Shown here piece after piece: positions 1 through 64,000 of a stretch of 64,000 nucleotides of DNA. Source of the DNA: Patescibacteria group bacterium (GTDB taxonomy: Bacteria > Patescibacteriota > Microgenomatia > UBA1400 > PJMF01); contig BOKX01000001.1 in NCBI GenBank assembly GCA_016861205.1, forward strand, positions 520,539 through 584,538, read 5' to 3'. Position 1 is the stretch's first letter; every line of letters begins with the position of its first letter. Made by a program: the position numbers and the translations under genes. Below the pieces are notes generated by a model. The model worked only from the letters and a program-made list of their open reading frames with translations. It was not told the origin of the DNA and made no database searches.

Positions 1-283
1 CAACCCAAACTTCCATACCCAGAAAATAGGTAAAAACACCATTGAGATATATGGCCAAGGGGGCTTTGTAGTCACCAAAGGACCGGAATGAAACTGGCAA
101 TCGTTCTAACCACTCGTCACGACGCTTGGTAATAACTGCGTAACCGTTATAACCAATGGCTGCTTCATCCCACGCTAATCCATGTGGCACCTGGCCTAGC
201 TGGTAAAAACGTAAAAGGGCAGCAACTACCAAAATAGCGACTGCCCACCACCACCATGTTTTTTGTATGACTGCACGCTGCAT
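1..283 (-). CDS. GT-C family (GT39/GT83, PMT/ArnT-like) membrane glycosyltransferase, N-terminal part; the gene continues beyond the window start
   Basis: The reverse complement reads MQRAVIQKTWWWWAVAILVVAALLRFYQLGQVPHGLAWDEAAIGYNGYAV. The first loop carries the WDE motif typical of PMT/ArnT-type GT-C enzymes. The ATG lies at 281-283. Confidence 0.6.
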   Translation of the reverse strand, partial: MQRAVIQKTWWWWAVAILVVAALLRFYQLGQVPHGLAWDEAAIGYNGYAVITKRRDEWLERLPVSFRSFGDYKAPLAIYLNGVFTYFLGMEVWV

Positions 284-336
284 GTTACAACCTTATCATA
301 GCAGACGGAGATCACCCTGCGTGATACTATCATTGC

Positions 337-1830
337 ATGAGATCACGAGTTATGGACCACCCAAGCTGGTGGTGGGGTTGGTGGTTACTTGGCATAGCCC
401 TGACTCTGTGGATGACTCGCTGGATCTGGGGCACTTCAGTCGATATTGAGTATCTGCAAAGTTTCTTCGACCGCTCGCAGTGGCGAATACCACTCAGTGA
501 ACACGTCATCGCTGATAGTGAACTGTACTTGGTCGCTGGTTGGCGACTAGTAACTCGCCACGATTTCTATCAAACCAATCCTGAAGTGCCACCTGTTGGC
601 AAGTATCTTTATGGCCTGACCATGATGGCGACTGGCCAACCCTACCTGGTAACTGTCAGCTTGTACCTAGTGGCAATTTTGAGTTTCGGTTGGTTTGTTC
701 ATCAGTGGCTGCCAAAACCAGCGGCCCGCTTGGCTACCGGCTGGTGGATCTGGAGCGGCTTGTTGAGCTGGCAAGTTAGCCAAACCATGTTAGATCTACC
801 TCAAGTTGTCTTTTTGTTGTGGCATGTGATCATGATCGGCTTGGCGCTCAAAACTACCTCGCGCAAACAGCACCTGTTGGCTTTCGGTGGAGCTGGCGTG
901 ACTCTCGGTCTTTTTGCAGCCACGAAAATTGGGTTGTTCGTACCACTCGTGTTACTAGCCGATACTTGGTTTGCATTGATAACCGGTCAATGGTGGGCAG
1001 TAGGAGTTATCGGATTGCTGAGCGGGTTTACTTACTTAGTTTCCTATGCTGATTTTCTAAGGCAGAACACTATTTTAGATTGGCTAAAAGCCCAAAAATG
1101 GATGTTAAACTTCTATGCTGCTTCCAAGCTCAAACCAATTCCCGGCATGGCAGTGATCACCAGCCTGACTGGCTGGTATCGTGGCTGGTGGCAAACGCAG
1201 GGTTGGCAGTTTGTCCAAGACTGGAACGTGCTTTGGTCACTCGGTGTTTTAAGCTGGCTAGTGGGTATCAAAAAGTGGCAGTGGCGAGTGAGTGCCCGGC
1301 AACCTGAAACAGTTATGGCACACTATGTCCTTCTGCTGGGTGGTCTCATCTTTGTGAGCATGTGTGTGATTCCCTTTTGGCCAAGATACTTCCTGCTGGT
1401 CTTACCATTTGGCATCTATTGGCTGGCCAAAATCATCGCGCCATACCCCAAACTCAGTTGGGTCGTGACAGGCATAGTTGTCATGCAGTGGTTTGTCAGC
1501 ATGGCACCAAACCCAACAGAACGACTGCACTTCATCATAGATGGTTGGCAACAAGAACACTGGGCCGAGCTCTACAGCCTCACAGATCCTCAGTTTCAGA
1601 AACAAGTTAGCCGTGCTGAGTTTTATCGAACGTGGTCCAGTTCCCCAGCCATTCCCAAAACCGCCACTCTGACATCAGCACTAACTCCTTGGCAAACGCA
1701 CGCCTCAGCCGAGCTGGTCTTCCCCACAATCACCGGAGAGGTACGGACCCAGATACTATTAACTCGAGTGGGTAATCAGTGGTTCTGGTCAATTCCTGTC
1801 GAGACACTGTCACCGACAGTGGTTCAATAG
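337..1830 (+). CDS. Polytopic Trp-rich integral membrane protein, putative GT-C-like glycosyltransferase
   Basis: The ORF is 497 aa with many hydrophobic segments. It is divergent from the GT-C gene at the window start. No soluble catalytic motif was seen. Confidence 0.5.
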   Translation: MRSRVMDHPSWWWGWWLLGIALTLWMTRWIWGTSVDIEYLQSFFDRSQWRIPLSEHVIADSELYLVAGWRLVTRHDFYQTNPEVPPVGKYLYGLTMMATGQPYLVTVSLYLVAILSFGWFVHQWLPKPAARLATGWWIWSGLLSWQVSQTMLDLPQVVFLLWHVIMIGLALKTTSRKQHLLAFGGAGVTLGLFAATKIGLFVPLVLLADTWFALITGQWWAVGVIGLLSGFTYLVSYADFLRQNTILDWLKAQKWMLNFYAASKLKPIPGMAVITSLTGWYRGWWQTQGWQFVQDWNVLWSLGVLSWLVGIKKWQWRVSARQPETVMAHYVLLLGGLIFVSMCVIPFWPRYFLLVLPFGIYWLAKIIAPYPKLSWVVTGIVVMQWFVSMAPNPTERLHFIIDGWQQEHWAELYSLTDPQFQKQVSRAEFYRTWSSSPAIPKTATLTSALTPWQTHASAELVFPTITGEVRTQILLTRVGNQWFWSIPVETLSPTVVQ

Positions 1831-1833
1831 GTG

Positions 1834-2718
1834 TTACCAGCCAACTTTTCGAAACTTCCAGGCATGATACGGCAGCCACATCAAGAATTGGAGTTTTTGC
1901 CACCAAGTTGAGTGGACCCAAGCAAAGGTTCTAGTATGTCGCCAACTCCACAACGTCATGGCAGACTCGCCGAACACAGCTTGGTGCGTGGTTTCATGTT
2001 GATGAACCACAACGGCCTCGGTCGCAAACCAAGTTTTCCAGCCACGCTTTTGCGCTCGACGTGAAATATCAATATCTTCCCAGTAAGCAGGGTAGTAACG
2101 CTTATCGAACCCACCCAGCTCTAACCATTTAGCGCGGTCAAACATACCACTGCCACCACTCACCCAAGCCGTTTCTCCAGAAGTGAAGTTCACTGCCCGA
2201 CTGTGCATGAACAAGCCACGCTGAAACCATAGCCGATTTTTGCCACCCCACTGTTCGCCACCTTTATCGTCAGGTTCGCGCTCCAAGCAACCAACCCCAA
2301 ACATCAACTCATCATCGAAGTAGGGCAACAGTGTGTCGATTACATCGGGGGCTGGCGAAACATCATTGTTTAGTAACAAAACAAACGGGTGATGCGCCAA
2401 GCGAAAACCAGCATTGGCATTTGCTCCAAAGCGAACGTTTTTGAGGTGTCGCAGGTACCACATCACCACTGACTTGCGACCCAAATGTACGGTCGCAAAA
2501 TAGAGCTCGGTACCAGCAATCTTGTCGGCTGGGGCAGGCTCGAGATGCCAGGTTTTTTGGGCCCACGTCAAAGAACCATCTGTACCCGCGTCATCAGCAA
2601 TGATCACTTCATCGCCATCTCGAACACACGCTAACACCGCTGGCAGGTTTTTTTTCAATAATTCTTCGCCGTTAAAAGTTGGAATCACCACTGAAACATG
2701 GTGTTTAAGTGTTGGCAT
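1834..2718 (-). CDS. Family 2 glycosyltransferase (GT2)
   Basis: The N-terminus reads VSVVIPTFNGEELLKKNLPAVL....IIADDAGTDGS. The start was moved to the ATG at 2716-2718, which is preceded by a GGAGA ribosome-binding site. Confidence 0.75.
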   Translation of the reverse strand: MPTLKHHVSVVIPTFNGEELLKKNLPAVLACVRDGDEVIIADDAGTDGSLTWAQKTWHLEPAPADKIAGTELYFATVHLGRKSVVMWYLRHLKNVRFGANANAGFRLAHHPFVLLLNNDVSPAPDVIDTLLPYFDDELMFGVGCLEREPDDKGGEQWGGKNRLWFQRGLFMHSRAVNFTSGETAWVSGGSGMFDRAKWLELGGFDKRYYPAYWEDIDISRRAQKRGWKTWFATEAVVVHQHETTHQAVFGESAMTLWSWRHTRTFAWVHSTWWQKLQFLMWLPYHAWKFRKVGW

Positions 2719-3829
2719 GCTGGTCTCCAATCATCTGTCGTAACGTGGCTTTAAATGCAGCCTCACCAAATGAAGCCGCTTGTTTTTGTGCCTGGTGGCT
2801 GGCTGCTGCAACTTGATCAGGATTCTTGATCAGGTCAAGGGTTTTGCGCATCCCATCCGTGGGGGTTTGCCATAACCACATCTTAAGAGCATCACCAACA
2901 ACCTCAGGCTGGCCGCCTTTCCCATGCACTACCGGCACGGCTCCCATAGACATCGCTTCAACTGTACTAATTCCGAAATGTTCTACTTTCATCGGTTCAG
3001 TGGTCTCATCAACTTCCCACCCCGCAGCGTGCCAATAAATTTTGGCTTTTGCATACCACTGCCACACTTCAAACTTAGACAGCGAGTGATAAAACTCGAT
3101 CGGCAAACCTTTGGCTGCACCTTTGACTGCTGCTGCGTACTGTTCATCTTCGACTGCCCCGATGAGCACCAACTTCCAGCCTGCCAGCAACTTCGGTTCT
3201 GTCTTGAGCAGCTCGGTAAACATACTCACCAGAACATCCTGCCGTTTGCTGTGAAGGTGTTTAAAAAACCTACCCACTGATAGGATCACTTTTTCTTTTC
3301 GGATAGTTGCACCTACTTCAAGTGGTGGTACCACCATTGGATAATGCACAAATTGAATCGGTGTGTGCCAAGCCCGAGACACTACTCGCCGGGTGAACAC
3401 TGAGTTGGTGTTGCGAATCGGCCAATTAAAAAGTTTGAGCCGCTGGCTCATACTCAGCGGTTTTGAAAATGGGAACTGAATATGCATGACATTTCGCTTG
3501 GCAGCACTCCACCACATACTGCCATCGGTGAGATAGTAAACAACGTCGAACTGTTTGGTCCATGACAACTTGGACAACCAACTATCACCAGCGTTCATTG
3601 GCGCTGGCACCCACTGAATCCCTGCAAGTGACTCACCCAAAAAAGCTTCGTACGCTTTGATCTTTGCTGTCAGTTGTTCATCAGACACAACTGGGCCTGA
3701 CAACCCAATGGTGACTTTGTGTCCATCGCTTACCAAACACCTTGCCACATCCAAGATGTACTTCTCACCGCCTCCAAAGTGTTTCGGCAAGTAAGGTGAG
3801 TAGAGGCCGATTTTCATTGATGAACCCAT
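2705..3829 (-). CDS. Family 4 (GT-B) glycosyltransferase
   Basis: The C-terminal motif EHFGISTVEAMSMGAVPVV is the GT4 E-x7-E signature. The start is ambiguous between 3817, 3829 and 3850. Confidence 0.7.
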   Translation of the reverse strand: MGSSMKIGLYSPYLPKHFGGGEKYILDVARCLVSDGHKVTIGLSGPVVSDEQLTAKIKAYEAFLGESLAGIQWVPAPMNAGDSWLSKLSWTKQFDVVYYLTDGSMWWSAAKRNVMHIQFPFSKPLSMSQRLKLFNWPIRNTNSVFTRRVVSRAWHTPIQFVHYPMVVPPLEVGATIRKEKVILSVGRFFKHLHSKRQDVLVSMFTELLKTEPKLLAGWKLVLIGAVEDEQYAAAVKGAAKGLPIEFYHSLSKFEVWQWYAKAKIYWHAAGWEVDETTEPMKVEHFGISTVEAMSMGAVPVVHGKGGQPEVVGDALKMWLWQTPTDGMRKTLDLIKNPDQVAAASHQAQKQAASFGEAAFKATLRQMIGDQHANT

Positions 3830-3831
3830 GG

Positions 3832-4683
3832 TCAGACTCGCTTTCGCCACAGTTCGGCCACTAACTCTTCATGCCGACGATATCGAGCTGACAGGGATGG
3901 TTTTTGCTGCAGCTCCCAAACTTGGATGTACACTAACAGCCGATTCGTTGCTTGAACTAAGGCTTCTATCCAACCTGGCAAACCGTCCTTATAACCTTGT
4001 TCTTTAACACCTCGGCGCAACAACTCCATGCCGAACTTCCTGAATAAGGTTGTCAATTTCACTGGTGGAATACCTGACTCAAACAGCAAGCGCGCTTCGA
4101 TGGGTGTCCACTCTGCTGTTTTTAACAAACCTGAGACCACATTGCGATGAGTTAGATGCAAGAGTGGTTGTTGTAACTCGCTTACTTCGCCATCTATGTC
4201 TGCGTGTTCGTGTACCTCACCAGCCCACGTTTTGAGCTTCAGCCGATTGAACAATCGGACCACCCGATCATGCTGCCAGCCGCCATAGTACATTGGGTAT
4301 CCGTACAGTACATTGCTGCGTCGGACTGAGTAAGCAGTTGGGGCATGAGGATTGGTCTCTGATTGAGCTATGGCACTTCGCACTTCATCAGCTAATGCAG
4401 GGACTACTCGCTCATCCGCATCCACATAGAGCACCCAATCAGTTTTGGCTCGACGCAAGGCTTCGTTTCTAAGTTCCGAGAAGCCACCTTTGGTGGTCAC
4501 TACTCGCGCTCCAGCCCGCTTCGCCAACTCGGCAGTGGTATCACTCGAATCGTTGTCCACCACGATCACTTCATCACACCACTGCAAACTGTCGAGACAG
4601 TTGGCAATCATGTCAGCTTCATTCCGAGCTATCACTAACGCAGAAATTGTCGGTTGAGTTTTGGTTTCAGTCATCGTGTTCAT
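3832..4683 (-). CDS. Family 2 glycosyltransferase (GT2)
   Basis: The sequence ISALVIARNEADMIANCLDSL...VVDNDSSDTT is GT2-like. Its start overlaps the stop of the next gene in an ATGA coupling. Confidence 0.75.
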   Translation of the reverse strand: MNTMTETKTQPTISALVIARNEADMIANCLDSLQWCDEVIVVDNDSSDTTAELAKRAGARVVTTKGGFSELRNEALRRAKTDWVLYVDADERVVPALADEVRSAIAQSETNPHAPTAYSVRRSNVLYGYPMYYGGWQHDRVVRLFNRLKLKTWAGEVHEHADIDGEVSELQQPLLHLTHRNVVSGLLKTAEWTPIEARLLFESGIPPVKLTTLFRKFGMELLRRGVKEQGYKDGLPGWIEALVQATNRLLVYIQVWELQQKPSLSARYRRHEELVAELWRKRV

Positions 4684-5594
4684 AAAATAGTTTGCTTTCC
4701 TAGATTACCCACCACCACATCTACAATGGCCCGTCGCTCATAGTAACCACCTCGCCAAGCGAGTCTAACTGCCAAACTGATGACTGTTAGTTTGGTTCTC
4801 CAAGAACCATAGCGCCAGCAGAACCACAATCGATTCCGAGTCTGATAGTACAGATGCAGTGGCGAACCTGGACCCCCAGTTGAACCAGCATTCGTATGCC
4901 AAATTTTGGCAGTTGGACAGAGTTTGAGAGCAAAACCATGATATTTGACCCTCATGCTCCAATCCACATCTTCTAGATAGAGGAAGTATCGATCATCTAA
5001 GCCACCCACAATCTCCAAAACTTTTCTCGGCAGAAGGACACAGCAACCTGTCGCGAAATCCATGTCACTATCCGCAGCAAATTGACCACGATCCAGCTCA
5101 TCAATTCCTCGATGAAAAGCATCGAGGTTGCGCCAGTCTATACTCCCGCCACCGAACCAGAGGACTTTACCGAGATCTTTTGGCTGATAACTCGACTGAT
5201 GGAACTCTCTTCCAGCAGTAAAGTAAATCAACGGATTCACCATCCCAACTTCTGGATGATTAACCAAGTAGGCATGAAGTTCAGTCAAAAAATTCGGTGA
5301 CACAATCGTGTCATTATTCAGCAGTAAGACATAATCTGACTGGTACGTCTCCAGTGCATGTTTGACGAGTAAGTTATTTCCACCCGTAAAACCCAAGTTA
5401 GTTTCGCTGCGCAAAATTTCGAGCGGTAACTCCTGCAACTTAGGTGGCACCGTAAAAATTTCTTTTGAAGCGTTGTCCAAAACGATAATCTGGTACCGAA
5501 AGCGTTTAGCCTCAAGTCGCCGCAGCGAATCAAGACACTTGAGCGTGTCAGCTTCAGCATTGTAGTGGACGATCACGATACTAATGTGGTCCAT
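4680..5594 (-). CDS. Family 2 glycosyltransferase (rhamnosyl/galactosyl-transferase-like)
   Basis: MDHISIVIVHYNAEADTLKCLDSL...VLDNASKE shows the GT2 fold and the DxD region. Confidence 0.75.
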   Translation of the reverse strand: MDHISIVIVHYNAEADTLKCLDSLRRLEAKRFRYQIIVLDNASKEIFTVPPKLQELPLEILRSETNLGFTGGNNLLVKHALETYQSDYVLLLNNDTIVSPNFLTELHAYLVNHPEVGMVNPLIYFTAGREFHQSSYQPKDLGKVLWFGGGSIDWRNLDAFHRGIDELDRGQFAADSDMDFATGCCVLLPRKVLEIVGGLDDRYFLYLEDVDWSMRVKYHGFALKLCPTAKIWHTNAGSTGGPGSPLHLYYQTRNRLWFCWRYGSWRTKLTVISLAVRLAWRGGYYERRAIVDVVVGNLGKQTIL

Positions 5595-5625
5595 ATGTCT
5601 CTCTATTATACGTACTCACGCACTT

Positions 5626-6579
5626 TTAAACTCGAAGTTTGCGTCGCACTCGCCAAACCAGCTGCTCCCAACCTCGAGTCCGCTGGACCTGAGTATCTGC
5701 TAACCAATATGCCAACTGACCACGCAAAGAAGCCAAAGCAGTTACCTCAACGTCCGTCTGCTGGTGGGTGGCCGTTGCCAGCTCTTCTGGCTTGACTAAC
5801 TCGAGGTACTTGAGGTGAACGGCGAGTTCATAGCACCCCTGCATCAGGGCCAAACTGGCTCCGACCGTGCCATCCATGAAACCTTTTTTATGAAAGAAAC
5901 GACTTTGAAACTCATTAAAAAAAGTCTCAATAGCTGAAGTTGGTTGGCTGGGTTGCTTGGTACTCTCGCTTGCTAGCTCCTCAGCTTTCAGATCAGTGTA
6001 ACGATTCAAACGCTCCAAGTATGACTGAACCGTTGGGTAGTTTTGATGCATCAGAGCCACGTTAGGATCGGCTGGCAAGTAAACACTTTCTCCATCAACT
6101 TTGGGCAATCGATGTACACCATCCTCCCAGGTCACTTTACCTTGTTGAAAAAGCCTTGCTTGATGATCAGGCCACCAACCGGTGTGAGCCACCCAGTGAC
6201 CAAAAATGTAGTTCTGCCGCGGCAACCAATAACAAGCAACGGTGCTAGCACTTGGCTGACTGAGAGTTGACCGAATCCAAGTAGCTAAACTGGGGGGAAC
6301 GGTTTCATCAGCGTCTAAAACTAGAATCCATGGCTGCTTAGCTTGGGCGTTGGCAAAGTTGCGGGCGGGATCAGCGTAGCGGTGATTTTTCGTGTAGGTG
6401 ATAACTTGATCGGCATACTTTTTTGCAATCTTAACTGTGTCATCGGTGCTTTGCATGTCGACCACCACCACTTCACTAGCCAAATCTTTGACACTACGAA
6501 GGGCCGCCTCTAACGTTGTTGCGGCGTTTTTGGTGTTGATTACGACACTCAGTGGCAAAGCAGATTTCGGTTCTGTCAT
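5626..6579 (-). CDS. Family 2 glycosyltransferase (GT2)
   Basis: LSVVINTKNAATTLEAALRSV...VVVVDMQSTDDT is GT2-like. The start was trimmed to the ATG at 6577-6579 (MTEPKS), because the longer ORF would overlap the divergent gene. Confidence 0.7.
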   Translation of the reverse strand: MTEPKSALPLSVVINTKNAATTLEAALRSVKDLASEVVVVDMQSTDDTVKIAKKYADQVITYTKNHRYADPARNFANAQAKQPWILVLDADETVPPSLATWIRSTLSQPSASTVACYWLPRQNYIFGHWVAHTGWWPDHQARLFQQGKVTWEDGVHRLPKVDGESVYLPADPNVALMHQNYPTVQSYLERLNRYTDLKAEELASESTKQPSQPTSAIETFFNEFQSRFFHKKGFMDGTVGASLALMQGCYELAVHLKYLELVKPEELATATHQQTDVEVTALASLRGQLAYWLADTQVQRTRGWEQLVWRVRRKLRV

Positions 6580-6616
6580 ACTTGAATGGTACCATTCATT
6601 GTATAGTCTAGAGTGT

Positions 6617-8623
6617 ATGAATACTAGTTTGTGGTTAAGTAATCCAGTGTGGATCGGGTGGCTGCTCTGGGCGGTAGTTGGTTTGATCGTTAGCCTATAC
6701 CTGCCTGGGTCTCTACTTGTATCTCGTTTGAAACTCAAATCAACGAGCATGCATTTTGTGTTGGCTTGGGCTGTCGGCCTCGCACTATGGGCGGCTCAAG
6801 GCGTGCTCTTGGGCTACTTTCAGCTACGTTGGCTCACTTTTGGTTACATTGTTTTGGCACTCGTTGGCACGTGGTTCCAACGCGAAACAGAGCTCCAGCG
6901 ACACCGAGAGTTGTGGTCAAGTTTGCGACGAATGAGTAAGCTCACATGGCTCATGGTAGTAGTCGGGACACTGGTGCAAGTTCTACCTGTCATCGGAACC
7001 GGCTGGCAGTTTGCGGATGGCGTTCATTTTTACCGAATTAATGCGTACGACGGGGTCATGCACCTGGCCTATGTACAAGAACTCGTCCACCACTTCCCAC
7101 CGGCTGAACCTGGCGCATATTGGTTGCCTTTGGTGAACTACCACTACTGGTCAGATGTGGCGATGGCTGAGTTGAGTCGGGTCTGGCAGTTACCAATTAC
7201 CCACGTCGTTTTTCAAATTGCCCCATTAGGGCTTTCTCTTGTGACTGCTGCTGCGACCTATCAATTCTTGCGACAGGTAAGCGGCCGAGCTAGCGCCGGT
7301 CAATGGGGTTTGCTGTTCTTGTACGGAGCTGGTGAACTAACGTACCTGTTCATGTGGTACTTTCAGCGACGACTTGGCTTTGACATTACTCCAGCCATTG
7401 ATAATGGTGCCATGCAGTTCCTCAACCTCCCGCACTGCTTTGCCAAAGCCATTTTTATGAATGGTTTGTTGACTTTGTCGGCGGCTTGGAGTGAGGGTGC
7501 CAAAAACAAGTGGTGGTGGCTCATTTCCTTGGTGCTATTAAGCACGTTGGTTGGATTTAAAATCTACTTTGGCATGTTTGTGGCTCTAGGCTTAGTCCTA
7601 GCTTTGGCTGGTTACGGGCTCCAACAAGGTCATGTCCTGAAGTGGCAGTTACCCAAACTATGGAAAATGGTTTGGTGGCCAGGCGTCAGTGTTGCCTTCA
7701 TTGGATTAGTGATGATGGCTATTTTCTTTCCAGTAAACCATGGTGCGGGTGGACTCTTCTACTCACCGCTCGAATGGCCAAAACTATTTTTGGGCCACAC
7801 CAACTTGAATTGGCAGGGTTGGTGGCTGCGTCGGCAAGTGTATGAGGCGGCCGGTAACACCCGCAACTTGATCATCATGGATAGCTTGGCTATAGCAATC
7901 TGTTTGTTATCTATTCATGGCACCCGACTGTTGGGTTTGTGGCCACGCCGGTGGTGGCTTAAACTTGGTTGGCCCATGTTTTTATTTTTAAGTGGGCCAA
8001 CGCTCATCTTCACTTGGCTCGGTCTTTTTACCTTACAGGAATCAGGACTGTTTAATGTTTTTAATTTTTTTGCGGTCAGCACTATCCCGTTGGCGCTCGC
8101 TACTGCTTTGGTGTGTGACGAGTGGTGGTCTTCGAAGCGATGGTGGCTGAAAACATTCGTCGTTATCGTAGTCCTGTTAAGTATTCCTCGGGCTGTACAC
8201 ACTTCCTATTTTTATCTCGATACCTACCGCCACTCCAAAGTTGAACAAGTAGTCTCACCTGATGAACTGGCGGCTTTCCGGTTTATAGAGACCCAACTCC
8301 CAGCTGCCAGTGTTGTACAAAGTAGTCCACTCAACACTTGGGACAAAACATCACCTTACGTGGCGTACTACAGCCAGCGACCTGCCTACCTCAGCGGCGT
8401 GGGCATGATGGACACCCATAATCAGCCTGTCAGTGACCCGTATGCGGAGTACAAGAAGATGTTTATGGAAGTGGACGGTGTGACCCTGCGCAGCTACCTT
8501 CAGGATCGGGCTGTCACCCACGTGTACTTACGAAAAAAGGCTGATGAACTACCCAGTTACCCACCATCCGAATTGGGCTCCGTGGTTTTCGAAAACGACA
8601 GTGTGATGCTAGTAGCCCTCTAA
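6617..8623 (+). CDS. Large polytopic membrane protein (668 aa), putative GT-C-like glycosyltransferase or polymerase
   Basis: There are many transmembrane segments and Trp-rich loops. The start was set to the ATG at 6617 (MNTSLWLSNPVW). The gene sits inside the glycan cluster. Confidence 0.5.
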   Translation: MNTSLWLSNPVWIGWLLWAVVGLIVSLYLPGSLLVSRLKLKSTSMHFVLAWAVGLALWAAQGVLLGYFQLRWLTFGYIVLALVGTWFQRETELQRHRELWSSLRRMSKLTWLMVVVGTLVQVLPVIGTGWQFADGVHFYRINAYDGVMHLAYVQELVHHFPPAEPGAYWLPLVNYHYWSDVAMAELSRVWQLPITHVVFQIAPLGLSLVTAAATYQFLRQVSGRASAGQWGLLFLYGAGELTYLFMWYFQRRLGFDITPAIDNGAMQFLNLPHCFAKAIFMNGLLTLSAAWSEGAKNKWWWLISLVLLSTLVGFKIYFGMFVALGLVLALAGYGLQQGHVLKWQLPKLWKMVWWPGVSVAFIGLVMMAIFFPVNHGAGGLFYSPLEWPKLFLGHTNLNWQGWWLRRQVYEAAGNTRNLIIMDSLAIAICLLSIHGTRLLGLWPRRWWLKLGWPMFLFLSGPTLIFTWLGLFTLQESGLFNVFNFFAVSTIPLALATALVCDEWWSSKRWWLKTFVVIVVLLSIPRAVHTSYFYLDTYRHSKVEQVVSPDELAAFRFIETQLPAASVVQSSPLNTWDKTSPYVAYYSQRPAYLSGVGMMDTHNQPVSDPYAEYKKMFMEVDGVTLRSYLQDRAVTHVYLRKKADELPSYPPSELGSVVFENDSVMLVAL

Positions 8624-8640
8624 ACGCATCGGTCACCCGA

Positions 8641-10149
8641 CTACTGTTTCTGCCAATAGCGAGCCACCAACTGGCCGACTTCGGCCCGCAGTTGAGACCA
8701 ACCGATAACCACAAACGTGACCCCGTAACTCAAACCGCTCACTACCCCACCAAACAACAACCAGCTATAACTGCGTGCCCACCAGTCTTGCCCAAGCCAA
8801 CCAACGACACTCATTACGACTCCAGCCACCAGTGGTCTCCAGACTTGTGCCCAAATCGCCACATCAACTTCTTTTTTCACTAAGTAGACCGGCAAAATGG
8901 ATGTTAAGGAAATGATTAATGATGCCCACGCTACTCCATTAAATCCATACCAATACACTAACAACGGTGTCAGCAACCACGTCAAACTTAGCCACATACC
9001 CATTAATTTAAGTGACTGTTTAATCTGACCAATTGCGTTTAACGTTGACACTAACGGTGATGAAATTGCGGCTGGGATGATACTCAGCGCAAACAAGGTA
9101 AAGCTGAGTAATGCTGGTTGCCACTTAGCATACCGTGGCACAATTTCTGTTAGCGGACCCATTAAAATAATTGTGCCAATAATCAACGGCACAATCAGCA
9201 AACTGATAAAGAACGTTGTTTTCTCAATTGCTCTTTTTAAAACATGCGGATGCCCTTGCAGTCGCGAGTAGGTTGGGAACATGACAGCAGATACATTGCC
9301 AACTGTTAAGTTATATGGATACATCGACCAATTTTTGGCCCAATTGATGTAGCCAAACTCCGTCAGTGGCAAGAACCACCCCATCACCAAGTAGAATAAG
9401 TTATCCTTCACTCGGGCCAATAGATCATAGAGTTGGAAACGAATTCCGAACCCAACCAGTTGCTTGGTCACTGCCCGATCCCAGCTCAGACCAATGGACC
9501 ACGGTTGCAGGAACCACATGGCAACCACACCCACCAACGACCGGGCCATCGTTGCATAGGCATAGGCAATTACCCCTGCCCCTCGCCAGGCCATTACCAC
9601 CAAAACTCCAAAGAAAGTCAGCTGCTCCAGAATCTGCGGCACAACAACCTTCGAAAACTCCAGTTTTCGTTCGAGCTTGATTGATGAGATGGTTTTCAAA
9701 CTTACTAACGGAAAAGAAATAGCCAAGCTTAGTAACACCCATACGCCGGCTGAACCCGTTTTACTACTCACTAAACCAGTGGCCACCACTCCTAAGCTCA
9801 ACGCCACTATCAGCCACGACAGGAGTTGTTGGATGGTGAAAGCGACTCGGTACTGTTTCAGTGTTGGCTCAGTTTTTTGTTGTACCAAAGTGGCCGCCAG
9901 ACCGACATCGGAGAAAAACACGAGCAACCCAATAATTTGAGTCACAAAACCATAAATGCCAAAGTCAGCCGGATCCAAAAAGGCACTCAATAAAATACCC
10001 GCCACAAAGCCAACGATTTGGAGAAACGCACCGCGAATAAAAAACGACACTACCCCAACCAAACTTTTTTGTTTAATGGCATTTACCTCTGGCGACTCAA
10101 GCACCTCATCTGTTTCTTGGGTAGTATCGGGAGCAGTGTAGTTAATCAT
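8641..10149 (-). CDS. wzx: Wzx-type oligosaccharide/polysaccharide flippase (MOP superfamily)
   Basis: The protein is about 500 aa with 12-14 transmembrane segments. Its N-terminus resembles polysaccharide biosynthesis proteins. The start was set to the ATG at 10147-10149, whose ATGATTAA sequence overlaps the stop of the upstream gene. Confidence 0.65.
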   Translation of the reverse strand: MINYTAPDTTQETDEVLESPEVNAIKQKSLVGVVSFFIRGAFLQIVGFVAGILLSAFLDPADFGIYGFVTQIIGLLVFFSDVGLAATLVQQKTEPTLKQYRVAFTIQQLLSWLIVALSLGVVATGLVSSKTGSAGVWVLLSLAISFPLVSLKTISSIKLERKLEFSKVVVPQILEQLTFFGVLVVMAWRGAGVIAYAYATMARSLVGVVAMWFLQPWSIGLSWDRAVTKQLVGFGIRFQLYDLLARVKDNLFYLVMGWFLPLTEFGYINWAKNWSMYPYNLTVGNVSAVMFPTYSRLQGHPHVLKRAIEKTTFFISLLIVPLIIGTIILMGPLTEIVPRYAKWQPALLSFTLFALSIIPAAISSPLVSTLNAIGQIKQSLKLMGMWLSLTWLLTPLLVYWYGFNGVAWASLIISLTSILPVYLVKKEVDVAIWAQVWRPLVAGVVMSVVGWLGQDWWARSYSWLLFGGVVSGLSYGVTFVVIGWSQLRAEVGQLVARYWQKQ

Positions 10150-11884
10150 GTTTGCGTACTTTCTGAGTTGCCACTGGAACACTCACTTGAGTCTGGGCCA
10201 CCAGTATTCCTATCACAATCAGTACCGCCAAACCACTAACAGTATCACTGACTTGGCGAATCGGGGTCGGGCCAAACTGGACGCCTACCAAGTGTTCACC
10301 AGCTGGCACCGTGACAGCTACCAAACCCGGCGGAACTTGCTGTTTAGCAACCCATTGACCGTCAACAGACACCCGCCAACCAGGGAAATCAGCAATAGAC
10401 CATACCACTTCAGCAGGATCAATCAATGAAACTTTCAATAGCTTTTCGTGCCCTCGATTAACCGCCAGAGCATCAGGTTGGACGGGCTGACCAGCCACGG
10501 TCACTACCTGAGTGGGCGGCAAAATATCGAGTACGCCTGGCATTTGGCTGGGCACATAGTCATTGAGCACTTGACTCAGTTGTGATTGGATGTGGTTGAT
10601 GTCAACAGAGTACAAACCACTGGGATCACGCAACACTGCCTCAGGTTGAAAATAACCCACATTTCCCACTCCAATTACCAGTGACACTATCAGTGCATAA
10701 CTCCACCGCTGGCGAGTGGTTTTGAGCCAACCAGCTACACTTCCGACGGCTAAGGCCAAAAATACACAGGCCGGTCCAAGCCATCGCCATGGGAACTGAA
10801 CATACTGTAGCGGCTGCATCGTCTGCCAAATCGGCATCGATCTACCCAACGTCATGAAAATACTCATCCCGGTCAGCAACATTACTAAACCGTACTTCAG
10901 CAAATCTTGGTTCAGGACTATTTTTCGCCAATTTGACTTGGCGCGAACTTCCCACCAGCGCACAGCCAAGATAATTGATAACAACAACCCCAACCACTGC
11001 CCCCATCCTAAGAAAAAGGACAACCCATCATCCGGGCCCCAACTCGAACCACCATATCCCCAGCCAGGTTTAATGAACTGCCGCAAGTACAAGAAGTGAA
11101 GCGAGTAGTCAAAATAGCCACCCACAATCTGGCTGACTTTTGTAAAGTCTTTTTCAAAGTACGCCGGCACCAAGTAAAAAACTGTCAGCGCCAACCCCAA
11201 CACATAGCTGGCCCCCATTTTCAACAATCGTTGCCACCATGCGCTGGGGCGTTCAATAATCAGTACCCCCACCCCAAAAACAACACTCAACGGAACACAC
11301 AAGATGGTCATCAAGTTGTGACTGAGGCAAAGCGTGGCTAAAGAAAGCACAATCATTAACCAACCATACTTTTCACCCCTCGCAACTTTGATCGTGCCAA
11401 GCAACAACCATGGCAACGCCATAATACCCCAAGCTTCACTTAACGCTCCCCGCACGAAGAGATTAACAGCTCGATACGGAGCCAGGGTCACCGCTGCCGC
11501 CGTCAACAAGCCGGTTGGTTCGTCCCGCCATTTTTTGCCCAAATAGTATCCCCCAACCATTGTCATGAATGAACAACCTGCCCACAGCAACTTGAGCACG
11601 ATCGTCATCGGAACTCCACTCCACCACAGTAAACCACCAACGTAAAACGGTAAGGGGGCATAAAACTCAAATAGAGGCATCCCGTAACCAGTGCCAAAGT
11701 TGGCACTCCATCGGACCGGCCAGTGACCTTCACTAGCTGCCCTGGTCAGCTCTGCTACTCGGGCGGCATGCACAAAGTCGTGAACTCGAAAAAAACCTGG
11801 TCTGAACAGCGACCAAGAACTGGCCAACCAAATCAAACCCAACCAAATGCAAATTGCGAGGCGTGTTCGCCAATTATGTTTCAT
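10142..11884 (-). CDS. Polytopic membrane protein with a C-terminal extracytoplasmic domain, putative GT-C-like glycosyltransferase or polymerase
   Basis: The N-terminus reads FFRVHDFVHAARVAELT...GYGMPLFEFYAPLPFY. There is a multi-TM core, a soluble domain of about 150 aa and a final TM segment. It is co-directional with wzx and tightly coupled to it. Confidence 0.55.
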   Translation of the reverse strand: MKHNWRTRLAICIWLGLIWLASSWSLFRPGFFRVHDFVHAARVAELTRAASEGHWPVRWSANFGTGYGMPLFEFYAPLPFYVGGLLWWSGVPMTIVLKLLWAGCSFMTMVGGYYLGKKWRDEPTGLLTAAAVTLAPYRAVNLFVRGALSEAWGIMALPWLLLGTIKVARGEKYGWLMIVLSLATLCLSHNLMTILCVPLSVVFGVGVLIIERPSAWWQRLLKMGASYVLGLALTVFYLVPAYFEKDFTKVSQIVGGYFDYSLHFLYLRQFIKPGWGYGGSSWGPDDGLSFFLGWGQWLGLLLSIILAVRWWEVRAKSNWRKIVLNQDLLKYGLVMLLTGMSIFMTLGRSMPIWQTMQPLQYVQFPWRWLGPACVFLALAVGSVAGWLKTTRQRWSYALIVSLVIGVGNVGYFQPEAVLRDPSGLYSVDINHIQSQLSQVLNDYVPSQMPGVLDILPPTQVVTVAGQPVQPDALAVNRGHEKLLKVSLIDPAEVVWSIADFPGWRVSVDGQWVAKQQVPPGLVAVTVPAGEHLVGVQFGPTPIRQVSDTVSGLAVLIVIGILVAQTQVSVPVATQKVRKHD

Positions 11885-11939
11885 ACGTCTATTCTAGACT
11901 ATCAGATTTTCTGGAAGTCGTGGCATAATCAATACAGCT

Positions 11940-13064
11940 ATGATGATCGGCGTGCCGACCTCACCACCTTTGCCTCCAGCACCTCAACCTCAACTGAGTC
12001 TAACCAAGTTGTTCCTCAAAACCAGCATCTGGACACTAATCTTTTTGTTCGGCATGTTCATTATAACGGCTGGTGTCGGCGTAGTGTATCTCTGGAGCCA
12101 AGCCCAAATTTTCGCCCGAACGGCGAATGTCGAACTGCCTGCACTTGCGCAACAGATCAATCAAGGCTGGCAACAAACCCCGACACAAACTCAGGGTCGG
12201 AAAATTATTCTGTTGCTGGGGGTTGATACGTTGGCCGGTCGTGGCAACGCCCCCCCACTCACTGACACGATGGCCTTGTTAGCGGTCAATTTTAATGATG
12301 GAACCATCACTAGTTTGCCAATTCCTCGTGACCTGTGGAGTCAAGAGTACCAAACAAAAATTAATGCGTTGTACTGGTATGGCCAAGATCGCTACCCAGA
12401 GCAACCTCAGCAATTTCCAACCGAAGTTATCACTCAGTTAACGGGCTTGCCAATTCACCACACCGTGGTGCTGTCGCTCGATCAGGTTTCAGAGTTAATC
12501 GACCTCCTTGGAGGCGTGGAGATCAATGTCGAGACGGGGTTTGTTGATCATGAGTTCCCCAGACCCGGCGTAGAAGTTGCGACCGAACACGACCCCACCA
12601 AGTTGTACATGACTGTCGAGTTTCAACCAGGTCCACAAATCATGAATGGCGAACGCGCCCTTCAGTTCATGCGGAGCCGGCACAGTGGTGATGATGAAGG
12701 TGACGATGTGGCTCGTGGCCGTCGCCAACAGCAAGTCATTGGAGCAACCATTGCTGCCATCACCAGCCCTCGAAATCTTAAAAACCCGGTGCTCCTTGGA
12801 CACCTCTACCAGTGGTACAGTCGCTTTTTCTCCAGCATCATCCCACTACCTGAAGCGGTTGCCACAGCAAAGGCATTGTTGCCCGTTCGTCGTCAGCTAG
12901 TCTTCACTGGTCAAAGCTTAGGCGTGTATCCTGACGATGAAACTGGCTTACTTATTCATCCTCCTGTCACAGCTCAATATCAAAACCAATGGGTATACAC
13001 TATTCGAGAACCAGCCACGTTTGCGCGTGATGTTCAGGCTCGGTTAGGAATCACACAACTATGA
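11940..13064 (+). CDS. LytR-CpsA-Psr (LCP) family cell-envelope glycopolymer transferase
   Basis: An N-terminal TM anchor is followed by KIILLLGVDT....TDTMALLAVNF, the LCP core motif. Confidence 0.75.
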   Translation: MMIGVPTSPPLPPAPQPQLSLTKLFLKTSIWTLIFLFGMFIITAGVGVVYLWSQAQIFARTANVELPALAQQINQGWQQTPTQTQGRKIILLLGVDTLAGRGNAPPLTDTMALLAVNFNDGTITSLPIPRDLWSQEYQTKINALYWYGQDRYPEQPQQFPTEVITQLTGLPIHHTVVLSLDQVSELIDLLGGVEINVETGFVDHEFPRPGVEVATEHDPTKLYMTVEFQPGPQIMNGERALQFMRSRHSGDDEGDDVARGRRQQQVIGATIAAITSPRNLKNPVLLGHLYQWYSRFFSSIIPLPEAVATAKALLPVRRQLVFTGQSLGVYPDDETGLLIHPPVTAQYQNQWVYTIREPATFARDVQARLGITQL

Positions 13065-13243
13065 CCAAAGACCAACCTTTTAGTCCCACGTTTGTGACCA
13101 GACTCTTAGTGATTCTGACTATCGTGTTTGCCCTGGCTGCCGGCTACTATCGGTCCGTCTTGCTCATTTACCACCGCCAATACGTTAAGCTCGACACGCA
13201 ATACCGCCAACTGCAACTACAAGAAAGAGGAGAAGCACGCTAA
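13061..13243 (+). CDS. Small single-pass membrane protein (60 aa), hypothetical
   Basis: Its start overlaps the LCP stop in an ATGA coupling. The protein has one TM helix. Confidence 0.3.
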   Translation: MTKDQPFSPTFVTRLLVILTIVFALAAGYYRSVLLIYHRQYVKLDTQYRQLQLQERGEAR

Positions 13244-13255
13244 GATAGCATCAGT

Positions 13256-14287
13256 ATGTCACAAACTGTACTCGTCACCGGCGGAGCCGGCTTCATTGGC
13301 TCAAACTTCATTCACTACTGGCTGAAAAACCATCCTGAAGACACTGTCATAAATCTTGATGCGTTAACCTATGCTGGAAACCCTGCTAGTCTGCAAGATA
13401 TCGCGGGCTTACCTAACTATGTGTTTGTGGAAGGCAACATCACTGACGGTGAGCTGGTCAACAAAATCATGGATGATGTTGACGTCGTAGTACACTTTGC
13501 GGCCGAGTCACATGTTGATCGATCAATCTTAGAACCCAGCATCTTCTTAACTACAAACGTTATCGGCACCCAGGTTTTGCTCGACGCTGCACTCAAAAAT
13601 CACGTCAAGCGTTTTCATCACATCTCAACCGACGAAGTCTTTGGTTCACTTGAGCTGAACTCTAGTGAAAAGTTCACCCTCAAAACACCCTACGATCCTC
13701 GCAGCCCTTACTCAGCCAGTAAAGCTGGTTCTGATCACTTAGTCAGAGCCTATGGTGAGACCTACGGCTTGCCATTCACGCTCACCAATTGTTCGAATAA
13801 CTATGGTGAGTTTCAGTTTCCAGAAAAATTGTTCGGGTTGGCGATCACCAATGTTTTGGAAGGCAAAAAAGTGCCTGTCTATGGCGATGGATTGAATGTT
13901 CGTGACTGGCTCTACGTTCAGGATCACTGTTCAGCCATTGAAAAGGTCCTGCTCAATGGTCGTGAAGGCGCCACCTATCTAGTCGGTGGTTTAGTTGGTG
14001 ACATCTCCAATATTGACGTTGTCAAACTCATCTTGAAACTCATGGACCGTGACGACAGCCAAATCGAGTTTGTGAAGGACCGAGCAGGTCACGATCGCCG
14101 CTACGCCATTGACTGGTCGCACTTAAATCAAGAACTCGGTTGGTCCCCGTCAGTGACTTTGGAAGAAGGTCTGCAAAAAACGATTGATTGGTACACCCAA
14201 AATGAAGCTTGGTGGCGACCACTCAAAGCCAGTGCTCAAGCATTTTTTGCTCAAAACTATAAACCTGCCACCGAGGCTCACTCATGA
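13256..14287 (+). CDS. rfbB: dTDP-glucose 4,6-dehydratase
   Basis: VLVTGGAGFIGSNF, the YSASKA active site and the overall sequence are typical of RmlB. Confidence 0.9.
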   Translation: MSQTVLVTGGAGFIGSNFIHYWLKNHPEDTVINLDALTYAGNPASLQDIAGLPNYVFVEGNITDGELVNKIMDDVDVVVHFAAESHVDRSILEPSIFLTTNVIGTQVLLDAALKNHVKRFHHISTDEVFGSLELNSSEKFTLKTPYDPRSPYSASKAGSDHLVRAYGETYGLPFTLTNCSNNYGEFQFPEKLFGLAITNVLEGKKVPVYGDGLNVRDWLYVQDHCSAIEKVLLNGREGATYLVGGLVGDISNIDVVKLILKLMDRDDSQIEFVKDRAGHDRRYAIDWSHLNQELGWSPSVTLEEGLQKTIDWYTQNEAWWRPLKASAQAFFAQNYKPATEAHS

Positions 14288-15156
14288 CAAAGGTTCTCAC
14301 TACCGGTTTAAATGGCTTAGTCGGTTCCAAATTGGCCAGCAGTTTTGCAGATCAGTACGAGTTCGACAACCTCGATATTTCCCACTCAGAACGACCAGTC
14401 GACATCACCAACCTTGAAGCCGTTACAACTGTTTTTGCCGCCAATCCAGCTGAAGTGGTCGTTCACTTTGCAGCGTACACCGACGTAACAGGTGCCTGGA
14501 AACAAACTGGTGATACCAATGGCCTGGCGTATCGGGTCAATGTGGTTGGCACCCAAAACGTAGTGGCTGCAGCAGAGGCCACTCAAAAACACGTCATTCA
14601 CATCTCGACTTCATACGTCTTTGATGGTGAAAAGTCAGAACCATATCTGGAAGATGACACCCCAAAACCAATCGAGTGGTATGGTCAAACCAAAGCACTG
14701 GCTGAAACGGCAGTTACCAATAGTTCGGCACCATGGACCATTTTGCGAATTGATCAACCCTTCCGCAGTGATCCGTTTTCGCGACCTGACGTTGTGCGAC
14801 GCATCGTTGAAAAGCTACAAGCCAACACGCTGCCACCTCAGTTCGCAGATCACTTCATCGGCCCCACCTACATCGATGACTTTGTGAAAGTCATTGACTG
14901 GGTCATCAGAACCCGAGCCACTGGCATTTTTCACGCTAGCAGTGGCGAAATGTGGTCAGACTATGACTTGGCTCTGACTATTAAAGATACACTTCACCTG
15001 CCGGGCACCGTCAGCCGAGGTAGTTTGAGCGAGTATCTCAAAACGAGTAATAGGCCATATCAGCGAAATACAAGTCTAAACTGCCAAAAACTCAGTTCGC
15101 AGCTTGATTTTGAACTAACACCAGTGGCGACAGCCATCGGCCAAGTTCAACTCTGA
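14284..15156 (+). CDS. rfbD: dTDP-4-dehydrorhamnose reductase
   Basis: It is coupled to rfbB by an ATGA overlap. It has a Rossmann N-terminus and an RmlD-like length. Confidence 0.8.
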   Translation: MTKVLTTGLNGLVGSKLASSFADQYEFDNLDISHSERPVDITNLEAVTTVFAANPAEVVVHFAAYTDVTGAWKQTGDTNGLAYRVNVVGTQNVVAAAEATQKHVIHISTSYVFDGEKSEPYLEDDTPKPIEWYGQTKALAETAVTNSSAPWTILRIDQPFRSDPFSRPDVVRRIVEKLQANTLPPQFADHFIGPTYIDDFVKVIDWVIRTRATGIFHASSGEMWSDYDLALTIKDTLHLPGTVSRGSLSEYLKTSNRPYQRNTSLNCQKLSSQLDFELTPVATAIGQVQL

Positions 15157-15183
15157 GAGTCTACTTAAAACCTGGTCTTAACT

Positions 15184-16686
15184 ATGACATCGGACACAAC
15201 TTGGTTAACATGGCTCAAAACTCGACCTCACTGGTGGTGGCTGGGAGTGCTGGTGGTGTTGGCACTCAGCCTTCGCCTGTATCACTTTCGTGAGCTGATG
15301 ATCTTCACCTATGACCAAGGTCGGGATATGTACGTGTTGCAGCAAATCAGCCGCGGCGACATCAAGCTGGTTGGCCCTACGACTGGCCTACCAGGCGTTT
15401 TCTTAGGTCCCTTCTTTTACTATGCCTTGCTACCTGGATTTATCCTGAGTGGCGGCAGTCCCTTTGGGACAGTAATTTGGCAAATGACCGTTATTACCCT
15501 TGGATTACCTCTGCTCTACTTGGTGCTCAAACCAGCTGTGGGCAAACACTGGGCACTCATTGCAGCCGCGCTGATGGTGCTCGCACCTGGATCAATTGAA
15601 GAGGCACGGGTAATGTGGAATCCTTCCTGGACGGTTATGACTTTACTGACCACGTTGGCTTGTCTCTGGCAGTCTCGTCGTCAACCTTGGTGGCTAACTG
15701 CCAGTGCATTAGCATTTGGTCTGTGTTTGCAAACAGAGCTGGCTTACGCCATTTTTATGGCCCCGGTGTTAGGCATCTGGGTACTCTCCCAAATTAAGTG
15801 GTCAAACAAGTCTCAGGGCATCTACACTTGGCAAGTTCTGGCCGCTAGCGTGGTAGCACTGGGACTGACACTGATCCCACAACTGCTGTTTGAAGTTAAG
15901 TATGATGGTTTAATCACCCGCTCACTGATCAAGGAAATGGGTGATACCACCAAACAAGTAGCCTTGAGTCAGGTTTGGGCCGATCGACCATCAGCCATGG
16001 CCAAAGAAATGGTTCGGGTCGTCACTGGCACCACAGTTAATTATCAGTGGTGGTGGCTGGGGTTCTGGTTAATGGGTGCTTGGGCAATCACCCGCCCCAA
16101 ACTTAGCCCTGAAGCGAAAACACTCTGGTGGTTGTGGGCGTTACCCCTTTTTGGCTTTATGTGGCACCGCGGCAACTATGGGTACTTCTTTAACTACTAT
16201 CTGTCTCCACACTATGCTCTGACTTTGGCAGTGTTAGTAATGGCTTTGGCAAACTGGTGGCAAAACCGCCGCTGGCGGTGGTTGGCCGGAACCATCTTGG
16301 TGTTGTACTTGGGTTTCTTTGTGAGATACGCCAAAGCTAACTTTACGATTGCTAACTTTGAGTACACCGCAGCCAAGCAAATTGAGGCGCTGCGTGTGGC
16401 TCGCCAACTGACAGCTAGCCCAACCGCTCCCATTGAGGTGTTTGTGCCTAACTTAGTCCCGGTGGCTTACCAATACCTCAGCGAGTGGCTGTCCCGGACT
16501 GGCCAAGCCGAACCAATTGATTTTGGGTTAAATGGTCAATCAGAGTACATCCTGATTCATGAGCCACCCATCGGTGATGGCAGCCGCAAAGCTTTTGAAG
16601 AGTGGTACCAAGGTCATCACCAAGGAGCAGTATGTCAGCCACCTCTCAAGTTTGGCATCACTACCGTCGAACACTGCCAGCGTTAG
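15184..16686 (+). CDS. Polytopic membrane protein, GT-C-like paralog family carrying a D-Q-G-R-D N-terminal loop motif
   Basis: LRLYHFRELMIFTYDQGRDMYVLQQI...GPFFYY. It is paralogous to the genes at 16632 and 24591. Confidence 0.6.
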   Translation: MTSDTTWLTWLKTRPHWWWLGVLVVLALSLRLYHFRELMIFTYDQGRDMYVLQQISRGDIKLVGPTTGLPGVFLGPFFYYALLPGFILSGGSPFGTVIWQMTVITLGLPLLYLVLKPAVGKHWALIAAALMVLAPGSIEEARVMWNPSWTVMTLLTTLACLWQSRRQPWWLTASALAFGLCLQTELAYAIFMAPVLGIWVLSQIKWSNKSQGIYTWQVLAASVVALGLTLIPQLLFEVKYDGLITRSLIKEMGDTTKQVALSQVWADRPSAMAKEMVRVVTGTTVNYQWWWLGFWLMGAWAITRPKLSPEAKTLWWLWALPLFGFMWHRGNYGYFFNYYLSPHYALTLAVLVMALANWWQNRRWRWLAGTILVLYLGFFVRYAKANFTIANFEYTAAKQIEALRVARQLTASPTAPIEVFVPNLVPVAYQYLSEWLSRTGQAEPIDFGLNGQSEYILIHEPPIGDGSRKAFEEWYQGHHQGAVCQPPLKFGITTVEHCQR

Positions 16687-18230
16687 TTCATCGAGTTCCT
16701 GAGTCTGCTCTCGTTGCGTGTCTCGTGTTGCTGGCCATTGGCGTCCGCTGGTGGTCAATACGAGATAATCATGTCTTTTTTCACTTTGATCAGGCTCGCG
16801 ATGCTTTTGTCGCCCGCGAAATGGTTCAGAACCAAGATCTCAAGATTCAAGGTCCCTCTGCCAGTGGCACCAACGAAACGGTCTACCATGGCGTGGTGTA
16901 CTACTACGTCATCGCTCCACTTTATGCTGTGTTTAACGGCAATCCTTACTTGGTGACTATGGCACTCGCGGTGATCGGTGCCACCGCCGTCATTCCCACC
17001 TACTACCTCACCAAGTCACTCGCCACTTCGCCCGTAGCAGCGGGCCTGGCTGCAGGTCTGGTGGCAGTGTCACTCGAACAAACTCAAGCTTCCACTTGGC
17101 TATCAAATCCCACCTTGGTGGTGACACTCTCGGTCTGGTTTTACTACAGCTTGTGGCAAGTTTGTTGGCAAAATCGCCTCAAGTGGTGGCCAGTGGTCGC
17201 CATCACTCTGGGACTGAACCACCAAGCAGTGGTTGTGATGGTTTTCCTAGGTCTGAGCTTCGCGCTCGGTTTGGGGTGGCAAATGCACCAAACTGGCAAA
17301 CTACCCTGGCAAACTTGGGGATGGCGACGGTTAGGTGGCTTCTCTGCGCTGTACCTGGTGATAGTGGCCAGTATGGTACTCGTCCAAGCCAGGTTGGCGT
17401 GGCAAGGTATCTTTACTCTGTCGGCTCTGAAAACAGCGGCCACCGTCCACGAGTTACCAGAAGCTCAGGCTCTAAAAGTGTTAGGACTGTACTTGCGCAA
17501 AGGCAGCTTGGCTATTTTGCCTGCGTGGCCTGCCGCTTCGGTACTCGCGAGTGGTTGGCTGCTACTCGGGCTCGCCCGACTTCCACTCAACAAACGCGTG
17601 TTCTTGAGTCTTTGGTTGTTAGCCCCCCTGGGCTTGCTGGCCTGGCATGCTCGTAATGCATACCACGCCTTGTTGGGGTTAGAAGTACCACTCTACATCC
17701 TGTTGGCCGCCTGGTTGGCCAACCTTTGGCACAAGCCAGGTTTCGCCAAAATAGCGGTTGTTGGTGTAAGTGGGGCGATCGTTATGAGTCAACTGCTCAC
17801 CGTTCAGCAGTACTGGGCGAATGGCCTGACCACGTTCTCAATTGAGCAGGGTTTATTCTTGAACCAAGAACTGGCCGCGATTGATTACACCTATCAGCAA
17901 GCTTCTGGTCAACCCTTCAGCGTCTCAACCCTGACTGTTCCCTACGGATACAACCTAACTTGGGCATACCTTTACGATTGGTATGGGAGCAAACAGCACG
18001 GTTACCGACCAGACTGGTTTGGCAACTCGCAGGCAGGCACGCTGTGGGAAAGTAGCCTGAGCCCCACCGCTGTGCGACTGCCCCATCACGTGACAATTGC
18101 AGAACAAGTCAGTGGTTTGGAGAGTTGGTTGCGAGCTGAGTTTTTGGCAGCTCAGCCAAGCGCATCCACAGCTGCTGAAACGGTTCAGTTTGGAGCGGCT
18201 CGTGTTACGACTTACTCAGAGGCCCGTTGA
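16632..18230 (+). CDS. Polytopic membrane protein, GT-C-like paralog (DQARD motif)
   Basis: VRWWSIRDNHVFFHFDQARDAFVAREM...VYYYV. The start was set to the ATG at 16632, preceded by an AAGGAG ribosome-binding site. Confidence 0.6.
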   Translation: MSATSQVWHHYRRTLPALVHRVPESALVACLVLLAIGVRWWSIRDNHVFFHFDQARDAFVAREMVQNQDLKIQGPSASGTNETVYHGVVYYYVIAPLYAVFNGNPYLVTMALAVIGATAVIPTYYLTKSLATSPVAAGLAAGLVAVSLEQTQASTWLSNPTLVVTLSVWFYYSLWQVCWQNRLKWWPVVAITLGLNHQAVVVMVFLGLSFALGLGWQMHQTGKLPWQTWGWRRLGGFSALYLVIVASMVLVQARLAWQGIFTLSALKTAATVHELPEAQALKVLGLYLRKGSLAILPAWPAASVLASGWLLLGLARLPLNKRVFLSLWLLAPLGLLAWHARNAYHALLGLEVPLYILLAAWLANLWHKPGFAKIAVVGVSGAIVMSQLLTVQQYWANGLTTFSIEQGLFLNQELAAIDYTYQQASGQPFSVSTLTVPYGYNLTWAYLYDWYGSKQHGYRPDWFGNSQAGTLWESSLSPTAVRLPHHVTIAEQVSGLESWLRAEFLAAQPSASTAAETVQFGAARVTTYSEAR

Positions 18231-18874
18231 CGCTGATCTTGGCGCCACTTCTCAATCTCGGCATGGTGACCACCCAGCAGGGTCGCTGGTACTGACCAAC
18301 CTCGGTACACTTCTGGCCGAGTGTACTGCGGGTAACCCAGTTGGCCTGGTTGATCGTGGGACTCACCTTGATTGCTGGCTTCGTTACCCAGTACGCCAGG
18401 TACTAAGCGGCTGACTGCATCCATGATGACCAAGGCGGCTGGTTCACCACCAGTTAACACGTAGTCCCCAATGCGAACTTCTTCATCTATTAAGTGCTCC
18501 GCCACCCGTTCATCGACACCTTCGTAGTGCCCGCAAATAATGGTCAAACTGTTATACGTAGCATAACGACGAGCTGTTTCTTGGGTAAAGAGCGGCCCTT
18601 TAGCCGAAGTTAAAATGGTGAGATTTTTGGCACCAGGTTGGGGTGGGTGGGCTTGAAGCGCCAAATCAATCGGCTCAACTTTCATGACCATGCCTGGCCC
18701 ACCGCCAAAGGGGCGGTCATCGGTGGTTTGGTGCTTGTCGGTGGCAAACTCGCGAATATCCACCACGTTCACTTTCGTTAAATCCTTAGCCTGGGCCCGT
18801 TTCAGAATTGAGCTGCTCAGGGGTGACTCAAAAAAATCGGGAAAGAGGGTCAAAACTTGAAACTGCATATGCAC
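18212..18874 (-). CDS. trmD: tRNA (guanine37-N1)-methyltransferase
   Basis: LTLFPDFFE...RPFGGGPGMVMKVEPI is the TrmD SPOUT signature. Confidence 0.9.
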   Translation of the reverse strand: MHMQFQVLTLFPDFFESPLSSSILKRAQAKDLTKVNVVDIREFATDKHQTTDDRPFGGGPGMVMKVEPIDLALQAHPPQPGAKNLTILTSAKGPLFTQETARRYATYNSLTIICGHYEGVDERVAEHLIDEEVRIGDYVLTGGEPAALVIMDAVSRLVPGVLGNEASNQGESHDQPGQLGYPQYTRPEVYRGWSVPATLLGGHHAEIEKWRQDQRQRASE

Positions 18875-18880
18875 CTAGTA

Positions 18881-20020
18881 TTACACTATTTCATCTTCAT
18901 CTAGTAAGGCAGTTAGTTTGTCAGCTACTCCCCGCAGTGACATGATATCGTCTTGAGACACACTCTCGGCTGGGGCAGCCTGAATGAACTCATCAATGTA
19001 TCTACATATTTCACCGGTGACACTTCGCCAATCTGACTGTGGGTGCATACCAACGAAAACAGGTCCACCACTGACAGCTACTCTGGCAAAGGTCCGCAAC
19101 ATGAACAGATACCCCTCCAGTCTGGTCATCAACCGCATAAACTTACCTTCAGTTGGTTGAGCTTCCTCGGTTTCTCGGATAGCCTCTTTAAGATGGTTTG
19201 GTACATCAAGCTCTGGTTCCACGTCGTAATGCACTTTGAGGGGCAAACCCAAGGTCATGTACTTGGCAAAATGGCCTTTGACGAGGTCGGCAATTTCCAC
19301 CAAGTCTCTTGTTTCAAACATGCTCAAATCGAGCTGAAGATACACTTTGTTCCAATGATCATCAATAACCTCATCAGGCTGCTCTCCAGATAATGGCCAC
19401 GCCATCAATGGGTTATTGCTATTCTCAACATACAAGTACCATGACTTAATAATCCAAGCCGCCCGCGCCAGTAGTGCTTGTCTGACAAAGGCATTGATAA
19501 CTTGGTACTCCTCTTTGAACCACGGCTCAACTTTGGCAGAGATGTTCAATTGTTTGGGATACCCATGTTCGTCAGCACCATGACGAATGAAACCATTTTT
19601 TTGATTTCGCAGTTGTTGACTCAGTTGCCGCAACTTTTCTAGATCTGAAACGCCCGAACTATCTTGCTCGAGCCAGGCCAAGAGTTGGGCTCGGAATTGT
19701 TCTACTGCATCCTGCTGGTTCTCACTCCAACTCTTAGGCTCTCGAATGCTAGCTTGAATGAGCTCGCAGTACTCCTCTAGCTCTTGAGCTGTCTGCTCAA
19801 TTAACACAGATAGGTTGCTTTCACTTTTTTCTGCTGCAGCCAGCTTTTGATCCCAGGTTTCTCTAGCCTCTGCAATAAACTGTTCACGCCGTTGATCAGC
19901 CAGCGGTTTGCCCGTAAACAAAAACTCAAGCAAAAATGGGAACCAATAGTAAAAAAAGGCTTGGGGAGTTAAATATCGGCTTCGCTCAAAAAGAGCACTT
20001 AAGGCAGGCTTTTCAGACAT
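18881..20020 (-). CDS. Hypothetical cytoplasmic protein (379 aa), immediately upstream of trmD
   Basis: It is a long ORF with even codon usage and no recognisable motif. It occupies the position usually held by rimM. Confidence 0.5.
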   Translation of the reverse strand: MSEKPALSALFERSRYLTPQAFFYYWFPFLLEFLFTGKPLADQRREQFIAEARETWDQKLAAAEKSESNLSVLIEQTAQELEEYCELIQASIREPKSWSENQQDAVEQFRAQLLAWLEQDSSGVSDLEKLRQLSQQLRNQKNGFIRHGADEHGYPKQLNISAKVEPWFKEEYQVINAFVRQALLARAAWIIKSWYLYVENSNNPLMAWPLSGEQPDEVIDDHWNKVYLQLDLSMFETRDLVEIADLVKGHFAKYMTLGLPLKVHYDVEPELDVPNHLKEAIRETEEAQPTEGKFMRLMTRLEGYLFMLRTFARVAVSGGPVFVGMHPQSDWRSVTGEICRYIDEFIQAAPAESVSQDDIMSLRGVADKLTALLDEDEIV

Positions 20021-20138
20021 ACCTAATTATATCAAATAAGATCATATTTCAGGTTTCCAACCCATAGCTTGTGATATACTGGTTTTTGTTAAAACAAGCT
20101 ATCTGCCATCAACTAGAGCTTATCTTAGAAAGTGACCT

Positions 20139-21431
20139 ATGAAGCTAACTGTGATTGGAACTGGATATGTCGGCGTTGTCTCAGCTGCCGTGTACGCCTC
20201 ATTCGGCCATCAAGTCACTGGTCTTGATGTTGACGCTAAAAAAGTCGCGGCCTTAAAAGAAGGCAAGGTACCTTTTTACGAGCCTCACCTCGAAGAGTTA
20301 TTACTGGAGCAACAAGCGGCTGGCAGATTGCGATTTACCACAGAGTACAACGAAGCCATCCCAGATGCCGAAATTGTGATCATTGCTGTTGGCACTCCAT
20401 CAGCAGCAGACGGTCAAGCTGATCTCAAGTACATCAAAGCAGCCACCGAAAGTTTGGCTCCCCTCGTCAGTGATGGCACCATCGTAGTTATCAAGTCAAC
20501 CGTCCCACCGGGAACGCTGAAAATTGTGGATGATCAGCTCAAATCGTTGGGCAAAACCCGCTACTACACTGCGTCGTTGCCCGAGTTTTTGCGTGAGGGC
20601 AGTGCGGTCAATGATACCCTTCATCCTGACCGAGTGGTGATCGGCGCATCTGATGCTTTTGTATTCGATAAGTTGGAAGAACTACACAAGCCCCTGAATG
20701 CCCCAGTGGTTAAGATCACTCCTGAATCAGCACAAATGGCAAAATACGCGGCCAACAACTACTTAGCTACCCGTATCACTTTTGCCAATCAAATTGCTGA
20801 CCTGTGCGATAAAAATGGCGCTGACGTCCAAGAAGTCATTGCCGCCATCGGTCTCGATCAACGGATTGGCAATCACTACTGGTATCCAGGCTTCGGCTAC
20901 GGCGGCTCATGCTTCCCCAAAGATGTCAAAGAACTGGCCGCCTACTCTAGAGCAGTTGGTGAAGCCAACAATCTGTTTAACAAAGTTAATGAGCTTAACG
21001 AAGGTCGGATTCCTCGTCTACTCGAGCTCTACGGCCAAAAAATCGGTGGCTGGGCTGGCAAAAAAGTTGCCATCCTTGGTCTAAGCTTTAAACCAAATAC
21101 CGATGACATGCGTGAAGCACCCAGCACAAAAGTTGTGCCCGAGCTGATCAAAGCCGGTGCCGAGGTGGTCGGTTTTGACCCTCGAGCTGAGTGGTCAGTT
21201 TTCATGCCAAACACACCACTCAACCAAGTTGAGGATATCAAAACTGCTGTCGCTGAAGCCGACGTTATCATGGCTCTCATCGAGTGGCCAGAGATTCTGA
21301 GTTGTGACTTTGGCGCCCTCAAACTTGAAAAGCAACAGTGGTTTATCGATGCTCGAAATCAGTTTACACCTGATCAAGTAGTCGGCTGGGGTTACGCATA
21401 TATTGGAATTGGTCGACCTAGCAGGGAATAA
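20139..21431 (+). CDS. ugd: UDP-glucose 6-dehydrogenase
   Basis: MKLTVIGTGYVGVVSAAV...GGSCFPKD carries the UDPGDH catalytic Cys motif. Confidence 0.9.
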   Translation: MKLTVIGTGYVGVVSAAVYASFGHQVTGLDVDAKKVAALKEGKVPFYEPHLEELLLEQQAAGRLRFTTEYNEAIPDAEIVIIAVGTPSAADGQADLKYIKAATESLAPLVSDGTIVVIKSTVPPGTLKIVDDQLKSLGKTRYYTASLPEFLREGSAVNDTLHPDRVVIGASDAFVFDKLEELHKPLNAPVVKITPESAQMAKYAANNYLATRITFANQIADLCDKNGADVQEVIAAIGLDQRIGNHYWYPGFGYGGSCFPKDVKELAAYSRAVGEANNLFNKVNELNEGRIPRLLELYGQKIGGWAGKKVAILGLSFKPNTDDMREAPSTKVVPELIKAGAEVVGFDPRAEWSVFMPNTPLNQVEDIKTAVAEADVIMALIEWPEILSCDFGALKLEKQQWFIDARNQFTPDQVVGWGYAYIGIGRPSRE

Positions 21432-22390
21432 TGACTGAGCTGCACGAACAACCTATCCTGGTAACTGGCGGAACTGGTTTTGCCGGCTCACATTTGCTCG
21501 AAGCCCTAGCAGAGGCTGGTTACCGAAACCTTCATACCACCAGCTTGCAAGCCAAACGACCAAATTGGGTGTCACCAGATGTTGTTATTCACCAGGTTGA
21601 ATTGACAGATAGTGTGGCCACGGCTGAATTTATTGCCGAACTACAGCCTGTTCATATTTACCATTTGGCTTCGATGGCAGTAGTCGGTCAGAGTTTTGAG
21701 ATTGCCCAAAGTTTGCTCAGTAATAACATCGCCCTTCAGCTCAACGTACTGGAAGCAGTTCGCTCTCATGCTCCAGGGGCTCGGCTTCTGACTATTGGTA
21801 GTGCGGAGGAGTACGGAGCTGTCCGGTTGGGTCCTGACGAGAAAATTAATGAAGGCTACCCGCTCAGCCCAGTAAATCCCTATGCCGTTTCCAAAACAAC
21901 CCAAGACCTCTTAGCCCACGCGTATCACCAAAGTTATCAGCTGCAGATTGTGCGCACTCGACCTTTTAACCACATCGGCGAGCGACAGACTCCGCACTTT
22001 GCCATTTCTAGTTTTGCCAAACAAATTGTCGCTATTGAGCGCGGGCAGCAGTCAGAAATTAAGGTTGGCAACTTACAAGCCGTTCGCGACTTTACCGATG
22101 TCAAAGATATGGTCCGCGCCTACATTACGCTCATGGAACATGGTCGTGTTGGTGAAGTGTACAACATTGGAAGTGGCGTTGGCCGTAGTATTGAAGAACT
22201 CCTTGCTGAACTGTGCCGACAAGCAACAGCACCAATCAAGGTCAGCATCGATCAGAACCTGATTCGCCCTCTTGATGTTCCTCGCTTGGTTGCGGATAAT
22301 GGAAAAATTGCCCAACTTGGATGGTTCCCAACCATCCCCCTGCCTAACACGTTACAACGTATGCTTGAGTATTGGAGAGGCCAATCATGA
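21431..22390 (+). CDS. NAD-dependent sugar-nucleotide epimerase/reductase of the GMD family, likely a GDP-4-keto-6-deoxy-D-mannose reductase (Rmd-like)
   Basis: [14 protein letters not shown] and the YAVSK active site are present. It is coupled to gmd by an ATGA overlap. Confidence 0.7.
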
Positions 22391-23364
22391 AAAAAGCATT
22401 TATTACCGGTATCACAGGTCAAGATGGTTCGTACTTGGCCGAGTTGCTACTCGAAAAAGGTTATCGGGTCTATGGTTTAACTCGCCGCACCAGCACCCAA
22501 AACTTTGCCCGTATCAAACACATTATTCACCATCCACAGTTGGAGCTGGTGTCAGGTGACTTGATTGATCAGCACTCTTTGACAGGTGCCATTCAAGAAA
22601 TCCAACCCGATGAGGTTTACAACTTGGCTGCCCAGTCATTTGTGCAGACCAGTTGGGAACAGCCCATTTTAACCGGTGAGTTCACTGCTATCGGTGTAAC
22701 CAGAATTCTCGAGGCTGTCCGGTTGGTCTGTCCGCACACTAAGTTTTACCAAGCTAGTTCATCAGAGATGTTCGGTAAAGTGCAGCAGGTACCACAAACT
22801 GAGACCACCCCTTTTTACCCTCGTTCACCTTATGGTGTAGCCAAGGTCTACGGTCACTGGATTACTGTTAACTATCGTGAATCCTATGACCTGTTTGCAG
22901 TCTCTGGTATTTTGTTCAATCATGAGTCACCTCGCCGTGGCCTTGAGTTTGTGACTCGTAAAATTGCCAATGGTGTTGCTCGCGTCAAACTCGGCAAACA
23001 ATCTCACATTGAGCTCGGCAACTTGGAAGCCAAACGTGACTGGGGATATGCCAAAGACTACGTTGAAGCCATGTGGCTGATGCTGCAACAAGAGCAACCT
23101 GACGACTATGTGGTCGCTACTGGTGAGACCCACTCGGTTCGCGAATTCTTGCAACTGGCTTGTGAAGCCGCTGGCATCAATGACTGGGAGGCTGTTTACA
23201 AACACAATCCTCGCTACGACCGGCCTGCCGAAGTTGATCTGCTGATTGGTGATCCCACTAAAGCCAAGGAAAAACTCGGTTGGAAACCCAGCGTTACCTT
23301 CCCAGAACTTGTTGATTTAATGATGAAAGCAGAACTCGAGGAAGAAAGCCAAAGTCGAGACTAA
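22387..23364 (+). CDS. gmd: GDP-mannose 4,6-dehydratase
   Basis: [30 protein letters not shown] is the classic Gmd N-terminus. The start was set to the ATG at 22387. Confidence 0.9.
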
Positions 23365-23381
23365 CGGAAGGTCACTGGTGT

Positions 23382-24557
23382 ATGTCACGAGCTGTCGTTA
23401 TCATTCCAACCTACAACGAGCGCGAAAATATTCGCACCACAATTGAAGCGGTCATGAAGCAAGCCGATCTGGTTGGCGAGTGGCAACTTCATGTATTGGT
23501 GGTCGACGACACTTCACCTGATGGCACCGCCGCAGAAGTCGAGCAAATTCAAAAACGTGAGAAGCGCGTGCATCTTTTGATTAACCCAACGAAAGCCGGT
23601 CTTGGAGCTGCCTACCTCAAAGGGATGGAGTATGCGTTTGGTCTGTTGAAGGCAGATGTCATTTTTGAGTTTGATGCTGACCTGTCACATGACCCTACCA
23701 AAATCCCCGCTCTACTCAAAAAAATAGACGCCGGCTATGACATGGCTCTCGGGTCACGCTACATTAAAGGTGGTGGAATTCCCCAAGACTGGGGTTTACA
23801 CCGCAAGTTCCTCAGCGTGGTCGGCAACATCGTGATCATGGTAGTTTTCACTGATTTTCGGATCCGCGACTGGACGAGCGGCTATCGGGCTATTACTAAA
23901 CGGGTTTACGATGCAGTCCACAAAGAATTAACAGGGGAACGTTTTACCGGCTACACTTTCCAAATTGGTTTCTTGTACCAGACGGTGCGCAAAGGCTTCA
24001 ACGTGGCAGAAGTCCCATTTGTGTTTGTTGATCGAGTGCACGGACACTCCAAACTAGGACCTGAATACATTAAGAATAATTTGTTGTATATTTTTAAGAT
24101 GCGTTATCTCGAAATCATCAACAACCGTATTTTCAAGTTTGCCGCAGTAGGTGGCACCGGGGCCATGGTTCAGCTGGTCTCACTGTATTTATGGCGACTG
24201 TTTTTACCGTATCAGGTCGCCTTTTTTGCTTCAATTGAGAGTGCCGTCGTTTCCAACTTTATCTTGAACAATGTCTGGACTTTCTCTGATCGCAAGTTGG
24301 ATCGCAAAAGTCTACCCAGTAAGTTCATTCAGTTTAACTTAGCCTCTTCTGGCTCAATCTTGATTCAGCAAGCTATTGCGTTGGTGGGCGAGTTTGTGAT
24401 CGGGCTGCATCCACTCTTCACGCTGCCCTTTACTTCGATCTTGATCGACACTGGTCACCTCTATGCCGTGGTTGGTATTCTAGTCGGCATGTTCTGGAAC
24501 TTTTTTGCCTACACCAAGTTTATTTGGAAAGCTGGGAAACCCACCAGCCGAAAGTAA
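23382..24557 (+). CDS. Polyprenol-phosphate sugar synthase, a Dpm1/GtrB-like GT2 domain fused to a C-terminal GtrA-like four-TM domain
   Basis: VVIIPTYNERENI...VDDTSPDGT is GT2-like. The C-terminus has four TM helices, including FKFAAVGGTGAMVQLVSLYL, which resembles GtrA. Confidence 0.8.
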   Translation: MSRAVVIIPTYNERENIRTTIEAVMKQADLVGEWQLHVLVVDDTSPDGTAAEVEQIQKREKRVHLLINPTKAGLGAAYLKGMEYAFGLLKADVIFEFDADLSHDPTKIPALLKKIDAGYDMALGSRYIKGGGIPQDWGLHRKFLSVVGNIVIMVVFTDFRIRDWTSGYRAITKRVYDAVHKELTGERFTGYTFQIGFLYQTVRKGFNVAEVPFVFVDRVHGHSKLGPEYIKNNLLYIFKMRYLEIINNRIFKFAAVGGTGAMVQLVSLYLWRLFLPYQVAFFASIESAVVSNFILNNVWTFSDRKLDRKSLPSKFIQFNLASSGSILIQQAIALVGEFVIGLHPLFTLPFTSILIDTGHLYAVVGILVGMFWNFFAYTKFIWKAGKPTSRK

Positions 24558-24590
24558 CACCTGTCTCAAGACAGGTTAAAAACAAACTGT

Positions 24591-26159
24591 ATGCGCTGGA
24601 AACTACCTCGCACTTTTTCTTGGCTGACTATCGCACTGGGGGTGATTCTGCTCGTGGCTAGTTTTGTGCGGCTGTACAACCTGGGTGGAAGTTTGCTCTT
24701 CCAAGGTGACCAAGGTCGCGATGCCATGATTGTGGCTCGGATCTTCAAAGAAGCTGATCTGGTGTTTATTGGACCAGTTACCAGTGTTGGTAACATGTAT
24801 CTTGGTCCTTTGTACTACTACTTCATGCTACCCTGGCTGTGGTTAAGCTATCCCAGCCCACTGGGACCAGCTTATGGAGTGGCCATTTTAGGGATTGTGA
24901 CTGTCTGGCTCATGTATCGGCTTGGCCGAGAGCTCATCGGAGTCAAAGCTAGCTTGATTGCCACTAGTTTATTTGCTGTTTCGGCTGTGGTCGTTCAGTA
25001 CAGTCGGTTCAGTTGGAATCCTAACCCCGCCCCCTTCGTTTCAATCATTATGATGTGGGCCACCTATCGTGCCTGGCAAAAGTCAGGTTGGTACTGGATC
25101 ATTGTAGCCACCTGTTTAGCTGGCTTGATGCAGTTGCATTACTTGGCACTTTTATCTGGTGGTGGCGCTGGGCTGATCTGGCTCTGGCAGCAATTCACTC
25201 TTTTCAAAGAAAAGAACTGGTCTCAACTTCGCACCGCTTGGTTAGGGACCTTGCTCGGAGGACTAGTAGTACTACTGTCTTTAACACCACTTATGCTGTT
25301 TGACTCTAGACATAACTGGTTGAACGTCAAGGCATTCCAAAAACTGTTTACGGAAGAACAAAGTTTCAAAGTCACGAACACACAACCTTGGACAGCTCGA
25401 GTAGCTGACACTGTCAAAGAAATGCACGGCCGATCACTACACATTTTTTGGGAGGTCCCGCTCGGCCAGTCTCGGGAACGGAACACCATTCTCCTGATTG
25501 CAAGTTTACTGATTTGGGCTAGGGTGATGACTAATCTCAAACTGGGACCTACTTCAAAATCGAAAACTGTTAGCTCGACTGCTCCCACCTTGGCTGGATT
25601 AATTGTGATCAGCAGCTTCGCCCTAACAGGCGTGTTGGGAACAGCCGTCTACGACCACACTGTTTTTGACCACTACATCGCGTATCTGTTCCCTGTCACT
25701 TTTTGGGTGTATGGTGTGGCGCTCGGCTGGCTCTGGTCAAAACCAGTTGGCAAGGTAGCAACCATCGCTTTTGTGGCTTACTTCCTCAGCTACAACTTGC
25801 CTCGGTTACCTCTGCGCTCGAATGGCTGGACTATTTATGACATGGAACGTGTCAGTCAAAACGTTCTCAAGGTAGTAAAACCAGGCGAGTCGTACGGTAT
25901 CGTGTTGTTGTCTGAGTCCAAAGACCTCTATGGACAAAACTATCGCTACTTCCTCTCAACGAGTGACCATCCGGCACTCAGTCCAGAACAAGTAAACACG
26001 GCCGATGCCTTAGTTATCATTAATGAGGAAAAGGCAGTCACGGATCCAGAAGCTATTCGATCGCTGCCGATCTGGGAAATAACTACCTTCCCAGCCACCG
26101 GTTCACCTCTGGTATACTGGAACGGCTCAGAACCCGACTTGCTAGTATTGAGAAGATAA
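24591..26159 (+). CDS. Polytopic membrane protein, GT-C-like paralog (DQGRD motif)
   Basis: VRLYNLGGSLLFQGDQGRDAMIVARIF...GPLYYYF. It lies directly downstream of the Dpm1-like gene. Confidence 0.6.
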   Translation: MRWKLPRTFSWLTIALGVILLVASFVRLYNLGGSLLFQGDQGRDAMIVARIFKEADLVFIGPVTSVGNMYLGPLYYYFMLPWLWLSYPSPLGPAYGVAILGIVTVWLMYRLGRELIGVKASLIATSLFAVSAVVVQYSRFSWNPNPAPFVSIIMMWATYRAWQKSGWYWIIVATCLAGLMQLHYLALLSGGGAGLIWLWQQFTLFKEKNWSQLRTAWLGTLLGGLVVLLSLTPLMLFDSRHNWLNVKAFQKLFTEEQSFKVTNTQPWTARVADTVKEMHGRSLHIFWEVPLGQSRERNTILLIASLLIWARVMTNLKLGPTSKSKTVSSTAPTLAGLIVISSFALTGVLGTAVYDHTVFDHYIAYLFPVTFWVYGVALGWLWSKPVGKVATIAFVAYFLSYNLPRLPLRSNGWTIYDMERVSQNVLKVVKPGESYGIVLLSESKDLYGQNYRYFLSTSDHPALSPEQVNTADALVIINEEKAVTDPEAIRSLPIWEITTFPATGSPLVYWNGSEPDLLVLRR

Positions 26160-26161
26160 CT

Positions 26162-26947
26162 ATGGCCATGAACTCAAAACCCTTTCTCTCCGTCATCATT
26201 CCCTCCTACAACGAACAAAAAAACCTCGGCCGCGGCGTGCTTGATGAGGTAGTGACGTACCTCAAAACACAGTCGTATCCTTGGGAAGTCATTCTGAGTG
26301 ATGATGGCTCGAGTGATGGTACCGCCGATTTGCTTGATGATTTTGCCAAAAAACACGGTTCAAGCGTCAAAGTACTGCACAATATTCATGCAGGCAAAGG
26401 GCCCACTGTCCAGTCAGGTATGCTCCAAGCTACTGGCGAATGGCGACTGTTCACCGACTTTGACCAATCGACGCCTCTGGCTGAAGTCGAAAAATTGTTG
26501 AGTTGGGCTGAACAAGGTTATGAAATTGTCATCGGTTCTCGAGAGATCAAAGGTGCTCACCGCGATGAAGAACCCTGGTACCGCCACTTGATGGGCAAAG
26601 GCTTCAATCTGCTAGTTCAAACGCTGGCAGTCCCAGGCATCATGGACACCCAGTGTGGCTTTAAACTTTTCTCGGCGCAAGCCGCTGAACAGTTGTTTGG
26701 CGATCTGCACATCTACGGCCGACAAGAAGAGCGCCACGACGCGTTCACCGGCGCTTTTGACGTGGAAATTTTGTTCCTGGCTCGAAAACGTGGTCTTCGC
26801 ATCAAAGAAGTCCCTATCACTTGGAGTCACCACGAAACAGATCGGGTCAGTCCTGTTAAGGATTCCGCTCGAATGCTTCGCGATATTTTGATGGTCAGAT
26901 TGGCTGACCTCCAAGGCAAGTATGCCCACCGCAATCACAGCTCCTAA
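26162..26947 (+). CDS. Polyprenol-phosphate glycosyltransferase, Dpm1/GtrB-like GT2, soluble
   Basis: LSVIIPSYNEQKNL...LSDDGSSDGT...FDQSTP. It is tightly coupled to its flanking genes. Confidence 0.8.
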   Translation: MAMNSKPFLSVIIPSYNEQKNLGRGVLDEVVTYLKTQSYPWEVILSDDGSSDGTADLLDDFAKKHGSSVKVLHNIHAGKGPTVQSGMLQATGEWRLFTDFDQSTPLAEVEKLLSWAEQGYEIVIGSREIKGAHRDEEPWYRHLMGKGFNLLVQTLAVPGIMDTQCGFKLFSAQAAEQLFGDLHIYGRQEERHDAFTGAFDVEILFLARKRGLRIKEVPITWSHHETDRVSPVKDSARMLRDILMVRLADLQGKYAHRNHSS

Positions 26948-28238
26948 ATCTGGTTGGTGGTGGCTAGCCTGGTTCAGCTGGGGTTTAGGCTGGGCAGTTT
27001 ACATCTGGTTTTCCTACAGTTTGACCGCTCCTAATCTGGTCCTAAGTGGCTCAGCGCCTTTCTGGAAGTTCCAAACCTGGATGTGGAAAACATTTTTTAA
27101 CAACCGGGAACTCCTCGGCAACGTCTATCTGGCGATCATCACCTGGCAAGTAGCGAATTACCTCGGACTACTGTTTTTAACTATCAAAAAACGGCTGCCG
27201 GTACCTTGGTTGATGTGGTTGGGAGGACTGATAGCACTGTTGTTGGCGAATAATGCCCTGTCGTATGACGTTTTTAACTACATTTTTAATGCCAAAATGG
27301 TGGCTGTGTACCAGGTAAATCCCCATGTTCGAGTAGCACTCGACTTTGCCGATGATCCTTGGACTAGGTTCATGCACAACACCCACACCACTGCTCCCTA
27401 CGGCTATGGCTGGACGGCGTTATCCCTGGTGCCATTTTGGCTCGGTTTGGAACGGTTCACCCTAACCTGGCTACTATTCCGAGCTTGGAGTTTGCTGAGC
27501 ATCGGACTAACCTGGCTCAGTCTTGAGTGGTGCATTCGACTACTACGGTCAAAACGAGGTGGCAAGTCACTGGCGGACGCCTGGCAACGCTATCGCCTGG
27601 TGTTGTGGCTCAGTCCCTTATTACTCATCGAGATCATCACCAACAGCCACAACGACTTGTGGATGATGGCGCCGGCACTTGCCAGTTTGGGACTGGCGGC
27701 GGCTAGACCAGCCAAAAAGTGGTGGTGGATGGTGCTACTCAGTTTCGTGCTGCTCGTCGCCTCAGCCAGCATTAAGTACGCTTCACTTGTACTACTACCT
27801 CTGTGGCTAGCCTTGTGGACACAGGAATTGTGGAAACGGTGGCCGCTACTGTCTGGCTGGAGTCGATTGCTGGACTGGAGCTGGCCATGGTTGGCTTCGC
27901 TAGCTTTCTTTGCGCCGCTGCTTACCACTCGCTCACAGCAATTTCACCCCTGGTACTTAACTTGGGTACTGGTCTGGTGGCCATTGAGCTGGAGTCTAGC
28001 TGTTAGTCATCGCGACAGAATCAAGGGCTGGTGGCTGTGGCTACTACAAACGTGGTGGTTCATCGTCTTGTGCTTGTCGATCACCTCGCTGCTGCGATAT
28101 GCACCATACTTTTATGCCGGCGAGTTTAAACTGGGCGTATTGCTACATCAAAAACAAATCACTTGGTCTGGAGTTGGCCTAGGCCTTGGGTTGAGCCTGC
28201 TTACGAGGTGGTCGCCGCTCAAGCGTCAGGTCTCCTGA
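26922..28238 (+). CDS. Polytopic membrane protein (438 aa), putative GT-C-like transferase
   Basis: Many Trp-rich TM segments. Its start overlaps the end of the GT2 gene at 26162. The pairing resembles GtrB with GtrC. Confidence 0.5.
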   Translation: MPTAITAPKSGWWWLAWFSWGLGWAVYIWFSYSLTAPNLVLSGSAPFWKFQTWMWKTFFNNRELLGNVYLAIITWQVANYLGLLFLTIKKRLPVPWLMWLGGLIALLLANNALSYDVFNYIFNAKMVAVYQVNPHVRVALDFADDPWTRFMHNTHTTAPYGYGWTALSLVPFWLGLERFTLTWLLFRAWSLLSIGLTWLSLEWCIRLLRSKRGGKSLADAWQRYRLVLWLSPLLLIEIITNSHNDLWMMAPALASLGLAAARPAKKWWWMVLLSFVLLVASASIKYASLVLLPLWLALWTQELWKRWPLLSGWSRLLDWSWPWLASLAFFAPLLTTRSQQFHPWYLTWVLVWWPLSWSLAVSHRDRIKGWWLWLLQTWWFIVLCLSITSLLRYAPYFYAGEFKLGVLLHQKQITWSGVGLGLGLSLLTRWSPLKRQVS

Positions 28239-28609
28239 AATCCAGGCTGCTAAGAATATCGCACCCATTGGACCTACCATGACTAGCATAGTAAAGAGAA
28301 GATCATTCCACATTAGTGAGGCTCCTTTCGGCTGCCCAAGTTTAGCATTATGAGCCAGATAAAACAATAAAAGGCCAGGCCCGGAAACACAATGTAGACT
28401 CGATGCTGCCCGATGAGTTCATTAACAACCAAGGCAGCTAACAATATATTCAAGGCGTCCATACCTTTATCTGTGACGAGCAGATATCTTTGATGTGGCA
28501 AAACCAATGATTTGGGCATCTTCATACTTGTAGTAGATCACATATGCCTTGCCTGAAGCTTTACTCTCCCCAGTCACCAGTGAGTTCCGCAAAATATACC
28601 CTATAACTA

Positions 28610-28638
28610 TTGACTTTCGGCTGTATTTTTCATATAAT
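28610..28638 (+). promoter_or_regulatory. Consensus sigma70-type promoter (TTGACT, 17-nt spacer, TATAAT)
   Basis: TTGACT lies at 28610-28615 and TATAAT at 28633-28638 with a 17-nt spacer. The site is about 95 nt upstream of the ATG at 28733. Confidence 0.5.
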
Positions 28639-28732
28639 CCCCCTCTATTGATCTAGAAATAGGTCTTTGTGTATCAAATTACCTCTGCCGTGACGGGCGA
28701 AAAGCCTAATCGCCGGCAGAAAGGAGCCGCAC

Positions 28733-29092
28733 ATGAGTCTAGTTAAACTCACCCTGGCCACTACCCTGGCCGCCGCTCTGACGCTGGCGATGAGTTCTAC
28801 TGCTTTGGCTGACACTGTCAAACAAGAGCAAGAACTTAACACCAAGTCAGAGGTCAAAGTGACCTGCACCACCGGTGCTTATGGTCAAAGTAACACCTGT
28901 ACCGCTGAAGCTGACGCTGAGGCCAACGGTAAACAGTCACAAGAAATTGTGTACCGCACCAATGGTCGAGCCATCGTCGCTCACAAACCAGTCGATACTG
29001 GCGCTGACGTAGCTACCACTGCTGCCGTTTCTGGCACTGTGTTAGCTGGCGCTGCTGCCGCTGTAGTCCAGATTAAATCTCGCTTACAATAA
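28733..29092 (+). CDS. Small secreted protein (119 aa) with a signal peptide and an Ala/Thr-rich C-terminus
   Basis: There is an AAAGGAG ribosome-binding site. The N-terminus has the signal peptide TLATTLAAALTLAMSSTALA. A terminator hairpin follows the gene. Confidence 0.5.
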   Translation: MSLVKLTLATTLAAALTLAMSSTALADTVKQEQELNTKSEVKVTCTTGAYGQSNTCTAEADAEANGKQSQEIVYRTNGRAIVAHKPVDTGADVATTAAVSGTVLAGAAAAVVQIKSRLQ

Positions 29093-29115
29093 GCAGTTGC
29101 TGTAACAAGCATTTG

Positions 29116-29150
29116 AACCGCCAGGCCTAGTACGTCTGGCGGTTTTTGTT
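29116..29150 (+). terminator. Rho-independent terminator
   Basis: The hairpin AACCGCCAGGC....GTCTGGCGGTT is followed by a T run. Confidence 0.55.
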
Positions 29151-29200
29151 CCAGCCTCATGTTCCAGGCTGGAGCGTGAGACTGGTCCAAGTTCCTGCCT

Positions 29201-30469
29201 ATGTCCAATTCTGAATCACTGTCCACCCATCTTATCGATCCAAACATGATCGGTGTTGTGCGTCGGGCTGAGCTCCATCATCCAGCAGATAAAACCGATG
29301 CTCGCCACTTAGGTCGATACTACAGACCCGGGCATAAAAACAATCCATTTCCCGATAGCCATACGATCGAGGTCGAGCACAAAGTCACCGACAGAGAGTA
29401 CTGGGTGGACTTTACGCATCAAGCTATTGCCGAACTTCACGCCGGTAACTACTCCAAGAAAGATCGTGTTTTAGTGGCCCGCTACACAAACAAGCTGCTG
29501 CAACTCTTAGATGAAATGGTACAAGATCCAAACTTCGGCAGCGAAGCTGTCTTGGTTGTTCGCCACCATGAAAACACCCACGTTTTGCAAGAGGTGAAGT
29601 GGCAGATTTCTACTTTGATTCAACACGATTTACCTAATCTTCAGTATGCTACCCGCACCATGCCAAGTAGCCGGCGAGAGCTCTGGTTTTGGCGATTGCT
29701 GTTGAGCGCTGAGATGGAGGTCCAGGCATTTGCTGAGCAAGGTCGCCACCTCAACACTCCCACAGCCAAACTGATGCTCTGGCTGACGCTGCGACGCGCA
29801 GTCGGGTTACTCCAGCTTCACCAGCCAGGCCAGGCGGATCCCTTAACCCTCCTGCGTCAGGATGCGTTTTCCGAAACAACCACAGATGATCAGCTCGCCT
29901 ATCGGCTGGCCGCCATGAAGTTGCTACTACCCGATAGTGACACAATTGTTAACCTCGTCACACTCGAGCCAGCTCAAACCAGAGTTGTTTTAGCCCAAGC
30001 TCTTCAAACATGGTTAGATCGACCTGAAGAGGCTTTGCGGTCCGTCCATCATTCGACTTTTGCCCAACAACAAAATGATCATCTAGCTGAGTTATGTCAG
30101 CAGGCTCGGACACGTTTAACTGAACTATGGCAAAGTACCGGGTGTTTATCTTTTAACGCATTTTTGGCGTTACCACCTGAGAAACAAGTCAGTAATTTGC
30201 TGCCTGAATCAATCGCCTTTAGTGTGGCGATACTCAAGGTTTTGTATGCACTGAGCACCCATAAAGCCACCACCAGAGAACAACTGCTCCAGGACACTAG
30301 CTTGAATGAGCGTGCACTGAGCCAGACATTAGCCGAGCTCATCGCCTCTGGCTACGTTATCCAGCGCGAAGCTGCTGATCAGCCAACTATCTACTCTGTC
30401 AAACAGTTCATCAAAGATCTGATTCTGGGCCCGGTCGACCGGGAGTGGCAGCGACGAGACCAGGGTTAG
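29201..30469 (+). CDS. Hypothetical protein (422 aa) with a C-terminal winged-helix-like domain
   Basis: The C-terminus reads ILKVLYALSTHKATTREQLLQDTSLNERALSQTLAELIASGYVIQRE, which resembles a MarR/ArsR-type winged HTH. Confidence 0.45.
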   Translation: MSNSESLSTHLIDPNMIGVVRRAELHHPADKTDARHLGRYYRPGHKNNPFPDSHTIEVEHKVTDREYWVDFTHQAIAELHAGNYSKKDRVLVARYTNKLLQLLDEMVQDPNFGSEAVLVVRHHENTHVLQEVKWQISTLIQHDLPNLQYATRTMPSSRRELWFWRLLLSAEMEVQAFAEQGRHLNTPTAKLMLWLTLRRAVGLLQLHQPGQADPLTLLRQDAFSETTTDDQLAYRLAAMKLLLPDSDTIVNLVTLEPAQTRVVLAQALQTWLDRPEEALRSVHHSTFAQQQNDHLAELCQQARTRLTELWQSTGCLSFNAFLALPPEKQVSNLLPESIAFSVAILKVLYALSTHKATTREQLLQDTSLNERALSQTLAELIASGYVIQREAADQPTIYSVKQFIKDLILGPVDREWQRRDQG

Positions 30470-30522
30470 GCTGCTGTCGCAGGCAACGAGCTAGAAATAC
30501 AAAACCAGCTGTGTTACCACTA

Positions 30523-30550
30523 AAAAACCGCCCTAAATGGCGGTTTTTTC
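30523..30550 (+). terminator. Rho-independent terminator
   Basis: The hairpin AAAAACCGCC-CTAAAT-GGCGGTTTTTT. Confidence 0.6.
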
Positions 30551-30644
30551 CTGACGTACTGTTGGTACAGTTTTTAGCGCCAACCCTCCGAATTGAAGTG
30601 AATATATCAAATCACTAGTCGAAAAGCAAGTTTTACTCTCGTCG

Positions 30645-30712
30645 TGGAGGTGAGGAGAATCGAACTCCCACGCCAACGTTCGGAGGGTTGGCTCTGTACC
30701 AACAGCACCCCC
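30645..30712 (-). tRNA. tRNA-like element, possibly a degenerate tRNA with a candidate CCG (Arg) anticodon
   Basis: The minus strand has a T-arm GGGAG-TTCGATT-CTCCT. A 7-bp acceptor GGGGGTG/CACCTCC contains one G-U pair. An anticodon-like hairpin CCAAC-(c)CTCCGAA(c)-GTTGG has U33 and A37. The D-arm is non-canonical and no CCA is encoded. Confidence 0.3.
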
Positions 30713-30766
30713 ACGATACCCAGAGTATGCTTGAGAAAGCTTGCACCAGGCTTGGATGCGTCATAT

Positions 30767-30795
30767 TTGATTTTAAGCCTATAATTTGCTATACT
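30767..30795 (+). promoter_or_regulatory. Promoter (TTGATT, 17-nt spacer, TATACT), paralogous to the promoter at 31288
   Basis: The hexamer spacing fits sigma70. The sequence aligns with the promoter at 31288-31316. Confidence 0.4.
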
Positions 30796-30850
30796 TGGCC
30801 TATTGATCCGACTGATTGAGGCAGTCAAATTGCTTGACTCCCCTCGCTCA

Positions 30851-30950
30851 GCCTGGAGCACCTTAACAAGTATCGGTTATTTCCTGGGGAACTGTCCCGC
30901 AGGTTGGGTTTAAGTATGGCTTGAACTCAGGCTGCGGGACGGTACTACAA
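30851..30950 (+). ncRNA. Structured 5' leader motif A of the ORF at 30991: an outer 9-bp stem encloses an 8-bp hairpin
   Basis: The outer stem pairs GTCCCGCAG (30894-30902) with CTGCGGGAC (30932-30940). The inner hairpin pairs GTTTAAGT with ACTTGAAC-like sequence. The same architecture with compensatory changes occurs at 31565-31617. Confidence 0.4.
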
Positions 30951-30990
30951 CGGTCGCCACAAAGCGACCACCGTAGCCCTGGAGGATGAG

Positions 30991-31218
30991 ATGGAACGCT
31001 TTAAGATAGCGATTGCATTTTTGTTTGTTGTCACATTGCTGGTTCTGGGAGCTTTAGTTCTGACTGATGGTCAGGGCCAAGAAATCGCACCAACTTTTCA
31101 AGTTGTACCAACGCCGCCTACCCAGGCGGCAACCCAGACAAGCATTGTCCCAACCCCAATGATTATTCCCACCCCCAATCTTGAAAAGGGGGTGGTGTTA
31201 AGCCCATCCCCCAAATAG
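30991..31218 (+). CDS. Small membrane-anchored or secreted Pro/Thr-rich protein (75 aa)
   Basis: A strong GGAGGA ribosome-binding site is followed by an N-terminal hydrophobic helix and a PT-rich tail. A terminator follows. Confidence 0.45.
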   Translation: MERFKIAIAFLFVVTLLVLGALVLTDGQGQEIAPTFQVVPTPPTQAATQTSIVPTPMIIPTPNLEKGVVLSPSPK

Positions 31219-31233
31219 CCCTACTTGTAATCT

Positions 31234-31265
31234 GGGCCGGCCTCAAAAGCCGGCCCACTTTTTTG
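31234..31265 (+). terminator. Rho-independent terminator
   Basis: GGGCCGGCC-TCAAAA-GCCGGCCC followed by ACTTTTTT. Confidence 0.6.
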
Positions 31266-31287
31266 CCTGGTTTTTAGTCCTATAACA

Positions 31288-31316
31288 TTGACTTTTGGCC
31301 TATAAAATGCTACAAT
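31288..31316 (+). promoter_or_regulatory. Promoter (TTGACT, 17-nt spacer, TACAAT)
   Basis: Near-consensus hexamers with a 17-nt spacer. It is paralogous to the promoter at 30767. Confidence 0.45.
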
Positions 31317-31500
31317 GTGATTCTTAATATATCGAATGCAAACAGCTCAGTGAGCTGGTCTGCAGAGTCCTGGAATTATTGATTCTGTGACTCTACAGAT
31401 CTCCAAGTCATCAGTTGAGCAGTTACATTTGCGTAACTCTCTCAACTTAGACTTTGAACTGTAGACAAGGGAACTTCTGGACACAGAAGGTTACAGGCTT

Positions 31501-31620
31501 GCCTGGACACCACTCTGCGACCGAAGGGCACCTTAACAGAGATACAGGTTATTCCTTACGGGAAACTGTTCCGCATGGTGAGTTTAAGTGTGACTTGAAC
31601 TTAGCCTGCGGAACAGTATA
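31501..31620 (+). ncRNA. Structured 5' leader motif B of the ORF at 31666, homologous to motif A
   Basis: The outer 11-bp stem pairs ACTGTTCCGCA (31565-31575) with TGCGGAACAGT (31607-31617). The inner hairpin pairs AGTTTAAGT with ACTTGAACT. Confidence 0.4.
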
Positions 31621-31665
31621 AAAGCTTGCCAATTTAGGCCAAGCTCTGTACCCCGCGAGGAGATC

Positions 31666-32511
31666 ATGTTCAAAAAACTCGTAATCCTTTTTGTTGTAGC
31701 CAACTTCGTGTTGGCCGTATCTGGGGGCGCAATCCCGGCACTCGCTCAGGATTCGTCTAATTGCAACCCTACCTACCATGAATCCGATGGCTCATGGACG
31801 TTTCCGGGCTGTACCCGGGCGGAAGTTGAAGAATGGTTGGGCGAAGAAATTGCTACCAACGATGCCACCGTCGAAGATGAAGAAAACAGCATCGCTCCCA
31901 CTTTGTTCGATGCCGACAGCTGTGCCCCCGAAATGGGGTGGTGCAGCTTTGACATTGGCACCAAAGAAGGGCAGATTACGTTGGTGTTTGGCGTTGATCT
32001 TAAATGGGGAACTGGCCTGCGTGCCCAACCGAGCAACCGTTGTGAAGTTGTCGTTTTGACCGAGGAAACTTGGTTCGAAAATTTTGGCTTGCGCGACGCC
32101 CGCTATGAGGTGTATCAGACTGCCGAAGGCAGCTGGTATGCTGGCTGGCTTCAAACGTTGGTTTCACAGCGTCTCGCTGAACAGGCAGGAAATTACACTT
32201 GCCCCAATGATGTCGGACACGTTAAGGTCTGGGATGCTGACACCGAGGAATTTATTTCCCTTGAAGACAGTACCTTGTGGCCCAATGATGATGCAACCAC
32301 GACCATTGTTGAGGGTGAATGGACTCCCACCGGCGAAGATGGCACTTTGTCTTTCGAGGCCGGGTGGTCCGTTATTGGGTGGGAAATTGCCATCGGTGAC
32401 ACTACCTATAGTGACTGCTATTTCGCGTCTGCGCCTGCTGCGGGTACGGTAACCTCTGGGGTCATTTGGCCCTATGAGGATGAAATCTCCGCAGCGGTCC
32501 CCTGCGAGTAA
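31666..32511 (+). CDS. Secreted acidic Cys-rich protein (281 aa), hypothetical
   Basis: Signal peptide MFKKLVILFVVANFVLAVSGGAIPALA. There are 10 Cys residues and the protein is rich in Asp, Glu, Thr and Trp. Confidence 0.5.
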   Translation: MFKKLVILFVVANFVLAVSGGAIPALAQDSSNCNPTYHESDGSWTFPGCTRAEVEEWLGEEIATNDATVEDEENSIAPTLFDADSCAPEMGWCSFDIGTKEGQITLVFGVDLKWGTGLRAQPSNRCEVVVLTEETWFENFGLRDARYEVYQTAEGSWYAGWLQTLVSQRLAEQAGNYTCPNDVGHVKVWDADTEEFISLEDSTLWPNDDATTTIVEGEWTPTGEDGTLSFEAGWSVIGWEIAIGDTTYSDCYFASAPAAGTVTSGVIWPYEDEISAAVPCE

Positions 32512-32624
32512 GATTCTCCTGTCTCTCTGTTTTTCCCCCACACCTCACAGTGTGGGGGATACCCAAAGTTCATCTGACTTTTGCCAGGTGAATTTCGGGT
32601 ATCAAGTAACAAAAAGGAAACCCT

Positions 32625-32858
32625 ATGAAACACATCATGCCTTTCCTAACTGTCGTGATTCTGGCGGGAGCTTTTTTAGCGACGATTTTTGTGCAGACTA
32701 CTAGCTTGCTTAGCATCAAGGCTAGTGAAGCTCGCTCAGCAGCCGTTGATGGTTGTTTGAATGCGTCTTCATACACCTACTCAAAAGATGGCGTGACCAC
32801 TGTCGAACCAATCGAAAAAGCTGTCACGAAATGTTTAGAACTTAAAAACATTAAATAA
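32625..32858 (+). CDS. Small secreted or membrane-anchored protein (77 aa, 2 Cys)
   Basis: AAAGGAAA ribosome-binding site and an N-terminal hydrophobic segment. Confidence 0.4.
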   Translation: MKHIMPFLTVVILAGAFLATIFVQTTSLLSIKASEARSAAVDGCLNASSYTYSKDGVTTVEPIEKAVTKCLELKNIK

Positions 32859-32886
32859 CATTCAGCGCAAAACTTTAGCAGTCACT

Positions 32887-33780
32887 ATGTCAAAATTAAA
32901 GACAAACCAACCGCTCGTCTCTGTCATCATGCCGATGTTTAATGCAGTGGAATTTGTGGCGGAAACAATCAGGAGTATTCAAAATCAAACCTACCCAAAC
33001 TGGGAACTGATCATCATTGATGACTACTCAACTGATGCTTCACGAGCCTTGGCTAAAAAAATTGCTAAACAAGATAACCGAATCTCCGTTTTTCGTAATG
33101 GCAAACATCGTGGCGTGTCAGGAGCAGCCAACCTGGCTTTGGCTAAAGCCAAAGGCCAGTTCGTTGCTCGGATGGACGCAGACGACTTATCTAGCCCAGA
33201 TCGACTAGCCAAGCAAGTGCGATTTTTGCAAAAACACAAGCAAGTCGTGGCCGTAGGGAGTCAGTGTTATTTGATCGACAAACATGGTCAGAAAACTGGT
33301 ACCAAAACCTTTCCACTGGATTTTGAGTCCGTGAAAAACATGATGTTTTACAGCATCCCATTGCAGCAGCCATCTTTAATGGTGAACCGAAATCTGCTGC
33401 CCAGTAACTTTGTGTGGTACCGAGAAAATTATCAAACTGCTGAAGAAGTTGAACTTTTATTTAAGTTTTTCAAGTACGGAGAAGTGGTAAATCTGCCCGA
33501 TTACCTCTTGTCGTATCGGATTCATGGCAACAATATTTCACTCAGACACCCTAAGTCCACATTTTTTCTAACATTCAAAACTCGTTGGTTGGCAGTTTGG
33601 CACTTTGGTTATAAACCAACTGTTAAAGGTATTTTCATTACCTTAGCTCAAGCTGCGGTCGTGTTCATTTTGCCAGAACCTTGGATTTTTCCGCTCTATG
33701 CATTCCTACGAGGATTCCGGAAACGTAAGTGGCCGAGCATAACTGTCACTTGGCCAAACTGGTCATGGCAAACCAGTTAA
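32887..33780 (+). CDS. Family 2 glycosyltransferase (GT2)
   Basis: VSVIMPMFNAVEFVAETIRSIQNQTYPNWELIIIDDYSTD...RMDADD. Confidence 0.8.
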   Translation: MSKLKTNQPLVSVIMPMFNAVEFVAETIRSIQNQTYPNWELIIIDDYSTDASRALAKKIAKQDNRISVFRNGKHRGVSGAANLALAKAKGQFVARMDADDLSSPDRLAKQVRFLQKHKQVVAVGSQCYLIDKHGQKTGTKTFPLDFESVKNMMFYSIPLQQPSLMVNRNLLPSNFVWYRENYQTAEEVELLFKFFKYGEVVNLPDYLLSYRIHGNNISLRHPKSTFFLTFKTRWLAVWHFGYKPTVKGIFITLAQAAVVFILPEPWIFPLYAFLRGFRKRKWPSITVTWPNWSWQTS

Positions 33781-33818
33781 CCTTTTTTACACTCAAGTTT
33801 GCTAAGATAGCTTCAGCA

Positions 33819-36800
33819 ATGCTGAAGCCGTGGGTTAAAAAAACTCTCAATCACTGGCCCGTAACACTTATTCTTTCGGTGTGGCTGTGTCTGCTTCTCA
33901 CCAACACTTATAATGATACTTGGCTGTTAGGTTGGGATAGTGTCGCCCCTGAGTTCAATCTCAAAGTAAACTTTATGAGAGCCGTGTTCCCTGCTTGGCA
34001 AGAGTTTCAGGGTTTAGGATTGGCAGGTGGAATGGGACATGGATCAGATCTGACGCGGTTGCCTTGGTTAGCCTTGAGTACTTTTATTTTGCCAGCTAAT
34101 CTTATCCGCTACAGCTGGCTGTGGTTGATGGTGCTGGCTGGACCACTGGGCGTCTATGCCTTGGGCTTAAGACTATTTCGCCACCAACAGAATTGGGTCA
34201 ATTCACTAGCAGCTGCAACTGCGGCTTTGTTTTACTTGGCTAACTTGGCCACAATTCAGTACTTCTTTGTACCACTTGAGACATTTTCTAGTTTTTTTGG
34301 TTGGTTACCCTGGCTAACATGGGCTGTTATCACTTACTGGGAAGAACCCAAAGCAAGCCAGCTGGCTAGGTGGTGGTTGGTGAGCCTGCTCAGCACCAGT
34401 GCCTTTTACGTACAAACACTACTGGTGGTATTTGGCTTTGTATTTGGCGGACTGGCCATCGAACATAGTCTGCGGCGTCGGCTTCACGGTTTGCTATCTG
34501 TTGGATTAGCCGGAATCATGCTTGGTGTCACACAGTTTTTTTGGTTTGCGCCGGTTGCCTACTTCACCTTAACTGCAGCAGATACAACCGTTAATGCCTT
34601 ACAAAATCGCTTAGCCACGCCAGAGGTTCAAGCCATGAATCATAGTTTTGGAGGTTGGTTTGAGAGTTTACGCTTGCGTGGCTATTGGTTCGAGTATGCC
34701 GATGTCAGCTTGGGCGATCCTATCCAATCCCGCTACTTGCTAGAAAAATGGCGCACTTTCACAGCACAACCACATATCATTAGTATTGAGTGGGCACTGA
34801 CAATCTTGGCAGGGGTTGGACTGATTCTTGCTGTTGTCCGGCGGCAAAAATGGAGTTTTGCCTGGCTTGGCATAGGAACCTGGAGCTTGGTTATGCTTTC
34901 GGCTGGCAATGGCTGGCTCGGTTGGATATTTAATCAGCTTGTAACAGCAATCCCACTGTTTGGACAGATGTTTAGAGTGGCTTTTACTAAGTGGTCACTG
35001 GTAACTGCACTGAGTTTCTCACTTGGTCTTGGTTGGTCGGTAGCTATCATAAGCGCAATTGTACCGACCAAGTTTAAAGCTAGTACAGCTGTCATCTCTA
35101 GCCTACTCATTATGAGTCTAAGCCTTGGCAGCGTTTGGCCAGCTTTTCAAGGCCAATTCTTATATCAAGGTGTCAAACCCAAGCTGCCTGTTGCGTATCT
35201 GCACGTTCAATCTTTCTTCCAATCTCAACCAACTCAGACACGGATTGCCATCCTGCCAATTCCTGATTTCTGGGGGTGGAGCTTTACCAACTGGGGCTAC
35301 CGTGGCAGTGGATTCCTTTGGTATGGCATCCCGCAACCAATTCTAGACCGCAATTTTGATGTATGGTCTTCCGCCAATGAAACTTTTTATCACCAATTAA
35401 GCACAGCGCTTTATGGTCGGAACATACCGGCCATCAAGGCGATCCTAGATCAATATGATGTTACCTACTTGCTCTTGGATTCCAGTATAGCCGTACCTGG
35501 CAAAAACCAAGAACTCCTCCGCTACACAGAGCTGCCGACCATCCTCGATCGCGTCGGGGCAAAACCTATCTGGAGCGAGGGTAGTTTGACTGTCTACCAA
35601 CTCATGCCTGCTCCAGTGGCTTCGTTCGTGACGGCACCTGGTAGCTTCCGAATTGCGAGTGCTGACACACTGTACTCACGGGTTGATCCCGTCTATCAGC
35701 AGCTCGGCAACTACATCGAGCCGATACCGACTGTACCAAGCCAAACGGTGTTCCCATTCGCCAACCTGACCACAACCTGGTTGACCAACGTACGCTATGA
35801 AGCTGATGGCGTCCATTTAATTGGCGAACTCCCGGCCACCACCGAGCAACTGAGACTTGTTATTCCCACTCCGGCTGTTGGGGAGCAATATACGACACCT
35901 GTTAGCGTGCTCCGAACCGCTGACGGTTTACTGCTAGAGTTCGCTCATCCGGGTGAGCTGCGAGTCGCCGGCCAACGTGTTTCACTACCACAGTTACCTC
36001 AGCTTGATTTACCACTGACAGCTAAAGTGGCAGCCACCACGCAGTTTACTATTTCACTCGGTGACCAGCGGTATGAGCTAGCCTCGACTGCTGCTCAACT
36101 CCAAGTTATGGTACCTCTTGAGTTTGGTCGCAGCTTGCCAATCAAAGTCAGTTACCAATCAGGTACTTCCAAATCAGCGCGCACTGACACCTTTACACTG
36201 CCAGCCGAAATTTGGCGAAACTTGGCCCAGCCACCGGAGCTCATCATTCCACCAGGGACTACTCAGCTGGAAGCAGTAGTAGCTAGCCAAGCTATCGAGC
36301 TCCCGTTTGTTAACTTACCTGGCACCAACTGTGATGTGTTACAACGAGGTAATAGTCGTCAAGAACAGGGACAAAGTACTGTCTCGTACTTTGCTGACCA
36401 GTATGGTGCTTGGTGTACTGGTTTGCCTATTTCGCAGTTGAACACTAATCAAAGTTGGCTGCTCCGTTGGCGAGGTGAAAACCGACAAGGCCGAAGCCTT
36501 AAGTGGTATCTGACAAACCAATCCACCCAACATACAGACTTGGAAGAGCTCCTGCCCAGTGGACAGTTTGACCGCACCTCCCCAGTCCTGGCCTGGACAC
36601 TCTTACCAACAGCTGGATATAGCCTTAACTGGGAAACCCGCTCTTTTGGCCAACCCAGCCAGAATCTATTGGCTGCTGTCACCGCTTATCCTTTGCCACT
36701 CTCGACACTCACTCAGCTACAGGTCATTCCGGTAACCGGCAGCTATCCGCTCACTGCCTTTAGTAATCAAGTCACCATTCGCAACCTCCGCAAAACTGGT

Positions 36801-37130
36801 ACCTATCAATACCAATTCACTGCTGATGTCACGAGCTCGAATGGACTAATCACCTTGTCACAAGGATATGATGCTGGGTGGCTGGGTTTTGTCCAGCCTT
36901 CTGGCAGCCGCTGGCCGTGGCAATGGCAACGACTCGCCCACACCCGCTACAACGGCTGGGCGAATGCCTGGATTATTCCCGATCGCGGCACCCACACTGT
37001 TCTTCTGTTCTACTGGCCTCAGTTGTTGAGTTTTGCCGGATTTATCGCCTTAGGAGTCAGTGGTGGTGTGATTCTGACATGGTCAACGCTACGCTTCGTG
37101 CAAGCTTCGCGATCTAAGATGAGCTCATGA
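33819..37130 (+). CDS. Giant membrane protein (about 1100 aa) with an N-terminal multi-TM GT-C-like domain, a large extracytoplasmic C-terminal domain and a terminal TM anchor (Emb/AftD/YfhO-like architecture)
   Basis: The ORF is continuous from 33729. The ATG at 33819 is the first start after the stop of the upstream GT2 gene. About 13 TM helices occupy the first 530 aa, followed by a beta-rich soluble region and a final TM segment. Confidence 0.55.
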   Translation: MLKPWVKKTLNHWPVTLILSVWLCLLLTNTYNDTWLLGWDSVAPEFNLKVNFMRAVFPAWQEFQGLGLAGGMGHGSDLTRLPWLALSTFILPANLIRYSWLWLMVLAGPLGVYALGLRLFRHQQNWVNSLAAATAALFYLANLATIQYFFVPLETFSSFFGWLPWLTWAVITYWEEPKASQLARWWLVSLLSTSAFYVQTLLVVFGFVFGGLAIEHSLRRRLHGLLSVGLAGIMLGVTQFFWFAPVAYFTLTAADTTVNALQNRLATPEVQAMNHSFGGWFESLRLRGYWFEYADVSLGDPIQSRYLLEKWRTFTAQPHIISIEWALTILAGVGLILAVVRRQKWSFAWLGIGTWSLVMLSAGNGWLGWIFNQLVTAIPLFGQMFRVAFTKWSLVTALSFSLGLGWSVAIISAIVPTKFKASTAVISSLLIMSLSLGSVWPAFQGQFLYQGVKPKLPVAYLHVQSFFQSQPTQTRIAILPIPDFWGWSFTNWGYRGSGFLWYGIPQPILDRNFDVWSSANETFYHQLSTALYGRNIPAIKAILDQYDVTYLLLDSSIAVPGKNQELLRYTELPTILDRVGAKPIWSEGSLTVYQLMPAPVASFVTAPGSFRIASADTLYSRVDPVYQQLGNYIEPIPTVPSQTVFPFANLTTTWLTNVRYEADGVHLIGELPATTEQLRLVIPTPAVGEQYTTPVSVLRTADGLLLEFAHPGELRVAGQRVSLPQLPQLDLPLTAKVAATTQFTISLGDQRYELASTAAQLQVMVPLEFGRSLPIKVSYQSGTSKSARTDTFTLPAEIWRNLAQPPELIIPPGTTQLEAVVASQAIELPFVNLPGTNCDVLQRGNSRQEQGQSTVSYFADQYGAWCTGLPISQLNTNQSWLLRWRGENRQGRSLKWYLTNQSTQHTDLEELLPSGQFDRTSPVLAWTLLPTAGYSLNWETRSFGQPSQNLLAAVTAYPLPLSTLTQLQVIPVTGSYPLTAFSNQVTIRNLRKTGTYQYQFTADVTSSNGLITLSQGYDAGWLGFVQPSGSRWPWQWQRLAHTRYNGWANAWIIPDRGTHTVLLFYWPQLLSFAGFIALGVSGGVILTWSTLRFVQASRSKMSS

Positions 37131-38416
37131 AGCTCTTCACTCAGTTGATCACCTGGACCGGCCTCGGATTGGCCTACCTGGCGATTGTTACTCCAGTTCA
37201 GGCGCAAGTGGTTATCAATGAAGTTGCCCCCTATCTCACTACCTCGTCAGAATGGATCGAGTTGTACAACGCTGGCTCGACTCCAGTGGACATTGGGAGT
37301 TGGCTGCTGCGCGACCAGTTGGCCACCCCCAGCGACCTCAAAGAGTTTGAACTCGAAACCATCCTCGAACCACATGGTTACTTCATCATCGAAACCATCA
37401 ACAAACTCAACAACACTGCTGATGGCGTCACGCTACTTACCGACACTGGTGAGGTTGTTGACCAAATGTCATTCACCTCATCAACTCAAAATCTAAGCTG
37501 GGCCAGAGTGCCAGATGCCGACAGCAACTGGGTGTTGAGCACACCTACGAAGGGCCAGCCCAATCCCAACAGCTTGCCTACCCCGACACCTTCTCCCACA
37601 CCTTCGGTTGCACCAACTCCATCTCCCTCTGCAACCCCGCAATCTAGTCCAACACCCATCCCCAGCTCTTCGCCGACCCCAGCACCTACCCCAGTCACCA
37701 TACCCGAACCGAGTCAGTGGCAACCATCCGAGATCATGGCGTGCCCAAGTAGTGGCGAAGCCGAATGGTTGGAACTCTATAATCCCGATCCTGTTAGCTA
37801 TAGTTTTACCAATTGGTTAGTTCGCGACTCACAAGGCAGTCTGAGGTCAGTCTCGTTCGAGCTACCGGCCTTTGGGTTTGGAGTAGCCTCTTGGGCAAGT
37901 GGTTTGCTCAACAACACCGGTGACTCACTGAGCCTCCTTAGACCTGATCAATCACTGGTTTTTACTGTTGACCTGTCAGCCTGTCAAAGTGGTCACAGCT
38001 GGGTGTTAGGCAGCAGTGGTTGGGAACTTAGTTCAACACCAACCCTTGGCACCCGTAACCAAAATGAACCATCTCCTACACCTTCACCTAGTGCCACTCC
38101 TGACAGTACCGCATCACTACCGTATGACAACTTTGCTTCTTCACTGCCACTATCAGCCAGTTTGAAATCCAGGCCAACTCCGATGACCAAATCGGCAGCC
38201 ACCACTGCAACCAAAAAACCAGCAGCCACTACTAAGTCACCAGCCAACGCAGCTTCACCTCAGCCTGAACCACCAGAAAGCCTCGAGATTACTGGTCCTA
38301 CCATCAAAACTTGGCCATTCATAAGTGTTATAATGGGTGGCGCCTTGATACTGGGCGCGGGTATCTATGATCTTGAAATCGCGCCGTTGGTCCAGTGGTT
38401 GGCTCGCATGGGTTAA
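37127..38416 (+). CDS. Secreted surface protein with two lamin-tail domains (LTD), separated by Pro/Thr/Ser-rich linkers, with a C-terminal TM anchor
   Basis: It has a signal peptide. Two LTD cores are present: VINEVAPY..SEWIELYN...TADGVTLLTDTGEVVDQ and SEIMACPSSGEAEWLELYN...NTGDSLSLLRPDQS. The linkers read PTPTPSPTPS. Confidence 0.7.
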   Translation: MKLFTQLITWTGLGLAYLAIVTPVQAQVVINEVAPYLTTSSEWIELYNAGSTPVDIGSWLLRDQLATPSDLKEFELETILEPHGYFIIETINKLNNTADGVTLLTDTGEVVDQMSFTSSTQNLSWARVPDADSNWVLSTPTKGQPNPNSLPTPTPSPTPSVAPTPSPSATPQSSPTPIPSSSPTPAPTPVTIPEPSQWQPSEIMACPSSGEAEWLELYNPDPVSYSFTNWLVRDSQGSLRSVSFELPAFGFGVASWASGLLNNTGDSLSLLRPDQSLVFTVDLSACQSGHSWVLGSSGWELSSTPTLGTRNQNEPSPTPSPSATPDSTASLPYDNFASSLPLSASLKSRPTPMTKSAATTATKKPAATTKSPANAASPQPEPPESLEITGPTIKTWPFISVIMGGALILGAGIYDLEIAPLVQWLARMG

Positions 38417-38768
38417 TGGTTACTTACCAGTTATCCTCTGGGCTTTAGTTATCTTCAGCTTTTCAGCCCAACCGGTGCTACCCAGTATTGAAGTCAGTAC
38501 CCTCGACTTTGTGTTTAAGAAGTTCGCCCACATGGGGGTCTACGCAGTACTGTACATCCTGTTGGTTCGAGCCCAGTACTTAACGTTTCCAGCTACCAAA
38601 CCATCGCAAGTGTATCGATTGCCACTACTGATTTGTTTTATTTACGCCTTGACTGACGAACTACATCAATCTATAACAGGAGGTAGTCGAAGTCCAAGCG
38701 CACGGGACGTGGTGTACGACATGTTGGGAGCCGGAATTATCCTGCTTCGCCAATACAAATACATATAA
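38367..38768 (+). CDS. VanZ-like family membrane protein
   Basis: Four TM helices and the motif TDELHQSITGGSRSPSARDVVYDMLGAGI, which matches the VanZ DExHQ..R..D signature. Confidence 0.6.
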   Translation: MILKSRRWSSGWLAWVNGYLPVILWALVIFSFSAQPVLPSIEVSTLDFVFKKFAHMGVYAVLYILLVRAQYLTFPATKPSQVYRLPLLICFIYALTDELHQSITGGSRSPSARDVVYDMLGAGIILLRQYKYI

Positions 38769-38833
38769 TCGGTCCTTGACTCCATATCATTTTCGCTTAG
38801 ACTTCATTACTACATACGCCGTAGAAAGGTACC

Positions 38834-39109
38834 ATGACTAAATCTCAACTGATTGCCATTGTTGCTAAGAAAGCTCACCTCACCAAACGCGCTTCCGAAG
38901 AAGCCATAGAGGCCTTGTTTGAAGAGGTAATCCGCTCACTACGTAAAGGTGAAAAAGTGGTAATCTCTGGTTTTGGCACTTTCTACTTGGGCAAAGTTAA
39001 AGACAAACAAGTGGTGCCTTTTGGTCAAGAAAACAAACGCCAAACTATCAAAGGTCATCGCGTGGTCAACTTCCGCGTTGGCAAACCTCTCAAGAAAACT
39101 GTTTGGTAA
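38834..39109 (+). CDS. hup: HU family DNA-binding protein
   Basis: MTKSQLIAIVAKKAHLTKRASEEAIEALFEEV...GFGTF...R.G.NP is a close match to HU/IHF. Confidence 0.85.
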   Translation: MTKSQLIAIVAKKAHLTKRASEEAIEALFEEVIRSLRKGEKVVISGFGTFYLGKVKDKQVVPFGQENKRQTIKGHRVVNFRVGKPLKKTVW

Positions 39110-39183
39110 GCTAGGTTTTCGCACAAGTCTCACTTTGAACACCTCTTCCTGTTGAAGCTACCAGGCAGTGATACAATCGTGGG

Positions 39184-39984
39184 ATGGGTAGAAAAGCCTT
39201 ACACGTTCTCAAAAAAGCTTTTATCGCCGCCATCACCTATCGCAGTGAAATTTGGCTGTGGTTTGTGCTGGATCAAATTCCCATCATCGTCACCATGCTG
39301 GTCTGGATTAGCCTGATGCAGTCTCACGACACCATTGCTGGCTATGACTTGCCGAGCATGCTGCTGTACTACTTTCTCAGCTCATTCCTAACAGGCTTGA
39401 CAGGCACCCACTTTGAAACTTGGCGGGTGGAAGAAATTCGGATGGGTCGTATCGATTTTTACCTTACCCGACCAATGTCATACATTTGGCAGGTGTTTTG
39501 GCATGATATCGGTGGCAAAACATTCTATCTTTTAACAAGTTTGCCTGGTTATGCAGTGCTGTTTTGGATTATCAATCAAAATTTTCCGCTAGCCCAACTC
39601 CAGTTCACTTGGCTGTCATCGCTGCAGTTTTTGTGGCTCTTACTATTTGCCTATGGGGTCGATTTTTCCCTCGCCATGTTGACTGTTTTGATGGGCTTTT
39701 GGTTTGAAGGTGCAGAAGGTTTACAACATTTTAAGTGGATCACGTTATCATTATTGACTGGCTCAATGATGCCCGTGGCAGTTATGCCAACGTGGTTGCA
39801 AACCGTCATCGCTTACTTGCCATTCCGATACATGATCAGCGTACCGATTGGGATTATCCAAGGTACTGCCCAGTTGCAACTGAGTGATTTGAGCTGGATG
39901 GTAGGTTACATAGCGGTCTTTTCACTCAGCATTATCTGGCTCTGGCGACAAGCTCGCTATGCTTACGCGTCAGCAGGTGGTTAA
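39184..39984 (+). CDS. ABC-2 family transporter permease, first of four
   Basis: 266 aa and six TM helices. It is in an operon with the ATPase at 40811. Confidence 0.6.
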   Translation: MGRKALHVLKKAFIAAITYRSEIWLWFVLDQIPIIVTMLVWISLMQSHDTIAGYDLPSMLLYYFLSSFLTGLTGTHFETWRVEEIRMGRIDFYLTRPMSYIWQVFWHDIGGKTFYLLTSLPGYAVLFWIINQNFPLAQLQFTWLSSLQFLWLLLFAYGVDFSLAMLTVLMGFWFEGAEGLQHFKWITLSLLTGSMMPVAVMPTWLQTVIAYLPFRYMISVPIGIIQGTAQLQLSDLSWMVGYIAVFSLSIIWLWRQARYAYASAGG

Positions 39985-39987
39985 GAT

Positions 39988-40791
39988 ATGACCCGCAAGG
40001 ATGTCCAAAAATACTGGCGACTGTTTTGGAAGTTTCGACAACTCCACTTGATGAGAACGTTGGAGTATCGAAGCAATTTCCTGTTCTGGACAGTGGTCAC
40101 GTCATTCTGGACCATCGTTAACATTTTCTTTTTTGGCATTTTGAGTGGGATCGGTAATGGTATCGGTGGCTGGACCCAATCTGAGATGCTTTTCCTGTTG
40201 GGTGTGTTCACCTTTTTAGACGGGATTATCTGGTCATTTTTCTACCACACCATGTCTTTTTACACCAAATCAGTTTTTAATGGCGAGCTGAGTCGATTTT
40301 TGCTGATGCCAGTTGATGCCCAATACATTTTGATGGTTCATACCAATAGTTACAGTAATATTTTCCGGCTCCTAACCGGGCTAGTAATGATGGGCTACGC
40401 CATCTACTTAATGAATATCCCCATCACAATTTGGTTGTTGGCAGGTGTGGTTTTTTGGCTGACCGTGGGCTCAGTCTTTATTTACACACTGTGGTTTTTA
40501 CTCAGCACGTTCGCATTTTGGGTTGAGAAGCTGGATAACATCAATGAATTAGTGCCGAGCCTGCGCAGTTTTTGGCAGATTCCCAAAAGTGTGTTGCACG
40601 GTTGGCTGTCGGTTATGTTTGGCTGGATTTTGCCTATCGCCTTAATAAGCACAGTTCCCAGTGAGTATGTGTTAGGTCGATTAGCATGGCAAACTGCAAC
40701 AGTTTTCTTATTGGCAACGATAGTCACTGCCACTGCCTCCCGCTGGTTTTTTCTCCACTCTGTTAAAAAATTTACTGGTGCTGGAAGCTAA
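39988..40791 (+). CDS. ABC-2 family transporter permease, second of four
   Basis: 267 aa and six TM helices. Confidence 0.6.
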   Translation: MTRKDVQKYWRLFWKFRQLHLMRTLEYRSNFLFWTVVTSFWTIVNIFFFGILSGIGNGIGGWTQSEMLFLLGVFTFLDGIIWSFFYHTMSFYTKSVFNGELSRFLLMPVDAQYILMVHTNSYSNIFRLLTGLVMMGYAIYLMNIPITIWLLAGVVFWLTVGSVFIYTLWFLLSTFAFWVEKLDNINELVPSLRSFWQIPKSVLHGWLSVMFGWILPIALISTVPSEYVLGRLAWQTATVFLLATIVTATASRWFFLHSVKKFTGAGS

Positions 40792-40810
40792 AAGAAAGGT
40801 AAAATAGGCT

Positions 40811-41806
40811 ATGTCTGACGCCGTCATTCAAGTTGATCATCTCAGCAAATACTTCAAGGTTTACCACAAAGAGGCGGGACTGTGGGGCTCGGTCAAATCG
40901 CTCGTCCATCGCGAGTACCACGAAGTGAAAGCTGTCGATGACGTCAGTTTTGAAATCAAACAGGGTGAAATTGTTGGTTTTATCGGCCAAAATGGGGCTG
41001 GCAAAACCACTACCCTGAAAGTCCTCTCGGGATTACTATATCCAACCAACGGCCAAGTCCGGGTTCTCGGCTACAATCCGTGGGATCGGCAACCCGCCTT
41101 TCAAAAACAGTTTGCACTAGTCATGGGTCAAAAAAATCAGTTGTGGTGGGACTTACCAGCTATTGAAACTTTCTTACTAAATCAGGCTATTTATGAAATC
41201 CCAGAAGCTCAGTTCAAAAAGACGCTGAACAAACTGGTTGAGCTGCTTGATGTCAGTGACATCCTTAATGTCCAAGTTCGCAAGTTGTCACTAGGTCAAC
41301 GCATGAAGTGTGAATTAATCGCAGCATTACTGCACAATCCCAAAGTGTTGTTTCTTGATGAACCTACTATTGGCCTGGATGTGGTGATGCAAAAAGTGCT
41401 GCGCGACTTTATTCGTACCTACAATGCAGAGTTTAACTCCACCATCATTTTGACCAGCCATTATATGGGTGATGTTAAAGAGCTTTGTGAACGGGCCATT
41501 ATCATCGACAAAGGTCATAAAATTTTCGATGGCAAACTCCAAAGCATTATCGATCGCTACGCACGCAACAAAATTTTGTCACTCATCATGTCCGAAAATG
41601 TCAGCCTCAAACAGCTTGAAAAATACGGGGAAGTCAAAGAGTTTGAGTTGCCAAAAGTCACGTTATTGGTGCCACGTGCCCAAGCCACCAAAGTTGCTGG
41701 CCAAATTTTAACCCACCTGCCGGTGCTCGATGTGAACATCGAAGAACCACCCATCGAAGCCATCATTCGTGAAGTGTTTGAAACTAAAGCAGACTTACAA
41801 GTCTGA
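40811..41806 (+). CDS. ABC transporter ATP-binding protein
   Basis: Walker A GQNGAGKTT, signature LSLGQRMK, Walker B LFLDEPT and H-loop TSHYM are all present. Confidence 0.9.
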   Translation: MSDAVIQVDHLSKYFKVYHKEAGLWGSVKSLVHREYHEVKAVDDVSFEIKQGEIVGFIGQNGAGKTTTLKVLSGLLYPTNGQVRVLGYNPWDRQPAFQKQFALVMGQKNQLWWDLPAIETFLLNQAIYEIPEAQFKKTLNKLVELLDVSDILNVQVRKLSLGQRMKCELIAALLHNPKVLFLDEPTIGLDVVMQKVLRDFIRTYNAEFNSTIILTSHYMGDVKELCERAIIIDKGHKIFDGKLQSIIDRYARNKILSLIMSENVSLKQLEKYGEVKEFELPKVTLLVPRAQATKVAGQILTHLPVLDVNIEEPPIEAIIREVFETKADLQV

Positions 41807-41808
41807 CC

Positions 41809-42627
41809 TTGTTCATGAACTTAATGCCACAATCGCTGTCTAAGTATTACCGATTGTTTGTGCTCTCCTGGCAAAATGGCTTGGTTTATCGTACCAGCTT
41901 ACTGATTTGGCGTTTGCGGCAGTTGCTCTCAACATTGATGGCCCTCACCATTTGGAGCGTTATTTTTACTGATCAAAGCTCTGCGTTCAGTTACACCCGG
42001 TCTGAAATGATCAGCTATGTGTTCTTGGTTTCTATTTTGCAGAGCCTTATTCTAGCCAGTAGCCTGCACAGTTTGGCCGGTGATATCTACAATGGCAACA
42101 TTAGTCAGCAACTCTTGAAACCCCAGAACTTGTTTATGCACTTTTCGGCTCTGGAGGTAGCGGACAAACTTCGGAATGTTTTTTTTAGTTTGATAGAGGG
42201 TGCTGCACTATATGCCTTGTTTATGCCCACTATCATTTGGCCTTCATTACAAACCTGGTTTGTTTTCATTATCTGGGCTATTTTAGGCACCGTAATTCAT
42301 TTTTTTATCACCATCATTTTTGGCTCAATTGGGTTTTGGAGTCCAGAAACTTGGGGTCCTAAGTTCTTATTTTTCATGATCCTTGATTTCACCGCTGGCA
42401 AACTTTACCCACTCGATATTTTACCGCGTGCCGTTCAGCAGGTCCTATTGATCACACCCTTTCCCTATTTATCATACGTACAAATCCAGCTGTTCTTAGG
42501 TCGATTGACATCAACCCAGATGGCGTGGGGTTGGATTAGTTTGTTGATCTGGACGGTCATTACCTGGCTAGTCGCCCAGTGGGTCTGGACCAAAGGTACC
42601 AAAGGTTATGAAGCTAACGGACTTTAG
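41809..42627 (+). CDS. ABC-2 family transporter permease, third of four
   Basis: 272 aa and six TM helices. Confidence 0.6.
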   Translation: MFMNLMPQSLSKYYRLFVLSWQNGLVYRTSLLIWRLRQLLSTLMALTIWSVIFTDQSSAFSYTRSEMISYVFLVSILQSLILASSLHSLAGDIYNGNISQQLLKPQNLFMHFSALEVADKLRNVFFSLIEGAALYALFMPTIIWPSLQTWFVFIIWAILGTVIHFFITIIFGSIGFWSPETWGPKFLFFMILDFTAGKLYPLDILPRAVQQVLLITPFPYLSYVQIQLFLGRLTSTQMAWGWISLLIWTVITWLVAQWVWTKGTKGYEANGL

Positions 42628-42633
42628 TTAACT

Positions 42634-43431
42634 ATGCGATCGCGCTTGAACACCTACTTTAAAGTTTGGTGGCTAACAGCCGCTAATGCAGCTCAGTCAG
42701 CTTTCATCAATCGCTGGAGTAACGCCTTATTCATGCTAGGTAAAATTTTGCGTCTCATCATGATGTTGGTGTTTTTATTTCTATTGAAAGATCGTCAGCT
42801 TTCGATAGCTGGCTATAGTAGTGATCAAGTCGTGTTGTTTTTTCTCACTTACCAGATTATTGATGTCACCGCCCAAATTTTCTATCGCGGCGTGTATGTC
42901 TTCAGTCAAAAAATCCGAACAGGTGAGTTTGATTTTTACTTGCTGCGCCCTATTAGCGCGCTATTTCGGGCTTTAACTGGCCAACCAGACCTCAATGATG
43001 CTCTCTTTCTGGTGTTGTTCTTGCCTGTCATGGTGGCCGTGGTCTGGCAACTTGATGTACATATCACGTTGCCATCACTATTGGGATATCTTGTGCTACT
43101 GCTCAACAGTTTTATGATTGTAACGGCCCTGCATATTGCAGTCTTAACAATTGGAGTTTTGACCACTGAAGTGGATAACATTATCTGGATGTACCGGGAC
43201 TTGATTCGCCTCGGTCAGTTCCCTGTCACGATGTACTGGGCACCGATTCGGTTTGTCTTATTTTTCGTTGTGCCAATTGGATTGATGATTACGATCCCCG
43301 CCCAAGTCCTCCTTAACGTACCACCAAGCGTGAATCTTGGTTTAGCAACCTTACTGGGGATTGGATCAGTGATTATCAGTTTGCAGGCTTGGCACTGGGC
43401 TTTGAAACAGTACAGCAGCGCCAGCAGTTGA
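42634..43431 (+). CDS. ABC-2 family transporter permease, fourth of four
   Basis: 265 aa and six TM helices. Confidence 0.6.
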   Translation: MRSRLNTYFKVWWLTAANAAQSAFINRWSNALFMLGKILRLIMMLVFLFLLKDRQLSIAGYSSDQVVLFFLTYQIIDVTAQIFYRGVYVFSQKIRTGEFDFYLLRPISALFRALTGQPDLNDALFLVLFLPVMVAVVWQLDVHITLPSLLGYLVLLLNSFMIVTALHIAVLTIGVLTTEVDNIIWMYRDLIRLGQFPVTMYWAPIRFVLFFVVPIGLMITIPAQVLLNVPPSVNLGLATLLGIGSVIISLQAWHWALKQYSSASS

Positions 43432-43467
43432 GACCAACTACGTTGAACCAAAATATGAACCAACGGA

Positions 43468-43974
43468 TTACCGTTTGGGAGATTGACGCTTGCGGCGAGC
43501 TTTACCACCGGTACCGATCTTGCGAGTTTCTTTCATGCGATCATCGCGAGTCAGCAAACCAGCTTGCTTGAGTGACAAACGGTACTCAGGGTTGAACTTG
43601 ACCAAAGCGCGAGCGATACCGTGAATAACGGCTTCCATCTGAGCTTTAGCACCTGAACCACTGACTTTAGCAGTCACAGCAAATTGATTCTTGGTGTCAG
43701 TAATTTCGAAAGGTCGGTTGTAGAGCACTGGTGAGTGCAAAATGGTGTTGAAGTATTGGCCGATAGCTAAACCATTCACCACGAAGTCACCAGCGGTGTG
43801 ATACAAACGAACTCGAGCGGTTGCAGTCTTGCGACGACCAACAGCTTCGGTGTAGTCACCTTTTGGCGCCACCATTGGTTGAGCACCGGCTGCGTGTGAC
43901 ACAGCACTAACTGGCTTCACCTTCTTGATGACTTTTTGGACTTTGGTGTTTTTCTTAGCTAGTTTACGAGCCAT
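43468..43974 (-). CDS. rpsI: 30S ribosomal protein S9 with a Lys-rich N-terminal extension
   Basis: GRRKTATARV...KARRKRQSPKR is the S9 C-terminal signature. Confidence 0.9.
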   Translation of the reverse strand: MARKLAKKNTKVQKVIKKVKPVSAVSHAAGAQPMVAPKGDYTEAVGRRKTATARVRLYHTAGDFVVNGLAIGQYFNTILHSPVLYNRPFEITDTKNQFAVTAKVSGSGAKAQMEAVIHGIARALVKFNPEYRLSLKQAGLLTRDDRMKETRKIGTGGKARRKRQSPKR

Positions 43975-43984
43975 ATATCAGACC

Positions 43985-44404
43985 TTAAGCTACAGTGATT
44001 TGACCTTGGTGGGGGTGTTCGGCCCCAGTATATACTTTTAAGCGTTTCATTCTGTCAGTCCGCAGTTTGTTCTTTGGCAACATATTATACACAGCTGCCT
44101 CGATGATGCGTTCTGGGTACTTAGCCAGCAATTCGGCAAAGTTCTGGACTCGTAAGCCACCAGGGAAACCTGAGTAACTGTAGTACATTTTGTCTTGAAC
44201 TTTGTTACCACTGACTTCAACTTGAGCCGCATTGATGACGACCACATAGTCACCACCATCGACGTGAGGGGTGAAAGTTGGCTTGTGTTTGCCAATAATT
44301 TTACTGGCAATCTCAGTGGCCACTTGACCCAAAACACGACCCTTGGCATCGATAATGTGCCATGAACGTGTAACTTCTGCTGGTTTTTGACTATAGGTTT
44401 TCAT
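43985..44404 (-). CDS. rplM: 50S ribosomal protein L13
   Basis: [30 protein letters not shown]. Confidence 0.9.
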
Positions 44405-44406
44405 AC

Positions 44407-44916
44407 TTATTTGGTTTTCTCAACTTTTTTAGCTGCTGGTTTAGCTTTGGCCACTTTTTTAGGAGCCTCAGCTTTGGCAGCTGGTTTAGCTGCGACGGTT
44501 TTTTTGACAGTAGTTTTAACCGCATGCTCTTTACCACTCTTGAGTGTACCGACGGTAGCTGGTTTGTTGACCAATGACACAGTCGCCAACTCAGCGTTGT
44601 CACCACGGCGCAAGCCAGCGGTAGCGATGCGAGTGAAACCTGAACTACGATCGTTCATAGCTGGGGCAACTCGCTCAACCAGCGTGTTCACCACGTCTCG
44701 GCGGCCGAAGAATCGGTGCAGAGTGCGACGGGTGGTCACGGTATCAGTTTGAGCCTTATGGATCAACTTATCAGCTAAACGCTTCAACTCTTTGGCCTTG
44801 GTCACTGTAGTAGTGACTTGACCTTCGACAACTAAGCCACGCACCAAGTTCTTAAGCAAGGCCTTGCGGTGGTTGCTGTCACGGTTGAAGTGCTTGTGAG
44901 CAATTCTGTGTCTCAT
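44407..44916 (-). CDS. rplQ: 50S ribosomal protein L17 with a Lys/Ala-rich C-terminal tail
   Basis: [24 protein letters not shown]. The tail reads [27 protein letters not shown]. Confidence 0.9.
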
Positions 44917-45860
44917 TACTCTCCTAGGCTAACGCCCTTCTTTTGCAAAGCTTCATTGATAACATCTACACTCTTCTCACCCAAGTTTTTGACTTTAGCG
45001 ACGGTGTTCTTAGGAGCACCAACTAAGTCTCCAACGGTCTTGAAACCACCTTTGCGCAAAGCGTTGGCGATGCGGGTTGGTAGGTCAAGCTCTTCGACAG
45101 TCAGTCGTAAAACTTCAGCTTCTTCAGGACTAATGTTTAAGTCCTCAACAGCTTGGCTCTCAACGACTGGCTCGAACACTTGAGTAAATTGGCGAGCTAA
45201 AATCTGAGCAGATTGTTTTACAGCTTCAACTGGTGACACACTACCGTCAGTTTCCAGCACCATGACCAATCGGTCATAGTCAGTTTTTCGACCAACACGA
45301 GTTGCCTCGACTTGGTAAGAAACTTTCACCACCGGTGAGAACAGTGAATCGACTGGGATTTCACCAATCACACTGGTCTTGCGGTCAGTAGCCATCACAT
45401 AGCCAACACCTGACTCAACAGTCATTTCGACAGTTAAGGTTTTACCCTTAGCAACTTCAGCGATGTGGAGATCTGGGTTAACAACTTCAAAACCAGCCTC
45501 AGCCTCGATGTCGGCTGCAGTCACAGTTTTTGGACCTTTGACATCAAGTCGCAAAGTACCTGGTTGGTCAGACACGGTTTTGACTCGAACTTGCTTCAAG
45601 TTCAAGATCAATTCCACAATGTCTTCACTCAAACCATCCATAGTGGTGTATTGATGATCGACACCTTGAATACGAACGGCGGTAACAGCTGCACCTGGTA
45701 AAGAGGTGAGCAGTACTCGGCGTAAAGCATTACCCAAAGTGTGGCCATAGCCCTGCTCCAAAGGCTCGATGATTAAGGTCGCGCCAGTGGCAGTCACCTC
45801 GGTCTCCTTGATTTGGAAGCGAGGGTTAAAAGTGGGATAAGCACTTAAGTTGTGACTCAT
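44916..45860 (-). CDS. rpoA: DNA-directed RNA polymerase subunit alpha
   Basis: The N-terminal domain with GHTLGNALRRVLLTSLPGAAV is present. The start was set to the ATG at 45858-45860 (MSHNL), which is preceded by an AAGGAG ribosome-binding site. The ORF track extends the frame further with a TTG start. Confidence 0.85.
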   Translation of the reverse strand: MSHNLSAYPTFNPRFQIKETEVTATGATLIIEPLEQGYGHTLGNALRRVLLTSLPGAAVTAVRIQGVDHQYTTMDGLSEDIVELILNLKQVRVKTVSDQPGTLRLDVKGPKTVTAADIEAEAGFEVVNPDLHIAEVAKGKTLTVEMTVESGVGYVMATDRKTSVIGEIPVDSLFSPVVKVSYQVEATRVGRKTDYDRLVMVLETDGSVSPVEAVKQSAQILARQFTQVFEPVVESQAVEDLNISPEEAEVLRLTVEELDLPTRIANALRKGGFKTVGDLVGAPKNTVAKVKNLGEKSVDVINEALQKKGVSLGE

Positions 45861-45945
45861 ATAATTTTCTCCTTGTTTCTCCTCTCTCGCTGGTGGCGAG
45901 AAATCTGTAACCGGATTGGTATTATTACTACTAATTACTCCTTGA

Positions 45946-46554
45946 TTATCGTGAGTAGTACTCAACGATCAGCTGCTCATCAATGACTTCACTGATATCA
46001 GCTCGTTCTGGCAGTCGTTTGACTGTCCCAATGGTTGATTTTCGTTCTAACCAAGCTGGGATAGCTCGACTGTCATCTTTTAATAACTCGGCCACTACAG
46101 GAATGTGAGCGGCTTTACTCTTCAAAACTACCACATCATCGACGTCAACTTGGTACGATGGAATGGTCATTTTGCGGTCATTAACAGCTACGTGACCATG
46201 GTTTACCATTTGGCGCGCTGCGGCTCGAGTTGGAGCCCAGCCCAAACGGTAGATCACATTGTCCAAGCGTCGCTCTAACAAACTCAGCAGAGCTGCGCCG
46301 GTAGCGGTTGGGTTTTTACTAGCGGTGACGTACAAACGGTGCAGTTGTTTTTCCAACACACCATAGATGTACTTCACTTTTTGCTTCTCTTTCAGTTGCA
46401 CACCAAAGTCAGATACTTTGCGGCGACCACGAGCTCCGTGCTGGCCTGGTCGGATGGTCAATCGCTTGGCCACCTTAACCGCGTTGGTTTTCAGACCGAG
46501 GTCTTCACCAACTTGGCGAGCTAACTTGTTTTTTGGTCCAGAATGACGTGCCAT
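45946..46554 (-). CDS. rpsD: 30S ribosomal protein S4
   Basis: MARHSGPKNKLARQVGEDL. Confidence 0.9.
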   Translation of the reverse strand: MARHSGPKNKLARQVGEDLGLKTNAVKVAKRLTIRPGQHGARGRRKVSDFGVQLKEKQKVKYIYGVLEKQLHRLYVTASKNPTATGAALLSLLERRLDNVIYRLGWAPTRAAARQMVNHGHVAVNDRKMTIPSYQVDVDDVVVLKSKAAHIPVVAELLKDDSRAIPAWLERKSTIGTVKRLPERADISEVIDEQLIVEYYSR

Positions 46555-46568
46555 ATCTTAAATCTCAC

Positions 46569-46964
46569 TTATTTGTTATGCTTCGCTTTCCGAGGCTTAG
46601 TACCATTGTGTGGTAAAGGTGTCATGTCAGCAATCATGCCAACTTTGATACCTTGAGCGCGGATGACCCGCAGCGCCACATCTCGACCAGGGCCAGGGCC
46701 CTTGATGAAAATATCCATCACATTCATTCCGAAAGCTCGGGCTTTGTGAACGGCGTTTTCAATCGTAATGGTGGCAGCGTAAGGAGTTGACTTGCGAGAA
46801 CCAGTGAAACCTGATTCACCGGTAGTTGACCAACACAACACGTTACCCTTTTCGTCAGTGATACTGGCTAAGGTACTGTTGAAGGTGGCGGTCACGTATA
46901 ACCGACCTTTTGGTACGGCTTTGGTGATGACTTTCTTGGCGTTACTGACTGGCTTCCTCGGCAT
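46569..46964 (-). CDS. rpsK: 30S ribosomal protein S11
   Basis: GRLYVTATFNSTLASITDEKGNVLCWSTTG. Confidence 0.9.
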   Translation of the reverse strand: MPRKPVSNAKKVITKAVPKGRLYVTATFNSTLASITDEKGNVLCWSTTGESGFTGSRKSTPYAATITIENAVHKARAFGMNVMDIFIKGPGPGRDVALRVIRAQGIKVGMIADMTPLPHNGTKPRKAKHNK

Positions 46965-46973
46965 GATACGTCC

Positions 46974-47378
46974 TTATTTAGCTTTCTTGGCTGCATCTAA
47001 TTTTGCGGCCGCTTCTTTAGTCATAGCACCAATGGTTCGGCGAGCGCCTCGTTTGGTCCGACTATTAGAACGGGTTCGCTGACCTCGCACTGGCAAACCA
47101 GCTTGATGTCGCATTCCGCGGTAGGCTTTCACACGTTTTAATCGATCAATGTTGTCATTGATGATGCGTCGTAAGTTACCTTCCACGTTATGCTTTTCGA
47201 GAACACGCTGGATACGACTAATCTCGTCACCACTCAGGTCACGAGCTCGTTTCTCAGGATCAACTTTTGCCTCTGACAAAACTGCATCAGCAATCTTTGG
47301 GCCAACTCCATAGAGATAGCGCAAAGAAAAGCGAATTTTTTTGTGTTCTGGGAGGTCGATACCGGCAATACGTGGCAT
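46974..47378 (-). CDS. rpsM: 30S ribosomal protein S13
   Basis: MPRIAGIDLPEHKKIRFSLRYLYGVG. Confidence 0.9.
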   Translation of the reverse strand: MPRIAGIDLPEHKKIRFSLRYLYGVGPKIADAVLSEAKVDPEKRARDLSGDEISRIQRVLEKHNVEGNLRRIINDNIDRLKRVKAYRGMRHQAGLPVRGQRTRSNSRTKRGARRTIGAMTKEAAAKLDAAKKAK

Positions 47379-47386
47379 AGGAAAGA

Positions 47387-47500
47387 TTACCCTTGGCGTT
47401 GTTTGTGCTTAGGATTGGTGCACACCACTCGAAGCACACCACGGCGCTTGATCAGCTTACAGTGCATACACATGGCTTTGACTGATGAGCGAACTTTCAT
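47387..47500 (-). CDS. rpmJ: 50S ribosomal protein L36 (37 aa); not in the ORF track because it is shorter than 60 aa
   Basis: The reverse complement of 47387-47500 translates to [37 protein letters not shown] and ends in a TAA stop. Confidence 0.85.
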
Positions 47501-47572
47501 AAGTTTTATAGCTTGATACAATGTATAAAGACAAAGGTGAACTATACCTCAAGAGAGGCAAATCATCAAGGT

Positions 47573-47902
47573 CTAATTTTGCTGCGGACCCTTTTTCATT
47601 GATCTATACGTAATTTTACACTTATTGAGGTCATATTTTGACACGTATCCCTTGACGGAATCGCCGGGCATAACGCGAATTCGGTACAATCGCATCTTAC
47701 CAGCCAGTGTACCAATCAAAACTCTGTCCATCATCTGAGGGACATTGGAGTTGGTCACTTTGACTCGGAACATCGTGTTTGGCAAACACTCTTCAACAGT
47801 GCCTTCAATCTCAAAGCGGTCATCTCGATCTGCACTTTCAGTGGTCAAATCGACTTGACGCTTAGCTTTGGCGGCTCGTTTGTGGTCTTGGACTCTACCC
47901 AT
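47573..47902 (-). CDS. infA: Translation initiation factor IF-1 with N- and C-terminal extensions
   Basis: EGTVEECLPNTMFRVKVTNSNV...GKMRLYRIRVMPGDSVK is the S1-like OB fold of IF-1. Confidence 0.85.
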   Translation of the reverse strand: MGRVQDHKRAAKAKRQVDLTTESADRDDRFEIEGTVEECLPNTMFRVKVTNSNVPQMMDRVLIGTLAGKMRLYRIRVMPGDSVKGYVSKYDLNKCKITYRSMKKGPQQN

Positions 47903-47966
47903 ATCCGGGTATTATACCTTAAACCAGGCCTTTTTTCAAAACTGGGGGTCTCATAGACAGAATCAA

Positions 47967-48524
47967 CTACCTTGTTGGCTTGAGAACTTTGGCCAGCTTG
48001 AGATAGTAGGAGAGCAACAGTCCACGAACTTCTTCTCGATCATCAATGCTCAGTTTGTCATGTGGATGCTTGGCCAACCACATCATAATCGCCACTCGCT
48101 GCACGCCCAAACCCCAGGAATCTTCGTCAGTTAAACTGTAAATTTTCTCCTGCAAAGCACTAAAGTAGACTTCAGCGTCTTCCCAGCGCTGATCGGCTAT
48201 GGCCTGCCGGTAGTCAGTTTCCCACCCTACCAGGGTTGAAACTTGAGCACTCCGGTTTCTCAGCTCAGTCACGAGCTCGGTGTAGTACTGAGCCATCAGG
48301 ACTTGGAACGTTGGTGGGTGATTTTGGAACATCAACCCAGCCACATCGGCAACTTCGGTCAACACCACGGCAGTCAGTTCTGGTAAATCAAACAGCAACT
48401 GTCGCAATAAAACCCGGGCGGCTAAGGCAGCCAGCGGATCTGGGTTCTCGCCACGCTGGGCTTCAATGAGCTGCATTTCCTGCTGCATAGCGGTTACAAA
48501 GTCGAGTTCAAAACGTTTTGTCAT
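47967..48524 (-). CDS. Hypothetical protein (185 aa) inserted between map and infA
   Basis: Long ORF on the same strand as the ribosomal operon. No recognisable motif. Confidence 0.45.
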   Translation of the reverse strand: MTKRFELDFVTAMQQEMQLIEAQRGENPDPLAALAARVLLRQLLFDLPELTAVVLTEVADVAGLMFQNHPPTFQVLMAQYYTELVTELRNRSAQVSTLVGWETDYRQAIADQRWEDAEVYFSALQEKIYSLTDEDSWGLGVQRVAIMMWLAKHPHDKLSIDDREEVRGLLLSYYLKLAKVLKPTR

Positions 48525-48533
48525 AGAGATTCT

Positions 48534-49280
48534 TTACTTGGTTAGAACTTCTGGTTCTCCATCGGTAACTAAAACTGTTTCCTCAAACATCCCTGACAGA
48601 GAGCCGTCAATAGTTTGATACGTCCAGCCATCTTTGCCAACTTCTAAGTCTGGATAACCAGCTGTATACATAATCTCGATAGCTAGTGTCATACCAGGGA
48701 CCACCTTAATCTTTTTGTCAGACTTCTGGGCTACACACGGGATACTGGGCCAGGCGTGCAACTCCCGACCAATGCCGTGGCCTGTTAGTTGATACACAGC
48801 GCCATATCCATAGTTTTCAACCCCTTTTTGCATGGCTCGGCTGATGTCATAAATCGTAGAACCAACCCGAGCTTTGGCGATCGCTTTATCAACAGCCTGT
48901 CGGCCTCGTGCTAGAAAGTCTTTCACTTCCTGAGAAACAGGCGCCACTGCGACCGTAGTAGTGGTATCGAGATGATAACCTTGCCAAATCAAACCCACGT
49001 CAATGGTGATAACATCACCAGCTTCCACACGTTTGCCTTTGGGAATACCGTGACAAACTTCGTCGTTTCTCATCAGACACGTGGCCCAGTGGTACCCAGG
49101 CACTGTGGAAAAGCTGGGCACCGCCCCTTCGGCTTTAATGAGAGCTTGGGCCTTCGCCTCGATCGACTCGAACGTCACACCAGGTTTGACCATGGCTGCC
49201 AGTGCGTGTTTAACCCGCCCCAAAGCTGGACCGCCTTGACGCATGGCTGCAATTTTTTGTTGATCTACCTGAGATTTCAT
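48534..49280 (-). CDS. map: Methionine aminopeptidase, type I
   Basis: CHGIPKGKRVEAGDVITIDVG...HLDTTTTVAV are the MetAP metal-ligand motifs. The ATG at 49278-49280 was chosen as the start; the ORF track uses a TTG at 49298. Confidence 0.85.
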   Translation of the reverse strand: MKSQVDQQKIAAMRQGGPALGRVKHALAAMVKPGVTFESIEAKAQALIKAEGAVPSFSTVPGYHWATCLMRNDEVCHGIPKGKRVEAGDVITIDVGLIWQGYHLDTTTTVAVAPVSQEVKDFLARGRQAVDKAIAKARVGSTIYDISRAMQKGVENYGYGAVYQLTGHGIGRELHAWPSIPCVAQKSDKKIKVVPGMTLAIEIMYTAGYPDLEVGKDGWTYQTIDGSLSGMFEETVLVTDGEPEVLTK

Positions 49281-49318
49281 CCCGCTATTATACTCCAAAC
49301 CAGCTGAGCATCACTTGT

Positions 49319-49780
49319 TTAGGTGTCAGAGCCCGTTTGACTCAATAGTTTGAGTAACCGACCAAGATAGATATCTAGCGCCCCTGCGTTGGTGTCTTTG
49401 TTTTTGTAGGTCTTACCAATCTCGTATTGGGTGACTTCCCATCGGCCACGAGTGGTTTCCCCAGTTTTGAGGTTTTTGACCTGCGCTTCTGTTGTTTGAG
49501 GATAGATGATCTGAGCGGCGATGAGTGGCTCCGCGGTCAGCTCCCACGGATTCCAGTACGAGATTTGAATGACGGCGTGACCACCATTGATAAAACCTAA
49601 AAACACTAATCTATCTGGACTGGGCAATACTAACCGCCAAAAGCCGACTTCAGCATCGCCTCCTAATGAGAACTCAAGGGGAGCTGTCCAGGGACCTTTG
49701 GTCACAAACTGATCTTGAAAGTCTTCACTTTCAACTACAGCTTTGAGGCGGGCAGCTCGTTCTGGACGAATGGCTGACAT
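49319..49780 (-). CDS. Hypothetical protein (153 aa) inserted between adk and map
   Basis: A co-directional ORF with no recognisable motif. Confidence 0.45.
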   Translation of the reverse strand: MSAIRPERAARLKAVVESEDFQDQFVTKGPWTAPLEFSLGGDAEVGFWRLVLPSPDRLVFLGFINGGHAVIQISYWNPWELTAEPLIAAQIIYPQTTEAQVKNLKTGETTRGRWEVTQYEIGKTYKNKDTNAGALDIYLGRLLKLLSQTGSDT

Positions 49781-49798
49781 GATCGGTCCAAAAAACGA

Positions 49799-50335
49799 CT
49801 AGGCTTTGATGTGTTTCATGATGTCGGCAAAGACACCTTCAACATCTTGCTCGCCGTTTACGTCAATAAGCTTGCCGTGTTGACGATAGTACTCGATAAC
49901 TGGCTCAGTTTTTTCGTGGAACAACTCAATTCGTTTACGAATCGCGTTGAGCGTCTCGTCCTCTCGATCAGAAACTCGACCTGAAATTCGCCACAAGGCC
50001 TCTCGGTCTGAGACATCAATCAAAATAACTTTTTCAGCTTCATCGGCAAAAGCCTCGGCTTGAGGCACTGTGCGAGGAAAACCATCCAAGATATAACCCT
50101 TACTGTATTCTGGTCTTTTCAGATAGGTCAAAATAATTTCTAAGGTGGTGTCGTCTGGAATCAAGATGCCGGCGTTCAACGTTTCTTTCAGCCAACGACC
50201 TAATTTAGTTTTTTCTTTAGCCATTTCTCGGAACACGTGGCCAGATGAGAGGTAAGGAATTCCCAACTCAGCTGACAGCATATTCCCTTGAGTGGACTTG
50301 CCCGCTCCTTGAATGCCAATCAAAACTAGTTTCAT
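49799..50335 (-). CDS. adk: Adenylate kinase
   Basis: MKLVLIGIQGAGKSTQG contains the P-loop. The start was set to the ATG at 50333-50335, preceded by an AAGGAG ribosome-binding site. Confidence 0.9.
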   Translation of the reverse strand: MKLVLIGIQGAGKSTQGNMLSAELGIPYLSSGHVFREMAKEKTKLGRWLKETLNAGILIPDDTTLEIILTYLKRPEYSKGYILDGFPRTVPQAEAFADEAEKVILIDVSDREALWRISGRVSDREDETLNAIRKRIELFHEKTEPVIEYYRQHGKLIDVNGEQDVEGVFADIMKHIKA

Positions 50336-50357
50336 AGTGCTCCTTTGTGGGTGAATG

Positions 50358-51644
50358 TTAGGTGTATTGTTCGTAATTTTGGCCAACCAGTTGACTCTGA
50401 ACTTGTTTGGCTGTCTCTAAAATAACTGAGACCACAATTAAAACACTGGTACCACCAATCGCCAACGACTGGATTCCCGTGGCAGCTTGAGCCACTGAAG
50501 GCAACAACGCAATGAAACCCAGGAAGACTGCACCAGCCACGGTGATGCGACTGACCACGAACTCCAGGAAGTGCTTGGTGGGCGCACCAGGCCGAATGCC
50601 TGGCACAAAGGCGCCACTCTTCTTGAGTTCATCAGCCAAGTCACCGGCATTGAAGAAAATCAGGGCTGAGAAAAACGTAAACGCAAACACAATTGAGAAG
50701 TACACAGCCATATAGATTGGCGAAGTCTGGGAAAACCAGACACTTAGTCGTTGCCCCCACTCGAGCAAGGCCGGCTGACCACTACCGGTCATCAACCGCG
50801 CCACAAAACCGGGAACCAACATGATGGAGACAGCAAAAATGATCGGCAAAACGCCAGTCACGTTCACCCGAATGGGCAAATGCGTAGTCTGACCACCGTA
50901 CATGCGGCTGCCACGCTGTCGCTTGGCGTACTGGATCTGGACCTTACGAATCGCTTCGTTCATGAACACAACTAGACCAATCACCCCCAAGAAAACCAGC
51001 GCAAACACAGCCACAGTCAAGTACTGCTGGGCGGTAATCGTCACACTGGCTTGAGCCAGTGCCACCGGCAACTGACTGACGATACCGGCAAACAAGACCA
51101 TCGAGATACCATTGCCGATACCATATAAACTAACGAGTTCACCCAGCCACAACAACACCATCGATCCTGCTACCAGAGTGGTGATCAAAGCCACCAAGCT
51201 CAGAGGATCACTGGCAGCCAGCAAACCTTGAGAACGTAACAGAGCTAGCACCGACATACTCTGCACCACGGCGAGTGGCACAGCCAAAAAGCGAGTGTAT
51301 TGGTTCAAACGTTCACGACCGGCTTCGCCATCTTTCTGCAGCTCTTTGAGCTTGGGAAACACCATGGTAGAAAGCTGGACTACGATTGAAGCCGTAATGT
51401 ACGGGTTGATACCCACCGCCATGATTGAGAAGTTAGCTAAAGTACCACCAGAGAAGATGTTCAGCAAACTCAAAAATTGATTACCGGCAAACAACGCTCG
51501 AAGTTGAGCGACATCTACACCCGGTAAGGGCACATGCGCAAAAAGGCGGAAAACCAGGAAAATAAGTGCGGTAAAAATGAGCTTTTTGCGAAGCTCCCGG
51601 TTGTGCCAGATCGTGGTCACTGTTTGCCACATGTAGTTGGTCAC
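50358..51644 (-). CDS. secY: Preprotein translocase subunit SecY
   Basis: 428 aa with ten TM helices and a SecY-like N-terminus. It occupies the conserved position between rplO and adk. Confidence 0.9.
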
Positions 51645-51675
51645 CCGTCCGTCGTAATGCTAGTAGCTGTTCAAG

Positions 51676-52113
51676 TTACTGAACTTGGCCACCAGCTTTA
51701 ATAATCAGCTCTTTGGCAGCTTGTGAGACTCGCAGACCTTGGACAGTCACAGCTCGACTCAAACTACCAGTAGCGATAATTTTAGCTTGTTTAAACTCAG
51801 GAGCAATCAGCTTTTCAAGCTTGAGTGTTTCCAGAGTTACGACTTCATTCTTCATTTTCTGCAGATCACTCAAGGTAATTTCAGCAGTCGGTCGAACCAC
51901 GTTGAAACGTGATTTACCCCGCATCATTGGCAAGCGCTTGATCAAAGGCAGTTGACCACCTTCAAACCAGTCGCGTGATTGACCATCTTTGCGGGCTTTG
52001 TGACCCTTGGTACCACGGCCAATGGTGTGAGCACCCTTGCCTGAACCATGACCACGACCTAAGCGTTTGCTGGCCTTAGTGGTAATGCTGGGTAGAGTGT
52101 GCAGTATAGACAT
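51676..52113 (-). CDS. rplO: 50S ribosomal protein L15
   Basis: KRLGRGHGSGKGAHTIGRGTKG. Confidence 0.9.
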   Translation of the reverse strand: MSILHTLPSITTKASKRLGRGHGSGKGAHTIGRGTKGHKARKDGQSRDWFEGGQLPLIKRLPMMRGKSRFNVVRPTAEITLSDLQKMKNEVVTLETLKLEKLIAPEFKQAKIIATGSLSRAVTVQGLRVSQAAKELIIKAGGQVQ

Positions 52114-52125
52114 ATAAATCCTGTA

Positions 52126-52818
52126 TTAAGCGGCTGCTTCTTTCTTTTCAGCTTTTGGCTTGGCAGGTTTGGCAGCTGGTTTTTTAGCTGGCTTGGCTGC
52201 TTTAGCGGCTGGTTGCTCAGCTTTTTTCTCGGCTGTGGCTGGCTTGGTTGTCTTAGCAGCTTTAGCTTGAGCTTGCAGCTCTTCGAGTTTTTTAGCTTCC
52301 TGGGCTTCCAGCTCAGCAATTGACTTGAGCTTAATGCCTTTGAGCTTGACGATCTTTTCGATTTGTTTCAAAGCTTCAAAGGTAGCATACACATTTGAGG
52401 CTTTATTGTTGGTCCCTAAAATCTTACTCGAGATGTCTCGAACACCAGCGGCTTCAACCACTGCTCGGACTGGACCACCCGCGATAACACCAGAACCTTT
52501 AGGAGCTGGCTTCAGCATTACTCTACCGGCACCTTGTTTAACACTGATAGAAAATGGAATGGTTGTCCCATCCAATGGCACGGTAATCATTTTTTTCTTA
52601 GCTCGTTTCACACCTTTACGCATAGCGGCCAGTACGTCTTTGGCTTTACCCAAACCGACACCGACTCGACCTTTGCGGTCACCAACCACCATTAGGATTG
52701 AGAAACCCATTTTGTTTCCACCCTTGGTTTTCTTGGACACCCGAGAAATTTGAATGACTTTCTCTTCAAACTCACTTGGGGTTTGGCTTTGAGCTAGGGT
52801 TTTAACATCGTGCGACAT
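52126..52818 (-). CDS. rpsE: 30S ribosomal protein S5 with a long Lys/Ala/Pro-rich C-terminal tail
   Basis: The S5 core is followed by the tail AKAAKTTKPATAEKKAEQPAAKAAKPAKKPAAKPAKPKAEKK. rplO lies directly adjacent, with no L30 gene between them. Confidence 0.9.
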   Translation of the reverse strand: MSHDVKTLAQSQTPSEFEEKVIQISRVSKKTKGGNKMGFSILMVVGDRKGRVGVGLGKAKDVLAAMRKGVKRAKKKMITVPLDGTTIPFSISVKQGAGRVMLKPAPKGSGVIAGGPVRAVVEAAGVRDISSKILGTNNKASNVYATFEALKQIEKIVKLKGIKLKSIAELEAQEAKKLEELQAQAKAAKTTKPATAEKKAEQPAAKAAKPAKKPAAKPAKPKAEKKEAAA

Positions 52819-52821
52819 GAA

Positions 52822-53172
52822 CTATACCTCCACTCCCGCTGCGCGGACTGCGTCAGCGATGGCTCGAATTCGACCATGATAGCGGTATGGACCGCGATCT
52901 AAGATAACAGCCTTAATTCCGGCTTTTTTCAGTAATTCAGCTACGTTGGTAGCCACTTCTTGAGCTCGTTCGGTTTTGGTGCCTTTAGTGGCCTTATAAT
53001 CGCTGCCAGCTGCTACAGTAACACCCAATTGATCGTTGATTGCCTGAATGCTGGTGTAACGGTTTGATCGATAGATCGACAATCGAGGTCGTTCCGCAGT
53101 TCCAACCATGTGGTTGCGAACCCGCATTTTTCGTTTAGTAGCACTCGAGGTTTTGTGATTAATTGTTGGCAT
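52822..53172 (-). CDS. rplR: 50S ribosomal protein L18
   Basis: RPRLSIYRSNRYTSIQAIND. Confidence 0.9.
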   Translation of the reverse strand: MPTINHKTSSATKRKMRVRNHMVGTAERPRLSIYRSNRYTSIQAINDQLGVTVAAGSDYKATKGTKTERAQEVATNVAELLKKAGIKAVILDRGPYRYHGRIRAIADAVRAAGVEV

Positions 53173-53176
53173 AGTC

Positions 53177-53713
53177 TTAAGCCGCGGCTTTACCTTGCTT
53201 ACGTCGAACTACTTCATCTTCATAACGGATACCTTTACCCTTGTAAGGTTCAGGTGGTTTGATCTTGCGAATGTTAGCTGCCATTTGGCCCACTACTTGC
53301 TTGTCGATACCCTCAATGTGAATAGTATCGGTGCCATCGATTGACAGCTTGATACCTGGTTCGGCTTTGATATCAACTGGATGTGAGAAACCCAGTGACA
53401 GACTGAGACCGGCCCCCTTCATGGTGACGCGATACCCAGTACCAACCAACTTCAAGGTTTTCTTATAACCAGTCGTGACACCAATCACTGCATTGTTCAG
53501 CAAACTGCGAACCAAACCATGATGAGCGCGCAGCTCTTTGGTCTCTTGTTGACGACCCACAGTTAGTTCATTGTCGGCGACAGTGACAGTGATACCAGCG
53601 GTAACTGGAACCATGACCTGACCTTTGGGGCCTGCCACAGTGACAGAATCAGCGTTAACGGTAACGGTGACTCCACTGGGAATACTGATAGCTTTACGTC
53701 CAATTCGTGACAT
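53177..53713 (-). CDS. rplF: 50S ribosomal protein L6
   Basis: MSRIGRKAISIPSGVTVTV. The start was set to the ATG at 53711-53713. Confidence 0.9.
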   Translation of the reverse strand: MSRIGRKAISIPSGVTVTVNADSVTVAGPKGQVMVPVTAGITVTVADNELTVGRQQETKELRAHHGLVRSLLNNAVIGVTTGYKKTLKLVGTGYRVTMKGAGLSLSLGFSHPVDIKAEPGIKLSIDGTDTIHIEGIDKQVVGQMAANIRKIKPPEPYKGKGIRYEDEVVRRKQGKAAA

Positions 53714-53715
53714 AT

Positions 53716-54105
53716 TTACCAAACCTGACACATAATTTCGCCACCCACATTGAGTTTGCGAGCTTCGGCATCGGTGACGATCCCCTTACTGGTGGAGACA
53801 ATCGTAATTCCATAGCCACCCAAAGCTTGTGGCACTTTGTCTGCTGGAGCGTATAACCGACGTCCAGGTTTTGAGACCCGTTTCACATCAGTAATAGCTG
53901 GCAGCTTACCTACATATTTTAACTTCAACACCAGTTCAGCCTGAGGCTTAACTGGATTGACCTCTACCGCTTCTAAATAGTTGTTTTCCAACAACACTTT
54001 AGCGACCGCCTCTTTAAGTTTTGAGTGTGGCACAATCACCTGACTGTGGCGCACCAACAGGGCGTTTTTAATGCGGATCATCATGTCTGCGATCGGATCG
54101 GTCAT
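53716..54105 (-). CDS. rpsH: 30S ribosomal protein S8
   Basis: MTDPIADMMIRIKNA. Confidence 0.9.
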   Translation of the reverse strand: MTDPIADMMIRIKNALLVRHSQVIVPHSKLKEAVAKVLLENNYLEAVEVNPVKPQAELVLKLKYVGKLPAITDVKRVSKPGRRLYAPADKVPQALGGYGITIVSTSKGIVTDAEARKLNVGGEIMCQVW

Positions 54106-54108
54106 ACC

Positions 54109-54339
54109 TTATTTGCTCGCTTTCACTACACCTGGTAACTCACCTCGGACAGCCATTTCACGGAACGTCAACCGGCTGAGTCCGAAGTAGCGCATGTAGC
54201 CTCTAGGGCGGCCTGTTATTTTACACCGGTTTTGCCCTCGAGTCGACACGCGATTTACTTTTTTAACACCACTCGCCAATAACATGGCTCGCTTTTCATT
54301 CAAGCGAAGTGTCTTAGCGATTTTTGATTTTTTAGCCAT
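54109..54339 (-). CDS. rpsN: 30S ribosomal protein S14 (short, Z-type)
   Basis: A 76-aa basic protein in the conserved position between rplE and rpsH. Confidence 0.8.
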
Positions 54340-54358
54340 AGTTATTTACTTCCGCCGT

Positions 54359-54913
54359 TTACTTGGTTTTCGCGAACGGCATTCCTAACATATCTAACAA
54401 CTCTCGAGCTGCTTCATCCTCTCGAGCGGTTGTGGTAATAACCACTTGTAAGCTCCGGATTGAGTCGATTTTGTCGTACTCAATCTCTGGGAAGATGATT
54501 TGCTCCTCAATACCCATACTGTAGTTACCTTGCCCATCAAAAGCAGTTCGTGACACACCTTGGAAGTCTTTCACCCGAGGCAAAGCGATCGAGATCAACT
54601 TGTCGAGAAACTCCCACATGTACTGACCTCGCAGTGTGACCATGACCCCCATTGGGTCGCCTTTTCGCAACTTAAAGTTGGAAATGGCTTGGCGAGCTCG
54701 AGTGGTCTGTGGTTGTTGGCCACTGATCAACTTGAACTGAGCTAACACATTTTCGATCACATCTTTACGAGCCCGAGGATCTTGAGGCTTAGTAATACCA
54801 GTGTTGATCACAATTTTGGTCAACCGTGGCACAGCCATCACACTCTTCACCCCCAATTTTTTCTGGAGGGCTGGACGGACTTCGTCGTTGTATTTTTGTT
54901 GTAAGCGATTCAT
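54359..54913 (-). CDS. rplE: 50S ribosomal protein L5
   Basis: MNRLQQKYNDEVRPALQKKLG. Confidence 0.9.
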   Translation of the reverse strand: MNRLQQKYNDEVRPALQKKLGVKSVMAVPRLTKIVINTGITKPQDPRARKDVIENVLAQFKLISGQQPQTTRARQAISNFKLRKGDPMGVMVTLRGQYMWEFLDKLISIALPRVKDFQGVSRTAFDGQGNYSMGIEEQIIFPEIEYDKIDSIRSLQVVITTTAREDEAARELLDMLGMPFAKTK

Positions 54914-54916
54914 ACG

Positions 54917-55330
54917 TTAGGCTTTTTTAGTTTTACTCTTAGTTACTTTTGCTTCTTTAGCTGGTTTGTCAGTTTTCTTTTCAGTTTTCTCGACTTTTTT
55001 GGCGGCTGCCTTGACTTGCTTGGCTGCTTCACCAATCACTGTGCCAGTTTTTTTAAAGATACGCTCTTTGCCGGCAGCAGTAACGCGATAACCGACTCGA
55101 TCAGGTTGACCTTTTTCGTTCAAGATGGCCACTTTGGCGGTTGGCAGTGGACGTTCTCGGCGGACTCGCTCTCCAGCTCGCTCACCGTAGGGCTTGATGT
55201 GCTTGACGTACAAGTTCATGCCCTCGACTACCACAGCATCGAGTTTTGGCAAAACGCGGGTAACTTTACCCTGCTTGCCTTTGTCTTTGCCAGCTGTCAC
55301 CAGTACTTGATCACCAACGCGTAACTTCAT
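54917..55330 (-). CDS. rplX: 50S ribosomal protein L24 with a Lys-rich C-terminal tail
   Basis: MKLRVGDQVLVTAGKDKGKQGKV contains the KOW motif. The tail reads [29 protein letters not shown]. Confidence 0.9.
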   Translation of the reverse strand: MKLRVGDQVLVTAGKDKGKQGKVTRVLPKLDAVVVEGMNLYVKHIKPYGERAGERVRRERPLPTAKVAILNEKGQPDRVGYRVTAAGKERIFKKTGTVIGEAAKQVKAAAKKVEKTEKKTDKPAKEAKVTKSKTKKA

Positions 55331-55338
55331 ATATCCCT

Positions 55339-55713
55339 TTAGAGCACCTCCGGAGCTAAACTCGCGATCTTGGCAAAACCTCGATCTTTAACTTCACGAG
55401 CGATCGGTCCGAACACCCGAGTCCCAAGTGGGTTAGGGTTGCTGAGTGACTCGATCACTACGGCGGCGTTATCATCAAAGCGAATGTACTCTCCATTTGA
55501 ACGGCGAGTTTCTTTGTGAGCCCGAACGATTACTGCTTTCACCTTTTCACCTTTTTTTAGGTTACCTTTAGGATCAGCACTGATCACAGACGCACTCACC
55601 ACGTCCCCTACGAAACCGAAGCGTCGTTTGGAACCACCGTGGACTTGCATCACTCGGAGCTTTTTGGCCCCGCTGTTGTCAGCCACTTGGAGGATTGTTC
55701 GTAATTGAATCAT
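55339..55713 (-). CDS. rplN: 50S ribosomal protein L14
   Basis: [18 protein letters not shown]. Confidence 0.9.
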
Positions 55714-55715
55714 AC

Positions 55716-55949
55716 TTAGTTCTCAACCTTTGACATTACTTTAAATCGTTTGGTCTTACTGATTGGGCGGCACTCTTGGATAACCACGGTGTCACCTTCA
55801 GCCAAGGTTACGTTTTCGTAGTGACAAGCATATTTTTTACTACGCTTGACGTACTTCTTATAAATTGGGTGTTGCCAGCGATTCGTCACCACCACCGTTA
55901 CGGTTTTGGCTTGTTTGAGCGAGCTGACGACACCTTGTAATGTTTTCAT
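55716..55949 (-). CDS. rpsQ: 30S ribosomal protein S17
   Basis: 77 aa in the conserved position between rpmC and rplN. Confidence 0.85.
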
Positions 55950-55958
55950 ACTAAATCC

Positions 55959-56180
55959 TTATTCGTTCTCTCCTGAGACAGTAGCTAGTTCTTGCTGTCG
56001 TAAAACAGTTTTCAAACGAGCCACTGTATCTGCCAAACGGCTCAGACTACGTAAGTCTGATAATTTACCGACTCGCTTGGCCAGGCGTTTCTCACCGAGT
56101 TCGCGTGACAAGGTGTCCAGTTGAGCTTGAATCTCAGCTGGGCTTTTGGCGGCTAGTTGGCGAAAATCGCGTCGTTTCAT
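55959..56180 (-). CDS. rpmC: 50S ribosomal protein L29
   Basis: 73 aa, helical, in the conserved position. Confidence 0.85.
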   Translation of the reverse strand: MKRRDFRQLAAKSPAEIQAQLDTLSRELGEKRLAKRVGKLSDLRSLSRLADTVARLKTVLRQQELATVSGENE

Positions 56181-56193
56181 ACTGTGTTTATCT

Positions 56194-56598
56194 TTATTTC
56201 TTTACAAAAGTGGTTTTGACTGACAACTTGTGCCCGGCTTTGGTAAAAGCTTCCCGAGCGGCTTGTTCAGTCACACCACTGATCTCAAACAAAATCATAC
56301 CTGGTTTAACTACTGCTACATATTTATCGATATCACCTTTACCGGAACCCATTTTGACACCCACTGGCTTGTGAGTAATGGGCTTGTGTGGGAACAACCG
56401 CATCCAGTAGCGGCCAGCGCGTTTGGTAGCGTAGGTGATTTTTTTACGAGCGGCTTCAATTTGACGAGCTGAAACCCAACCAACAGTGGTAGCTTTCAGA
56501 CCGTACTCACCGAAGGCCACCGTCGAACCACGCAAAGCCACACCGCGGCGTTTGCCTCGAAATTCTTTGCGGAATTTTGATTTCTTAGGTTGTAACAT
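56194..56598 (-). CDS. rplP: 50S ribosomal protein L16
   Basis: MLQPKKSKFRKEFRGKRRG. Confidence 0.9.
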   Translation of the reverse strand: MLQPKKSKFRKEFRGKRRGVALRGSTVAFGEYGLKATTVGWVSARQIEAARKKITYATKRAGRYWMRLFPHKPITHKPVGVKMGSGKGDIDKYVAVVKPGMILFEISGVTEQAAREAFTKAGHKLSVKTTFVKK

Positions 56599-56600
56599 GG

Positions 56601-57251
56601 TTAGACTACTTCGCCTTTATAAATCCAGACTTTAATCCCGACATAACCAGACCGGGTTCGAGCCGGAGCCTGGAAATAATCGATGTTAGCCCGCAGGGTT
56701 TGGGTAGGCACCTTGCCCTGGAAATACTTCTCTGATCGAGCAATTTCTGATCCACCTATTCTACCAGATAAGGCAATCTTGACGCCTTCAGCACCAGCAG
56801 TCATGACTTTTTCCAAAGCTTGCGTAACAGCTCGGCGGTGAGGATAACGCTTGATCAATTGATCAGCAATTCGCTCAGCCACCAGCTTGGCACTCAAATC
56901 TGGTTTCTTGATTTCTTCAACTTTGACATCAACTCGAACTTTGTCTTTCTTTTGCTTTGACACGTTCAAGATTCGCTCGATATCTTTCTTCACATCTTCT
57001 AAGTTAGCGCCACCTTTGCCGATCACGACACCTGGTCGAGATACGTACAAAGTGACTTTAATAGTGGTGATAGATCGATCAATATCAATCTGCACAACAC
57101 CAGCGTTACTGAGCTTAGCCAACAGGTGTTGACGCAGCTTATAGTCCTCAATCACTTGATTTGAGTAGGACTTCGCATCGGCAAACCAACGAGACTTCCA
57201 AGTGAAGGTGTTGCCTAAGCGGAAACCGGTTGGGTTAACTTTTTGTCCCAT
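56601..57251 (-). CDS. rpsC: 30S ribosomal protein S3
   Basis: MGQKVNPTGFRLG is followed by a KH domain. Confidence 0.9.
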   Translation of the reverse strand: MGQKVNPTGFRLGNTFTWKSRWFADAKSYSNQVIEDYKLRQHLLAKLSNAGVVQIDIDRSITTIKVTLYVSRPGVVIGKGGANLEDVKKDIERILNVSKQKKDKVRVDVKVEEIKKPDLSAKLVAERIADQLIKRYPHRRAVTQALEKVMTAGAEGVKIALSGRIGGSEIARSEKYFQGKVPTQTLRANIDYFQAPARTRSGYVGIKVWIYKGEVV

Positions 57252-57254
57252 ACG

Positions 57255-57653
57255 TTATTTTGACTCCTTATTGGCTGCAGCCACTTTGGTTTTGGCTGGA
57301 GCGGGCTTAACTTCGTCTTTAGTAACTAAAGTCACCGTCACGTGACTGGTTCGTTTGATTATTTCGTGAGCTCGGCCACGACTCACCGCTTGATAACGGC
57401 GATAACGTGGACCTTCAGTGACATGGATGTCTTTAAGGACCAAGTCACTGAACTGTAAGTGATGATTGTTGATGGCGTTCGCAATTGCTTGCTTCATCAC
57501 CTTCATAATCACCAAAGTGGATTTGCGCTCAATCACAGCCAACTGTCGGATAGCTTGCTCTAAAGGCAGCTTTTTGACAGTATTCGCCACCAATCGCAAC
57601 TTGCGAGGGGTTTGGCGTGAGTAGGATTGTCGAGCTTGAATCTGCATATACAC
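57255..57653 (-). CDS. rplV: 50S ribosomal protein L22
   Basis: 132 aa in the conserved position. Confidence 0.85.
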   Translation of the reverse strand: MYMQIQARQSYSRQTPRKLRLVANTVKKLPLEQAIRQLAVIERKSTLVIMKVMKQAIANAINNHHLQFSDLVLKDIHVTEGPRYRRYQAVSRGRAHEIIKRTSHVTVTLVTKDEVKPAPAKTKVAAANKESK

Positions 57654-57656
57654 TCT

Positions 57657-57941
57657 TTACGTCTTGGTTAAGAGCCGTTTGACGACTTTTCCGTGGCCGC
57701 GGAAGGTTCGGGTTGGGGCAAACTCGCCCAATCGGTGACCAACCATGGCTTCACTCACAAATACTTCCACAAACTTACGACCCTGATGCACCATAAAAGT
57801 GTGGCCAACAAAATCTGGAGAAATCACGCAGGCGCGACTCCAAGTTTTGATAGGCTCTTTTTTACCTGAATCCTTCTGCTTCATGACCTTGGTCAGCAGC
57901 TTGGGATCGATAAATGGTCCTTTTTTCGATGATCTTGACAT
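57657..57941 (-). CDS. rpsS: 30S ribosomal protein S19
   Basis: [16 protein letters not shown]. Confidence 0.9.
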
Positions 57942-57947
57942 AAGCTG

Positions 57948-58781
57948 TTACTTACTGCGTCTATCTCTCACAATATATTTACTACTCAACTTGCGCTTGT
58001 TGCGAGTCTTGGTACCCAAAGCATGTTTACCCCATGGGGTCTTTGGATACTTGAGACCAACACCACTTCGGCCTTCACCACCACCATGGGGGTGACTGTC
58101 AGGATGCTGGGCCGTACCACGCACAGTTGGCCGGATGCCCATTAATCGTTTGCGTCCGGCTTTACCAATTTTCTGATTTTTATGATCTTGATTTCCGACT
58201 TGGCCGATTGTAGCGAAACACTCGCCATTTATCAATCGGATCTCTCGAGATGGTAACAATACTGTCACCATGTCACCCTCTTTTGCTTGGATGAACGCTG
58301 AGGTACCGGCACCCCGCACAACCTGGGCACCCTTGCCTGGAGTCAGCTCTAAGTTGTGAATAGCGGTACCAACTGGAATCAATCTCAGTGGCAAAGCATT
58401 ACCAACTTTTACTTCAGCTTTATCACCTGACATGACTTCTGCGCCAACGTTCAAACCGTCTGGGGCTACCATGTAGCGTTTTTCGCCGTCTTTATAGACA
58501 ACTAAAGCAACGTGGGCACTGCGCATAGGATCGTACTCTAAACGACTCACTACGGCTGGAATGCCGCGCTTGTCACGACGCCAATCAATGATGCGCATTT
58601 TCTTCTTCACGCCACCACCTCGATGACGCACTGTCACATGACCTTTGTGGCCACGACCTTGGCGCTTAACGTGACCAGTCATCAAAAGTGAGCGTTCTGG
58701 CTCGCCTTTGTAAAGTTCACTGCGATCAACCACAACTTGGTTGCGACGACCGGCACTGGTGGGTTTGCGTACGATTAACAT
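57948..58781 (-). CDS. rplB: 50S ribosomal protein L2
   Basis: 277 aa. The C-terminus GRRNQ...HPHGGGEG is L2-like. Confidence 0.9.
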
Positions 58782-58790
58782 ATAGTTCCG

Positions 58791-59093
58791 TTAGGCTTGG
58801 CCTCCTGATAAATCAAAGAGGGCGATAGTTTGACCTGGTTTTAACATGACTAAAGCTTTTTTGGTCGAACTTTGAACTCGCTTGATGCGTTTGCGACCAG
58901 TGGCTTTTTGACTGCGGTGACCAACGATGGTGTTAACTGAAGTCACTTCCACCTTGTACAGATCTTCCACAGCTTGTTGGATCTGAGTTTTGGAAGCTGA
59001 ACGTGCTACCTCAAAGGTGTATGTGTTAGCCAAACTGGCTAAGCGCAGCGTCTTTTCGGTAATAACTGGTTGTTTCACAATAAACGTATGCAT
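58791..59093 (-). CDS. rplW: 50S ribosomal protein L23
   Basis: 100 aa in the conserved position. Confidence 0.85.
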   Translation of the reverse strand: MHTFIVKQPVITEKTLRLASLANTYTFEVARSASKTQIQQAVEDLYKVEVTSVNTIVGHRSQKATGRKRIKRVQSSTKKALVMLKPGQTIALFDLSGGQA

Positions 59094-59095
59094 GG

Positions 59096-59830
59096 TTACT
59101 TGGTTGCCTTAGCTGTTTTTGCAACTTTTTTGACTGGCTTGGCAGCTGGTTTAGCTTTGGCAACTTTTTTAGGCGCTTCAGCTGCAACTTTTGGCTGCTC
59201 AGCTTTTGCGATGCTAGCCATTAAGCGAGTCTCTAAAACTTTCAGGGCTTCAGCGGTAGTCACGACCTTATCGGCGGCGGCTACTTCTAAGGCGGTCACT
59301 CGACCGGCGGTCATAGTCAACACATTAGCCAAGTTGGCTAAACTGCGAACGACAGCTGGCTGGGTTTCACTCAGGATCACGAGAACTCGAGCGTCTCGAC
59401 CAGCGGCGGTAGCCACTAATTGAGCTGCAGCTTTGGTCTTACCCTTGAGCTCGCTCAGACCATCGTGAATCACGACGTTCTCGATTTGAGCTAAGAGGGC
59501 TGAGTGCAAGGCTTGATGCTTGGCTCGTTGGGGCAGTGATCGCACCCAGTTTTGCATACCGTTTGGACCATGGGAAATACCACCACCAACAAAGATGTTA
59601 GCAGTTCGAGCACCATGACGGGCATTACCTGTCCCTTTTTGCTTAAACCACTTCTTTTTGGTGCGGTTCACTTCGCTACGAGTCTTTACTTTGCTGGTAC
59701 CTTGGCGGGCGTTGCTGCGGTAAACCCGGATGGCTTTGGCCAGTTCTACATCATTGACTTCACCACTCAACCAAGCTGGAAGAGCCATTTGGGACTGAGT
59801 GCCGGTAGTAGTGTAGTGAGTTAATTTCAT
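59096..59830 (-). CDS. rplD: 50S ribosomal protein L4 with a Lys/Ala-rich C-terminal tail
   Basis: The L4 core is followed by the tail [31 protein letters not shown]. Confidence 0.9.
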   Translation of the reverse strand: MKLTHYTTTGTQSQMALPAWLSGEVNDVELAKAIRVYRSNARQGTSKVKTRSEVNRTKKKWFKQKGTGNARHGARTANIFVGGGISHGPNGMQNWVRSLPQRAKHQALHSALLAQIENVVIHDGLSELKGKTKAAAQLVATAAGRDARVLVILSETQPAVVRSLANLANVLTMTAGRVTALEVAAADKVVTTAEALKVLETRLMASIAKAEQPKVAAEAPKKVAKAKPAAKPVKKVAKTAKATK

Positions 59831-59834
59831 ATGA

Positions 59835-60626
59835 TTAAGCAGCTACTTCCTCAGTAGTTGGCTGACTTGCTTCGGCTGGTACTTCAGGTTGAGCTTCAGT
59901 TTCAACTTCAGTTGCTGGAGCTGACACTGGCTCTAAACCGGCACTTGCCAAATCTAGCTCAACTGGACGAGTCTCGCCAGTTTTCTCGATGACCACTCGT
60001 GAAGTGGCGAAACCTGGCACTGGGCCACTCAGCCAAACTTCTTTGGTACTTGGATCAATGTGCAATACCACCAAACCTTTAACAGTTTGTGTTTCGGTTC
60101 CAAAGTGACCTGGCATGCGTTGACCCTTGAGAACGCGACCTGGTGTGGTACCAGCACCAATAGAACCGACGGCCCGACCTCGGTCAGATTGACCATGGGT
60201 CTTAGGACCACCGTGGAAACCGTGTCGCTTCATCGCCCCAGCAAAACCGCGACCTTTGGTCACGCCTTGCACTTGGACAACATCGCCAACACTCAGGACT
60301 TGATCTAAAGCAATTTCTTGACCAACTTGGAGAGGAGCGGCTTCGCCCTCGGCAGGTTTGGCAACTCGCAGACCAGTGATTTGTCGAACACCAAATGAAA
60401 AACCACCCTTTTCTAATCTAGAGCGGAGTGGTTTGGACATGTTTTTCAGCTTCTTAGCGCCGTAACCAATTTCGAAAATGAGGTGATCTTGAACTGCAGG
60501 TTGGGTACCGACCACCACGTTAGGTTCGACTTGACAACGTGTGACAGCCACACGTTTACCAGCCTTGGTCCAGGCTTGGGTCATGCCTAATTTGGTCGCA
60601 AACACCGTCGTTACCATATATTCCAT
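59835..60626 (-). CDS. rplC: 50S ribosomal protein L3 with an acidic C-terminal tail
   Basis: TKLGMTQAW...GKGFAG is the L3 core. The tail reads TEVETEAQPEVPAEASQPTTEEVAA. The true start may instead be the ATG at 60617. Confidence 0.85.
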   Translation of the reverse strand: MEYMVTTVFATKLGMTQAWTKAGKRVAVTRCQVEPNVVVGTQPAVQDHLIFEIGYGAKKLKNMSKPLRSRLEKGGFSFGVRQITGLRVAKPAEGEAAPLQVGQEIALDQVLSVGDVVQVQGVTKGRGFAGAMKRHGFHGGPKTHGQSDRGRAVGSIGAGTTPGRVLKGQRMPGHFGTETQTVKGLVVLHIDPSTKEVWLSGPVPGFATSRVVIEKTGETRPVELDLASAGLEPVSAPATEVETEAQPEVPAEASQPTTEEVAA

Positions 60627-60688
60627 TATCGAGCCAGCTAGTCAAAGCCTTAACGGCTAAGGGCTGTGTGAGCAAATTGCTCCTCCAT

Positions 60689-61015
60689 TTACATTTTTAT
60701 CTGAATATCAACCCCTGCTGGCAACTCTAAGTGCATCAGGGAATCGATAGTCTTGTTGGTTGGGTTGATAATTTCGATCAACCGCTTGTGAGTTCGAATC
60801 TGGTAGTGCTCTTGTGCATCCTTGTCGGTATGCGGAGACACTAACACGGTGAACCACTTGATGTGGGTTGGCAAAGGAACCGGGCCCACAACTTTGGCTC
60901 CAGTCGAGAGTGCCGTTTCAATAATCTTTTTGGCGGCTTCGTCGATTACACGATGGTCAAACGCTTTGAGTCTGACTCGAATCTTATAACCGGCTGAGGT
61001 TGGACTGGCTACCAT
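60689..61015 (-). CDS. rpsJ: 30S ribosomal protein S10
   Basis: [25 protein letters not shown]. Confidence 0.9.
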
Positions 61016-61172
61016 GTTGTACTTTGTTAAATGTCTGGTTAGTTAATTACTACTTGGGCTTGTTGCACCACTGCATACAAACACAGAGCGTGATTATACC
61101 GGTTCAACGACCAGATGTAAATACTTCAGTTTGAAGTGCGTATCTTTTAGTACCAGATCAAAGTTACTGTAT

Positions 61173-61796
61173 CTAAGGCATAACCGAATTTATTTGATCA
61201 GCCAACCATATTCTGAGTTCATATAAAAACACATCTCGCATCTGCTTGAGCTCTATCCACAGCCCCATACCAACAGACTCATCATGCAAGACAGCTTCGA
61301 CCATCGGCAAATCAAAAGCTTGATCAACCAAAGGGGCGGTGGAGTCATAGCTATTGCACGGCACCCGGACCTGAATAGCTAGTTGGGCATCACCTAGGGT
61401 TAACAGAAACGTGTATGACTCCATAAAGCCTGAAAACACCTCTGAAGTCGGTGGTACCTCAAAGACCAGGTCTGGCAATCGATGAACTACATCAATGCTC
61501 TCCCACCTGTCTGGCCGAGTCACATCACTTTGTTGCAAATCATATGCTTCACCAGTGAGGGCTAGTTGTTCCGCATGGACTGGTTGAAAACGGGCCAGTT
61601 TTTGGACTACCTCAGCTTCAGTTCGTTGCTCGCGCTGTGCCAGCAGCTGATAGAGCTCAGGAGCTTCCACCAACATATATCCCCACTTTAAATCGAGCGC
61701 GCGATACTGGACTGACTCAGTTTCTCTGGAAGGATTGCTCATTTCAAACCTATCATACGATTGGTGACGCTCTAGGTCAAAATGTAACCAATACAT
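61173..61796 (-). CDS. Hypothetical protein (about 190-207 aa) between tuf and rpsJ
   Basis: An acidic protein with no known motif. Possible start codons lie at 61796 and 61742. Confidence 0.4.
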   Translation of the reverse strand: MYWLHFDLERHQSYDRFEMSNPSRETESVQYRALDLKWGYMLVEAPELYQLLAQREQRTEAEVVQKLARFQPVHAEQLALTGEAYDLQQSDVTRPDRWESIDVVHRLPDLVFEVPPTSEVFSGFMESYTFLLTLGDAQLAIQVRVPCNSYDSTAPLVDQAFDLPMVEAVLHDESVGMGLWIELKQMRDVFLYELRIWLADQINSVMP

Positions 61797-61832
61797 CTAA
61801 GTGGGTTGGATTTATTTGCAATTAAACAAATA

Positions 61833-62204
61833 TTACTCTGCCTCTAGTGTTTGAAACCCAGCCTCCAGTTCACTAAGAATGGCCATGATTTGGCTTGATT
61901 TTTCAAGCCAGACAATATCACTTGTAATAAAAAGCAACTGAAAAAAGAGTGTAGACTTTTGTTCAATGTGACTATGCAATTTCTTCTCAAAGAGTAACTG
62001 GACAGCAACGGATTCTAAAACCCAGCTTTTAATATTCTTGTTTAAGTAATCGCGTAAAACGTGTGCAAAAACAATTTTTGCTTCTGTTCCTGTCAATTTT
62101 TCTTTTGAAAAGCTAAATTCGTCTAGATACGCTAAAAGTACTTCTTCGGCTGTTGCAGCTAACAAAGGAAAACGTAATTTTTCGTATTTTTTTTTGATGG
62201 TCAT
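61833..62204 (-). CDS. Hypothetical small helical protein (about 123 aa) in an AT-rich insertion; candidate immunity or antitoxin-like partner
   Basis: The start was set to the ATG at 62202-62204 (MTIKKKYEKL). Local GC is low. It is paired with the ORF at 62266. Confidence 0.4.
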   Translation of the reverse strand: MTIKKKYEKLRFPLLAATAEEVLLAYLDEFSFSKEKLTGTEAKIVFAHVLRDYLNKNIKSWVLESVAVQLLFEKKLHSHIEQKSTLFFQLLFITSDIVWLEKSSQIMAILSELEAGFQTLEAE

Positions 62205-62265
62205 AACTCTCAAATTGAAATTGGGGAGAGAAGGTTGACTCCTCTCCCCAAATGGAGGCAGAGAC

Positions 62266-62610
62266 TTATGTAATGATTAAAGAACTTGTCCGACGCTGAA
62301 GCGCATCTTTCCATGTCACTTCGTTGCCGGGGTCCCATCTAATTACGTCTCCGGGGCCATTTGGTCTCTCATGACCACTTCCCACAATGTAGCAATGAGC
62401 GCCCTTGAAAACAACAGTGTCATAGCTTATATGACGATTTATATCTGCGTTATAGTAAACCGTATGATACACATCGTCACCATCCAATGTTGTTCCCATT
62501 CGCTTCTGCTCAACATTTTGGGCATTTCGCAGATCTGTTTTTCTGCCACTGCCATAATACAATTCGCTCAAAATTGCACCTCCTATGCTAACTGGGCGAA
62601 TCCCCTGCAT
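62266..62610 (-). CDS. Hypothetical protein (114 aa) in an AT-rich insertion; candidate toxin-like partner
   Basis: MQGIRPVSIGG...GAHCYIVGSGHERPNGPGDVIRWDPGNE shows no confident family match. An 8-bp hairpin, GGGGAGAG..CTCTCCCC at 62214-62242, separates it from the downstream ORF. Confidence 0.4.
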   Translation of the reverse strand: MQGIRPVSIGGAILSELYYGSGRKTDLRNAQNVEQKRMGTTLDGDDVYHTVYYNADINRHISYDTVVFKGAHCYIVGSGHERPNGPGDVIRWDPGNEVTWKDALQRRTSSLIIT

Positions 62611-62697
62611 CCTCGCAATTGAGAATCAGGGACTAACATTATGTTGGTTGCAGTAGAGTTTTGGAATGCATCAAATATACATATCTCATGGAAAATC

Positions 62698-62730
62698 AAA
62701 AAGCCCCTCACAAATGTGAGGGGCTTTCAT
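62698..62730 (-). terminator. Rho-independent terminator downstream of tuf (the hairpin could act in either direction)
   Basis: AAAGCCCCTCACA-AAT-GTGAGGGGCTTT is followed on the minus strand by TTTTGATTTT. Confidence 0.6.
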
Positions 62731-62749
62731 TTCTAAAATTACGCCAAAA

Positions 62750-63946
62750 TTATTTGATAACTTTGGTAATGGCACCAGCACCAATGGTGTGACCACCCTC
62801 GCGGATGGCGAAGCGCAAGCCCTCGTTCAGAGCGACTGGCACAATCAGCTTCACACTCATCTTGGCGTTGTCGCCTGGCATGACCATTTCCACACCTTCT
62901 GGGAGTTTGATCTCACCAGTCACGTCAGTGGTTCGGATGTAGAACTGAGGTCGGTAACCAGTGAAGAATGGCTTGTGTCGGCCACCTTCTTCTTTGGTTA
63001 AGATGTACACTTCAGCCTCGAACTCGGTGTGAGGAGTCACGGTACCTGGTTTGGCCAGTACTTGACCACGCTCGACGTCGTCTTTTTCGATGCCTCGCAA
63101 GAGGATACCGACGTTGTCACCAGCTTGACCCTCGTCCAGCATTTTGCGGAACATTTCGACACCAGTAACGGTAGTCTTTCGAGTGTCTTTCAAGCCAACA
63201 ACTTCGATTTCTTCACCAACTTTGATCTTGCCTGAGTCGATACGACCAGTCACGACGGTACCACGACCCTTGATTGAGAAGACGTCTTCAACGCCCATCA
63301 AGAATGGTTTGTCGAGGTCACGAACTGGATCTGGGACGTACTCGTCGACAGTGTTCATCAGTTCCATGATCTTGTCTTGGTAGGTGGCATCACCTTCCAA
63401 AGCTTTGAGAGCTGAAACACGGACGATAGGAGTGTTGTCACCATCGTAACCGTATTTACTCAGCAACTCGCGGATTTCCATCTCAACGAGGTCGAGCAGT
63501 TCAGCGTCATCGACCATGTCACATTTGTTGAGAGCCACGACCAATTTTGGCACGTTGACCTGTTTGGCCAACAGAATGTGCTCTCGAGTTTGTGGCATAG
63601 GACCGTCGGTCGCAGCCACCACCAAAATAGCACCGTCCATCTGGGCGGCACCGGTGATCATGTTCTTGATGTAGTCAGCGTGACCTGGAGCGTCGATGTG
63701 AGCGTAGTGACGCTTGGCGGTTTCGTACTCTAAGTGTGAGATGTTAATAGTAACACCACGAGCTGCCTCTTCAGGAGCGTTGTCGATGTCACCATAACCC
63801 ATAGCCTTGTTCAAAGGTGATGGAACCTTGGCAGCCAAAGTTGTAGTGATGGCGGCTGACAGGGTGGTTTTACCATGGTCAACGTGACCGATGGTACCAA
63901 TGTTGACGTGAGGTTTGTTGCGAACAAACTTTTGGGCGTCTGCCAT
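62750..63946 (-). CDS. tuf: Elongation factor Tu
   Basis: [18 protein letters not shown] and NKCD GTPase motifs; 398 aa. Confidence 0.95.
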
Positions 63947-64000
63947 ATTTGTTTCCTCCAGTGAGTACGATTTAACTGTACCTACTTGTTATTACGTATT

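Follow-up and report, generated by a model that had tools for sequence, protein, structure and literature searches.

A 946-bp cassette with two small genes, ORF A and ORF B, separates two patescibacterial strains that are otherwise 99% identical around it. The cassette lies between tuf and rpsJ in the window (the whole 64-kb stretch of DNA that was analysed), and comparison with related genomes indicates that it is very probably a strain-specific acquisition and the second of two steps by which this slot was filled, an older resident gene, ORF C, being the first. ORF A and ORF B are likely to form a functional pair. The best explanation overall, tentative and at somewhat less than even confidence, joins this two-step filling to a role of A-B as an effector and its neutraliser. 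The features are listed in Table 1.

Table 1. Features of the tuf-rpsJ interval, with positions in the window
Feature	Coordinates	Strand	Basis or remark
tuf (EF-Tu, 398 aa)	62750..63946	-	ORF list; conserved left flank of the variable slot
Strain-specific replacement segment (A-B cassette), 946 bp	61798..62743	-	blastn break points against L087/L088 and L084-L086; junction sequences
Intrinsic terminator after tuf, cassette-borne	62699..62728	-	GAAAGCCCCTCACA-TTTG-TGTGAGGGGCTTT, then T-run
Possible weak promoter of ORF A, TTCCAA-17 nt-CATAAT	62638..62666	-	inferred by eye only
Shine-Dalgarno AGGAGG	62579..62584	-	7 nt upstream of TTG 62571; conserved in L089
ORF A, 101 aa, predicted beta-rich	62266..62571	-	homologue P0004, profile search, pN/pS
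GC-rich hairpin between A and B, 13-bp stem, weak T-run	62221..62251	-	-26.7 kcal/mol, z -4.1
ORF B, 123 aa, predicted all-helical	61833..62204	-	homologues downstream of A homologues; pN/pS
ORF C promoter, TTGACC-17 nt-TATGAT	61752..61780	-	ends 9 nt before ATG 61742
ORF C, 189 aa, acidic (pI 4.4)	61173..61742	-	two homologues; pN/pS
S10-operon promoter, TTTACA-17 nt-TATAAT	61093..61121	-	right boundary of the variable slot
rpsJ (S10), gene 1 of the S10/spc ribosomal protein cluster	60689..61015	-	ORF list and PF00338

The tuf-rpsJ slot

The interval between tuf (80-93% identity to the tuf of patescibacterial relatives) and rpsJ measures 1,734 bp, in agreement with the 1.7 kb given by the first-pass annotation, and it holds the three co-directional ORFs described there. 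The median among 34 patescibacterial relatives is, by contrast, 194 bp. Gaps of more than 400 bp occur in five of these relatives (443 to 2,713 bp); the cargo was read in four of the five, while L022 (443 bp) is counted by size alone. The four largest gaps (L004, L029, L030 and L036; 793 to 2,713 bp) hold mutually unrelated, mostly ORFan cargo. Kinship of the L004 or L029 cargo with ORF C was considered and set aside, as no similarity between them was found. In L004, the closest reference genome, similarity to the window picks up again at 61126. No integrase-like ORF is found in the tuf-rpsJ interval, no tRNA in the 64-kb window, and no Rfam family over the window at the gathering threshold. 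In E-value mode, Rfam yields chance matches alone, which sit on terminator hairpins.

Strain-specific replacement of the tuf terminator

L087/L088 share 99.1-99.5% nucleotide identity with the window on both sides of the cassette; on the tuf side, strain L087 is 99.45% identical up to window position 62744. The gene order in L087/L088 is tuf, 54 bp with the native terminator, ORF C and rpsJ. The same order and the same 54-bp terminator are seen in the more distant relative L084 (outgroup L084-L086, with an ORF C of 65% amino acid identity). The native terminator, ACTCCCCCCGC-GAAA-GCGGGGGGAGT in L087 and L084, is replaced in the window by the cassette version. The earlier assignment of an own terminator to tuf holds for this version, which is canonical, with a 13-nt inverted repeat of 100% complementarity that forms a 13-bp stem, and a T-run, at 62728-62699. 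The 946-bp segment comprises, in order, this new terminator, ORF A, the hairpin and ORF B, and its exchange for the 54 bp is the sole indel across 11.5 kb that are otherwise free of gaps relative to L087/L088.

The state without A and B is ancestral, because the outgroup L084-L086 shares the 54-bp terminator. ORF C is present in L087 and L084 without A and B and is, therefore, the older resident, with 61798-62743 as the strain-specific replacement. The comparison of tuf-rpsJ intervals among relatives that the first-pass annotation had proposed finds A and B absent from L087/L088 and L084-L086 and present, among these, only in the window strain. The horizontal acquisition it had suggested for these two genes is upheld, as a recent event, by their absence from the 99%-identical strain and from L084, and by the recurrence of the pair in unrelated contexts.

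In rplF and rplE, the single-nucleotide differences between the window strain and its 99%-identical relative form clusters at third codon positions (18 in ~100 bp, 9 in ~50 bp). Direct or inverted repeats that would convincingly flank the cassette were not found, nor were a target-site duplication or terminal repeats, and the remainder of the window holds no further copy of the 946-bp segment and no paralogue of A, B or C. In the absence of an integrase, a target-site duplication or a terminal repeat, recombination of imported DNA is the simplest explanation. Saccharibacteria are naturally competent, and linear DNA integrates in them via homology arms of ~1 kb (PMC10633639). Entry of the cassette may have occurred by natural transformation using the highly conserved flanks, a route that we infer, since the first illegitimate insertion has no recognisable scar.

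The proposed history has two steps. The ancestor of a small clade would have gained ORF C, now resident with its own promoter, and one strain would very recently have swapped the 54-bp native tuf terminator for the 946-bp cassette. The stretch from the tuf terminator to the S10-operon promoter may act as a permissive landing slot, used recurrently in this patescibacterial (Pacebacteria/Microgenomatia-like) lineage and filled twice in this genome.

ORF C, the older resident

The homologues of ORF C number only two among 5.8 billion clusters, and both lie between tuf and rpsJ without A and B. Judged from these occurrences, ORF C is restricted to one clade and resident between tuf and rpsJ. Its pN is 0.22 versus a pS of 0.73, and searches of Pfam, NCBIfam, PADLOC, PHROGs and PDB return no family or structure match. 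The promoter is conserved in L087 and at the locus of the 65%-identical orthologue in L084. The gene had been drawn as 61173-61796 with normal GC; the GC content (0.482) is indeed normal, while the start is most likely ATG 61742, as ATG 61796 arises at the insertion junction and the upstream frame has a TGA in L084.

ORF A and its family

The most likely start of ORF A is TTG 62571, behind a perfect AGGAGG, and the start at ATG 62610 in the first-pass annotation is probably wrong. Nucleotide similarity of the region to locus L089 sets in exactly at this hexamer, and the proteins of the family all start just ahead of an F/Y-Y motif. The candidate promoter upstream has 8 of 12 matches, is under the 9-of-12 threshold of the promoter scan and was not reported by it. 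The motifs of the protein are F/Y-Y, DG..YH.xY, HISYDTV, YI.GSGHER, RWD and TW.EAL. The invariant residues of the family are Gly and Tyr and look structural, and the His of GSGHE is replaced in four of the 14 aligned members.

The homologue P0004 is 68% identical to ORF A. An exhaustive profile search gave 19 matches in 1.84 billion representatives, 14 of them short stand-alone proteins (13 aligned). The genuine relatives are all stand-alone (71-148 aa), and the family is, on these matches, a rare and unnamed one of stand-alone proteins of ~100 aa. Long matches (429-2,326 aa) were set aside as they look spurious, their similarity coming only through PKD or Kelch repeat proteins or through several short stretches. 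Weak, non-significant profile matches are to small beta-barrels (SH3b, Tudor, YccV-like). No DNA-binding domain is recognisable in ORF A by family and profile scans, and no signal peptide, hydrophobic N-terminus or trafficking domain is seen when the sequence is read by eye.

The expectation that the small proteins belong to no recognised family is confirmed: neither A nor B has a match in Pfam, NCBIfam, PADLOC, PHROGs or PDB, in tblastn searches of phages (A, B and C) and plasmids (A), or among toxin, antitoxin, immunity and defence families by sequence or profile. Pfam, NCBIfam, PADLOC and PHROGs scans that also took in homologues and neighbouring genes gave nothing of relevance. Cluster look-up gives only the name 'hypothetical protein', and scans of JGI metagenomes and IMG/VR with A and B profiles confirmed no relative. 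PDB sequence and profile searches with A4, A6 and ORF C remained at chance level (E ~1). AF2 monomer models of ORF A (two-sequence alignment, pLDDT 42) and ORF B (single sequence, pLDDT 59, seven helices) are too poor to interpret, and fold searches with the low-confidence ORF B model were empty.

ORF B and its linkage to ORF A

ORF B is the lowest-GC stretch of the 64 kb (GC 0.349, z -5.4 against 48 long ORFs), with a GC3 (0.323, z -3.7) under that of the lowest host gene. The AT-rich region placed earlier at 61800-62700 does exist as a compositional dip, but it is essentially ORF B with its flanks, ORF A being only mildly low (GC 0.438, z -1.95 against the same ORFs). The B counterpart in L089 is also AT-rich (GC 0.315); thus, the bias is partly intrinsic to ORF B.

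ORF B homologues immediately follow the A homologues in L089 (38% identity, E 1e-27), in L098 (E 1e-9) and in L091, where the B copy is related to the window copy at E 0.02 and to the L089 copy at E 1e-7. The order A then B is, in all, found in four loci (the window, L089, L091 and L098), and the neighbourhoods of the A, hairpin, B arrangement are the tuf/S10 boundary, a tRNA-Val 3' end, type IV pilin genes and a TIR PDC-S35 gene; beyond the window locus, the pair occurs without ORF C. Two further loci, L100 and L095, have A without B. The hairpin between the genes, described before as having an 8-bp stem, measures 13 bp. An equivalent hairpin of different sequence follows the A gene in six of the seven loci with downstream DNA, and the A-B spacers (61-82 nt) have fold z-scores of -3.3 to -5.0 (four spacers). 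An outer helix that pairs the A stop region with the B start was dismissed, as it occurs in the window and L089 and is missing in L091 and L098.

The two genes differ in expression signals. ORF A has a strong Shine-Dalgarno sequence versus none on ORF B. In L091, L098 and L099, a TATAAT precedes the start of B at a distance of 7-10 nt, and the -10 element is weak in the window itself. The mRNA of ORF B, probably transcribed from a -10 box of its own, would be leaderless or nearly so.

Relative to L089, ORF A has a pN of 0.17 versus a pS of 0.74, and ORF B has a pN of 0.40 versus a pS of 0.78; by this pattern of substitution, both are real genes under purifying selection. The divergence of B tracks that of A and is much faster, with identities of 38% for B versus 66-68% for A between the same two loci. 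All five B-linked copies of A keep the polar SYD/GSGHER/RWD motif, which is altered in the B-less ones (SYN/GSGQES/RWN in solo P0010, GSGHTT in P0007), a comparison of five loci against two. A, hairpin and B would form a mobile functional unit. In this unit, translation of the small, beta-rich and well-conserved A starts behind a strong AGGAGG site, and the helical, fast-evolving B is encoded after a stable hairpin.

Functional reading of the A-B pair

A toxin-antitoxin-like function of A-B is predicted from the genomic pattern as possible but doubtful. In such a pair, A would be the effector and B a separately and constitutively expressed neutraliser, with a role in addiction or defence. The conserved pairing, the faster divergence of B and the polar A motif that is intact only in B-linked copies speak for this arrangement; the hairpin spacer, the apparent own -10 box of B, the solo A copies, the non-invariant His of GSGHE and the missing matches to toxin, antitoxin and defence models speak against it. 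That A and B are the founders of an undescribed effector-neutraliser family (toxin-antitoxin- or abortive-infection-like), split in architecture and spread by recombination between ultra-conserved genes, is a more specific and rather unlikely proposition. In its split architecture, a hairpin would close off an effector gene with strong translation, and a leaderless neutraliser gene would follow with its own promoter; the family would spread through slots flanked by genes such as tuf and rpsJ in naturally competent Patescibacteria. The A-B family has about a dozen known members, all from uncultured organisms.

It is quite possible, if short of probable, that A-B is instead a mobile non-toxic accessory pair (for instance a small binding protein plus its regulator or adaptor, or a host/phage interaction factor) that hitch-hikes between variable regions. 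The hairpin would then be the terminator or mRNA stabiliser of A, and B an independently transcribed neighbour. The hairpin and separate -10 box between the genes, the occurrence of A without B, the lack of a toxin-like catalytic signature among invariants that are Gly and Tyr, the non-universal His, and the resemblance of the weak profile matches to binding modules rather than enzymes all agree with a non-toxic pair. By contrast, a sporadic, strain-variable spread in islet-like contexts (a tRNA 3' end, a TIR neighbour, an inter-operon slot) is commoner for selfish or defence modules, the partner B evolves fast, and it is exactly the B-less copies that have lost polar residues of the motif. 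The opposite polarity, in which A is an abundant upstream antitoxin and B a low-expressed downstream toxin with the hairpin throttling read-through, is improbable. The antitoxin-first order is the commonest in type II systems, the Shine-Dalgarno sequence is confined to A, and the solo A copies could be harmless orphan antitoxins; however, the toxin is usually the better conserved partner in known toxin-antitoxin systems and B is by far the more divergent of the two here, no DNA-binding domain can be recognised in A, and the own -10 box of B in three loci does not fit throttled read-through.

Two further explanations dispute the genes or their common origin. The single acquired three-gene insertion of the first-pass annotation is highly improbable: all three ORFs are co-directional in an enlarged spacer and none has a known family, but ORF C stands without A and B in the 99%-identical strain and in the relative with the 65% orthologue, has normal GC and its own conserved promoter, and is lacking where A-B occurs elsewhere. 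Spurious small ORFs in a segment that is AT-rich non-coding filler or an assembly artefact are scarcely credible. The missing family matches and low AF2 confidence would suit this reading, yet independent assemblies from three runs (L001-L003) give the identical segment, NCBI also lists the exact A and B proteins, associated with a 1.15-Mb contig, change is saturated at synonymous and low at non-synonymous sites of both genes, and the Shine-Dalgarno sequence and start of A are conserved.

Comparison with known systems

In canonical type II pairs, the two genes share one transcript and are tightly coupled, and reverse-order modules with an extra antitoxin promoter are exemplified by higBA, mqsRA, hicAB and rnlAB. 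Like the latter, A-B is small and co-directional, moves as a unit between variable sites (four neighbourhoods, though A is solo in L100 and L095), has a better conserved upstream gene and a fast-evolving downstream gene with an apparent promoter of its own, and is sporadic and strain-specific in distribution. Unlike type II modules, A-B matches no known toxin or antitoxin family or fold and has no detected DNA-binding domain (RHH, HTH, AbrB or Phd/YefM), and between its genes lie 61-82 nt that hold a strong hairpin, in place of overlapping or abutting frames in one bicistronic operon; A is sometimes alone, and toxicity is a prediction. A secreted toxin-immunity pair is unlikely: the 101-aa A shows no signal peptide or trafficking domain when read by eye and stands alone instead of being the C-terminal tip of a large protein, as polymorphic toxins and bacteriocins would require.

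Genomic islets are strain-variable slots between core genes and are described for many bacteria. The A-B cassette resembles them in varying between 99%-identical strains, in its deviant composition (GC 0.393, in the lowest 0.6% of sequence windows) and in its highly conserved flanks (tuf on one side, the S10 promoter and rpsJ on the other); related genomes also hold different cargo at the same position, including ORF C in the window clade. It differs in being very small (0.9 kb), in the lack of mobility machinery or scars (no integrase, tRNA, IS element or repeats) and in replacing the terminator of the essential, highly expressed tuf and taking over its function. Prophage morons are accessory units transcribed on their own, each with a promoter and a terminator. 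A-B is similarly compact, bracketed by hairpins or terminators, equipped with apparent promoter elements and lower in GC than its surroundings. Unlike morons, it has no phage genes nearby, the neighbours being tuf and ribosomal protein genes, and 50,697 phage records (A, B and C) and IMG/VR (A and B) gave no match. In Escherichia coli, the tufA-rpsJ interval, in which chiA, bfd, bfr and gspO lie, likewise suggests that the boundary between the str/tuf and S10 operons tolerates inserted genes; those genes are unrelated, of another lineage and fixed in the species, whereas the cargo described here is strain-variable.

Significance

The cassette provides a clean, dated gene gain in an ultra-small Patescibacteria genome, as a single 946-bp segment distinguishes the two strains. 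It entered without mobile-element machinery, just downstream of a gene that ranks among the most highly expressed, and brought a substitute terminator. ORF A and ORF B define small, unnamed and linked families. They would add a new family of unusual transcriptional layout if the effector-neutraliser reading is true, and would otherwise be an ordinary islet of ORFan genes. Together, the gain of the cassette and the unrelated cargo in relatives suggest that the tuf/S10 boundary is a natural neutral site for this lineage, useful for engineering now that some Patescibacteria are transformable.

Organization of the tuf-rpsJ interval

The interval between tuf and rpsJ holds an older clade-specific gene (ORF C) and a very recent two-gene cassette (ORFs A and B) in a permissive inter-operon slot. 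The unusually long spacing noted in the first-pass annotation is real, as the two genes lie 1,734 bp apart compared to a median of 194 bp in 34 related genomes with tuf and rpsJ on one contig. The terminator assigned to tuf is likewise present, while the hairpin between ORFs A and B, first given as 8 bp, has a longer stem (table below). Of the initial gene models, the start of ORF B stands and those of ORF A (62610) and ORF C (61796) are revised. Nucleotide similarity of ORF A to L089, a locus with an A homolog, starts exactly at AGGAGG (62584-62579), 7 nt before TTG 62571, and every member of the A family begins just before an F/Y-Y motif; thus, the shorter ORF is preferred. The shorter ORF C is adopted because (i) ATG 61796 is a product of the insertion junction (insert ...TTAGAT, followed by GTATTGG...), (ii) a TGA is present in L084, an outgroup locus, in the frame corresponding to the upstream part and (iii) a promoter and ATG 61742 are kept in all three lineages (window, L087 and L084; L087 is a 99%-identical strain).

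Features of the tuf-rpsJ interval (window positions)
Feature	Position	Strand	Description
tuf	62750-63946	minus	
Intrinsic terminator after tuf	62728-62699	minus	13-bp stem and T-run
ORF A	62266-62571	minus	101 aa, start TTG 62571
GC hairpin between A and B	62251-62221	minus	13-bp stem
ORF B	61833-62204	minus	start ATG 62204; begins MTIKKKYEKLRFPL..., as in B homologs
Promoter before ORF C	61780-61752		TTGACC-17-TATGAT
ORF C	61173-61742	minus	189 aa, pI 4.4, start ATG 61742
Promoter before rpsJ	61121-61093	minus	near-consensus TTTACA-17-TATAAT
rpsJ	60689-61015	minus	S10/spc ribosomal protein genes come next

Three separate sequencing runs (L001-L003) each assembled an identical locus, and NCBI likewise has records of proteins identical to A and B, associated with a 1.15-Mb contig. 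The source is an uncultured patescibacterium; the top rplC relatives of the window are MAGs labeled Pacebacteria, Paceibacterota, Microgenomatus or Woesebacteria. Many MAGs, clearly patescibacterial by rplC, tuf and rpsJ, carry other names in their titles: 'uncultured Pseudomonadales bacterium' (L004, L008, L010, L012, L014 and others), 'Methylococcaceae' (L011) and 'Limisphaerales' (L039). The taxonomic labels of these entries seem to be at fault. Two ribosomal proteins encoded nearby extend beyond the usual bacterial length: L4 (rplD, 59096-59830) has a Lys/Ala-rich C-terminal tail of ~45 aa, and L3 (rplC, 59835-60626) has an acidic, Pro/Glu/Thr-rich C-terminal extension (...TEVETEAQPEVPAEASQPTTEEVAA).

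Separate origins of ORF C and the A-B cassette

The three ORFs were originally taken as one insertion, a view contradicted by the presence of ORF C without A or B in other genomes. Homologs of ORF C are restricted to 2 among 5.8 billion protein clusters, both located between tuf and rpsJ: one is 99% identical (L087/L088) and the other 65% identical (outgroup L084-L086), with the shared order tuf, 54 bp, ORF C and rpsJ. The 54 bp contain the native tuf terminator, ACTCCCCCCGC-(GAAA/TTTC)-GCGGGGGGAGT, common to L087 and L084; thus, the A/B-free state is ancestral. Exactly those 54 bp are replaced by 946 bp in the window (61798-62743); this is the sole indel, alongside 97 substitutions, in the 11.5 kb that can be compared with L087. 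Horizontal acquisition, as first proposed, is therefore supported for A-B, which is absent from the 99%-identical strain and the outgroup, and not for ORF C as part of the same event. No direct or inverted repeats are found bracketing the 946-bp segment, and no second copy occurs within the window. ORF C (61184-61198) and tuf (62744-62758) share a 15-nt near-repeat (87% identical) at their ends, covering the final codons and the stop. It reads ATCAAATAA(A)TT(C/T)GG on the coding strand and is probably due to chance, though it is situated where the cassette junction has its left edge.

The AT-richness ascribed to the small ORFs is pronounced for ORF B, which has the lowest GC of any stretch in the 64 kb, and only slight for ORF A, and the normal GC of ORF C is upheld (table below). 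The 48 long window ORFs serve as the reference set (GC 0.488 ± 0.026, minimum 0.431; GC3 0.498 ± 0.048, minimum 0.375). At L089, the B homolog is AT-rich (GC 0.315) beside an A partner of GC 0.52; thus, part of the bias is intrinsic to gene B.

Composition and divergence of the three ORFs
ORF	GC (z)	GC3 (z)	Compared to	pN	pS
A	0.438 (-1.95)	0.392 (-2.2)	L089	0.17	0.74
B	0.349 (-5.4)	0.323 (-3.7)	L089	0.40	0.78
C	0.482 (-0.2)	0.468 (-0.6)	L084	0.22	0.73

A recurrently used slot

The tuf terminator/S10 promoter boundary is a recurrently used slot, as the enlarged gaps of relatives carry mutually unrelated cargo. None of the 34 relatives encodes a homolog of A, B or C in the survey, and five have enlarged gaps: L004 (2,043 bp), L029 (2,713 bp), L036 (1,626 bp), L030 (793 bp) and L022 (443 bp). 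In the four largest, the cargo is related neither among themselves nor to the window and includes: (i) three tandem 113-aa ORFs in L004 (8314-9351), two of which are 48% identical paralogs, (ii) two paralogous ORFs of ~160 aa in L029, followed by a methylpurine-DNA glycosylase (L029:8817-9379; PF02245, E 4e-36) split across two frames (107-aa and 95-aa ORFs), which looks like a frameshifted pseudogene, (iii) one 437-aa protein in L036 and (iv) one 99-aa ORF in L030. L004 is the closest reference genome (tuf 93% identical), and the other strand of its slot may also carry an ORF of 156 aa; the L004 slot ORFs match no Pfam family and do not resemble A, B or C. Window and L004 are similar up to the tuf stop codon and again from 61126, where the S10 promoter has its -35 box.

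The cassette shows neither an integrase nor an IS element, nor any duplication; the 946-bp replacement is clean, and the cassette supplies its own tuf terminator. Compared to L087, the window has SNP clusters in rplF (18 in ~100 bp, 53558-53660) and rplE (9 in ~50 bp, 54623-54674), mostly spaced by multiples of three (third positions), which suggest that short tracts were imported by recombination from a more divergent relative. Natural competence is present in cultivated Saccharibacteria; in them, homologous recombination through arms of ~1 kb integrates linear cassettes (PMC10633639). As tuf is 96% identical in nucleotide sequence even to L084, it would serve very well as a homology arm. After an original illegitimate insertion, the cassette could have spread through the species by a double crossover, with tuf on one side and ORF C/rpsJ on the other.

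A and B as linked genes

Sequence comparison shows both A and B to be genuine genes, and linked. In an exhaustive HMMER search, an A profile has 19 hits among 1.84 billion representative proteins, 14 of which are short stand-alone proteins (71-148 aa). The five long hits (429-2,326 aa) are taken as spurious, since two are repeat proteins (PKD or Kelch) and the other three align solely over short multiple stretches. The A homologs reside in varied contexts. At L089, A' (68% identical), a hairpin and B' (38% identical, E 1e-27) adjoin an EEP-family nuclease fragment, and a convergent tRNA-Val(GAC) (L089:1929-2012) has its 3' end 5 nt from the end of B'; the 3' end of a tRNA is a classical position of integration. 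The order A, hairpin and B is also noted among type IV pilin-like genes (L091) and at L098, where three unknown genes (194, 113 and 541 aa) and a same-strand TIR-domain protein ~2.7 kb downstream follow (L098:3578-4419; PF10137 CAP12/Pycsar TIR, E 9e-40; PADLOC candidate defense family PDC-S35, E 1e-72), which may represent a defense-island context. L099 has A, a hairpin, TATAAT and an ATG at which the contig ends, L100 has only A and the hairpin before a convergent ArsP gene, and L095 has A followed by a non-B ORF. On the JGI contig of homolog P0006 (sample 3300071358), A carries GSGRER for GSGHER; 8 bp further on come two overlapping genes of 100 aa and 35 aa, which together approximate the length of B and may be a frameshifted B.

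The A-B spacers (61-82 nt) each fold as a stable GC hairpin of differing sequence (z -3.3 to -5.0), with a clear T-run after the stem, by eye, only in the window and L091. A TATAAT box located 7-10 nt before the B start in L091, L098 and L099 suggests that B is on a separate, leaderless or near-leaderless transcript; the corresponding element is weaker in the window (TTCAAT) and L089 (TAAAAT).

Possible functions of A and B

The small ORFs were said to lack a recognized family, and indeed neither they nor ORF C have a family, defense, phage or PDB match. Nothing is found in plasmid (A) or phage (A, B and C) collections or in pattern scans of JGI and IMG/VR with the A and B profiles. Confidence in the AF2 models is low (A, beta-rich, pLDDT 42; B, all-helical, pLDDT 59), and fold searches with the B model give no match. 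Thus, the functional reading rests on gene anatomy.

The toxin-antitoxin-like pair suggested at first, with A as effector and B as neutralizer, is a tentative reading. Consistent with it, the A-B unit is mobile, conserved and located at islet-like sites, the divergence of B far outpaces that of A yet keeps in step with it, and B has an apparent independent promoter, as does the downstream gene of some reverse-order toxin-antitoxin systems. In addition, all five B-linked A copies retain the polar SYD/GSGHER/RWD positions, which are altered in both B-less copies (P0010, SYN/GSGQES/RWN; P0007, GSGHTT), a small sample. Against it, A and B are not tightly coupled as an operon, no known domains are detected in either, solo A copies exist, and the invariant residues of the A family are Gly and Tyr, with the motif His replaced in 4 of 14 aligned members (ORF A and 13 of the 14 short hits). 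A non-toxic accessory pair is a somewhat stronger possibility, though short of probable. A toxin-antitoxin pair of reversed polarity is improbable, and a secreted version of the toxin-immunity pair also first suggested is unlikely, as A is short and stand-alone and an export signal is not seen on reading its sequence by eye. A and B are new, unnamed protein families. The kind of feature that carries them, a small islet that varies between strains at a core-gene-flanked hot spot, is well known.
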